From contig OZ246409.1 of NCBI GenBank assembly GCA_965231035.1, forward strand, positions 451,101 through 483,100: a DNA stretch of 32,000 bases, given 5' to 3'. A model generated the notes under the pieces. The model made no database searches. It saw nothing but the letters and a program-made list of their open reading frames with translations, and was not told the DNA's origin. A program made the position numbers and the translations under genes. Of the stretch, positions 1-32,000 are shown piece after piece; the stretch's first letter is position 1, and the number at the start of each line of letters is the position of its first letter. This DNA comes from an uncultured Muribaculaceae bacterium (GTDB lineage: Bacteria; Pseudomonadota; Alphaproteobacteria; Rs-D84).

Positions 1-2
1 TA

Positions 3-326
3 TACGAAAATTGGGTTGTTCCTGGACACGTACGTGGCAAGAACTATAACAATGTATCATGTACTTGTAATGTAAAGAATCATGAATGGGACGAAGTTCG
101 CGAATGGATGTGGCAAAATCGTAATGAATACACAGGTATATCATTATTGCCTTATTCTGATGCAAATTATTTACAGGCCCCATTCGAAGATACAAATGAA
201 GAAGTCTACAAAGCATTTTCTGAAAATGTTTGTGAACTGCATTTGGAAAGAATCGAAGAAGAAAAGAATTTTGTTAACTTTGGTGCATCGGTTGCTTGTG
301 GTGGCGGCGGGTGTGAACTGGTATAA
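3..326 (+). CDS. C-terminal end of a probable class II (adenosylcobalamin-dependent, RTPR/NrdJ-like) ribonucleotide reductase; 5' part lies outside the window
   Basis: Frame 3 is open from the window edge to TAA at 324-326. The tail ...NFGASVACGGGGCELV carries a Cys-x4-Cys pair ending 3 residues before the C-terminus. As I recall, this is the geometry of the C-terminal redox dithiol of monomeric Lactobacillus-type RTPR. The next gene encodes an AdoCbl-forming adenosyltransferase. No alignment was run. Confidence 0.45.
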   Translation, partial: YENWVVPGHVRGKNYNNVSCTCNVKNHEWDEVREWMWQNRNEYTGISLLPYSDANYLQAPFEDTNEEVYKAFSENVCELHLERIEEEKNFVNFGASVACGGGGCELV

Positions 327-349
327 TATAAAATAGATAAAAGGGTTTT

Positions 350-892
350 GTGATGGCTCAGGTTACTACTAAATCAGGCGACACAGGAATGACTCAGCTG
401 AATCCGAACAGGATTGCCAGCAAGACCCACCCTGTAATTGAGATTCAGGGCGCTATTGATGAATTAAGTTGTGCTTTGGGATTATCTGGGGACAAATTTG
501 ATGGGATTCAAACATTCTTATCAGAACTTATGGGATACTTTTATTATAAAGCAATTGATGATCACCGTATAGCACAACAAATTTGGCAACTTGAAAATTA
601 TATTTTAACTCATAATAATTCTATTCCTCCTTTCTTTGTAAACCCTCGTGGATATATTTCATTGGCCAGATCTATTTGCAGACGTGCAGAAAGACGTGTT
701 GTAGAATTAATGGAATCCGAACGTAAATTACCTGAAATTGAAAGATATGGTATGAACCTGGCGCCAGTTATCCAATATTTAAACAGATTAAGTGATTATT
801 TATTTGTGAAAAGTTTTGAACGTGCCGCAGCCCAACCGACATTATTTAAAGATGATTTAACCGAGGTTGAACCCAAAGCTGCAGTGGCATAA
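350..892 (+). CDS. PduO-type ATP:cob(I)alamin adenosyltransferase
   Basis: N-terminal TKSGDTGMTQL...IEIQGAIDELSCALG and C-terminal RSICRRAERRVVEL...YLNRLSDYLFV match PduO-family signatures (TKTGDxGxT, DELN, CRRAER, YLNRLSDYLF). The track start is GTG 350; ATG 353 is equally possible. Confidence 0.85.
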   Translation: MMAQVTTKSGDTGMTQLNPNRIASKTHPVIEIQGAIDELSCALGLSGDKFDGIQTFLSELMGYFYYKAIDDHRIAQQIWQLENYILTHNNSIPPFFVNPRGYISLARSICRRAERRVVELMESERKLPEIERYGMNLAPVIQYLNRLSDYLFVKSFERAAAQPTLFKDDLTEVEPKAAVA

Positions 893-904
893 TCAGAGAA
901 TATA

Positions 905-930
905 TTGTCGGCATTTGCCGACATTTTTAT
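905..930 (+). terminator. Rho-independent terminator
   Basis: Perfect hairpin TGTCGGCA-T-TGCCGACA (907-923) followed by TTTTT (924-928), 15 nt after the stop codon. Confidence 0.8.
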
Positions 931-1039
931 TGAATTTTTCAAAATTATAATTTATAATCCGCATGTTATGAAAAAATATCTATATTCTATTAACTGTGCT
1001 TTATGCTCTATCTCATCCCCTTTGGGGATGTAATTTCTA

Positions 1040-1068
1040 TTGCGCGGACTTGCGCGCCAATCTATAAT
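1040..1068 (+). promoter_or_regulatory. Candidate sigma70-type promoter for serS
   Basis: TTGCGC (1040-1045), 17-nt spacer, TATAAT (1063-1068), 41 nt upstream of the serS ATG. The -35 hexamer is the first copy of a TTGCGCG-N3-TTGCGCG direct repeat. Confidence 0.4.
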
Positions 1069-1109
1069 CAGTCTATAAAATTATTAATTTAAACCCAAAA
1101 GGTATAAAT

Positions 1110-2390
1110 ATGTTGGATATTAAATTTATTCGAGAAAATGCGGACATTGTAAAGAATGCATGTCGTGTAAAAGGATTTACGGATTACACTGATGAAATTC
1201 TGAAACTGGATGTCCATGTTCGTGAGCTTAAAACAATTACACAAACAAAAACCGCTGAAAAAAATAAGATAACTAAGGGAATTCCAACCTCTGCTGACAA
1301 GGCTACACTGGTTGCAAAGTCCAAGGCAATCGGCGAAGAAATTGCCAAAGATATGGCTGAACTGGTCGATAAAGAATCTGTGCTTAACGACCTGTTACAT
1401 CGTGTTCCACAAATTCCACATTCAGATGTTCCGGTTGGCCCAGACGATAAATCAAACGTTGAAGTCAAACGTGTTGGAAAACCAAAAAAGACAGATTTTA
1501 CACCACGTGCTCAATGGGATTTATTGGATATGAACGGATGGTGGATGCCTGAAAAAATTGCAGAGATTTGCGGTACTCGCACATATTGTTTAATTGGCGA
1601 AGCCGCTGAATTAGATTTGGCAATTCAAACATTTGTTATTCAAAAATTAATTGCCAAGGGATTCAAATTTGTTCAATGCCCTGCTATGACTAAACCACAG
1701 TCTGTATTTGACGCTGGCCATTTTATGGGATCTGATTTGTCTGTTATGAATAATGATGTATTTATGCTGACTGATACAGACAGATGCCTAGCTGGCACAG
1801 CTGAAGTTGTCTTGAATTCACTGCATTCAAATGAAATCTTGCCGGAAAACGCATTACCAATAAAATATGCTGGTTATAGTGAATGCTTCCGCAAAGAAGC
1901 CGGTGCCGCAGGACGCGATACACGTGGACTTGTTCGTTTTCATGAATTTCACAAGGTTGAACAGTACGTTTATTGCAAACCAGAACAATCTGACGAAATG
2001 CACGAACATCTTTTGAATAATCTTTGCGAAGTTATGGATGACCTAGAATTGCCATATCGCGTTATTGCAAATTCAACAGGCGATATGGGATTTAACAAGG
2101 TCAAAATGCATGATGTCGAGGCATGGATTCCTTCGGAAAACATGTATCGTGAACTGGGCAGCTGCAGCAGTATTGGTGAATTCCAAGCACGCAGAACAAA
2201 TACCAGATATCGTGAAAATGGCACAAACGAAGTTAAATTCTGTGCGACATTGAATAACACTGGTATTGCCCTACCACGTGCAATTGTCCCAGTAATTGAA
2301 AATCATCAAAATGCTGATGGTTCAGTAAATATTCCAAAAAAATTGCAACCATTGATGGGTGGTCGCAAAAAAATCGGCAGTAAGAACTAA
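1110..2390 (+). CDS. serS: Seryl-tRNA synthetase
   Basis: Full-length 426-aa ORF. Has the N-terminal MLDIKFIRENxDxV coiled-coil arm and class II core motifs (FRKEAGAAGRDTRGLVRFHEFHKVE; TLNNTGIALPRAIVPVIENHQ). SD-like AAGG lies 8 nt upstream. Confidence 0.95.
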   Translation: MLDIKFIRENADIVKNACRVKGFTDYTDEILKLDVHVRELKTITQTKTAEKNKITKGIPTSADKATLVAKSKAIGEEIAKDMAELVDKESVLNDLLHRVPQIPHSDVPVGPDDKSNVEVKRVGKPKKTDFTPRAQWDLLDMNGWWMPEKIAEICGTRTYCLIGEAAELDLAIQTFVIQKLIAKGFKFVQCPAMTKPQSVFDAGHFMGSDLSVMNNDVFMLTDTDRCLAGTAEVVLNSLHSNEILPENALPIKYAGYSECFRKEAGAAGRDTRGLVRFHEFHKVEQYVYCKPEQSDEMHEHLLNNLCEVMDDLELPYRVIANSTGDMGFNKVKMHDVEAWIPSENMYRELGSCSSIGEFQARRTNTRYRENGTNEVKFCATLNNTGIALPRAIVPVIENHQNADGSVNIPKKLQPLMGGRKKIGSKN

Positions 2391-2398
2391 AAATAAAA

Positions 2399-2424
2399 AA
2401 TCCGGCAACCGCCGGATTTTTTAA
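2399..2424 (+). terminator. Rho-independent terminator
   Basis: TCCGGC-AACC-GCCGGA hairpin (2401-2416) followed by TTTTTT (2417-2422), immediately after the serS stop. Confidence 0.85.
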
Positions 2425-2433
2425 TACCTTTGC

Positions 2434-2462
2434 TTGAAACCGCCATTTTTATGGTATATAAT
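2434..2462 (+). promoter_or_regulatory. Candidate sigma70-type promoter for typA and the downstream glycosyltransferase genes
   Basis: TTGAAA (2434-2439), 17-nt spacer, consensus TATAAT (2457-2462), 30 nt upstream of the typA ATG. Confidence 0.55.
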
Positions 2463-2492
2463 CCAAAGATTGGTAAATAAAGGTTTAAAAAT

Positions 2493-4328
2493 ATGAAAAT
2501 TAGAAATATCGCAATTATAGCGCACGTTGACCATGGCAAGACTACTCTGGTTGATAATATGTTAAAGCAAGCCGGGACTTTCCGTGAAAACGAACGCATC
2601 ATGGAACGCATGATGGACAGCGGCGATTTGGAACGTGAGCGCGGTATTACTATTTCTGCAAAGCCTACTTCTATTCAATGGCATGAATACAAAATCAATA
2701 TTGTTGATACCCCTGGACATGCAGACTTTGGTGGCGAAGTTGAACGTATTCTGTCAATGGTTGACGGTGTGGTATTACTGGTGGATTCTGCCGAAGGCCC
2801 ATTGCCACAAACTAAATTCGTACTGGGCAAAGCTTTAAAACTGGGATTGCGCCCTATTGTATGTATTAACAAAATTGACCGCAGTGACGCCCGTCCAGAT
2901 GAAGTCCTGTCAGAAACTTTTGATCTGTTTGATAAATTAGGCGCAAATGACAACCAACTAGATTTCCCTTATGTTTACGCAGTTGGACGTGATGGTTGGG
3001 CAATTCGAAATCTTAATGATGAACGCAAAGATTTAACACCTTTGTTCCAGTTAATAATTGACCATGTACCTTCACCTGATTGTGGTGGTACACGTTGTCA
3101 ATTGAATGCTCCTTTTAAAATGTTGGCAACTACACTTGAAGCTGATCCATACGTTGGAAGAATTCTGACCGGCAAAATTGAATCTGGAAATGTTCGGGTT
3201 GGACAACCTGTGAAGGCAATCCACATGAACGGTCAGGTTATTGAACAAGCAAAAATCACAAAAATTATCGAACATCGCGGAATTGAAAAAGTATCTTTGG
3301 ATACTGCCAGTGCTGGTGACATCGTGGTTATTGCAGGATTCTCCAAGGCAACAGTGGCTGATACATTGTGCGATCTGTCCGTAACAGATCCAATTCCAGC
3401 AATGCCAATTGATCCACCAACATTGACTATGACATTCTTTGTTAACACTTCCCCATTGGCTGGACGTTCGGGTGGTAAAAAATTAACTTCTCGTATGATC
3501 GGTGAAAGATTATTTCGTGAAGCTGAAACAAACATTGCATTAAAGGTTACCCAAAGTTCAAACAACGAGGCATTCGAGGTTTCAGGTCGCGGTGAATTAC
3601 AACTGGGAATTTTAATTGAAACAATGCGCCGTGAAGGTTTTGAGTTATCTGTATCACGCCCGCGTGTTGTTATGCAAACTGCTGCGGATGAAACAATGTT
3701 AGAACCAATCGAAGATGTTGTAATTGATGTTGATGATGAATTCAGTGGTGTTGTGATTGAAAAAATGACCAAGCGCAAGGCTACTATTACAGAAATGAAA
3801 CCATCGGGTATCGGTAAAACAAGAATTGTATTTTCAGCACCATCACGTGGATTAATTGGTTATCTTTCTGAATTCAGAACAGATACTCGTGGCACCGGAA
3901 TTATGAACCGTATATTTGCTGAATATTCACCATATCGTGGTCCTATTGAACAATACAGACCAGGTGTTTTAGTTTCTATGGAAAATGGGGTTGCTGCAAC
4001 ATATGCTTTGTTTAATTTACAACCACGCGGAACATTGTTTATCGGCCCACAAACCCAGGTATACAATGGAATGATTATTGGTGAACATACCAAAGAAAAT
4101 GACTTGGAAGTTAATCCAATCAAGGGTAAAGAACTGACAAATATGCGTTCGGTAACTGCTGATGAAAAACTGTTCTTGGCACCACCAAGAAAAATGTCAT
4201 TGGAAGAAGCATTGTCATATATTCAAGACGATGAATTAGTAGAAGTTACTCCAAATATAATCCGCCTGCGCAAAAAAGAATTAGACACTAATTCAAGAAA
4301 AAAGGCAAAGCGAAGCAATGAAAACTAA
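2493..4328 (+). CDS. typA: Translational GTPase TypA/BipA
   Basis: 611 aa. MKIRNIAIIAHVDHGKTTLVD G1 motif, DTPGHADFGGEVER G3, NKIDR G4, and the BipA-specific C-terminal region ending ...VEVTPNIIRLRKKELD. Confidence 0.95.
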   Translation: MKIRNIAIIAHVDHGKTTLVDNMLKQAGTFRENERIMERMMDSGDLERERGITISAKPTSIQWHEYKINIVDTPGHADFGGEVERILSMVDGVVLLVDSAEGPLPQTKFVLGKALKLGLRPIVCINKIDRSDARPDEVLSETFDLFDKLGANDNQLDFPYVYAVGRDGWAIRNLNDERKDLTPLFQLIIDHVPSPDCGGTRCQLNAPFKMLATTLEADPYVGRILTGKIESGNVRVGQPVKAIHMNGQVIEQAKITKIIEHRGIEKVSLDTASAGDIVVIAGFSKATVADTLCDLSVTDPIPAMPIDPPTLTMTFFVNTSPLAGRSGGKKLTSRMIGERLFREAETNIALKVTQSSNNEAFEVSGRGELQLGILIETMRREGFELSVSRPRVVMQTAADETMLEPIEDVVIDVDDEFSGVVIEKMTKRKATITEMKPSGIGKTRIVFSAPSRGLIGYLSEFRTDTRGTGIMNRIFAEYSPYRGPIEQYRPGVLVSMENGVAATYALFNLQPRGTLFIGPQTQVYNGMIIGEHTKENDLEVNPIKGKELTNMRSVTADEKLFLAPPRKMSLEEALSYIQDDELVEVTPNIIRLRKKELDTNSRKKAKRSNEN

Positions 4329-5193
4329 ACGTTTATTCATATTTGCTGCTTTTGATACAAAAAATTATATCCAGAAAATTTCTGGGGAGCCTGTTGTCGA
4401 TGATTCACTGATTATGTATGTTCGGGCATTGTCCGAGCTTGGTGACGTTGTTTTATATATGGATAACAATACGTCTGAATCAGAATTAAATAAATTAAAA
4501 CCATACACGCTGTATGCAGGCGCGTCCGCCCACGGCGAATACGATTTTGGCAGTTACAAGCGTGCATACTTATGGGCAAAATCTAATTTAAATTTATCTG
4601 ATTATGATTGGATTTATCTGGCAAATGATTCTATGTACGCCCCCTTGCACCCGTTAAGACCTGTTTTGGAAAACCTTGAATCCAGAAATAAAAATGCCAG
4701 TGGAATTGTGTTTAATGCACACAAAAGAAAACCACATTTGCAATCTTGGTTTTTAGGCATGTCGCCAAAAGTATTTTTATCCCATGATTTTGATTCTTTT
4801 ATTACCAGTGTTGAAAAACAAAAAGATAAAGGTTTGGTAACTTACCTTTATGAACAAGGCTTTACCAGAATGCTTAAAAAGAATAACTGGTCTTATTCTT
4901 ATTTATATTCTGTAACACATCATGCCGTGTACAACAGTATCAGAAAATTGTTTAAACGCGGTATGCCATTTATGAAAAAAACTGCATTTACAAGACACCT
5001 TGGATCACTGGGTGACCAGGTTTTGTACGTACTGGAACATATAGATCCAAAATCCAGGGACATTCTATTAAATGATGCTAGACGTGTTTATTGCGACAAA
5101 GATATTGATAAAATATTAACAAAAAATATTTTCAAAATTGGATATAGAAAAATTAAATACACATTGCGAAAATTATTTATTGAAGGTATATAA
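4318..5193 (+). CDS. Rhamnan-synthesis-F (RgpF)-like glycosyltransferase family protein
   Basis: 291 aa. HGEYDFGSYK...WIYLANDSMYAPL...HLQSWFLGM...YEQGFTRML follows the N-G-x-DFG-W / NDS-x-GP / HLQSYF pattern I associate with RgpF-like proteins. The start overlaps the typA stop by 11 nt. No HMM was run. Confidence 0.5.
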   Translation: MKTKRLFIFAAFDTKNYIQKISGEPVVDDSLIMYVRALSELGDVVLYMDNNTSESELNKLKPYTLYAGASAHGEYDFGSYKRAYLWAKSNLNLSDYDWIYLANDSMYAPLHPLRPVLENLESRNKNASGIVFNAHKRKPHLQSWFLGMSPKVFLSHDFDSFITSVEKQKDKGLVTYLYEQGFTRMLKKNNWSYSYLYSVTHHAVYNSIRKLFKRGMPFMKKTAFTRHLGSLGDQVLYVLEHIDPKSRDILLNDARRVYCDKDIDKILTKNIFKIGYRKIKYTLRKLFIEGI

Positions 5194-5194
5194 A

Positions 5195-6031
5195 ATGATA
5201 AAAAAAATAGCCGTTATAACCATGGCCAGAAATGATGCATTCTTTCTTGGACGTTGGATTGAATACTATGGGCGAGAACTGGGCAAAGAAAACCTGTATG
5301 TTTTTCTGGATGGGCTTGATCAGGCTGTACCTTTGAATGCTGGGAAAACTAATATCATAAAACTTGAACATCATGATTTATCCAGACTGGATTTTGACAA
5401 ACATAAATCATCAACAATATCAAAAATAGCACATGATTTATTTTCTAAGGGGTATGATATTGTTATTGGAACAGACAGCGATGAATTTTTAATTGTTGAC
5501 CCAAAAACAAAAAAATCACTTGTACAATATTTGTCCGAACAAAAAATCAAAACACCTTTGTCTGGCTTGGGAATGGATGTTGGTCAAGATTTGAACCAAG
5601 AAGACCAATTAGATCCAGAAAAACCTTTTCTGACACAACGTGGTTTTGCATTGTTGTCTACCAGATACACAAAACCGGTTGTTATTTCAAAACCTGCACG
5701 TTGGGGACGTGGATTTCATTGTGTAAAGGGGCATAATTTCAAAATTGATAAGAATTTATATCTGTTGCATTTTGGTAGTGTGGATTATGAAATGGTTCGT
5801 GCCAAGATTGGTGGCAATCGTGATTCTAATTGGAATAAACACGTTATGCGGCGTAGTGCTGGGGCAATATTTACTATTACTAAAAAGAAAAACCGATCCG
5901 AAAAAAATATTAATCTGGCCAGAACTTTGCAAACATTTTTACGCCCCATATACGCCTGGAACAAGCCTGCTATGTTTGGGCTGAAACTAGTTACAAAAAT
6001 CCCTGAAAGATTTAAAGGAACAAAAATATGA
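5195..6031 (+). CDS. Glycosyltransferase, GT2-like (Glyco_tranf_2_4-type)
   Basis: MIKKIAVITMARNDAFFLGRWIEYYGRELGKENLYVFLDGLDQ and GTDSDEFLIV (DxDE) resemble stand-alone GT2-like enzymes. I chose ATG 5195, one nt after the upstream TAA (5191-5193), rather than the track's 5138, which overlaps the preceding gene by 56 nt. Confidence 0.55.
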   Translation: MIKKIAVITMARNDAFFLGRWIEYYGRELGKENLYVFLDGLDQAVPLNAGKTNIIKLEHHDLSRLDFDKHKSSTISKIAHDLFSKGYDIVIGTDSDEFLIVDPKTKKSLVQYLSEQKIKTPLSGLGMDVGQDLNQEDQLDPEKPFLTQRGFALLSTRYTKPVVISKPARWGRGFHCVKGHNFKIDKNLYLLHFGSVDYEMVRAKIGGNRDSNWNKHVMRRSAGAIFTITKKKNRSEKNINLARTLQTFLRPIYAWNKPAMFGLKLVTKIPERFKGTKI

Positions 6032-6930
6032 CAATAAAAACAAAAATTTTCAGATTTTTTTATTTTGTATTAAGAATGATTGTTCGTATCCCTGAATTGT
6101 TCGGGGTTAAAACCAGAATGCATGAAAATACTATTGCCAGATGGCTGGTGCCAATGTATATCAAAAAAAATTTTGTGCCTTTGATAAAGGATCTGCCAGA
6201 ACAAAAACCTGTGCGTACAAACCCCGAAACAATTTGGCAATTCTGGACACCAAACAAGGTTTTTGGAACACCAGATGTTGTCAAGGCATGCATGAATACC
6301 GTTGAAAAACATCGTGGTGAAAAAAAACATATTATTTTGAACAACGATAATTTATCAGATTTTACAGATTTGCCAGGGTTTGTGTATGATAGGTTTAAAT
6401 CTGGAGATATGTGGCCTGCACATTTTACAGATATCGTCAGATTAGAAGCTTTGCATAAAAATGGTGGAATTTGGATGGACGCAACCAATTATATGACTGC
6501 ACCAATCCCAGAATATATTGATTCATTACCATTCTTTATTTTCCATGCAATTTCCGAAGGCAGTCCATATTCATTAATCCAAAACTGTTTTATCAAAGCA
6601 GACAAAGGTGCTTTTTTATTAGATGGTTGGCTGGCTTTGATTTTGGAATATTGGAAAAAAGAAAATAAAAAAATTGATTATTTCCAGCATCAATTAATGT
6701 TCAAAGCTCTTATCCAGGGCGATGCACGTGCTGCAAAGCTGTATTCAGAAATGCCCGTTATTGATCAAAAAGAAACGCACCAGTTATCGCTTGAAAAAAT
6801 GCTGGCACCATTTGATGAAAAACGCTGGGCAGAAATTTCTGCGGGCAGTTTCTTTCAAAAGCTACGTTATCAATTCAAAGAAATTCCATCTGGGTCATAT
6901 CTGGATGTTTTAACCAAGGCTGCACTATGA
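6028..6930 (+). CDS. Capsular-polysaccharide-synthesis-type glycosyltransferase (Caps_synth / Gly_transf_sug-like), paralog 1
   Basis: 300 aa. IWQFWTPN...VKACMNTVEKH...AHFTDIVRLEALHKNGGIWMDATNYM matches the WQ(Y/F)W ... SD(I/L)xRxxLLxxxGG(I/V)WxDAT signature. ATGA overlaps at both ends. Confidence 0.55.
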   Translation: MTIKTKIFRFFYFVLRMIVRIPELFGVKTRMHENTIARWLVPMYIKKNFVPLIKDLPEQKPVRTNPETIWQFWTPNKVFGTPDVVKACMNTVEKHRGEKKHIILNNDNLSDFTDLPGFVYDRFKSGDMWPAHFTDIVRLEALHKNGGIWMDATNYMTAPIPEYIDSLPFFIFHAISEGSPYSLIQNCFIKADKGAFLLDGWLALILEYWKKENKKIDYFQHQLMFKALIQGDARAAKLYSEMPVIDQKETHQLSLEKMLAPFDEKRWAEISAGSFFQKLRYQFKEIPSGSYLDVLTKAAL

Positions 6931-7832
6931 GATTATGGCGAATTTATGTTCAAACAAAAATATCTGCTTCGGTTGCATTATTGCAATGGCCGCGTCTTTT
7001 TGGAAAATGGACCAAGAAATACATTGGGGAAAATCCCCGAGGAAAAGTTTTAGTTCGTGAATTCGAAAAAAAATTCGTCCAAAAAATAAAAGACTTCAAT
7101 TTTGAGAAAACACCTGGAAAGTCTGCCGAAATCTTGTGGCAGTTTTGGACACCAAACAAGGTGTTAGGAACCCCAGATATTATCAAAGCATGCATAAATA
7201 CTGTCGAAAAGCACAAAGGCGATTTACAACATATTTTAGTTGATATAAAAACAATCCAAAACTATGCCGAATTACCAGGGTTTATTTATGACCTGTATAA
7301 TAGTGGAAAAATGAAACCTGCACATCTTGCTGATTTACTGCGTATAGAATTGCTACATAATCATGGTGGAATTTGGTTGGATGCAACTGGATATATGACT
7401 GCGGAGGTTCCAAAAAAGATTCGTGATTTGGATTTCTTTATGTTTCATGTTATGCGTAATGGTAAACCTGTTGTGCCATATATGCAAAATTGCTTTATTC
7501 GTGCCGATAAAAATTCACCACTGTTAAATGGCTGGCGCGAATTATGTTTGGAATATTGGAAAAATAATGATTTTGCTGTTGAATATTTCGTGCATCAAAT
7601 AATGTTTTATTCGATGGTAAAGAAAGATTCTGAAATGGCAAAATTGTATGCAAAAATGCCCCTGGTCGACCAAAAAGAAACTCATCACTACGCTGGTCGT
7701 ATGTCGGCAAAGTTTGACATGAATGAATTTGAAAAAATATCCCAAACAAGTTTCTTTCAGAAATTATTCTATAAACCCGAAGGCGTGGTAACTCCAGAAA
7801 GCAATATTGTAAAGCTGGCAGAAATTATTTAA
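6927..7832 (+). CDS. Capsular-polysaccharide-synthesis-type glycosyltransferase, paralog 2 (tandem duplicate)
   Basis: 301 aa, collinear with the preceding ORF along its whole length (ILWQFWTPNKVLGTPDIIKACINTVEKH...AHLADLLRIELLHNHGGIWLDATGYM...MPLVDQKETH). Confidence 0.55.
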   Translation: MRLWRIYVQTKISASVALLQWPRLFGKWTKKYIGENPRGKVLVREFEKKFVQKIKDFNFEKTPGKSAEILWQFWTPNKVLGTPDIIKACINTVEKHKGDLQHILVDIKTIQNYAELPGFIYDLYNSGKMKPAHLADLLRIELLHNHGGIWLDATGYMTAEVPKKIRDLDFFMFHVMRNGKPVVPYMQNCFIRADKNSPLLNGWRELCLEYWKNNDFAVEYFVHQIMFYSMVKKDSEMAKLYAKMPLVDQKETHHYAGRMSAKFDMNEFEKISQTSFFQKLFYKPEGVVTPESNIVKLAEII

Positions 7833-8625
7833 AAAATTTTCCAATTATCGGTGTTTTTCTAAGTTTTCTTGTACGCCAATGCCAAATCAATCCATTTTGC
7901 TTTGCAAACTCGCGGCGAATCTTTCGTCCAACTTTGCAGCTGTCTTTCATTTTTTTGCGACGAATTGGATCGCGGCTATTCAAAATAGAATCTTCATTGA
8001 ATTTATAGTGATATAAAACCTTTGGCACAGAAACTATGCGATTAGCAATCTTTACAGCACGCAAAACAAATTTTGATTCTTCTTGCGCTATCATTTCTGA
8101 AGAGAAAAATAATTTATTTTTTAATATAAAATCTTTTTTAAACAAATAACGCCAAATATATAAATCAACCAATACATTTGACCCTTTGATTTTATCTTTC
8201 ACACTGGTAAATATTTTGGATTCTTTGTATTCAAAACTGGGTGTGTATTTGTTTTCGCTTAAGAAACCACTTGCCGACATATCAGCCTTGGCATATTCAG
8301 AGGCAGATAACATAACTTCATAAAAATCAGGATCAATTAAATCATCAGAATCCATAAAATGAATATAATCCCCATTAGCCATTTTTATTCCAACATTCCT
8401 GGCCGCACCAGCACCAGCGTTTTTTTGGCTAAAAACTATAATATTTTTATACTTTTTTTGATATTTACGCAGTATTTCAATTGAATTATCTGGACTGCCA
8501 TCTTCGATGCATATTATTTCCAAATTTTTATAAGTTTGACCAAGAATACAATCCAAAGTGCGTGCCAAATACTTTTCCACTCTATATACTGGCATTATAA
8601 CTGAAATCAGCGGTGCTTTTTTCAT
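7825..8625 (-). CDS. Family 2 glycosyltransferase
   Basis: 266 aa. LISVIMPVYRVEKYLARTLDCILGQTYKNLEIICIEDGSPDNS and HFMDSDDLIDP are the classic GT2 N-terminal fold and DxD motifs. The ATG overlaps the recA stop (TAATG). Confidence 0.85.
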   Translation of the reverse strand: MKKAPLISVIMPVYRVEKYLARTLDCILGQTYKNLEIICIEDGSPDNSIEILRKYQKKYKNIIVFSQKNAGAGAARNVGIKMANGDYIHFMDSDDLIDPDFYEVMLSASEYAKADMSASGFLSENKYTPSFEYKESKIFTSVKDKIKGSNVLVDLYIWRYLFKKDFILKNKLFFSSEMIAQEESKFVLRAVKIANRIVSVPKVLYHYKFNEDSILNSRDPIRRKKMKDSCKVGRKIRREFAKQNGLIWHWRTRKLRKTPIIGKFFK

Positions 8626-9701
8626 TATTCTTCCTTGCCATCTGCGTCATCTTCTTCGGATGGGCCTGTTGTCATTTCTTCGGCAATACCGTTCGAGTGT
8701 GCCATAATTTTATCCAACAACTCAGATTGGACCACAGGATGGTCTTTTATCCATAATCTGGCATTTGCCTCGCCCTGGCCTATACGTTCGTTATTGTAAG
8801 AATAGAAACTGCCTGCTTTTTCAATAATATTATATTTTACGCCCATATCCAGAATTTCACTGATTCTTGAAATCCCTTCACCATACATGATTTTGAAATC
8901 AACGACACGGAAAGGTGGTGCAACTTTATTTTTTACAACCTTGACCCTTGTTTCGTTTCCAACAACATTTTCCTTGTCTTTGATTGCACCAATGCGGCGA
9001 ATATCCAAGCGAACAGATGCGTAGAATTTCAAAGCGTTTCCACCACTGGTTGTTTCTGGTGAACCAAACATAACACCTATTTTCATACGAATTTGATTGA
9101 TAAATATCAATAATGTATTGCTGCGTGAAACGCTGCCAGACAGTTTCTTTAATGCTTGGGACATCAAACGTGCAGTTGTACCCATAAAATGATCATCAAA
9201 GTTTCCTTCGAGTTCTGCCTTAGGGATTAAAGCAGCAACAGAGTCCACAACAACTACATCAACAGCACCACTGGTAATCAAAGTGTTTGCGATTTCAAGT
9301 GCTTCTTCGCCTGATGAAGGTTGAGAAACAATCAAATTAGAAACATCAACACCAAGTTTCTTTGCATAAGATGGATCCAAAGCATTTTCGGCATCAATAT
9401 ATGCACATGTGCCACCTTTCTTTTGCGCTTCGGCAACTGCATGTAATGCCAATGTTGTTTTTCCACTGCTTTCTGGGCCATAAATTTCAACAATTCTACC
9501 ACGTGGATAACCACCAATTCCCAGTGCAATATCCAATCCCAAAGACCCTGATGAAATAGCATCAATGTTTTGCTGGCTGCCATCACCCATTTTCATAATG
9601 GCTTCTTTACCGAATTGTTTTTGAATTTGTGCCAGAGCTGATTCCAATGCTGGATTTCTTGTTGGCGCTGATGATTCTTTTAATGCTTCTTTTTTTGCCA
9701 T
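8625..9701 (-). CDS. recA: Recombinase RecA
   Basis: 358 aa. [20 protein letters not shown] Walker [11 protein letters not shown] Walker B, L2 loop [33 protein letters not shown], acidic C-terminal tail. Confidence 0.97.
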
Positions 9702-9727
9702 ACATTTCCCCTTTTATTAACGAAATC

Positions 9728-9756
9728 ATAATACAAGTTAACACTTATTTAATCAA
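9728..9756 (-). promoter_or_regulatory. Candidate sigma70-type promoter for recA
   Basis: On the minus strand: TTGATT (9756-9751), 17-nt spacer, TATTAT (9733-9728). GGGGA SD lies 6 nt before the recA ATG. Confidence 0.4.
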
Positions 9757-9760
9757 TAAA

Positions 9761-9790
9761 AATGTCGGGACAAAAACCCGACATTTTTTA
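9761..9790 (-). terminator. Rho-independent terminator downstream of the MFS gene (hairpin has A/T tracts on both sides)
   Basis: TGTCGGG-ACAAAAA-CCCGACA hairpin (9763-9783), with AAAAA on one side and TTTTTT on the other. Confidence 0.75.
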
Positions 9791-10975
9791 TTTCTTTTTA
9801 GAAAGTAAAACCCATGCAGAAAGAAGTGAAATAACAGCTGTTAATATCCAAACAGCTGACGTTCTACCAAAAAATGCAATAAAACCTGCACCAATCAAAG
9901 GAACCAAGAAACTTTGCAAATTGCTGGCCGTTTTGAATATTCCATAATATTTGACATTTTCTTCTTTTTTAACATTATCAAAGAACAACAAATCGTGAAG
10001 TGATTCCAGAAAAGCACCTGGAATCTGCCAAAGTATAAATATTGCTAACAATGTCCAACCTGTCGCAAATGTGGCCCATACAGAAAATACTGCAAAAGAT
10101 AAGAAACCAATCACCATCCAAAGTTTATTTCCATATTTCTTTGCCAATCTTCCCATTGGTTCTGACAAAATAATATACGGAATTATTCCAAGTGTTAATA
10201 TTAAGCCCAAAGTATCTTTGCTGAATCCTTTTTCAATAACGATAATTGGTATGTATAAAAATCTCATCGTTTGAAGAGCATAATACCCAAAATCAATCAG
10301 ATAAATTCTCATCATGCCATTATGTTTGAAAAATGATATTGTATTTTTAACCAAATATTTCATAGTTCTTCTGGGATTAACATTTTTTGGCTGTTTATCT
10401 TCTTGAACAATTCTGAATAGTTTAAATACCAACCACCCCAAACAATAAATTGCTGCGCCTGCGAAAAACACTGCTCTGTTTCCAAAATGACTAGCAATTG
10501 CCATTCCAATCATTGGTGCCAACAAAGTACCTGCATTCAACCATAAATGATATCTGGCATTAAGTTTTGCCATTCCAATATTTTTTGAAAAGTCCGACAT
10601 GAATAAAGGTATAAGAACGGTTACCAAAACAGAAGCTATGCCAGATGTAAAATCTAAAGCAATAAAAGTTCCTGACTTTATTGAAAACCCCATCATAAAG
10701 AAACAAACCGCCAACATCAGCATTGAAAAATAGAAAATTTTTGCTTTGGAAAAATATCTGAAAACTTCATTCACAAACAAAGAAATTATCATACAAAAAG
10801 CAGAGTAAATTGATACATATATACCAACCATTGCTGAATTTTTAAATATTTCTAATAAAATAAGCGCATAGGCAGCATTTATAACACCGCTGCCAAATCC
10901 TGTAAACAGTCCCAAATTTGCAAACGAAAAACCGCTTACAAATTTCTTCATAGAAATATACTTATCTTTTGACAT
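9788..10975 (-). CDS. MFS-type transporter (substrate unknown)
   Basis: 395 aa. About 12 hydrophobic segments by eye, basic loop between TM6 and TM7 (QEDKQPKNVNPRRTMKYLVK), generic MFS organisation. Confidence 0.7.
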   Translation of the reverse strand: MSKDKYISMKKFVSGFSFANLGLFTGFGSGVINAAYALILLEIFKNSAMVGIYVSIYSAFCMIISLFVNEVFRYFSKAKIFYFSMLMLAVCFFMMGFSIKSGTFIALDFTSGIASVLVTVLIPLFMSDFSKNIGMAKLNARYHLWLNAGTLLAPMIGMAIASHFGNRAVFFAGAAIYCLGWLVFKLFRIVQEDKQPKNVNPRRTMKYLVKNTISFFKHNGMMRIYLIDFGYYALQTMRFLYIPIIVIEKGFSKDTLGLILTLGIIPYIILSEPMGRLAKKYGNKLWMVIGFLSFAVFSVWATFATGWTLLAIFILWQIPGAFLESLHDLLFFDNVKKEENVKYYGIFKTASNLQSFLVPLIGAGFIAFFGRTSAVWILTAVISLLSAWVLLSKKK

Positions 10976-11024
10976 ACAGGTTATTGTATCATAAAAAGTA
11001 TAAATATCAGAGCATAAAGTTAAT

Positions 11025-11051
11025 AAAAAACCGGCAAAATGCCGGTTTTTT
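11025..11051 (-). terminator. Rho-independent terminator downstream of secB
   Basis: CCGGC-AAAAT-GCCGG hairpin (11031-11045), flanked by AAAAAA (11025-11030) and TTTTTT. Confidence 0.75.
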
Positions 11052-11478
11052 ATTGTTTTTTATTTTTTTGTTCGTACAGCTCTGCAAAATCTACGGGCTG
11101 CATTGCGAATGTTGGAAATCCTGATTCAGATGTTAATCTGGTAACCAGTCCACGAACTGCTGGGAACAACAATGTTGGAACATCAATCAACAATGTACGT
11201 TTTCTGGATTCTTCATCTTTTTCTTCTTCCATTTGAACCAATCCAGAATAGTTAGATTCAATCATGAAAATTGTTTTGTTATCTGCATCCAGTTTGGAAT
11301 GGATTTTGGTAATCAAATCAACCATAAACAGGTTATTTTCGGCACCTTTGATTTGAATATCGATATTTATTTCTAATTTTGCCTGACCATTATCTTGTTT
11401 GAAAAATAATTCTGGAACATTTGGACTTTCAAAAGATATGTCTTTTAAGAACTGTTGAATGATATTAAACTTTGGCAT
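11050..11478 (-). CDS. secB: Protein-export chaperone SecB
   Basis: 142 aa. N-terminal FNIIQQFLKDISFESPNVP and PTLLFPAVRGLVTRLTSESGFPTFAMQPVDF match SecB family conservation (YxKDxSFExPxxP; LFPxxRxxxxxxxxxxGFPPLxLxPxxF). Confidence 0.85.
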   Translation of the reverse strand: MPKFNIIQQFLKDISFESPNVPELFFKQDNGQAKLEINIDIQIKGAENNLFMVDLITKIHSKLDADNKTIFMIESNYSGLVQMEEEKDEESRKRTLLIDVPTLLFPAVRGLVTRLTSESGFPTFAMQPVDFAELYEQKNKKQ

Positions 11479-11558
11479 TATTATTGCTCCTTTTTTTGCG
11501 CAACCGTTTGTGGTAATATAGCATCATAAATCGAATTTTACAAGAGGGATGGCTAAAA

Positions 11559-12668
11559 ATGCTTAAAAAATTGTTTCAAAAAAGTAATTCAATTGTTTTA
11601 TTGGTATTCGGAGTTTGTTCATTATTTTTATTAACTTCATGTGAAATCGGTGTTCCAAGTCATACTGGTAATCAAGCTAATACCCCTTCAAATTTAAAAA
11701 AGGTTTCATATTATGAATTGCCAGGATGGCAGGATGATGATGTCAGATATGCACTGCAAGCATTTAGAAACACTTGTAAAGCCAAAATTCAATACGAAGG
11801 CCAAGTTGTCCCAGACAAGGCATTATTAGAAGAAAAATGTGATTATTTACCATCTACATCTGCGGATGTTAAAACGGTTCGCGCTTGGTTTGAATCAAAT
11901 TTCCAACCTTATCAAATTTATGACCAGGATTATAATACTAAGGGAACCTATACCGGTTATTACTCTCCAATAATACCAGCTTGCAAAAATCAAACCTCCG
12001 TCTGTAACGAGCCTATTATGGGCGTTCCAACAGATGGTACAAATTACAAAGGTGTTGATAAAAGAACAATTGTTAATGAAAGAATTGGTAAAGTTTTATA
12101 CTGGGCAAACATAGTCGATGTTCAAAACCTGCAAATCCAAGGCAGTGGCATGTTACGACTGGAAGACGGAAGTATGATCAAGGTTAATTTTGCAGGTGTA
12201 AACGATATGCCATTTAAATCTATTGGTGAACAATTAAGAACTCGTGGTATAAAACCAACAGATGGATATTCGGCAGATGCAGTCTGGACATACCTGAAAC
12301 AAAGACCAGATTTGGCACGTGAAGTTATTTACAATAACCCGCGCTATGTATACTTCTATGTATCCGTACCACCAGATGTTATTGGCAAGCTTGGAACCCC
12401 ATTATCCAAAATTCGCAGCATAGCAATGGATGACACAATTTATACACTTGGGTTGCCAGTTTATATTGATACAAATTTATCTGATGGACGCAGATTCAGA
12501 AGATTGATGATTGCTCAAGACACTGGCAGTGCAATCAGGGGATGGATACGCGCAGATATCTTCTTTGGCAAGGGCGAAGAAGCATATAAATTTGCGCACG
12601 GTCAACACTCGCAGGGTCAAATGTTTATTCTGATGCCAAAAGAGTATTCTTATGTCAAACCAAACTAA
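11559..12668 (+). CDS. mltA: Membrane-bound lytic murein transglycosylase A
   Basis: 369 aa. Signal peptide with a possible lipobox (LLTSC), LPGWQDDD...ALQAFRNTC N-terminal MltA motif, and C-terminal 3D domain (IAMDDT...MIAQDTGSAIRGWIRADIFFGKGEEA). Confidence 0.85.
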   Translation: MLKKLFQKSNSIVLLVFGVCSLFLLTSCEIGVPSHTGNQANTPSNLKKVSYYELPGWQDDDVRYALQAFRNTCKAKIQYEGQVVPDKALLEEKCDYLPSTSADVKTVRAWFESNFQPYQIYDQDYNTKGTYTGYYSPIIPACKNQTSVCNEPIMGVPTDGTNYKGVDKRTIVNERIGKVLYWANIVDVQNLQIQGSGMLRLEDGSMIKVNFAGVNDMPFKSIGEQLRTRGIKPTDGYSADAVWTYLKQRPDLAREVIYNNPRYVYFYVSVPPDVIGKLGTPLSKIRSIAMDDTIYTLGLPVYIDTNLSDGRRFRRLMIAQDTGSAIRGWIRADIFFGKGEEAYKFAHGQHSQGQMFILMPKEYSYVKPN

Positions 12669-12981
12669 TAGATTGAATCACAGACTGACACGTCCCCAAA
12701 CCTTGGGATCTGCTTTTGGTGGATTGCTTAAAATTTTTGGGGTGCGTGCGTCTGATTCTGATTTGGCAGATCGTTGGGATGAAATTATGGGTGCAGATAT
12801 TGCAAAAATTGCAAAATTAATCAGTATCAGAAAAACTAAAGATAAAAAATTTAATATCTCGGTATGTGCATTAAATCCGGCGTTTGCACTACAACTATCT
12901 TACCAAGCTGATGAAATTACAAAACGTATTAATAAATATTTCGGATACGATGCCGTTGGTAAAATAATTATTAAAAAATAA
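12652..12981 (+). CDS. DUF721 / DciA-like protein (putative ancestral replicative-helicase loader family)
   Basis: 109 aa. The pattern LGSAFGGLLKIFG...LADRWDEIMGADIAKIAKLISIR...FNISVCALNPAFALQLSYQADEITKRINKYFGYDAVGKI matches DUF721 (W..IvG..ia.h..p..i....L.v.v.....a.el......i...in). Overlaps the mltA end by 17 nt. Confidence 0.6.
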   Translation: MSNQTNRLNHRLTRPQTLGSAFGGLLKIFGVRASDSDLADRWDEIMGADIAKIAKLISIRKTKDKKFNISVCALNPAFALQLSYQADEITKRINKYFGYDAVGKIIIKK

Positions 12982-13076
12982 AATTAAAGTGTTTTATCAA
13001 ATAAAAAATTTAGCAATATTAAATTTTTTAATATTTTCAATTAATTATTATTAATGTTTTACTTTTTTCTTTAATA

Positions 13077-13556
13077 TCAAAATTTGAACCTAGACATATT
13101 TGAATGTGCCAGCGCAATGGCAATAGCATCGCTTTCATCGGGTGTTTTCGGGTCAGAATTCGGCAAGAATATTTTCACCATTTTATAAATCTGGTCTTTG
13201 TCTGCATGACCAGCCGCCGAGATGGCTTTTTTAATTTTATTAGGTTCGTATTCAAATACAGGAATATCTTTTGCAGCCACTGCAACTATTGCAGCCGCAC
13301 GTGCGTGTCCCAATACCAAAGTAGTTTGTGGATTCTTGTTTGAAAAAGTTATTTCTATTGAACATTCATCCGGTTGCCAAATTTCACATAATTCTGTAAC
13401 GTTTTTGAAAATGCAAGCTAGACGCATTGCTAAACTGTCAGATTTTTTGGGTAAAATAACACCACTGGATACATATTTCCGTGTCGATCCTGCTGTATCA
13501 ATTACAGCCCAACCCGTGTGTATCAAGCCTGGATCAATTCCAATAATACGTGTCAT
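13077..13556 (-). CDS. ruvC: Crossover junction endodeoxyribonuclease RuvC
   Basis: 159 aa. IIGIDPGLIHTGWAVID (catalytic Asp), ECSIEITF (Glu), and C-terminal DESDAIAIALAH (catalytic Asp pair). Confidence 0.92.
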   Translation of the reverse strand: MTRIIGIDPGLIHTGWAVIDTAGSTRKYVSSGVILPKKSDSLAMRLACIFKNVTELCEIWQPDECSIEITFSNKNPQTTLVLGHARAAAIVAVAAKDIPVFEYEPNKIKKAISAAGHADKDQIYKMVKIFLPNSDPKTPDESDAIAIALAHSNMSRFKF

Positions 13557-13903
13557 TTTTGTTTTATTCCGATTTTATTAAATTGGTTTTTTAATAAATT
13601 ATAGTTTTCTTCTATAAATTGACCGGATATTTTCCCAGAAACATCTTTTCCGTTTTTTATAAACCTTTTACTTTCTGTTATAATATAGAACGGTTCTGCA
13701 TAATTATTACCACCCATGCTGATATTTGAATTTGTAAACACAACATAACCCCAGCCAAAATTTTTAAAGTTATGTTGTTCTACGTTTTCTGGTTTTTTTT
13801 TAATAATATTATTTATATCAATTTTACACTGAGCTTCTATTTTTGATTGTGATGTATAAAACAAATTCTTTACAAATTTTTCCAGATACATAATTTTCCC
13901 CAA
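13553..13903 (-). CDS. Hypothetical protein (orphan, no family recognised) between yebC and ruvC
   Basis: ORF of 116 codons from TTG 13903. A more likely start is ATG 13891, preceded by GGGGA with 5-nt spacing (112 aa). ATGA overlap with the ruvC start. No signal peptide or TM segment. Lys/Asn-rich. Confidence 0.5.
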   Translation of the reverse strand: MGKIMYLEKFVKNLFYTSQSKIEAQCKIDINNIIKKKPENVEQHNFKNFGWGYVVFTNSNISMGGNNYAEPFYIITESKRFIKNGKDVSGKISGQFIEENYNLLKNQFNKIGIKQK

Positions 13904-13905
13904 AT

Positions 13906-14622
13906 TTATGCCGCAGCTGTTATTACTTTTTGAACATCGTCATTATCTTCCAATGCCTCGACCATTTTTTCCAACTTGGCATATACTTCATCATCAACAT
14001 CCATTGGCATATTTGGAATCCAGGTCAGTTCTGCCCTTTCTGGTTCACCCAGTTTATCTGCCAAAGCCTTTTGTACAGCCATAAAATCATCTGGTTTGGT
14101 TCTGATAATATAACCCTCTTCCGAAGATTCAACATCATCACCACCAGCCTCCATCACAGCCATCATCATATCATCAGCTGATTTAGCCACCTTTAATGGA
14201 TAATAAATTTGCCCCGCATGTGTGAACATAAAAGATACCGATCCAGCTTCGCCCATATTTCCACCATTTTTGGAAAAAAGACTGCGAACTTCTGGTACTG
14301 TTCTGCGTGGATTATCAGTCAAAGCCTCAACAATAACAGGAACTGCGCCTGGGCCATAACCTTCATATCTAACAGATTCATAATTTTCTATATTGCTGCT
14401 TGATGCTTTTTCAATTGCACGTTTAATGTTATCATTAGGCATAGAGTTCTTGCGCGCGTTCAAAACAGCCAAACGCAGGCGAGGATTATTGTCTGGACTG
14501 GGGTCACCCAGTTTGGCCGCCATAGTAATTTCACGTGCCAATTTTGTAAATAACCCACTGCGTGCGGCATCTGCTGCACCTTTTTTATGCATAATATTAT
14601 GCCATTTGCTGTGACCCGACAT
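13906..14622 (-). CDS. yebC: YebC/PmpR family DNA-binding regulatory protein
   Basis: 238 aa. MSGHSKWHNIMHKKGAADAARSGLFTKLAREI is the near-invariant YebC N-terminus. Confidence 0.93.
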   Translation of the reverse strand: MSGHSKWHNIMHKKGAADAARSGLFTKLAREITMAAKLGDPSPDNNPRLRLAVLNARKNSMPNDNIKRAIEKASSSNIENYESVRYEGYGPGAVPVIVEALTDNPRRTVPEVRSLFSKNGGNMGEAGSVSFMFTHAGQIYYPLKVAKSADDMMMAVMEAGGDDVESSEEGYIIRTKPDDFMAVQKALADKLGEPERAELTWIPNMPMDVDDEVYAKLEKMVEALEDNDDVQKVITAAA

Positions 14623-14625
14623 AAT

Positions 14626-14654
14626 TTGACCTTTTTGTTTTATTGAAGTAATAT
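14626..14654 (+). promoter_or_regulatory. Candidate sigma70-type promoter for ruvA-mnmE
   Basis: TTGACC (14626-14631), 17-nt spacer, TAATAT (14649-14654). AAAGGA SD lies 6 nt before the ruvA ATG. Confidence 0.4.
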
Positions 14655-14681
14655 GGATTTATATAACCAAAAGGATAGCAA

Positions 14682-15242
14682 ATGATTGGCAAATTGCAAG
14701 GGGTTGTTGACTATATTGGTGAAGGATTTGTAATCATTATGGTAAATGGTGTTGGATACAAGGTTTTTTGCCCTGAATACCTGACGGCAAAATCAACTGT
14801 TTCATTATGGATTGAAACTGTTGTACGTGAAGATTCATTCAGGTTGTTTGGATTTACATCTATTGCCCAGCAAAATTTATTTAATCAATTAACCACTGTT
14901 TCTGGTGTTGGGCCTAAGGTTGCAATATCTATATTATCAACACTTAAACCTGATATTTTGCTTTCTGCAATTGCAACTGGCGACGCCAAAACAATATCCG
15001 CTACCCCAGGCGTTGGTAAAAAGGTTGCTGAAAAGATTATTGTGGAATTAAAAGGTAAAACAGGTTCTATAACTTTTGATTCTGTTGGTGGAAATATCCT
15101 GTCCGACCTGCTTTGTGGATTGGAATCACTGGGATACAGGCGTATTGATATTGTTGAAATCGCACAAAAACTGGTTGATCAAAACCCAGACCTGGGTGTT
15201 GAAAAATTAATCCCAATGGCACTTAAAAACATAACAAAATGA
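14682..15242 (+). CDS. ruvA: Holliday junction branch migration complex subunit RuvA
   Basis: 186 aa. MIGKLQGVV...VNGVGYKV OB-fold start, two HhH motifs (LTTVSGVGPKVAISILS; ISATPGVGKKVAEKII). Confidence 0.9.
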   Translation: MIGKLQGVVDYIGEGFVIIMVNGVGYKVFCPEYLTAKSTVSLWIETVVREDSFRLFGFTSIAQQNLFNQLTTVSGVGPKVAISILSTLKPDILLSAIATGDAKTISATPGVGKKVAEKIIVELKGKTGSITFDSVGGNILSDLLCGLESLGYRRIDIVEIAQKLVDQNPDLGVEKLIPMALKNITK

Positions 15243-16537
15243 TTGATACAATTTTTGCACTTTCTTCTGCTTATGGTAAATCTGGTGTTGCGGTTATTCG
15301 CATCAGTGGACCTGACTTATCAAAAATATTTCAAAAAATTATTGGCAAAAAAAATATTAAGAATCGCTATGCCTATTTTGTAAATCTAAAAGAATCTAAA
15401 GACGCTTTAATCGACCAATGTGTTACTATATATTTTAAATCTCCAGCCAGTTTCACTGGTGAAGATGTTATTGAATTGCATACCCATGGATCGCCTGCAG
15501 TAATTGAAAAAGTATTTGAATTATTACGCGGCTTTGGGATGCGTATGGCGGAACCTGGCGAATTCAGTCGGCGTGCTTTTTATAATAATAAAATGGACCT
15601 GACCGAGGTTGATGGTCTGGCCGCATTACTGGACGCACAAACAGATAAACAAAGAATCGCTGCTTTAAAATCTATGACTGGTAATGACAGCAAAATATAT
15701 GAATCTTGGCGAAATCAGATGATTGAAATTTCTGCATATGCGGCAGCTATTTTGGATTATGATTCAGATGACTTGCCCAAAGATATTGATAAAAAGTTGA
15801 TTAAACAAACAGAAAAATTATACAATGAAATAAACTCTGCACTTGGCAGATACTCGACGGTACGCGCCATCCGCAAAGGTTTCAGTATTGTTCTGGTCGG
15901 ACCAACAAATGTCGGAAAATCATCACTTTTTAATAGATTGGTTGGATCTGGGCGTGCAATTGTTTCTGATATCCCTGGTACAACACGTGATGTAGTTACC
16001 AGCGATTTAGACCTGGATGGATATCTGGTTCATTTATCTGATACTGCTGGCATTCGCGAATCAAAAGATACTATTGAAAAAATCGGTATTGAGAAAACAA
16101 ATGAAGAAATAAATAATGCTGATTTGATAATACGAATTCAGAGTTCAGATTCTAAAATTCAATCACATAAACCCCAAGAAAATGAAATTTTTGTTATAAA
16201 TAAATCTGACCTGAATAAAACAAATAAATCAGATTGTATTTTAGTATCAGCAAAAAATGGTGATGGTATTTCAGATTTAATATTGGCAATAAAATCCAAA
16301 ATTAAATCAATTGTTGGCAGAAAAGAAAACGATTTGGCAATTAACGAAAGAACTCGTGAACACCTTATTAATGCCGCAAAAGAACTGGAATTAGCAATAT
16401 CATCAAAAAGTATAAACTTTGATATCTTTTCAGAAAACATCCGCAGTGCTGCTGATTCTATTGGAAAAATATTGGGCACAATCAGTGCAACTGAGGTTGC
16501 AGATGCAACCTTTTCCCAATTATGCCTGGGTAAATAA
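15239..16537 (+). CDS. mnmE: tRNA uridine-5-carboxymethylaminomethyl modification GTPase MnmE
   Basis: 432 aa. DTIFALSSAYGKSGVAVIRISGP N-terminus, G domain GPTNVGKSSLFN / DTAGIRE / NKSD, and the C-terminal ...LCLGK motif (C-I-G-K type). ATGA overlap with ruvA. Confidence 0.93.
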   Translation: MIDTIFALSSAYGKSGVAVIRISGPDLSKIFQKIIGKKNIKNRYAYFVNLKESKDALIDQCVTIYFKSPASFTGEDVIELHTHGSPAVIEKVFELLRGFGMRMAEPGEFSRRAFYNNKMDLTEVDGLAALLDAQTDKQRIAALKSMTGNDSKIYESWRNQMIEISAYAAAILDYDSDDLPKDIDKKLIKQTEKLYNEINSALGRYSTVRAIRKGFSIVLVGPTNVGKSSLFNRLVGSGRAIVSDIPGTTRDVVTSDLDLDGYLVHLSDTAGIRESKDTIEKIGIEKTNEEINNADLIIRIQSSDSKIQSHKPQENEIFVINKSDLNKTNKSDCILVSAKNGDGISDLILAIKSKIKSIVGRKENDLAINERTREHLINAAKELELAISSKSINFDIFSENIRSAADSIGKILGTISATEVADATFSQLCLGK

Positions 16538-16543
16538 ACTATT

Positions 16544-16572
16544 AAAAAACCGGTCATTTGACCGGTTTTTTA
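16544..16572. terminator. Bidirectional Rho-independent terminator between convergent mnmE and the acyl-CoA ligase gene
   Basis: CCGGTCA-TT-TGACCGG hairpin (16550-16565), flanked by AAAAAA and TTTTTT. Confidence 0.85.
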
Positions 16573-18153
16573 TTACTCTTTTCTTATTGGGTATTGCCCA
16601 TCAATCAAATTTTGACGCACAACATGGTGTTTTATCTTTTGAGTACTGGTCAAAGGTAAATCATCATTTGTCATAGCAAAGTGCGTTACCCATTTATAGC
16701 TGGCAACTTTCTTGTTTGCAGCTGCGACTTCTGCGGATAACTTTTCTAATGTAATACCCTCTTCTACGCTGAAAACACCATAAGATACTGTTTTATCTTT
16801 TACCTTGTGTTCAAACACTGCGACATTTTTTATACCAGGCATTTTCATATACAAAGCTTCCAACTCGTCTGGATAAACATTCTTGCCAGAATCCAAAACA
16901 ATTACTTGTTTTTTACGTCCCGCAAAGTGCAGTTCTCCATTCTTGTCCATACTTACCATATCGCCAGTATTAAAGAATCCACGATCATCGAATACTTCGG
17001 CATTTACTTCTGGATTATTCATATAACCACCAAAAATATTATGCCCACGCAACCATAAAATACCGATACCTTCTTCGTTCTTATCGCGAATCTCACATTC
17101 GTTATTTTCAATTGGTGCACCAAAAGCAAAAGGATAACGATGTTTTGTTGGCTTTGATATACAAACTGGTCCAACAGTTTCCGTCAAACCATAACCTTGG
17201 ATAAATGTTAAACCCAAACGTTCATAGAAAGTTTCAACCTCTGGCTTGGTTGCAGCACCACCACCAACCAGCAAACGTGCACGTCCACCAAATACTGCCA
17301 ATATTGGTTCCTGTACTTTTTTAACCAAACCGCCAAGTCCTATTTTTTTCAGAAACTTTCCACGTCTTAGTACAAAAGATACCAACCACCATTTTTTCTT
17401 GGCTTTGATATTATCTATAATTTTATTACGGAAAACTTCCCATAATCTTGGAACTGCTGGGATAACTTGGGGTCTAAATTTTGCAAAATCATCCATAATA
17501 TCTTTTGGATTAACTGTTGGCTGTAACAGCATACCACCGCCGTAATGCAATGTTGCCAAGATTTCTACTGCAAAACCGAATACGTGATACATTGGTAAAA
17601 ATCCGTACAAAATATCACCAACATGCATCCAACGATTCATGTCTTCCAACGAATTTGCACATTCAACCAAATTAAAGTGTGTCAAAGGTACAATCTTTGG
17701 AATTCCCGTAGAACCAGATGTAAATGATAATGTTGCAATATCTGTTGATTCAACAACAGCTGGTTTAAGATCCGATTTAGCTGCATCATCTTTTTTTGTT
17801 ATATCATGGAAAGCAAATTTATCCGTTTTGAAAAAGAATGTCTTTTCAGCAAATATCATTTTGCATTCAGTCAATTCCGCCATATTATTATATTCAAATG
17901 GTGTCAGATTAGTATCTAACATTAGACATTTGCCACCCAAATACCAAATTGCAAACAATGTAATTGGAAATTCTGGGATATTGTGTGCCAAAATTCCGAT
18001 TGTATCGCCTTTTTTTACACCATCAGCTTCCAGAGTAGTGGCGCGTTTTTTTACAAGCTCTATGAATTGTGTATAATTTACACCTTCACGAACCAGGAAA
18101 GGACTATTTGGATATTGTCCAGCTGTCTTTTCCAATAATTGAAACATATTCAT
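16573..18153 (-). CDS. AMP-dependent synthetase/ligase (long-chain-fatty-acid--CoA ligase-like)
   Basis: 526 aa. AMP-binding signature LSFTSGSTGIPKIV, YGLTET, GDMVSMDKNGELHFAGRKK. The substrate is not assignable from sequence alone. Confidence 0.8.
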   Translation of the reverse strand: MNMFQLLEKTAGQYPNSPFLVREGVNYTQFIELVKKRATTLEADGVKKGDTIGILAHNIPEFPITLFAIWYLGGKCLMLDTNLTPFEYNNMAELTECKMIFAEKTFFFKTDKFAFHDITKKDDAAKSDLKPAVVESTDIATLSFTSGSTGIPKIVPLTHFNLVECANSLEDMNRWMHVGDILYGFLPMYHVFGFAVEILATLHYGGGMLLQPTVNPKDIMDDFAKFRPQVIPAVPRLWEVFRNKIIDNIKAKKKWWLVSFVLRRGKFLKKIGLGGLVKKVQEPILAVFGGRARLLVGGGAATKPEVETFYERLGLTFIQGYGLTETVGPVCISKPTKHRYPFAFGAPIENNECEIRDKNEEGIGILWLRGHNIFGGYMNNPEVNAEVFDDRGFFNTGDMVSMDKNGELHFAGRKKQVIVLDSGKNVYPDELEALYMKMPGIKNVAVFEHKVKDKTVSYGVFSVEEGITLEKLSAEVAAANKKVASYKWVTHFAMTNDDLPLTSTQKIKHHVVRQNLIDGQYPIRKE

Positions 18154-18301
18154 TAAAAATCTCCTTTGAAGTCATACAAGGAAACAAAACCTTTTTACGC
18201 ACGCACACCAGTGGCGTTCACGCGCAGATTTCGTAATAAAATCCTTGTTGTTTTTATATTGGACTAAAGCTATTATAATTAAAGAAAAGCGGATTGCAAA
18301 C

Positions 18302-19069
18302 ATGAAAATTCTAACTTTGAATATTAATTCAATTCGGGCACATGCTGAAAGTTTTATCGAAATTTTGCAGCACGGCAATTACGATACCATATTGGTCCAG
18401 GAAACCAAGGTTGAAAACACCAGTTTTCCGCACAATTTATTTGATACTTTTGGATATAATGTAAAGATTTTTGGTCAGAAAAGCTGGAATGGGGTTGCTG
18501 TTTTTTCAAAATATTCTATCGAGGATACAATTATTGGGCTGCCAAACTACCCTGACCCCAGTGCCAGATATATTGAATGCATTATTGATGGTCGGATACG
18601 CCTGATAAATGTTTATATGCCTAATGGCGAGGCCGAAGATTCACCAAAATTCCCATATAAACTGGAATGGATGGAAAAGTTTAGTCAACACATCAAACAT
18701 TACACAAATTCCGAAGAAGCTGTTATTATCGGTGGCGATTTTAACGTTGCGATTTCGGATATTGATGTCTGGAATCCGCCCGCATATCGCGGCAGCAGTA
18801 TATCAGCCGAATCCGCCAGAAAAATAATGAAAAACTGGTTGGATAATGGATGGCGTGACGAATGGCGCCACCATCACCCAAATGAAGTTGGATATACTTG
18901 GTATGGATACCGTGGTGGTGATACAGTAAAAAAGAACGAAGGTTTGCGTCTGGACTATTTTTTGACCAATCATACTGCACAAAAAATTATTCGTGGTTGT
19001 GAAATTGATTTTTGTCCCCGTGGACACAATAAACCAACAGACCATTGCGGACTGGTTTTGGAAATTTAA
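18302..19069 (+). CDS. xth: Exodeoxyribonuclease III (AP endonuclease)
   Basis: MKILTLNINSIRAH...LVQETK...GGDFNVA...LRLDYFL...SDHCGL-type motifs of the ExoIII/APE1 fold. I chose ATG 18302 (family-typical N-terminus) rather than the track's 18245. Confidence 0.9.
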   Translation: MKILTLNINSIRAHAESFIEILQHGNYDTILVQETKVENTSFPHNLFDTFGYNVKIFGQKSWNGVAVFSKYSIEDTIIGLPNYPDPSARYIECIIDGRIRLINVYMPNGEAEDSPKFPYKLEWMEKFSQHIKHYTNSEEAVIIGGDFNVAISDIDVWNPPAYRGSSISAESARKIMKNWLDNGWRDEWRHHHPNEVGYTWYGYRGGDTVKKNEGLRLDYFLTNHTAQKIIRGCEIDFCPRGHNKPTDHCGLVLEI

Positions 19070-21552
19070 TCATCAACCCTTGCCAGGTCGTCATATGCTT
19101 TGTATTTAGCATCCGAAGTTTCGTAATATTCATACAGTTCAAAATCGTTCGAATATCTGCCAAACAGTTCTGATACCTTTTGAACAGATGCTTCTATCAT
19201 TTTTTGTGCTTGTTCACCAAAATATTCTATTGTTTCTACTTTTCTATTCTTCAACTGCAAGAATTGCAGAACCGGCGTTTTACTTTTGTATGATGATTTA
19301 ATTGGAAAACCACCCTGCTGCATCATAAATGCCTCTAATGGTAATTGTGGCATCATACCTTCTTCTAATTGCTTCTTGGATGGTGCCGCGCCAGTCTTAA
19401 TATCTAATACACAACCATCCCAAATTCTGTCTGCACGCGCATGAACACGTCTTCCGACAATATTTACACTGCCCTTTATTTCGACAGACGCATCTTTGCT
19501 TTCGTTCAGCATTTTATAAACAATCGGTGCAATATCTAAAAACCGTTTGTGCCAGAAATGAAACAACACGCTGCCATCTGGTAAAATTTCTTTTGCACAC
19601 AAATCCATTTCTGAAATTATTTTTTCAACCGGCCAACCTTGGGCTTGTTCTATCACATTATGTACCAGATTACCAAAATCACGTGCATCGGGTTCTTTCC
19701 AATAATCATCCCTTGGACGCAGCCCCAAAATATGCTTGGCATAAAAAGTGTATGGATTATGAATCAACAATTCCAATTCGGTAACATAAACATCTGTTCG
19801 GTCTGCTGGTGGACGTGGGGCCGAATAATCCAGCGGTTGATACGGAACATTATCCTTTGTACGAACAGATTGTAAAATATCATCCGACCTGTCTATGTCG
19901 TTTTGTGCAACAGATACGCGGGATAAAAATCTGGATTCTGTTGTTTGTGAATTGCCTGCAGTTTTACTGCGTAACCAATAAGTTTCAGCACCACAAGAAA
20001 GATTCATAAAATCCAAAGACATCAATGAAACTTTTCTGTCAGGTGATGGTAAACCGATCTTTTCTGCCAAATGCCGTGGCAACCAAGAATTTTCGTAACC
20101 GGTTGCTGGGAACATACCTTCATTCAGTCCGGTTAAAATTACAACATCCGCTGTCTGCATACGTGATTCAATTGTTCCCAAAACAGACACCTGGGCACCA
20201 TCATTCATTGGTGGTCGAATTGATATGCTTGATAAAGTATCTGATATAATCTGTCTAGCATCGGACATTCCCAAGATAATTCCATTTTTATTTAATATTT
20301 CAGATGTTTTTTGTAACGCCTCTAAAATTGATAAAGATTCTTCTGAATCAATCTCAAAAAATGGTGACATTTTATCTGATAAATTTTCTATTATACTTAC
20401 CAATGTTTCAAATAAATTAAATTTATTGTTTTTATATTCTATATCAAAAGTTCCATCGTGATTTTCCATCCAGTCATCAAACATATTTAAAACAGCACGA
20501 CCAAATAAACTGGTGGTGCCAGACTTGCCACCTGAAAAATCAGCAATAATATTTTGCTTTGCCAAAGCCTGCTCTATACGCTGATTTCCTGCGGCATCCG
20601 GAGTTATAACCAAAACAGATTTATTTTCAGAAATCGCACGCTTTGCGATTTCGGCAACAACATTTGCTTCTTCGCTCTCACGCGAACATTCTATTAATTT
20701 CGCATTACATCTTTTTTCGGTTCTGATGCATGTATTACCAAAAGCAGAATTAAATAAATCTATATTTGAATCACTGGTATCAATCACAGAAACATCTGAT
20801 GGTTTTACGTTTATTTTTTGCAAAAATTTATATTCTGAATTATAAGGGTTTGTGTTTAATAAAAAATCTTGTTCACGACCATAAATCTTACCAGGCAAGA
20901 TTATATATCCATTTTCCAGACCCGCAATATAAGCCATTAAATCCGCAGTCGAAGGCACACTGGCCGTTGATCCACAAACAATAACCTTTCTTTTATTTGC
21001 CAATAATTTTTTCCACGCCAAAATATCAGCATTTCTTTTTTGTGTTTGTGTAATCTGGTTATTTGTTATCTGGGGCAGAATCTTTGTAACTATTTCCAGA
21101 AACTTGGCCTTTTGCTGAAAATGTTCAGCATATTTTTCATCAACTAAATTTATCCAATCTATTTGACTGCTGTTTATGCCTTCGTTTTCCAGGTAATCCT
21201 GCATACGAACCAAGTCATGTGCAATTGGTGTCGCGGCTGATATAGTTCTGATATTTGGATCTGCTGCCAACAGCTTTGCCAGTATTAAAACACGTTCTTG
21301 GTTTGAGATAACCTGTGGTTCTATTTCTTCGTCTTCATCAGCACCCTCGCCCAATGGAACCAAGGTTGGCAACAAAGCAGCCCCACCCATTTTATCAACA
21401 ATCATTTTTTCGACTGAACGAACAGCACGTCTGGATGGCAAAAATATTATTAAATCAGATAAATTAGAAATATCTTGTCCAATGACAGACCACAAGGCAT
21501 CTAAAAGTCTTGTAGGGTTGCTGGCACAAAAGATATTTTTATTTGATGCCAA
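19066..21552 (-). CDS. addB: Double-strand break repair protein AddB (alphaproteobacterial type), short form
   Basis: 828 aa. N-terminus FLPSRRAVRSVEKMIV...ALLPTLVPLGEG and the C-terminal PD-(D/E)XK nuclease block (HARADRIW...VLDIKTG...QLPLEA) match alpha-type AddB. See the finding on missing cysteines. Confidence 0.8.
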   Translation of the reverse strand: MASNKNIFCASNPTRLLDALWSVIGQDISNLSDLIIFLPSRRAVRSVEKMIVDKMGGAALLPTLVPLGEGADEDEEIEPQVISNQERVLILAKLLAADPNIRTISAATPIAHDLVRMQDYLENEGINSSQIDWINLVDEKYAEHFQQKAKFLEIVTKILPQITNNQITQTQKRNADILAWKKLLANKRKVIVCGSTASVPSTADLMAYIAGLENGYIILPGKIYGREQDFLLNTNPYNSEYKFLQKINVKPSDVSVIDTSDSNIDLFNSAFGNTCIRTEKRCNAKLIECSRESEEANVVAEIAKRAISENKSVLVITPDAAGNQRIEQALAKQNIIADFSGGKSGTTSLFGRAVLNMFDDWMENHDGTFDIEYKNNKFNLFETLVSIIENLSDKMSPFFEIDSEESLSILEALQKTSEILNKNGIILGMSDARQIISDTLSSISIRPPMNDGAQVSVLGTIESRMQTADVVILTGLNEGMFPATGYENSWLPRHLAEKIGLPSPDRKVSLMSLDFMNLSCGAETYWLRSKTAGNSQTTESRFLSRVSVAQNDIDRSDDILQSVRTKDNVPYQPLDYSAPRPPADRTDVYVTELELLIHNPYTFYAKHILGLRPRDDYWKEPDARDFGNLVHNVIEQAQGWPVEKIISEMDLCAKEILPDGSVLFHFWHKRFLDIAPIVYKMLNESKDASVEIKGSVNIVGRRVHARADRIWDGCVLDIKTGAAPSKKQLEEGMMPQLPLEAFMMQQGGFPIKSSYKSKTPVLQFLQLKNRKVETIEYFGEQAQKMIEASVQKVSELFGRYSNDFELYEYYETSDAKYKAYDDLARVDD

Positions 21553-22093
21553 TTATTTCCCTTAATTTTTCAATTCCGATTTTCTTTTCGGCAGATGTTT
21601 CCAGGATTTCTTCTATCATCGCAGGGTGATTTTTATGGTGAACTTCTAATTTTTCTTTTTCACGTGATTTTTTATCTTTCTTGGTAAAAACAACCTGGTA
21701 TGAAATTCCATTGGCGTCGCAAAAATCCATCAGGTTTAAATCAGAATCTTTGATGCCGACACGCGAATCAACCAGTAAAAACAATCTGGTTAATTGACGA
21801 CGCGTCATAAGATATTCTTCCAATCGTAAAAGCCAACGTTCCATATCTGACTTGGATGTTGTGGCATAGCCGTACCCAGGTAAATCCACAATCATAATCC
21901 GATCGTCAAAGTTAAATAAGTTTAATGATTGTGTACGACCAGGTGTTTTTGATGTACGGGCGATTACATGCCCTGCAACCGCATTTATCAAAGAAGACTT
22001 ACCTACATTGCTGCGGCCTATGAATGCATACTCTTTGAATTGGGTACTGGGCAAAGACGCAACTGTTTCAAAACTTCCAACAAATTTTATCAT
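21539..22093 (-). CDS. engB: Ribosome biogenesis GTPase EngB/YihA
   Basis: 184 aa. EYAFIGRSNVGKSSLINA G1, DLPGYGYA G3, TKKDK G4. Overlaps the addB start by 14 nt and the rsmI stop by 4 nt. Confidence 0.9.
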   Translation of the reverse strand: MIKFVGSFETVASLPSTQFKEYAFIGRSNVGKSSLINAVAGHVIARTSKTPGRTQSLNLFNFDDRIMIVDLPGYGYATTSKSDMERWLLRLEEYLMTRRQLTRLFLLVDSRVGIKDSDLNLMDFCDANGISYQVVFTKKDKKSREKEKLEVHHKNHPAMIEEILETSAEKKIGIEKLREIIGIK

Positions 22094-22878
22094 TTCTTCT
22101 CCAATAATTTTTTGTATGCTTCTTTTTTGGAAATCCCGGCACGTGCGGCAATATCCGCCGCAGAAGATTTGGTAGAGCCCGCAACAACATCTTTCACAAT
22201 TTCTGAAATCTCGGTATCTGTCATTTTTCTTTCTGGAGCCGGTTCAATAACGATAACAATTTCACCCCTGGGTGAATTTATATCTAATAAATCAGATGGA
22301 TAACCAATAATAGTTTCTTCGTGTATTTTTGTAATTTCGCGAACTATGGCTATTATGCGTTCTGGCATAACACGTGACAAGACACCAATCGTATCCATTA
22401 TTCTATTCGGGCTTTCGTAATAAATTATTGTATGTCTGATTTTGTTATCTTCACGCACCTTCTTTTCATCAAAGAATCCACAGAATGTAAATCTGTCTGT
22501 TGGAAATCCAGACAAGACCAATGCAGATGTCACAGCGGTCGGCCCAGGTATTACAAAGATTGGCAAATTACTTTCACGTGCAGCACGCACCAAACGAAAA
22601 CCAGGGTCACTGATACCAGGCATACCTGCATCAGATACCAGCGCAACAGTAAATCCATTTGAAATCTTTCCAATCAAATCATCAACTGTTTCCATTTCAT
22701 TATGTTCATGAAAAGATACTTTCTTGGTTTTGATATCAAAGTGTGATGCCAGCTTTCCAAAAACACGAGTGTCTTCACACGCAACAATATCTGCATTTTT
22801 AAGTGTTTCTATGGCACGTGTTGACATATCAGATAAATTTCCGATTGGTGTTCCAACAATATATAACCCAGATTGCAT
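22090..22878 (-). CDS. rsmI: 16S rRNA (cytidine1402-2'-O)-methyltransferase RsmI
   Basis: 262 aa. LYIVGTPIGNLSDMSTRAIETLKNADIVACEDTR and SDAGMPGISDPG are RsmI (tetrapyrrole-methylase fold) hallmarks. Confidence 0.9.
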   Translation of the reverse strand: MQSGLYIVGTPIGNLSDMSTRAIETLKNADIVACEDTRVFGKLASHFDIKTKKVSFHEHNEMETVDDLIGKISNGFTVALVSDAGMPGISDPGFRLVRAARESNLPIFVIPGPTAVTSALVLSGFPTDRFTFCGFFDEKKVREDNKIRHTIIYYESPNRIMDTIGVLSRVMPERIIAIVREITKIHEETIIGYPSDLLDINSPRGEIVIVIEPAPERKMTDTEISEIVKDVVAGSTKSSAADIAARAGISKKEAYKKLLEKK

Positions 22879-22901
22879 TTGAAATCCTTTTGATTTATAA
22901 T
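22873..22901 (+). promoter_or_regulatory. Candidate sigma70-type promoter for the LpoA-like gene
   Basis: TTGCAT (22873-22878, overlapping the rsmI start codon), 17-nt spacer, TATAAT (22896-22901). GGAG SD lies 7 nt before ATG 22925. Confidence 0.4.
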
Positions 22902-22924
22902 AGACATTATTTTGGAGATTTTCA

Positions 22925-24559
22925 ATGTTTATAAAAAGATTTTTAGGGTTTTCTGCACTGACTTTGACACTGTTTGGTTGTGCCCAACAGGCTGGTTGGC
23001 ATTCTGAATACGGAAATTTGCCCGCACAAAAACCGTCTGAAATTCAATCAGGGTTAAGCTATGCTAACTATGGTTCTTATGATCAAACTGATAATTTTGC
23101 ACCTGTTCTTCAAACTCAGGAAAAAAAGAACATTTCTGTTCTGCTTCCTTTGTCTGGATCAAATGCAGAATTGGGTAAAAGCATAACTCATTCAATTGAA
23201 ATGGCATTTCTGCAACACCCAGATAAAAACATTTCTGTAAAATTCTTTGATGTGTCTGGGAATTACAATCAAAAACAGGCTGTTATTTCAAATGCACTTT
23301 CTTCAAACCCAGATATAATTATTGGCCCAGTATTTGCCGAAGATGCAAAAATGGTTCGCGATATGAAACCAGAAAGTTTGCCTGTTTTGTCATTTACATC
23401 TGATGTAAAAGCATTTGGAAAAGGTGTTATGACAATGGCATTGATACCTGGACAAAGTGTTGAAGCTATTGTAAAAGAAATGAATAAGGATAATATTCAA
23501 AGAACAGTTATTTTTGCACCAAAAACCGATTCTGGTGAATTTATGGCGGGTTCTGCTGTATTGGCTGCAAATATTTATGATATGCCAATTTCTGGACTTT
23601 TTTACTATGAACCAGGAAATTCTGAATCAATAAAACAGGCTGCAAAAACAGCCGCAATGTTTGATGCACGCTCTGCTGCAAATACTCGTGCACGCGAAAT
23701 ATTATCAGATATTTTGATCCAGGAAAAATTAAGCCAATCTCAGAAAACATCTATTAATGATCAGTTAGAAAAAATATCAAAATCAGATACTGTTGGCAAC
23801 GCGCCGTATGATGCCGTATTATTCCTGGGTAATGCTGATGATTCCAAAACAATTGCCTCGTTCCTGCGTTATTTTGATGTTTCGCCCCGGGATGCACATT
23901 TTTACGGAACAGCATTATGGGATACACCAGATTTGATTAATGACTTTAATATGACTGGGGCAAAGTTTGCAGGATTGCCAGCAATGTCCGAAGATTTTGC
24001 AAGATTGTATGAACAGCTGGCTGGAAACCGTCCGACACGATTGGATACTTTTGGATTTGATGCTGCGAATTTGGCACGTGGAATGCTGTATTCTGATAAA
24101 TCTGTTGCGGCATATCTTCTGGACCCCAGTGGATATAATGGCTTGGATGGATTATTCAGATTGCGTCCCAGTGGCGAAAGCGAACGTGCATTGCAAATTG
24201 TAAAATTAACAGGTGGCGGTGCGGTAAGTGTTGAAAGATCCCCGGCAAATGATTTCTTGGTACCTTTGTATAGTATCCAAGCCAAGCAGATTTCACCTGC
24301 AAATGACATCGACCTGGTTGGCAAAGGTGTTAATCCAATGGATTATATAACTATACCAGACAGCTTAAAATCCAAGTATCGTTCAAAAACATTTGGAACA
24401 AATACCAAGATTGATACACCAGTAAGCGAAACCCAGTCAGCTGAAACTGTATTACCAGAAGATGACAGTGATGAAATTATCCAATCACCAGACTTTCAAC
24501 CAGTGGCACTGGATACAGTGGACAAGAAGCTAATCGACAGCGTCCAAGTTAAGGAATAA
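22925..24559 (+). CDS. LppC/LpoA-like lipoprotein (penicillin-binding-protein activator family; type I periplasmic-binding-protein fold)
   Basis: 544 aa. Lipobox LFGC (Cys19). ISVLLPLSGSNAELGKSI...IIGPV resembles Leu/Ile/Val-binding-type PBP domains. Divergent arrangement with rsmI mirrors the E. coli rsmI(yraL)/lpoA(yraM) pair. Confidence 0.6.
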   Translation: MFIKRFLGFSALTLTLFGCAQQAGWHSEYGNLPAQKPSEIQSGLSYANYGSYDQTDNFAPVLQTQEKKNISVLLPLSGSNAELGKSITHSIEMAFLQHPDKNISVKFFDVSGNYNQKQAVISNALSSNPDIIIGPVFAEDAKMVRDMKPESLPVLSFTSDVKAFGKGVMTMALIPGQSVEAIVKEMNKDNIQRTVIFAPKTDSGEFMAGSAVLAANIYDMPISGLFYYEPGNSESIKQAAKTAAMFDARSAANTRAREILSDILIQEKLSQSQKTSINDQLEKISKSDTVGNAPYDAVLFLGNADDSKTIASFLRYFDVSPRDAHFYGTALWDTPDLINDFNMTGAKFAGLPAMSEDFARLYEQLAGNRPTRLDTFGFDAANLARGMLYSDKSVAAYLLDPSGYNGLDGLFRLRPSGESERALQIVKLTGGGAVSVERSPANDFLVPLYSIQAKQISPANDIDLVGKGVNPMDYITIPDSLKSKYRSKTFGTNTKIDTPVSETQSAETVLPEDDSDEIIQSPDFQPVALDTVDKKLIDSVQVKE

Positions 24560-24586
24560 AAAACCGCCATTCGGCGGTTTTTATTT
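24558..24586. terminator. Bidirectional Rho-independent terminator (serves the LpoA-like gene and tRNA-Tyr)
   Basis: ACCGCC-ATTC-GGCGGT hairpin (24563-24578), flanked by AAAAAA upstream and TTTTTATTTT downstream. Confidence 0.85.
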
Positions 24587-24673
24587 TGGTGGGAGTGGCT
24601 GGATTCGAACCAGCTCAGGCATAAGCCAACAGATTTACAGTCTGCCCCGGCTCTCCAACTCCGGCGCACGCCC
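24587..24673 (-). tRNA. tRNA-Tyr (anticodon GTA), class II with long variable arm, CCA encoded
   Basis: Hand fold of the reverse complement: acceptor GGGCGTG/CACTCCC, D stem CCGG/CCGG, anticodon stem-loop GCAGA-CTGTAAA-TCTGT, variable arm TGGCTTATGCCTGA, T arm GCTGG-TTCGAAT-CCAGC, then A-CCA. One C4:U69 mismatch. Confidence 0.85.
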
Positions 24674-24814
24674 AATCTTTTTTTGTAGAAAATTTGTCAG
24701 AGTGGAGCAGATATTGCGTATTGCGAAGTTTTTGTGATAGGAAGTGTATTTGACATACATGACCCGGAACAAAAACAAGCAAACGCAAAATAGATGCGCC
24801 GCTATAACAAATTT

Positions 24815-24889
24815 TGGTGCGAGTAGCGGGACTCGAACCCGCATTTCCAGCTTGGAAGGCTGGCATTCTAGCCTTTGAACTATACTCGC
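24815..24889 (-). tRNA. tRNA-Gly (anticodon TCC), CCA encoded
   Basis: Hand fold: acceptor GCGAGTA/TACTCGC, D arm GTTC-AAAGGCTA-GAAT, anticodon stem-loop CCAGC-CTTCCAA-GCTGG, T arm GCGGG-TTCGAGT-CCCGC, then A-CCA. 75 nt. Confidence 0.92.
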
Positions 24890-24908
24890 AACTCTCAAAA
24901 GCTTTGCA

Positions 24909-24936
24909 ATTATAACTGGATTTTGAAAAATTGCAA
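24909..24936 (-). promoter_or_regulatory. Candidate strong sigma70-type promoter for the tRNA-Gly/tRNA-Tyr unit
   Basis: On the minus strand: TTGCAA (24936-24931), 16-nt spacer, consensus TATAAT (24914-24909), ending 19 nt upstream of the tRNA-Gly 5' end. Confidence 0.5.
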
Positions 24937-24940
24937 GTTT

Positions 24941-25654
24941 TTATCCGACAATACCGTTCTTGATTGTAATCGTTCTGTCAGCCATGGCTGCCAATGACAA
25001 ATCATGGGTTACAAACAACATTGCCATCTTGTTTTTACGAACCAAATCAAACAATAAATCAAATACAGCGCCTGCATGCTTTGGGTCCAAGGAACCTGTT
25101 GGTTCGTCAGCCAACAAAATATCAGGATCATTTGCCAAGGCACGTGCAACAGCTGTTCTTTGCTGTTCACCACCAGACATCTGACCTGGTAAATGGCTGG
25201 CACGATGCAAAACATTTGCAGATTTTAACAATTTTTTGGCTCTTTCAATTGCAATTGTTTCTTCCATACCATTTGCCAACATCGGCATCATAACATTTTC
25301 CAAAGCAGTAAAATCTGATAATAAATTATGACGCTGATACACAAATCCGATTTTATTTCTGCGTATCTGAGTGCGTTTTTCCTCATTCATTTTTTGGGCT
25401 GTGATACCCGAAATCAAAATACTGCCAGCATTTGGTTTATCAAGCAATCCAACGCATTGCAACAAAGTAGATTTACCACAACCCGAAGGTCCGACCAGCG
25501 CAATAATTTCACCGCGACGCAAATCAAATCCACCACCAGTTAAAATATTTAATGGTTGTCCACCTTCCATAAATGTCTTTTTAATATCACGGACACTTAA
25601 TACAACATCACCCTTGCCCGCAACCTTGGATAAAGATTTTAATATATTTGCCAT
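24941..25654 (-). CDS. lolD: Lipoprotein-releasing system ATP-binding protein LolD
   Basis: 237 aa. Walker A GPSGCGKSTLL, ABC signature LSGGEQQRTAVARAL, Walker B ILLADEPTGSLD. Sits directly after a LolC/E-type permease gene. Confidence 0.85.
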   Translation of the reverse strand: MANILKSLSKVAGKGDVVLSVRDIKKTFMEGGQPLNILTGGGFDLRRGEIIALVGPSGCGKSTLLQCVGLLDKPNAGSILISGITAQKMNEEKRTQIRRNKIGFVYQRHNLLSDFTALENVMMPMLANGMEETIAIERAKKLLKSANVLHRASHLPGQMSGGEQQRTAVARALANDPDILLADEPTGSLDPKHAGAVFDLLFDLVRKNKMAMLFVTHDLSLAAMADRTITIKNGIVG

Positions 25655-25656
25655 TT

Positions 25657-26910
25657 TTATTCATTCCTTAAAACTTCTACTGGGTCTGTGTTTGCAGCTT
25701 TCCATGCAGGATATAATGTTGCCAAGAACGCCAATGCAATTGCAATCAATGCAATACCTATAACTGATGTAAATTCCAATTTTGATGGCAATTCTGACAA
25801 ATAATATAAATCTGCTGGAAATAAATCACGTCCTGTGGCCCATTGAAAAAAATGTCTGATTGGTTCAATATAAATAGAAACAATAATGCCCAGACCAGTC
25901 CCCAGTATTGCACCAAGCGCACCAATACTGGTGCCAGCCAAGATAAATATTTTCATCATAGAATGACGTGACACGCCAAATGTGCGCAACACGGCAATAT
26001 CTTTGGACTTATCTTTGACCAACATAACCAAAGATGACACGATGTTAAACGCTGCAACAATTACAATTAACATCAAAATTAAAAACATAACATTTGATTC
26101 TACTTGTAATGCACCTACAAAACCTTTGTTTAAATCTTTCCAATCACGAACAACAAATCCACGTGGCAGCAGGTTTGTAAGTGCTTCACGAACTGCTGTT
26201 GTCTTTTCTGGATTCCGCAGGAACAAATCGATATGAGTGACAGAATCACCAATATTCAAATACTTTTGTGCAGTTTCCAGCGGCATAAAAATATATCCAG
26301 AATCATATTCATACATTCCCATAAAGAATGAAGATTTTACAGGATAAGACATAACACGCGGCATTGTACCAAATGCAGTCGATGTTCCACCATTTGCAGA
26401 AATCAAAGAAACATTGTCACCCATTGTTACACGCAAGGAACGTCCCAATGATGAACCTATAATTAAATCTCCATCTTTTATATCATCCAGGTTTTTTCCA
26501 TAAATACGTGTACCTGTGGAGGTCTTGGATTTTAAATCAGCCATTCTGATTCCGCGAATCATCGCACCAGAATTATATCCGTTTGCGGACGCCATAACTT
26601 GACCTTCGGCAATTGGGACAACACTGACAGCATTTAAAGAAACAATTTTGTTCTGATGCATTTTATTTATCAGAAAATCATAGTCTTTGATTGCGCCATC
26701 TTGGTGATAAACAACAACATGACCATTCATTCCAATTATGCGTGATAACAATGAATCATGGAATCCAGCCATCACAGACATAACAACAATAAGTGTCGCG
26801 ACCCCCAGCATTATACCAATCAGGGATACCCATGAAATCACACTGCCAAAGCCTTTACCTTTGGATCGCATATAACGAAATGCGACTTTTTTTTCCAATT
26901 TTGAAAACAT
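25657..26910 (-). CDS. lolC: Lipoprotein-releasing system transmembrane subunit (LolC/LolE family)
   Basis: 417 aa. FRYMRSKGKGFGSVISWVSLIGIMLGVATLIVVMSVMAGF N-terminus, large periplasmic loop, and C-terminal FtsX-type domain (DIAVLRTFGVSR...LATLYPAWKAANTDPVEVLR). Confidence 0.88.
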   Translation of the reverse strand: MFSKLEKKVAFRYMRSKGKGFGSVISWVSLIGIMLGVATLIVVMSVMAGFHDSLLSRIIGMNGHVVVYHQDGAIKDYDFLINKMHQNKIVSLNAVSVVPIAEGQVMASANGYNSGAMIRGIRMADLKSKTSTGTRIYGKNLDDIKDGDLIIGSSLGRSLRVTMGDNVSLISANGGTSTAFGTMPRVMSYPVKSSFFMGMYEYDSGYIFMPLETAQKYLNIGDSVTHIDLFLRNPEKTTAVREALTNLLPRGFVVRDWKDLNKGFVGALQVESNVMFLILMLIVIVAAFNIVSSLVMLVKDKSKDIAVLRTFGVSRHSMMKIFILAGTSIGALGAILGTGLGIIVSIYIEPIRHFFQWATGRDLFPADLYYLSELPSKLEFTSVIGIALIAIALAFLATLYPAWKAANTDPVEVLRNE

Positions 26911-26922
26911 TAATACCTTCTT

Positions 26923-28257
26923 TTATTCGCTTAAATAATTTCTTAACGCATCGCCAGACAATGGTGCAGCAGGTTCGTCAGAATTTGTTGTACTTGCTAT
27001 AGATATAACGCGTGGGCTCATAAACACAACTAATTCTGCAAATGGTGATATCAATGTTTCAGGTGTTGTAACAAATGAATGTGTTGGAATACCAATAATC
27101 ACATAATTGTCACCCAATGTGCTGGGAATTTTGAAAGATGATAATTCACCGACACTAGTACGCAAAACAATTTTTGCATCAATCTTTTTTGCACCAGCAT
27201 AATTTCCATATTTTCCGGATGCTCCAATCGTTAAATCTGTTTCCAGCCTATCTTCTTTACCACACTGTCCAATATCAAATCTGGACTGCCATCCGTTTGG
27301 AATCACAAAAGTTCCCTGGGATATTAAAACCACATTACCCTGTTGTGACAAGAAGGCCTGTAATGTTTTTGTGTTAATTTCTGGGCTGACCACCAATGTT
27401 CTTCCGACTACACCTGGGATTGACATTTTTACATTCTTATCCCCAAAGGCCGGTAATATATTCATCCAAACAATTGGATTGTCTGTGCGTGGGTATACAC
27501 GGTATACGTCAATATCCCATGCAATCATATATTTTTTTGACCCTACATCAGACACTATTTTTGAAACCTCGCGTTCTGTTTGATAATTTCCTTCAAATGA
27601 AACTGTTTTGTCTTCCCAATCAACTAACAGGTTTCGCATATCTGTACCATGCATAGCATCCAACAAAGCCATAATTATATTTTCATCTTTTGGCATTTTC
27701 ATCAGCCATTTTGCATGACTGGATAAATGAATTTCGTGCGCATCATCGTCATAGGAATAATAAGCCTTACCCATTTTCGTAATCAACTCTAAAGAATCAG
27801 CCAATGATCCGGCCTGAATTGATCCTGTTATTTGTTGTGGTAAACTTTCATCTGCAATGACTGCAATATCTGTACCATCCAACAGTTTATCCAAGGTTTG
27901 TTTTATAGTCAGTTTTTTGAATTCATAATTTGATACATTAAATGCAGGCAAATCGTCACCTGTATCTAGGCGAACTATTTCAATTTTTTCTTCGGGCACA
28001 ACAGATAAAACGTTCTGGTTATTCCAATCAACTTCACAGCGCTTTGGTAATTCAATAGAAAAACGACGTGCAGTATCAGTTGTCAGAGCCGCCTTTTTTG
28101 GGAAAATAGGAACCGAGTTTTCATCAATTACCATATTTTCAGTTACGTTAACTGTTTGGTATTGTTGCTGATTTTGCTTTTGGATACACCCAGTTAAGCC
28201 AATCAAAACAAAGAATGCTAAAAACAAATTTGAAATTTTTAAATTATTTTTTTTCAT
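26923..28257 (-). CDS. Outer-membrane lipoprotein of unknown function with a degenerate secretin-like layout (tentative)
   Basis: 444 aa. Signal peptide plus lipobox LTGC (Cys24). Residues ~115-178 resemble an STN/secretin-N module. Residues ~245-418 follow the order of secretin C-domain landmarks and end in AELVVFMSPRVI. The stop lies 12 nt before the lolC ATG. Motif-level call only. Confidence 0.35.
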   Translation of the reverse strand: MKKNNLKISNLFLAFFVLIGLTGCIQKQNQQQYQTVNVTENMVIDENSVPIFPKKAALTTDTARRFSIELPKRCEVDWNNQNVLSVVPEEKIEIVRLDTGDDLPAFNVSNYEFKKLTIKQTLDKLLDGTDIAVIADESLPQQITGSIQAGSLADSLELITKMGKAYYSYDDDAHEIHLSSHAKWLMKMPKDENIIMALLDAMHGTDMRNLLVDWEDKTVSFEGNYQTEREVSKIVSDVGSKKYMIAWDIDVYRVYPRTDNPIVWMNILPAFGDKNVKMSIPGVVGRTLVVSPEINTKTLQAFLSQQGNVVLISQGTFVIPNGWQSRFDIGQCGKEDRLETDLTIGASGKYGNYAGAKKIDAKIVLRTSVGELSSFKIPSTLGDNYVIIGIPTHSFVTTPETLISPFAELVVFMSPRVISIASTTNSDEPAAPLSGDALRNYLSE

Positions 28258-28270
28258 ATTTTTTGTATCC

Positions 28271-28618
28271 TTAGATGTTCATTATTTTTTCGAATTCTTC
28301 CAAAGTCATTTCATAAATAGGTTTTTGTGTCGGTGTTGTAAGACCTTTGACCTTTTCATATTGTTGGGCAAACTTATCTATGACTGCGGAAACTTCCGGA
28401 GTTACAGACACTTCTTTTTTTAACCTGTTTCCGTATTCTGTGATAAACTCTAAAACATCGGCCGCAAAGAATCTCCCGACATAATTTTCTATTGCAATTC
28501 CACCCTTTTGAACACATATAGCCGACATAACCGTGGTCAGCTGATTATAGAAATTTGCCATCTGTATAAAATTATCAACATTATTTGCCATGTACCCTAT
28601 CCTCTCTCTTTCATGCAT
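28271..28618 (-). CDS. Hypothetical small cytoplasmic protein, first gene of the lolCD-containing operon
   Basis: ORF of 115 codons. ATG 28591 (106 aa, MANNVDNF...) has a good AGGA SD 8 nt upstream and is the likelier start. No signal peptide. Predicted mostly helical by composition. No family recognised. Confidence 0.5.
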   Translation of the reverse strand: MHERERIGYMANNVDNFIQMANFYNQLTTVMSAICVQKGGIAIENYVGRFFAADVLEFITEYGNRLKKEVSVTPEVSAVIDKFAQQYEKVKGLTTPTQKPIYEMTLEEFEKIMNI

Positions 28619-28629
28619 TATAAAAACTA

Positions 28630-28658
28630 TTGCCCTGCTTTGGCAATTAAATTATAAT
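28630..28658 (+). promoter_or_regulatory. Candidate sigma70-type promoter positioned to give a leaderless mRNA for the 126-aa lipoprotein gene
   Basis: TTGCCC (28630-28635), 17-nt spacer, consensus TATAAT (28653-28658). The ATG at 28666 begins 7 nt after the -10 hexamer, and no SD is present. Confidence 0.4.
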
Positions 28659-28665
28659 GTAATTC

Positions 28666-29046
28666 ATGAGATTTAGATACTTACCTTTATTACTTATTTT
28701 GGCCGCTTGTGCATCTGCAAATACTGGAAGTATTGATGACGCAACTGTACTGAATTGGGAAAACGAAGCTGTAACCATTGAACAATTTATTCGCGACCAT
28801 AAAAATTGTCTGGGTGTAACTGCATCCGCTCACCAACCTCGCAGCAGAATCGCTAAGCTTTTGGCACCAAATCAGAGCGGACAAATGCCAGATTGGGACG
28901 GTTTATGGGTAACATTCCAGTCAAATGAATATTCTGATGTTGGCCAAAGGGTTTTGATGTCAATTCCTCCTAATTCCAGTTCTAAATCCGTTGGTTCATA
29001 CCGTAAATGTATGTTCAGACGCGGATATTTATTGCGCGCTAGTTAA
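28666..29046 (+). CDS. Small lipoprotein of unknown function
   Basis: 126 aa. Signal peptide MRFRYLPLLLILAAC with lipobox LAAC (Cys15), plus two further Cys (C48, C115). No family recognised. Confidence 0.55.
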   Translation: MRFRYLPLLLILAACASANTGSIDDATVLNWENEAVTIEQFIRDHKNCLGVTASAHQPRSRIAKLLAPNQSGQMPDWDGLWVTFQSNEYSDVGQRVLMSIPPNSSSKSVGSYRKCMFRRGYLLRAS

Positions 29047-29079
29047 TTTTCAGCCTGCACTTTTTTCTTATACCGTTTT

Positions 29080-29088
29080 GTGATATAA
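29080..29088 (+). promoter_or_regulatory. Extended -10 element (TGnTATAAT) upstream of ftsQ
   Basis: TGATATAAT at 29080-29088. The ftsQ ATG (29097) begins 8 nt after the hexamer, and no SD lies between them. Confidence 0.35.
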
Positions 29089-29096
29089 TTAGATTC

Positions 29097-29777
29097 ATGA
29101 AAAAGTCATTTTGGTTTTGGCTGTCTTTTGTTGTTGCTATTATTTTGGCAATATACTTTGCCACAAGGGTTATTATGGTGTCTTTGGGCCATGGAAACAG
29201 TGCAACTGTAAAATCTATTTCTGTTTCTGCTGATCTGGACAACAGGAATTTAACCATGCTGGCCAGTGCAGCTGGTATAACACCGGGAACTAATTCTTAT
29301 TCTTTGAACCTGGGTGAAATTAATACACGTGTTGCCAGTGTTCCAGATGTTAAAGAATCCGCAGTCCGCAGATTACCGAATGGAAATCTGGCTATCAAGG
29401 TTAAGTTACATAAAATCATCGCAATTTGGACAGATGGACAAACAATGTATCCATTGTCGGCTGATGGCACAATTATTAAACGATCAATTGATCAAAAACC
29501 ACAAAATATAATTGTTTTTCGTGGGGATTTGCCATCTGATATAATCGAAATCAACAAAGCAGTTCAAACGCTTGCCAAAGACATAAATTATATGGAATGG
29601 GTTGAAAATCGCCGTTGGAACATACATACAAACAACGATACTATTATCTTATTACCAGAAGAAAATCCTTATTCCGCTATAACCAGCCTGATGACCTTGG
29701 ACAAGAATAAAAAAATACTTTCGAAAAAGATACATATTCTGGATATGCGTGATCCTGCCAGAATATTGGTTCGATAA
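29097..29777 (+). CDS. ftsQ: Cell division protein FtsQ
   Basis: 226 aa. Short cytoplasmic N-terminus, single TM helix (FWFWLSFVVAIILAIYFA), POTRA-like segment (VKSISVSA...VPDVKESAVRRLPNGNLAIKVKLHKIIAIW). Lies immediately upstream of ftsA. Confidence 0.7.
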   Translation: MKKSFWFWLSFVVAIILAIYFATRVIMVSLGHGNSATVKSISVSADLDNRNLTMLASAAGITPGTNSYSLNLGEINTRVASVPDVKESAVRRLPNGNLAIKVKLHKIIAIWTDGQTMYPLSADGTIIKRSIDQKPQNIIVFRGDLPSDIIEINKAVQTLAKDINYMEWVENRRWNIHTNNDTIILLPEENPYSAITSLMTLDKNKKILSKKIHILDMRDPARILVR

Positions 29778-29816
29778 TAGCTTGTAAACTTTTATCGCAA
29801 GACATGTGGTGATTTT

Positions 29817-31589
29817 ATGAATTTGTTTGATTCATCTTTTTTGTGTCTTGATATTGGCAGCAACACTGTTCGCGGCATTGCACATCGAATACGCTCTGGA
29901 AAAATAACCAAATCTGCAATTCACAGTGTCGAAAGCGATGATACAGTCTTTGCAATCAAAACTGTTATTGATGAAATGGAACGTCAATTAGGCGTACGTT
30001 TTGATTCTGCTTATATAACTGGAAATTTTGGAAACTCTAATTTTGAGATGATTGCAAAAAGTACCGTATGGAATGGTGATCATAAAATTACAGAATCAGA
30101 TGTAAGATATCAAATAAGTCAAATTACCCCAAATGCAGAATTTTATCCAATGCACATTGTACCGCTACGTTATGATACTTCGCATGCCAGAAATTTATTA
30201 ACCCCTATTGGACATACAGACAAACAATTAATTTCTATTTTTGGGGTAGTAAGTTATGAAAATGAAAGACTGAACACAATATTATCCCAGCTTCGCAGTG
30301 CACATATCCAAGTCGAAAATATGTTTGATCCATCTTTTATATTGGATACTGCATTGCGCGATTCAAAACAATCTGTTTTGTTTATGGATATGGGCGCAGA
30401 ATTCACCAGTATTTCAATCTGGACTGGACGTGGACCGGTATTTTTCGAAAAGATTCCCAAGGGTCAGGATTTTATAACAAAAACAATTGCCAGTGAATTA
30501 AATATAAAGATAAAAGATGCCGTTAAAATCAAACACCAGGTTGCCAGCGTAATTGCTAGTGAAATGGACAGATTTACCCCTGCTGATACTTTGTATGATT
30601 TTTCGCGTGCTGATTTGAATGAAATAATACTTCCGACATTATCAGATATTGTTGAAACAGTCAGCGAATCTTTGGAAACAGCTATTTCAAAATATAACCC
30701 TTGTAAAATATTCCTTTCTGGCGGTGGTGCATGTATCCAAGGAATCGAAGAAATGGTCACAGATACATTTGGAATAGAAACACAAAATATTGGATCAGAT
30801 GCGGTTATACGTGCACTTTCGGATTATGTTTGGAAACAAGAATCTGGACATGTAAAAGCTTTCTTGGACCGACATGAAAAATGGCAGAACACTTTTGCAA
30901 AGGTATTAAATAAATTCAAAAAGAATAAAAACAAAGGAACCAGATTTATTCCAATAATGCCCAGCACATTGGCGTTTGATATGAAAAGCAAAGAAACTTA
31001 TGAACTTTTCAAATCTGGCGGAATTTCAATGATTCATGTTGATATTATGGATGGTTTTTTTGTGGATCGTATTGCCGGTGGAATTGAAGAATTGAAAACC
31101 ATACGTGAAAACACTCACTCTCATCTGCATGTTCATTTGATGACGGAAAGCCCTGCTGCTTGGGCGGCTGCGGCTGCAAATGCAGGTGCAGATACAATAA
31201 TTGTATCAACAAATACTGCGGGTGTTCGTGCTGCACTTCGTCAAATAAAAGAAATGGGCAAAAGATCTGGAATTGCACTAAATCCGGAAAGTCCTGTTGA
31301 AATATTAAAACCAATATTAAAAGAAATTGATGAAGTTTTGATAATGTCTGTCAGACCTGGTGCAGGCGGACAAGAATTTAATGAAAATATTCTAAGAAAA
31401 ATCTCTGTTTTGGCAAACACCAGAAAACGGTTTGGATTAAAATTCAAAATATCCGTAGACGGTGGAATTACACCTGGTGCAGCTGAATTTTGCTGGCGCG
31501 CTGGTGCAGACTTTTTGGTCAGTGGAACATACCTATCTGAAAGTCATGATTTCCCGTTGGCAGTACAAAGTCTTTTACACAAAGAATAA
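29817..31589 (+). CDS. FtsA fused in frame to ribulose-phosphate 3-epimerase (Rpe)
   Basis: 590 aa uninterrupted. Residues 1-~345 are FtsA-like (FLCLDIGSNTVRGIA; LFMDMGAEFTSISIW...IPKGQDFITKTIA; KIFLSGGGACIQGIEEM). Residues ~352-367 form an amphipathic segment, KWQNTFAKVLNKFKK. Residues ~378-590 are Rpe (MIHVDIMDG, HVHLM, MSVRPGAGGQ, SVDGGI). Confidence 0.8.
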   Translation: MNLFDSSFLCLDIGSNTVRGIAHRIRSGKITKSAIHSVESDDTVFAIKTVIDEMERQLGVRFDSAYITGNFGNSNFEMIAKSTVWNGDHKITESDVRYQISQITPNAEFYPMHIVPLRYDTSHARNLLTPIGHTDKQLISIFGVVSYENERLNTILSQLRSAHIQVENMFDPSFILDTALRDSKQSVLFMDMGAEFTSISIWTGRGPVFFEKIPKGQDFITKTIASELNIKIKDAVKIKHQVASVIASEMDRFTPADTLYDFSRADLNEIILPTLSDIVETVSESLETAISKYNPCKIFLSGGGACIQGIEEMVTDTFGIETQNIGSDAVIRALSDYVWKQESGHVKAFLDRHEKWQNTFAKVLNKFKKNKNKGTRFIPIMPSTLAFDMKSKETYELFKSGGISMIHVDIMDGFFVDRIAGGIEELKTIRENTHSHLHVHLMTESPAAWAAAAANAGADTIIVSTNTAGVRAALRQIKEMGKRSGIALNPESPVEILKPILKEIDEVLIMSVRPGAGGQEFNENILRKISVLANTRKRFGLKFKISVDGGITPGAAEFCWRAGADFLVSGTYLSESHDFPLAVQSLLHKE

Positions 31590-31591
31590 AT

Positions 31592-31987
31592 CTATTTTAT
31601 TATAATTTTTCTGCCGTCACCAAATTCTTCTATGAAAATATGAATTGTGTTTTTTGGTAACTTATCTTCTGCTATTTCTGGCCATTCAATTAATGTAATA
31701 TCATTTTCAATTGCATACATCAGACCAATCTCTTCCAGTTCTGATGGATCATTTATTCGATATAAATCAAAGTGCGATATTCCATCGTAATTTTGCACCA
31801 GAGTAAATGTAGGACTGGGGACTATTGTATCAGACCCACGTAAAGTTTGAATTATTGTGCGTGCAATTTCAGATTTTCCCATACCAAGGTTTCCATGCAA
31901 TGCGACAGTTTGTGGCGCATGCAAGGTTTTTGCAAAATCATGTGCCCAATTTCTTGTTTCATCAATGTTTTTTAAAATCTTTTCCAT
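31592..31987 (-). CDS. tsaE: tRNA threonylcarbamoyladenosine biosynthesis protein TsaE
   Basis: 131 aa. VALHGNLGMGKSEIARTII P-loop, SPTFTLVQNY and HFDLYRI motifs typical of TsaE/YjeE. The stop lies 2 nt from the convergent ftsA-rpe stop. Confidence 0.85.
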   Translation of the reverse strand: MEKILKNIDETRNWAHDFAKTLHAPQTVALHGNLGMGKSEIARTIIQTLRGSDTIVPSPTFTLVQNYDGISHFDLYRINDPSELEEIGLMYAIENDITLIEWPEIAEDKLPKNTIHIFIEEFGDGRKIIIK

Positions 31988-32000
31988 TTATTACCCCAAT

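Follow-up and report, generated by a model that had tools for sequence, protein, structure and literature searches.

Organization and conservation of the locus

The analysed window is a 32,000-nucleotide stretch from a Candidatus Enterousia-type alphaproteobacterium of the order Rs-D84, whose genomes are smaller than 1 Mb. Four minus-strand genes (orf115, orf444, lolC and lolD) run head to tail, and the lipo126 gene diverges from them.

28666..29046, plus strand: lipo126, 126-aa lipoprotein (LAA-C15; sequence, synteny)
28617..28658, strand (.): compact bidirectional promoter (promoter scan, conservation)
28271-28618, minus strand: orf115 as first called (ORF reading)
28271..28591, minus strand: orf115 with corrected start at M10, 106 aa (homologue lengths, promoter overlap)
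26923..28257, minus strand: orf444, predicted divergent, shortened lipoprotein secretin, family S (profile and model matches)
25657..26910, minus strand: lolC, single LolC/E/F-type permease, MacB_PCD + FtsX (TIGR02212, Pfam)
24941..25654, minus strand: lolD, ABC ATPase (best NCBIfam TIGR02211; Pfam ABC_tran)
24815-24889, minus strand: tRNA-Gly (ARAGORN)
24587-24673, minus strand: tRNA-Tyr (ARAGORN)
24559-24582, minus strand: first strong terminator 3' of lolD (terminator scan)

The coordinates confirm the four-gene packing given in a preliminary description of this DNA. The 13-nt orf115-orf444 spacer (GGATACAAAAAAT) carries the AAGGA SD motif noted there, but not wholly within the gap, as two bases of the motif belong to the end of the stop codon. 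The GAAGG motif lies, as described, inside the 12-nt orf444-lolC spacer (AAGAAGGTATTA), and lolC and lolD are separated by 2 nt. LolC passes the NCBIfam lolCE equivalog TIGR02212 (415 bits; cutoff 362); the best NCBIfam match of LolD is TIGR02211 LolD, at 243 bits under the cutoff of 308.

The preliminary description had asked whether the two genes preceding lolCD stay with it in related genomes. Both are retained in all 80 species-representative loci, in the order lipo126<-|->orf115-orf444-lolC-lolD. The orf444-lolC gap measures 2-34 nt in 76 of the 80, and co-oriented genes (inserts of 0.5-2.4 kb) lie between orf444 and lolC in 4 of 80 species. The median identity of orf444 is 74%, whereas FtsQ and FtsA at the same loci reach 52% and 58%; lolC has a median of 80% (78 loci). 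Both additional genes are under strong purifying selection, with dN/dS values of ~0.06 (orf444) and 0.09-0.10 (orf115).

Promoter region and predicted transcription unit

The top promoter-like site of the region (TTGCCA-18-TATAAT, 11/12) is located upstream of orf115 at 28646-28617 on the minus strand, and the promoter scan finds a plus-strand promoter-like site (10/12) directed toward lipo126. The promoter core reads ATTATAAT-TTAA-TTGCC-N7-GGCAA-TAGTTTT-TATAAT. Its palindrome, TTGCC-N7-GGCAA, is composed of two -35 boxes back to back, with one TATAAT each, and is found at no other place in the window. The core is kept almost unchanged in 101 of 106 Rs-D84-type loci (95 distinct sequences), with a variable central N7 and variable flanks. 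The -10 box shares bases with the ATG at 28618, and the 918 orf115 homologues (105-108 aa) start at M10 of the window, which together place the real orf115 start at 28591.

The scan agrees with the earlier view that the only good promoter-like region lies upstream of orf115. No conserved internal promoter is found in the 1.3 kb before lolC, where matches are common to at most 4 of 76 species in any bin and where consensus scans are blind to weak or non-sigma70 promoters. Two terminator-like hairpins are present inside the block; both are weak (3 GC pairs, poor T tails) and their number does not exceed the shuffle expectation, in line with the hairpin-free block described before. The first strong terminator lies beyond tRNA-Gly and tRNA-Tyr at 24582-24559 and may mark where the transcription unit ends. 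At 24936-24909, the scan also finds a separate promoter-like sequence (10/12). We infer that orf115, orf444, lolC and lolD act as a single transcription unit across ~100 related loci: the leftward half of the conserved sigma70-type promoter would transcribe all four genes, possibly continuing into the two tRNA genes, and its mirror-image rightward half would drive lipo126.

Predicted secretin architecture of orf444

All close homologues of orf444 (more than 1224) are named hypothetical. The protein matches no family in Pfam or NCBIfam, and both Pfam Secretin and TIGR02520 miss it. An orf444 profile recovers 147 clusters in a 50%-identity library, the weakest of which are Pfam Secretin+STN proteins (HMMER). 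Alignment with canonical lipoprotein secretins by hhalign gives 99.9% and E 3.9e-37 over 347 columns (residues 73-423); by sequence, MshL/PilN-like lipoprotein secretins are the nearest relatives. In a Foldseek search of the PDB with the AF2 model (pLDDT 89.3, pTM 0.77), the best 26 matches are all secretins, with BfpB first (E 8e-10). The TM-scores are low (0.15-0.26) and not proof of the fold; such values are expected when the model of a single chain is matched to subunits taken from an assembled ring. Profile and model matches together identify orf444 as a lipidated secretin-superfamily member that is shortened and strongly diverged, in keeping with the secretin-like lipoprotein recognised previously. 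Its predicted parts are as follows.

28186..28257, minus strand: aa 1-24, signal peptide and lipobox, LTG-C24 (sequence reading)
28009..28185, minus strand: aa 25-83, linker from lipid anchor to N0 (alignments)
27697..28008, minus strand: aa 84-187, N0 (STN-like) domain (Pfam, AF2, Foldseek)
27340..27684, minus strand: aa 192-306, two small alpha/beta domains of ring-building type (AF2 secondary structure)
26995..27339, minus strand: aa 307-421, reduced secretin beta-domain (hhalign, AF2)

C24 is invariant in 30 homologues, and a lipobox is kept in most of the remote ones. The linker occupies the same position as the LG domain of BfpB (PMC12531336) and has a lower pLDDT (53-85). Residues 43-74 hardly vary (25 are strictly invariant, the others at least 90%); C74 is invariant family-wide and C332 nearly so. 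The N0 domain (pLDDT >95) gives a weak Pfam STN match (0.064; 2.9e-4 in homologue P0243) and Foldseek matches to the N0-N1 domains of EscC, MxiD, GspD and XcpQ. By hhalign, residues 192-306 align with the equivalent region of canonical lipoprotein secretins. The secretin domain forms seven strands in the model and ends in a typical ELVVFMSPRVI, but is shorter than its canonical relatives by ~21, 21, 12 and 8 residues (~60 in total; hhalign), so that pore formation is not assured.

Relation of orf115 to the B family and the wider B-S pair

The leading ORF has no signal peptide, as described earlier, and no TM segment, consistent with a soluble, helical protein. It matches nothing in Pfam or NCBIfam. 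The profile search proposed for it in the preliminary description proved informative: hhalign ties orf115 to the B family (97.8%, E 1.2e-12), and jackhmmer seeded with B recovers the orf115 ORF of Rs-D84 loci. On this profile evidence, orf115 corresponds to the C-terminal domain of the cytoplasmic B protein, of which it is a reduced orthologue. B immediately precedes S in each locus with the upstream flank present, in all three context types, which marks B-S, judged by sequence, as an ancient gene pair that is never separated.

The pair is found in gut-associated Alphaproteobacteria with reduced genomes, namely Rs-D84/Enterousia and relatives. It stands immediately upstream of the sole lolC-lolD pair in Rs-D84 and the nearer sister clades. 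The loci of the nearer clades (T2) have the order HTH-A-B-secretin-lolC-lolD with overlapping stop and start codons; nine distinct T2 loci show the S-lolC-lolD adjacency, which survives at an S identity of 34-48% with both flanks different. The loci of remote relatives (T3) have the order VirB6-like genes-HTH-A-B-secretin-D1, and lolCD is not nearby. The slot after S is taken by D1, which is bitopic in the inner membrane and has a periplasmic domain. VirB6/TrbL-like paralogue arrays, with matches below the Pfam threshold, lie directly upstream of the T3 loci, and VirB8 is found close to one T2 locus. Neither the ~52 kb around the locus nor any of the more than 120 related loci contains a pilin, a GspE/PilB-type ATPase, a platform protein or another secretin partner of known type, and none of the conserved partners (B, A, double-HTH and D1) corresponds to a known component of a pilus or T2SS.

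Comparison with known systems

orf444 shares with the T4bP lipoprotein secretins of the BfpB/TcpC/PilN type (TIGR02520; 9u5s) an N-terminal lipobox, a long tether between anchor and N0 (the LG domain in BfpB), an N0 with a short series of ring domains behind it in place of the complete N1-N2-N3 set, and a C-terminal secretin domain ending in ...ELV..L.PR.I; an S-domain pilotin would likewise not be needed (PMC12531336). It differs from them in its sequence (~10% identity), in the ~60-residue deletion of the secretin domain, in the family-wide Cys pair C74 and C332 and in its neighbours, which are B, lolCD and lipo126, with no pil, bfp or tcp genes nearby. The Pseudomonas aeruginosa T2SS liposecretin HxcQ, described in PMC3230066 (citing Viarre et al. 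2009), is also lipidated, with a direct Lol route to the outer membrane that would be expected for orf444; however, HxcQ is a full-length GspD-type protein in a complete T2SS (hxc) cluster, whereas orf444 belongs to the lolCD operon with no T2SS genes seen. Filamentous-phage pIV, which is among the fold matches (7ofh; f1 IV), resembles orf444 in size (~400-430 aa) and in its minimal N0, single ring domain and secretin domain. In contrast to the non-lipidated, phage-borne pIV, the orf444 locus is core chromosomal, syntenic in all species and devoid of phage genes. LolB and LolA are comparable as to an outer-membrane lipoprotein encoded alongside Lol genes, but form an unclosed beta-barrel with a lid, whereas orf444 is a predicted secretin whose lolCD linkage is absent in remote members. 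With MacAB-TolC and other MacB-type (type VII ABC) tripartite systems, orf444-lolCD shares a MacB-fold permease, an ATPase and an outer-membrane channel-type protein; unlike them, it has no membrane-fusion (adaptor) protein, a secretin homologue in place of TolC and a permease that scores as genuine LolC/E.

Proposed role of orf444 and alternative explanations

On balance, orf444 is probably a self-piloting, Lol-dependent pore that serves an envelope system not recognised so far, with a secondary link to lolCD, and not a Lol component. After Sec export and lipidation, orf444 would be extracted from the inner membrane by the downstream-encoded LolC2D2, reach the outer membrane without a pilotin as a 'self-piloting liposecretin' and multimerise there into the ring or pore of an envelope system that no profile yet recognises. 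The pilotin-independent Lol route of lipidated secretins is described in PMC12531336 and, citing Viarre 2009, in PMC3230066. In relatives, the double-HTH regulator, protein A, protein B and the bitopic D1 would be other parts of this system. To our knowledge, a cytoplasmic partner such as orf115/B has no clear precedent for an outer-membrane protein, which counts against this reading, as do the absence of known secretin partners from the loci covered and the shortened secretin domain. Because the B-S pair occurs without lolCD in T3 and insertions are found in 4 of 80 species, the lolCD link most likely couples expression or biogenesis in a secondary way. The deep S-lolCD adjacency would also be compatible with a direct functional link and counts against the secondary one.

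In a direct link, the periplasmic domain of the MacB-type LolC would be the docking site of the N0 or tether, and the resulting trans-envelope conduit would deliver or surface-expose lipoproteins or serve as the outer-membrane acceptor where LolB is absent. S-lolC-lolD is indeed kept in 80 of 80 Rs-D84 loci and in the nine T2 loci despite changed flanks, S matches LolC and LolD in conservation, the 32-residue invariant tether segment suggests a conserved binding partner, and LolC could be the functional replacement of D1, which fills the post-S slot in T3. We nevertheless consider direct action very unlikely, given the secretin fold and the T3 modules without lolCD, as well as the unrelated genes tolerated between S and lolC and also between lolC and lolD. 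Moreover, we know of no secretin that pairs with a MacB-type transporter. A role as LolB substitute or other outer-membrane component of the Lol pathway, one of three proposed in the preliminary description, is not supported, on the same fold and T3 grounds, and the lack of LolB in Alphaproteobacteria has a published answer in the bifunctional LolA of Caulobacter (PMC9963962). The proposal of a dedicated cargo is probably true, but only trivially, since any lipidated secretin is a Lol substrate. Of the three, the best fit is a new envelope system borrowing the operon.

orf444 could instead be a very divergent secretin or ring of a classical machine encoded elsewhere in the genome, such as a type IVb pilus, a competence/DNA-uptake pilus, a T2SS or an accessory ring of a Rickettsiales-type T4SS. 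BfpB as the nearest solved structure, the MshL/PilN-like sequences and the VirB6/TrbL-like and VirB8 neighbours point in this direction, but the VirB6 matches stay under the Pfam threshold and we know of no T4SS that uses a secretin. DNA uptake would be useful to Rs-D84, which lacks nucleotide biosynthesis (our reading of PMC12306168); the same genome analysis, however, assigns type IV pili to another lineage only, and no flagella. With no pilus, T2SS or T4SS gene in the surrounding ~52 kb and partners that resemble no known pilus or T2SS component, a classical machine is unlikely. Still less probable is mere compaction of a <1 Mb genome, in which lolCD would have its own unrecognised promoter and be unrelated to the upstream genes. 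This would accord with the coding density of ~90% (PMC12306168), the 0.5-2.4-kb inserts, the link missing in T3 and promoters invisible to consensus scans. The adjacency, however, outlasts deep divergence despite reshuffled flanks, codons overlap in T2 loci, no terminator separates the genes, and the 1.3 kb before lolC has no conserved promoter-like site, against a near-invariant one upstream of orf115. The essential lolC-lolD operon of a tiny-genome gut bacterium holds an unannotated, shrunken secretin relative, always with one small protein, and this location suggests an undescribed envelope machine over a missing Lol component.

lipo126 as a candidate accessory lipoprotein

lipo126 contains two further invariant Cys residues beyond C15 and shows no relation to any family, PDB entry or D1. 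It is specific to the Rs-D84 clade and absent from T2 and T3 loci. Its median identity is 76% and its dN/dS ~0.05, and it adjoins the locus in 80 of 80 cases, even where ftsQA is rearranged. lipo126 is a candidate secretin accessory of the pilotin or BfpG kind and may be an additional part of the proposed envelope system in Rs-D84. The divergent gene belongs to the same conserved unit, with a common promoter region, a feature missed in the preliminary description.

Organization of the locus

The genes orf115, orf444, lolC and lolD are located in a window of AT-rich (∼36% GC) core chromosome and are arranged head to tail with spacers of 13, 12 and 2 nt and purine-rich gap motifs, as recognized in the preliminary description of this DNA.

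28271–28618, minus strand, orf115 as first read
26923–28257, minus strand, orf444
25657–26910, minus strand, lolC, passes the NCBIfam lolCE equivalog model
24941–25654, minus strand, lolD, best match LolD, below the cutoff

The LolC permease contains a MacB periplasmic core and an FtsX domain and scores 415 bits against TIGR02212 (cutoff 362). The best match of the LolD ATPase is LolD, at 243 bits (below the cutoff of 308). An adjacent LolD-type ATPase and lolCE-scoring permease, as in LolCDE/LolFD transporters, are thus found in lolC–lolD, and the single permease gene is consistent with a LolF-type homodimer, a concept cited in PMC9963962. The block had been described as free of terminators; the hairpins inside it are indeed weak and at chance level, but the block is not wholly hairpin-free. 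The first strong terminator (24582–24559) is found downstream of lolD, past tRNA-Gly and tRNA-Tyr.

The tRNA-Gly(UCC) and tRNA-Tyr(GUA) genes follow lolD with no terminator between (region 24559–24936), and a promoter-like site (10/12) is present just past the lolD stop codon. The strong hairpin terminator at 24559–24582 is bidirectional and is common to a convergent lppC/LpoA-like lipoprotein gene (22925–24559).

A near-invariant promoter precedes orf115

The promoter-like site with the best match in the region (28646–28617; 11/12) lies upstream of orf115, where a promoter had been proposed, and its core is nearly invariant in the Rs-D84 loci (T1). The comparison covered the window, L001–L080 and L099–L123, which represent ∼100 species-level loci. 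In the intergenic region between orf115 and the divergent 126-aa lipoprotein gene lipo126 (28666–29046, plus strand), a 42-bp core (28617–28658), ATTATAAT-TTAA-TTGC-N9-GCAA-TAGTTTT-TATAAT, is nearly invariant in 101 of the 106 loci (95 distinct sequences), and the surrounding bases vary. Two promoters in mirror image form the core, and their −35 boxes together make up a palindrome. The core is retained although synonymous sites of the flanking genes are saturated, and the central 7 bp of the palindrome vary freely.

There is a single copy of the palindrome, TTGCC-N7-GGCAA, in the window and none in the loci of nearer sister clades (T2) and remote relatives (T3). It was considered as a transcription-factor operator, but the two back-to-back −35 boxes account for it fully; a further regulator might nonetheless act there. 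An internal promoter, which would have split lolCD off from the upstream genes, was sought before lolC across 76 species. No conserved sigma70-like site was found in the 1.3 kb before lolC, where at most 4 of the 76 species share one per 30-nt bin. A promoter-like 10/12 site within orf444 (27702–27674) was rejected as an internal promoter since it is not conserved.

The ATG at 28618 lies partly within the −10 box, and the homologues of orf115 begin at the second Met. The gene product is therefore really 106 residues long, with its start at 28591.

orf444 is a reduced lipoprotein secretin

Searches of orf115, orf444 and lipo126 against Pfam, NCBIfam and PDB sequences gave nothing significant; for orf444, nothing appeared beyond a sub-threshold STN match, and NCBIfam gave no match at E values up to 1. 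A profile of 30 close homologues of orf444 retrieved 147 clusters from 1.8 billion representatives. The clusters of this family (S) include full-length proteins of ∼380–470 residues, down to 22% identity, most of which carry a lipobox; two Cys residues are invariant. At E values of 1e-12 to 1e-4, the same profile reaches longer proteins with Pfam Secretin and STN domains (one a TcpQ fusion), for which MshL- and PilN-type secretins are the best-scoring models. The S family aligns with canonical lipoprotein secretins by hhalign at 99.9% (E 3.9e-37) over residues 73–423, up to the C-terminal motif. In this alignment, the secretin domain of orf444 is shorter than those of its canonical relatives by ∼21, 21, 12 and 8 residues, and these internal deletions explain the absent Pfam match.

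An AlphaFold2 model of the orf444 monomer reached a pLDDT of only 45.6 with the 30 close homologues and of 89.3 (pTM 0.77) once remote homologues were added. The top 26 Foldseek matches of this model in the PDB are all secretins, the best being BfpB, a type IVb-pilus lipoprotein secretin (E 8e-10), and the N0-N1 domains of EscC, MxiD, GspD and XcpQ are matched as well. The TM-scores are low, as expected for a monomer model set against protomers of assembled rings. The following elements are distinguished in orf444.

C24, lipobox (LTG-C24), C24 invariant
60 residues before N0, tether, with residues 43–74 essentially invariant
aa 84–187, N0 domain, from the sub-threshold STN match, the confident model (aa 84–306) and Foldseek
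aa 192–306, two small ring-type domains
aa 307–421, reduced secretin domain

Features of the secretin superfamily are a PF00263 β-domain, an N0 domain (PF07660) with one or more ring-building domains, a double barrel with gate hairpins and a 12–17-mer ring in the outer membrane. In orf444, an STN-type N0 domain is followed by ring-building domains, and the C-terminal β-domain is homologous to PF00263 at the remote-homology level, with internal deletions. The domain order, the hhalign alignment and the fold matches, together with the lipobox, bear out the earlier designation of orf444 as a secretin-like lipoprotein. Its plan fits the LG-N0-N3-secretin layout described for BfpB (PMC12531336) and, like the type IVb-pilus lipoprotein secretins PilN, BfpB and TcpC, it has a lipobox and a tether before N0. 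Unlike these proteins, orf444 has no TIGR02520 match at E values up to 1, and no pil, bfp or tcp cluster surrounds it. A secretin of the superfamily would be encoded with, or depend on, a T2SS, T3SS, T4P or filamentous-phage assembly machinery; no such genes were found in ∼52 kb around the locus or in more than 120 related loci. A phage origin was considered and dropped, as a viral fold library returned only one unnamed protein and f1 pIV. orf444 adds to the lipoprotein secretin family a new and reduced variant, whose genomic setting is likewise new; the feature is genuine and conserved and had not been annotated before.

The Rs-D84 proteins end in a C-terminal tail (aa 422–444 of orf444; 26923–26994) with a conserved end helix, PL.GD.LR.FL.E; the tail is missing from most remote homologues, and a similar GD.L tail is present in a few T2-like proteins. 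By analogy with the S domain, this tail might be a pilotin- or accessory-binding element; lipo126 is likewise clade-specific.

Gene order across lineages

In T1 (80 species loci and ∼24 metagenome loci), orf115, S, lolC and lolD run in one direction, and lipo126 and then ftsQ run divergently from them. In T2 (nine distinct loci; S 34–48% identical), the order is double-HTH, A, B, S, lolC and lolD, in which A, B and the double-HTH protein are conserved partners; the genes frequently overlap at their stop and start codons, and the flanks differ completely. In T3 (nine distinct loci; S 22–27% identical), one to three large polytopic paralogues precede double-HTH, A, B, S and D1, a further partner, and lolCD is found near S in none of the nine loci. 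The invariant core across T1–T3 is therefore the B–S pair, B being a cytoplasmic protein encoded before S, and the lolCD linkage is limited to T1 and T2. The conservation of the two genes with lolCD, raised in the preliminary description, thus holds in part: the pair accompanies lolCD in T1 and T2 and occurs without it in T3. The gap between S and lolC is 2–34 nt in 76 of the 80 T1 species; the other four carry co-oriented insertions of 0.5–2.4 kb.

About 14 of the 80 Rs-D84 species have an extra co-oriented gene (204–256 aa) between lolC and lolD, whose start overlaps the lolC stop. Its product has no Pfam match and begins with MNKK...SSA...RGIKLP...Y.YKLPGG. Examples are as follows.

L027 8556–9212
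L033 8570–9184
L043 8612–9361
L056 8624–9307
L022 3885–4655
L104 10581–11222

The T3 polytopic arrays (416–895 aa) adjoin the HTH-A-B-secretin-D1 cluster upstream; they give sub-threshold TrbL/VirB6 matches and are reminiscent of the multiple VirB6 genes in Rickettsiales.

L083 2–5069
L089 2–5160
L124 135–3841
L126 420–3107
L090 1–612

In one T2 lineage (L088 2590–4247), genes for a lipoprotein of 56 residues, a protein whose VirB8 domain passes the Pfam cutoff (30 bits) and another membrane-anchored protein are located just upstream of HTH-A-B-secretin-lolCD.

Partner proteins of the secretin

The orf115 protein is soluble, contains neither a signal peptide nor a TM segment and has 918 close homologues. 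In remote relatives, B is an acidic protein of 139–700 residues that is encoded just upstream of the secretin. Its C-terminal domain is homologous to orf115 (hhalign 97.8%, E 1.2e-12), and jackhmmer searches from B retrieve the orf115 ORF of Rs-D84 loci. On the basis of this homology, orf115 is a trimmed orthologue of B. D1 of T3, a bitopic membrane protein, combines a Pro-rich part in the cytoplasm with a periplasmic domain of 95 residues that contains two Cys; no relative was found in the PDB by sequence. Confined to T1, lipo126 was tried as the Rs-D84 counterpart of D1 and rejected (hhalign probability 0.2%). No double-HTH, A, D1 or VirB6-like gene is present in the window or the 80 Rs-D84 loci.

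The C-terminal domain of A and the N-terminal domain of B are paralogous and share the motif YLPxFGxxGxxLLEKLK (L081 5245–8004, L085 5387–7988 and equivalents). Two HTH_3 domains are present in the ∼330-aa regulator upstream of A-B and weakly resemble the models of phage RstR and Wolbachia Wmk.

Purifying selection

Median protein identity across species loci.
LolC, 80%
LolD, 79%
lipo126, 76%
orf444, 74%
orf115, 67%
FtsA, 58%
FtsQ, 52%

The dN/dS values are ∼0.06 for orf444, 0.09–0.10 for orf115, 0.05 for lipo126 and 0.07 for lolC, with dS near saturation. These identities and ratios indicate that orf115, orf444 and lipo126 are not decaying lineage-specific ORFs, and those of orf115 and orf444 speak against the concern that the two genes escape purifying selection.

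Possible roles of the secretin

For lipidated secretins, direct Lol-dependent transport to the outer membrane without a pilotin is established or assumed (PMC3230066; PMC12531336). In the simplest reading, orf444 would be a Lol substrate, probably located in the outer membrane and presumably sharing one conserved promoter with the only LolC–LolD pair. It would then multimerize into a ring or pore that serves a system beyond the reach of current profiles, comprising B/orf115, lipo126 in Rs-D84, and A, the double-HTH protein and D1 in relatives.

The preliminary description had raised a role for orf444 in place of the missing LolB. This idea is unsupported: the fold search returns secretins only and not a LolA/LolB fold, and Pfam and NCBIfam give no LolA/LolB match; S and lolCD do not consistently co-occur, as S in T3 is followed by D1 with no lolCD nearby; and LolA is bifunctional in Caulobacter (PMC9963962). 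The LolB question is not reopened by this finding. Another reading unites the secretin homologue and LolC2D2 in one trans-envelope machine, in which a MacB-type ABC motor would be coupled to a gate-reduced secretin. The LolC periplasmic domain would engage the tether/N0 ring of orf444, and lipoproteins or other lipidated or periplasmic cargo would be delivered to the outer membrane or through it, with lipo126 in an accessory role and orf115 acting in the cytoplasm as a coupling factor or chaperone. The adjacency of S and lolCD persists through deep divergence, and LolC fills the slot held by D1 in T3, both in line with such a machine. This possible reading, the most exciting one, is unlikely, and the assembly with all of these parts is quite improbable; if true, it would add a new type of system for secretion or lipoprotein export in host-dependent Alphaproteobacteria. 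Use of the orf444 secretin by a classical pilus, competence system or T4SS whose genes lie at other sites of the genome is another reading of fairly low probability; the ∼52 kb inspected around the locus holds housekeeping genes only.

Close homologues come from 'Candidatus Enterousia' and from Alphaproteobacteria or 'Rickettsiales' MAGs of animal, human and termite guts; Rs-D84/Enterousia bacteria occur widely in the guts of animals and humans. The GTDB order Rs-D84 has genomes of ∼0.75–1.0 Mb with fewer than ∼900 genes and lacks flagella, and no reports of type IV pili exist for the order; its members are proposed to be obligate symbionts or parasites, thought to live at the expense of partner cells (PMC12306168). 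Conservation at the level of LolC and LolD, in an operon under a near-invariant promoter in a tiny genome, makes orf444 likely to be central to the construction or use of the Rs-D84 envelope, such as in uptake from or attachment to a partner. Neither Pfam nor NCBIfam detects the S family, which is annotated 'hypothetical' everywhere; its recognition opens a concrete way into a so far unrecognized envelope system (B, S, lipo126/D1, A and double-HTH). orf444 itself exemplifies a minimal, internally deleted secretin and offers a natural case of a liposecretin probably co-expressed with its own sorting machinery.

Neighbouring envelope genes

FtsA is fused to a complete ribulose-phosphate 3-epimerase domain in one 590-aa ORF (29817–31589, plus strand; Pfam FtsA aa 190–322, Ribul_P_3_epim aa 380–573), which is full-length in 66 related species loci. 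In the DNA to the right of the window (L091), an AsmA-like 827-aa protein (5469–7952, faint Pfam match) and a PagL lipid A deacylase (2160–2747) are encoded less than 10 kb from the locus. With lolCD, lppC, ftsQA, MltA, AsmA-like and PagL, this part of the chromosome is rich in envelope genes.

Follow-up and report, generated by a model that had tools for sequence, protein, structure and literature searches.

A probable FtsA orthologue carrying a C-terminal ribulose-phosphate 3-epimerase barrel in gut Alphaproteobacteria of the order Rs-D84

FtsA is among the most studied proteins of bacterial division, and a central part in how it works is assigned to the free membrane helix at its C-terminus. 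Several metabolic enzymes or enzyme homologues also regulate division, including UgtP in B. subtilis, OpgH in E. coli, and GdhZ and KidO in Caulobacter. Each of them is a protein of its own that acts on FtsZ by reversible interactions, and to our knowledge the coupling of metabolism to division has so far been known only from separate moonlighting enzymes. The locus described here lies in a window of 32,000 nucleotides (the whole stretch of DNA analysed; contig OZ246409.1, positions 451,101 to 483,100) and resembles these systems in that the fold of a central-metabolism enzyme is physically tied to the early divisome, a logic that GdhZ and KidO show in use among Alphaproteobacteria. It differs from them in that the enzyme, ribulose-phosphate 3-epimerase (Rpe), is covalently fused, and fused to FtsA, whereas its regulation of division is putative and proposed by analogy.

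A sequence-only reading of this DNA had proposed that FtsA and Rpe are encoded as one polypeptide of 590 residues, and this is borne out: the ORF is intact, with zero internal stops, ftsQ adjoins it and the Rpe barrel is complete. The protein consists of a divergent FtsA (aa 1–340), a linker of 37 residues and an Rpe TIM barrel (aa 378–590), with the features collected in Table 1. Compared with profiles, as that reading had suggested, the C-terminal half matches Pfam PF00834 (Rpe) at aa 380–573 (E=3e-46, 157.7 bits against a cutoff of 21.1) and the N-terminal half matches Pfam PF14450 (FtsA) at aa 190–322 (E=1e-10); TIGR01174 (FtsA) aligns to aa 27–338 through profile positions 35–357 of 371, with 78–80 bits, which is below its cutoff of 175.85. 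The same fusion was sought in related genomes; relatives are encoded by at least 576 species-level genomes, and the full-length architecture recurs in at least 120 protein clusters of 56–76% identity. A stop codon between the halves was also looked for in sister genomes and is absent from all 77 complete orthologues, which come from independent species-level genomes, are uninterrupted and span 587–597 aa. Purifying selection on both halves is strong, with dN/dS across these 77 genes of 0.09 for the FtsA core, 0.21 for the linker and 0.06 for Rpe.

It could be argued that such a gene results from an assembly or sequencing error, or from a recent pseudogene-like read-through that erased the stop codon between ftsA and rpe, and the general prior that odd fusions in metagenome-derived sequence can be errors is all that speaks for this. 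However, the junction is free of indels across hundreds of assemblies made independently from gut samples of termites, ruminants, horses, birds and humans, and purifying selection extends to the linker. Because the same architecture is present in at least 120 clusters and in 77 of 77 independent complete genes, the artefact is rejected, and the probability left to it is negligible.

Table 1. Features of the fusion locus, in positions of the window
Feature	Position	Strand	Evidence or remark
ftsQ, 226 aa, remnant of the dcw (division and cell wall) cluster	29097..29777	+	Pfam FtsQ_DivIB_C E=7e-10, POTRA_1
ftsA::rpe fusion gene	29817..31589	+	uninterrupted ORF, ATG start, 590 codons and stop
FtsA-like actin-fold core, aa 1–340, divergent and shortened	29817..30836	+	TIGR01174, PDB matches, Foldseek, dN/dS 0.09
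Phosphate-1 motif LCLDIGSN, aa 9–16	29841..29864	+	D12 and G14 invariant (19-sequence family alignment)
Atypical phosphate-2 motif DMGAEFTS, aa 191–198	30387..30410	+	aligns with DIGAGTMD of Vibrio FtsA
Adenosine-binding motif SGGGA, aa 301–305	30717..30731	+	G302 and G303 invariant, G304 nearly so
Inter-domain linker, aa 341–377	30837..30947	+	long helix 343–366, then disordered polybasic tether 368–377
Amphipathic segment KWQNTFAKVLNKFK, aa 355–368, former FtsA membrane-targeting sequence	30879..30920	+	hydrophobic stripe, periodicity, tail homology
Rpe (beta/alpha)8 barrel, aa 378–590	30948..31586	+	PF00834, NF004076, 2FLI, Foldseek, dN/dS 0.06
Metal and catalytic H407-x-D409	31035..31043	+	aligns with VHIDIMDG of S. 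pyogenes Rpe; invariant in the family
Remodelled loop B MDGFFVDRIAGG (canonical MDGxFVPN[IL]T[IF]G)	31047..31082	+	F414, V416 and D417 invariant in the family
Second metal histidine, H440-L-M	31134..31142	+	aligns with HLM of 2FLI; H440 and M442 invariant
Loop C MSVRPGAGGQ, aa 510–519 (canonical MSVNPGFGGQ), without the gating Phe	31344..31373	+	family alignment, 2FLI alignment
Catalytic and metal D548 with phosphate-binding G549-G550	31458..31466	+	invariant; aligns with VDGG of 2FLI
tsaE, convergent downstream neighbour	31592..31987	-	Pfam TsaE E=7e-32; stop codons 2 nt apart

The identification of the N-terminal half as an FtsA orthologue is supported by ftsQ/ftsI synteny and by the best HMM, PDB and Foldseek matches. 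Its best PDB sequence matches are FtsAs, and the first 19 Foldseek matches are all FtsA structures (E ~1e-22 to 1e-18, TM 0.66–0.74, normalised to the target); the best of them, 7q6i, 1e4g and 4a2a, reach 0.71–0.74 on the same normalisation, while PilM reaches 0.53–0.64. An assignment to PilM, MreB or another actin-like protein was rejected because of the synteny, the top-scoring HMM and structure matches, and a WFK tail motif discussed below. With the canonical FtsAs of E. coli, Vibrio maritimus (7Q6F/7Q6I) and Thermotoga maritima (1E4G/4A2A) it shares the actin-like FtsA-type fold with its arrangement of subdomains 1A, 1C (the SHS2 insert), 2A and 2B, the phosphate-1 DIG, the adenosine GGG, the R-x-x-L-x-x-I-I-x-P stretch in subdomain 2B, the place directly after ftsQ and an amphipathic basic Trp/Phe helix behind the core. 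In alignments with stand-alone FtsAs, LCLDIGSN falls on their DIGT/S motif and SGGGA on their LTGGGA, and a family-specific MDRFxPAD...DFSR motif is invariant in this half. The SHS2_FTSA Pfam domain gives no match in the window protein at E<0.01; it is matched in the fused relatives P0140 (44 bits) and P0139 (33 bits).

The divergence from canonical FtsA is nevertheless large, with just ~16% identity and the sub-cutoff TIGR01174 score. The core is about 40 residues shorter, as had been remarked earlier from its length: it ends near aa 340, compared with ~373–385 in solved FtsAs, and lacks a segment of ~16 residues close to the N-terminus, located after phosphate motif 1 and before the conserved block that follows. 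Where canonical FtsA has GGGT in phosphate-2, the fusion has GAEFT. The DMGAEFTS that had been pointed out in place of DxGGGTT proves to be a family trait, D191 and G193 being conserved across the Enterousia-type family. The deepest fused member still has DLGAGAT at this place; the Asp residues of phosphate-1 and phosphate-2 are gone from some deep fused branches. This unusual phosphate-2 motif, together with the low profile score, makes ATP handling by the FtsA half uncertain.

In canonical FtsA the membrane helix is C-terminal, whereas in the fusion the corresponding helix is internal and is followed by an appended enzyme domain of 213 residues. The sequence-only reading had likened the segment between the two domains, KWQNTFAKVLNKFKK, to the FtsA membrane-targeting helix and had called the NKNKG behind it a basic linker; both sequences are present, and the net charge of the linker is +7 in the window protein and +7 to +15 (mean +9.8) in the 77 orthologues. 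AlphaFold2 predicts the helix of Table 1, with pLDDT <50 for the tether at 368–377. A hydrophobic stripe formed by W/I356, I/L363, I/L366 and F367 is conserved, and in the family profile the hydrophobic moment of this segment is 0.54, with a peak at 100–110 degrees (p=0.01 when the order of the columns is permuted). The amphipathicity is modest, with a mean per-sequence z of ~1, and is significant only at the family-profile level, where the helix ranks 40th of 572 sequence windows by hydrophobic moment. Stand-alone FtsAs end in ...IVAWFKDNI, ...LGAWFKEHF or ...IIAWFKDNL, with the common pattern ...AWFK[DE][NH][FL], and the deep-branch fused protein P0140 reads WVQIKNWFEKHL at the homologous linker position (...IKNWFEKHL in the deepest fused member). 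The likeness is thus upheld by tail homology (WFK[DE]x[FL]) and by helical periodicity at the family level, and because of these two observations the reading of the linker as a former FtsA membrane-targeting tail, now internal, is supported at the level of sequence. Some deep fused branches have lost the linker helix altogether.

The C-terminal half has the marks of a complete Rpe. It scores 186–189 bits with the NCBIfam Rpe subfamily NF004076, above the cutoff of 165, and 162–165 bits with the Rpe equivalog TIGR01163, below the cutoff of 212.6. Its match to S. pyogenes Rpe (2FLI) has an E of 5e-39 and a Foldseek TM of 0.84, within the 0.80–0.85 found against Rpe structures. The Rpe signatures listed earlier from the bare sequence (MIHVDIMDG, HVHLM, MSVRPGAGGQ and VDGGI) are all there, and the His/Asp/His/Asp tetrad aligns with that of 2FLI. 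The Enterousia-type alignment shows no variation at H407, D409, H440, D548, M411, M442, M510, G549 and G550, all of which align with 2FLI; M411, M442 and M510 form what we take, from human RPE, to be the Met cushion. The phosphate site at aa 569–571 reads SG[ST], with G570 nearly invariant, and such a role of the glycine and serine is described for CrRPE1 (10.1101/2022.09.29.510120). With canonical Rpe from S. pyogenes (2FLI), human (3OVP) and Chlamydomonas (7B1W) the fusion therefore has in common the (beta/alpha)8 barrel (32–37% identity), the tetrad, the three cushioning Met and the phosphate site made of DGG behind strand 7 and SG[ST] behind strand 8; it departs from them in the TIGR01163 score, in the FtsA at its N-terminus and in the loss of catalytic residues in two of its sub-lineages. 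Judged from these residues, the barrel of the window's organism and of most lineages probably retains ribulose-5-P / xylulose-5-P epimerase activity, and in that case the protein would be bifunctional.

The two loops that close over the active site of canonical Rpe are remodelled. Loop B, FVPN[IL]T[IF]G in canonical Rpe, is FVD[RK]IAGG in the fusion, and loop C is PGA[AG]GQ instead of PGFGGQ; the window protein has FVDRIAGG and RPGAGGQ, and the canonical FVPN[IL]T[IF]G and NPGFGGQ are absent from it. The GFFVDR that had been noticed in place of GxFVPN is a family trait as well, VPN being missing from all fused lineages examined. In CrRPE1 the canonical loop B gates the active site and carries the dimer-interface residues Arg79, Thr85 and Gly87, and Phe184–Pro82 is the contact between loops B and C (10.1101/2022.09.29.510120). 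The counterparts of both Pro82 and Phe184 are changed in the fusion, and so are the positions aligned with Arg79 and Thr85. In the AlphaFold2 model, pLDDT is <50 for 413–419 in loop B and for 515–517 in loop C. As an alternative to an active enzyme, the remodelling of loops B and C could mean that epimerase activity is altered or lost family-wide.

The catalytic tetrad is kept by most deeper lineages and is lost only in two. In the P0134/P0394 lineage one His has become Tyr and two Asp have become Thr and Cys, with a degenerate phosphate loop; in P0132 two His have become Asn and an Asp has become Tyr, and the loop is deleted. Both lineages keep full length and synteny, and a dead-barrel protein still matches PF00834 with an E of ~1e-24 to 1e-25. 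In one genome pair of ~25% GC, the dead barrel shows 80% amino acid identity and a dN/dS of 0.21, compared with 0.37 for the FtsA-like half and 0.32 for ftsQ of the same pair; the dead barrel is thus under purifying selection in the one lineage tested. Because the gating and dimer loops are remodelled family-wide, and because dead barrels are retained and one of them is under selection, a non-catalytic role of the barrel is probable as well, for example in oligomerising or scaffolding FtsA at the membrane.

In every locus that reaches far enough, ftsQ lies directly upstream of the fusion; the deepest fused branch has the order ftsI-ftsQ-fusion, and the dead-barrel branch has ftsQ directly upstream too. 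On the other side, tsaE is a conserved neighbour in most loci and marks the end of the gene unit to which the fusion belongs. While canonical ftsA precedes ftsZ, the fusion gene does not: none of 80 loci has a match to ftsZ in the 10 kb downstream, and the 10-kb flanks of the fusion loci hold no second copy of ftsA, rpe or ftsZ. The nearest stand-alone FtsAs sit in murC-murB-ddl-ftsQ-ftsA-ftsZ clusters.

The carriers are gut Alphaproteobacteria of the order Rs-D84 ('Candidatus Enterousia' and relatives), all of them uncultured. Their genomes are smaller than 1 Mb with a coding density of ~90%, are reported to encode the non-oxidative branch of the pentose-phosphate pathway except for transaldolase, and belong to organisms that rely on imported metabolites (PMC12306168). 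Fused proteins of 552–623 aa are still seen at 26–28% identity in the FtsA half, while in the same homologue search stand-alone FtsAs emerge only at ~79 bits and below, and PF00834 is present in 10 of 10 distant long proteins tested. Since fused relatives reach down to this level of identity, the fusion is an old, conserved architecture. It would have arisen when the stop codon of a complete ftsA, membrane-targeting helix included, disappeared in an Rs-D84 ancestor and the gene became continuous, in frame, with a complete rpe, the product presumably being retained ever since. A precursor in which a stand-alone ftsA adjoins rpe was not found in the nearest unfused lineages, P0293, P0294 and P0297: none of the three has rpe nearby, and in P0294 and P0297 ftsZ comes after ftsA.

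The reading that we favour, and consider somewhat better than even, is that the fusion gene is the FtsA orthologue of Rs-D84, born from an old joining of ftsA to rpe, with an internal membrane helix and a barrel that probably has both an enzymatic and a non-catalytic role. The proposed model is that the N-terminal actin-like domain does the job of FtsA at the divisome, and that the amphipathic helix, with the polybasic stretch following it, rests against the cytoplasmic membrane on its inner side. With helix and basic stretch bound there, the Rpe barrel would be held within ~10 residues of the membrane, beside FtsA. The earlier proposal that a pentose-phosphate enzyme is tethered in this way to the divisome or the membrane is plausible, although it is probably incomplete as the sole function, because barrels that are dead and still retained point to a non-enzymatic role as well. 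A more far-reaching version is that the barrel was recruited as a membrane-proximal module of the divisome that oligomerises or scaffolds FtsA and, where active, couples it to pentose-phosphate supply, as a covalent metabolic checkpoint on division throughout an order of ultra-reduced bacteria that depend on partners; this is tentative and on balance rather unlikely. As ftsZ is no longer linked to ftsA, it has also been considered that in some lineages the barrel may compensate for lost divisome parts.

The fusion could also be a neutral side effect of genes being compacted as the genome shrinks, with FtsA and Rpe working independently, without coupling or new function, and the barrel tolerated through the flexible C-terminus of FtsA. 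The small and densely coding genomes (PMC12306168) agree with this, as do the family signatures that both halves have kept and the promiscuity of Rpe as a fusion partner elsewhere. Public data contain PASTA-Rpe (P0330), Rpe-thiamin pyrophosphokinase (P0296) and a xylose-isomerase-like TIM-Rpe (P0303), all similar to the fusion in having Rpe as one domain of a larger polypeptide; their partners differ, none being FtsA, and as relatives of FtsA-Rpe these other long Rpe-containing proteins were rejected as unrelated fusions that are not FtsA-like. Most of them keep the canonical VPN and PGFGGQ loops, whereas the loop B and C changes are common to the fused proteins examined. A neutral fusion is further opposed by the length, confined to 587–597 aa over 77 species, and by the two lineages devoid of catalysis, neither of which has shed or truncated the barrel, with purifying selection in the one tested. 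Neutrality is therefore an improbable account, to which we give about the same weight as to the recruited module.

The role of a metabolic sensor appears less probable still. The barrel would bind pentose phosphates, with or without turnover, and modulate FtsA, so that division would be gated by the supply of sugar phosphates. This would fit a barrel tethered within ~10 residues of the membrane helix and next to FtsA, ligand- and metal-binding residues that are strictly conserved in most lineages next to remodelled gating and oligomer loops, organisms that depend on imported metabolites (PMC12306168) and, as an analogy, the enzyme-derived division regulators UgtP, OpgH, GdhZ and KidO, of which the fusion would be a hard-wired counterpart. 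The dead-barrel lineages, however, have lost the ligand-binding residues and kept the domain, so that sensing is not the universal role, and the predicted contacts between the domains are unreliable, the AlphaFold2 model giving the inter-domain geometry with low confidence (pTM 0.56). It is more doubtful yet, indeed very unlikely, that one ORF gives two products, a free Rpe and a normal FtsA, through an internal start near the barrel or proteolysis in the basic tether. The tether is predicted to be disordered and is rich in Lys/Arg, and at codon 381 the fusion gene of the window has ATG, as do 40 of 77 orthologues, and a further 16 have TTG; but the remaining 21 of 77 genes have TTA or CTG there, so a start at this codon is not conserved, and an internal start giving free Rpe is not supported. 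Beginning at M381 would also cost part of beta-strand 1. Codon 381 lacks a Shine-Dalgarno-like motif in front of it, which weighs little as the genuine start has none in 75 of 77 genes. If separate products were of advantage, a stop followed by a restart could evolve easily, yet the 77 complete orthologues examined show no such case.

Across a whole order, in at least 576 species-level genomes and down to ~26% identity, the FtsA helix is thus buried inside a polypeptide and an enzyme of central metabolism is attached behind it. If the protein works as the favoured reading proposes, the membrane anchor of FtsA can act from an internal position, the fusion would be a natural covalent case of metabolism-to-division coupling, and the lineages with a dead site and a retained barrel would offer a natural experiment that parts catalytic from structural roles. 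Searches of the literature agreed with the statement of the sequence-only reading that no FtsA-Rpe fusion was known, returning nothing relevant and no paper that describes one in the searchable literature. In databases these proteins are named only 'ribulose-phosphate 3-epimerase', and as a consequence of this annotation FtsA may be scored as missing, and Rpe as ordinary, in metabolic reconstructions of Rs-D84.

The ftsA::rpe gene is one open reading frame, which starts with ATG, runs for 590 codons without a stop inside it and encodes an FtsA core (aa 1–340), a linker (341–377) and an Rpe barrel (378–590). All the motifs quoted in the sequence-only reading are found in it, and its division into two known proteins holds with NCBIfam profiles, which give identical results whether the halves are matched separately or together. 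The C-terminal third matches the Rpe subfamily NF004076 (186–189 bits against a cutoff of 165), and nearly the entire profile of the FtsA equivalog TIGR01174 aligns to aa 27–338, at only 78–80 bits, below its cutoff of 176. The remaining genes of the window are ordinary small-alphaproteobacterial housekeeping genes (serS, typA, recA, secB, mltA, dciA, ruvABC, mnmE, lolCD, glycosyltransferases), with neither ftsZ nor any pentose-phosphate gene in the rest of it. A cluster of five glycosyltransferase/capsule-synthesis genes is notable for a genome below 1 Mb.

Features of the window and of the loci with a catalytically dead barrel
Feature	Position	Strand	Remark
Glycosyltransferase/capsule cluster	4318..8625		RgpF-like, GT2, two tandem Caps_synth paralogues, GT2 on minus strand
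444-aa lipoprotein	26923..28257	-	no family match
115-aa protein	28271..28618	-	only a faint DivIVA-related match (17 bits)
126-aa lipoprotein	28666..29046	+	no family match
ftsQ	29097..29777	+	directly 5' of fusion
ftsA::rpe	29817..31589	+	590 codons
FtsA family (Pfam)	aa 190-322		E=1e-10
MDRFxPAD...FSR motif	30546..30614	+	aa 244-266
Ribul_P_3_epim (Pfam)	aa 380-573		E=3e-46
tsaE		-	convergent, 3' of fusion
Dead-barrel genes, L084/L085	10001-11770		locus coordinates
Dead-barrel gene, L086	3001-4773		locus coordinates

The fusion is genuine, and both conserved and old. Among 5.8 billion proteins, at least 120 clusters from NCBI, JGI, ENA and Logan assemblies match it, all of 588–596 aa, with query coverage of 99–100% and identity of 56–76%. 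When one genome per GTDB species was scanned, at least 576 genomes proved to encode a relative; the best 80 of these matches are nearly all full-length, the few partial ones lying at contig ends. A stop codon between the halves was sought in the complete genes extracted from the loci of these 80, and all 77 are uninterrupted (587–597 aa). The junction is free of indels in a 19-sequence alignment, and median dN/dS, for pairs at 75–97% identity, is 0.09 in the FtsA core, 0.21 in the linker and 0.06 in Rpe. With the FtsA half alone as query (exhaustive phmmer, 1.84 billion representatives), proteins of 552–623 aa continue to 26–28% identity, and ordinary FtsAs of 400–440 aa start only at ~79 bits. 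All ten distant long proteins tested carry a C-terminal Rpe domain, and several match SHS2_FTSA, the FtsA-specific 1C insert. Since fused proteins persist to such low identity, the fusion is older than a very deep radiation.

The carriers are recorded as MAGs under the names Candidatus Enterousia, 'Rickettsiales bacterium' or 'Alphaproteobacteria bacterium', and their source samples are guts of termites, ruminants, horses, birds and humans. In the literature, Enterousia is assigned to the GTDB order Rs-D84. Its genomes, most of them below 1 Mb, lack the synthesis of amino acids, nucleotides and lipids, have an incomplete glycolysis, and encode the whole non-oxidative pentose-phosphate branch apart from transaldolase; dependence on partners has been put forward as the lifestyle (PMC12306168). 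FtsA, FtsZ and the fusion are not mentioned in that paper. As had been supposed, full-text literature searches gave no described FtsA–Rpe fusion, and a broader search likewise gave nothing relevant; public annotation of these proteins is just 'ribulose-phosphate 3-epimerase'. The FtsA and Rpe domains each come from well-known families; what is new is an order-wide FtsA architecture, in which a putative membrane anchor has become internal and an enzyme barrel follows it.

Gene order and best matches identify the N-terminal half as the order's FtsA orthologue. ftsQ lies directly 5' of the fusion in every locus reaching that far, and the block p444(-) p115(-) lipoprotein(+) ftsQ(+) ftsA::rpe(+) tsaE(-) is kept in most loci; the deepest fused member, P0140, 33–37% identical to other fused proteins, is located in ftsI-ftsQ-fusion-rpmB. 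The nearest stand-alone FtsAs are encoded in classical murC-murB-ddl-ftsQ-ftsA-ftsZ clusters, with ftsZ directly 3' of ftsA (L087, L088), whereas none of the 80 Rs-D84 loci (flanks L001–L080) has ftsZ within 10 kb of ftsA::rpe. The top PDB sequence matches of this half are FtsAs, and the AlphaFold2 model of the fusion (mean pLDDT 82.6, pTM 0.56) is closest to FtsA structures (TM 0.71–0.74, normalised to target), PilM coming next (0.53–0.64). The domain is derived all the same: some 16 residues are deleted in its N-terminal region, at a site lying between phosphate motif 1 and the conserved block after it, and the phosphate-2 motif, rightly described as unusual, reads DMGAEFT in the alignments. 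A near-canonical DLGAGAT is still present in P0140, and the phosphate-1 and phosphate-2 aspartates are gone from other deep fused branches. The deep fused branches P0141, P0144 and P0147 keep a hydrophobic helix and an intact Rpe tetrad, with degenerate FtsA phosphate motifs (YFG / HG..). The family also has an invariant motif of its own, MDRFxPAD...(Y)xFSR / DFSR, located where the sequence aligns with subdomain 2B, the part of canonical FtsA that binds the FtsZ tail; this motif could be a partner-binding site, and its aa 249–255 are modelled with pLDDT below 50.

The linker had been proposed to be the former C-terminal membrane-targeting tail of FtsA, and both the WFK-tail homology via P0140 and the helical periodicity of the family bear this out. 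Among the stand-alone FtsAs that the search brought up, the C-termini read ...IVAWFKDNI, ...LGAWFKEHF, ...IIAWFKDNLKPL or ...LSRWFKENFER; P0140 has ...WDYRWVQIKNWFEKHL at the corresponding site, followed by a 12-residue basic tether and Rpe strand 1. In Enterousia-type proteins, drift has turned this segment into RW..R...KI...F[KR][KR].KK. Across 77 orthologues, hydrophobic positions are conserved (Y349, I/L350, W/I356, I/L363, I/L366, F367) and the net charge of residues 341–377 is +7 to +15. Per-sequence amphipathicity is only ~1 SD over shuffles; for the family hydrophobicity profile of residues 355–368, however, the moment is 0.54, with its peak at 100–110 degrees (p=0.01, compared with permuted column orders). 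AlphaFold2 predicts a single long helix (343–366), then a disordered stretch (368–377). Four deep lineages (P0139, P0148, P0152, P0179) have a short basic or proline-rich linker instead of the helix.

Aligned with the Rpe of S. pyogenes (2FLI; E=5e-39), H407/D409, H440 and D548 fall on the metal/catalytic tetrad; these residues, M411, M442, M510 and G549–G550 are invariant in the Enterousia-type alignment, which also keeps the SG[ST] site (aa 569–571), and the barrel fold matches Rpe structures with TM 0.80–0.85. The Rpe half does not have the canonical loop B / loop C feature. Loop B reads FVD[RK]IAGG in these proteins rather than the canonical FVPN[IL]T[IF]G, and the altered VPN loop spotted in the window is a family trait, VPN occurring in no deep fused branch examined; in the Enterousia type, loop C reads PGA[AG]GQ instead of PGFGGQ, its Phe being missing in almost every deep fused branch as well. 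In the structure paper on Chlamydomonas RPE1, loops B and C shut the active-site cleft as Val81/Pro82 touch Pro182/Gly183/Phe184, and the dimer interface, which is essential, is built from Arg79, Thr85 and Gly87 of loop B (10.1101/2022.09.29.510120). In the fusion, the Pro82 and Phe184 positions are occupied by D and A, and those of Arg79 and Thr85 by F and A; it is in these stretches (413–419 and 515–517) that the model has low confidence. The canonical VPN and PGFGGQ loops survive in most of the other Rpe fusions that databases contain. Multi-domain Rpe proteins of this other set (P0330, P0296, P0303, P0295, P0301, P0299) combine two PASTA domains with Rpe, Rpe with thiamin pyrophosphokinase, or a xylose-isomerase-like TIM barrel with Rpe, and others among them have Rpe with unannotated extensions of 200–330 aa.

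The Rpe catalytic residues have disappeared from two lineages among the ~26 divergent fused representatives, and both keep the fused-protein length. P0134/P0394 and their cluster members carry H407Y, D409T and D548C, with the PGxxGQ loop changed to SGAEIE and the FtsA phosphate-1, phosphate-2 and GGG motifs also gone; P0132 carries H407N, H440N and D548Y and has a deletion of loop C. P0134 and P0394 occupy the orthologous position (lolD-lolC-p444-p107-lipoprotein-ftsQ-fusion-tsaE), in genomes (L084 and L086) of 24–26% GC against 36.7% in the window. Between them the dead barrel is 80% identical with a dN/dS of 0.21, compared with 0.32 for ftsQ and 0.37 for the FtsA-like half, a ranking which suggests that the barrel is kept for a non-catalytic reason; the estimate comes from one pair by NG86, crude at such base composition.

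The reading that we favour, and hold to be reasonably probable, is that the fusion protein acts as the FtsA of the order, that its former C-terminal amphipathic helix and polybasic tether would contact the membrane from an internal position, and that the Rpe barrel would thereby be held at the membrane beside FtsA. In most lineages, that of the window's organism among them, the barrel probably still works as an epimerase, which would make the protein bifunctional, and it probably also has a structural or oligomerisation role, which would explain its retention where catalysis is dead. Neutral fusion through genome compaction is a distinctly weaker contender, and a pentose-phosphate sensor gating division appears improbable. 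It is quite unlikely that the frame yields two products by internal initiation or cleavage: the internal start M381 is not conserved, being TTA or CTG in 21 of the 77 genes. With 77 uninterrupted genes, an artefact can be practically dismissed.

The 444-aa, 115-aa and 126-aa proteins accompany ftsQ-ftsA::rpe in synteny across most Rs-D84 loci and may be lineage-specific envelope or division components. They are better conserved, with identity generally 60–84%, against 34–64% for FtsQ and 37–62% for the FtsA half; between the two genomes of ~25% GC, the lipoproteins both have dN/dS of 0.06–0.10 and the orthologue of the small protein has 0.22. At the genuine ftsA::rpe start (window 29801..29816 and the equivalents in 76 orthologues), a Shine-Dalgarno-like motif is absent from 75 of 77 genes, which suggests that its use is weak or nil at this gene, perhaps across the lineage.
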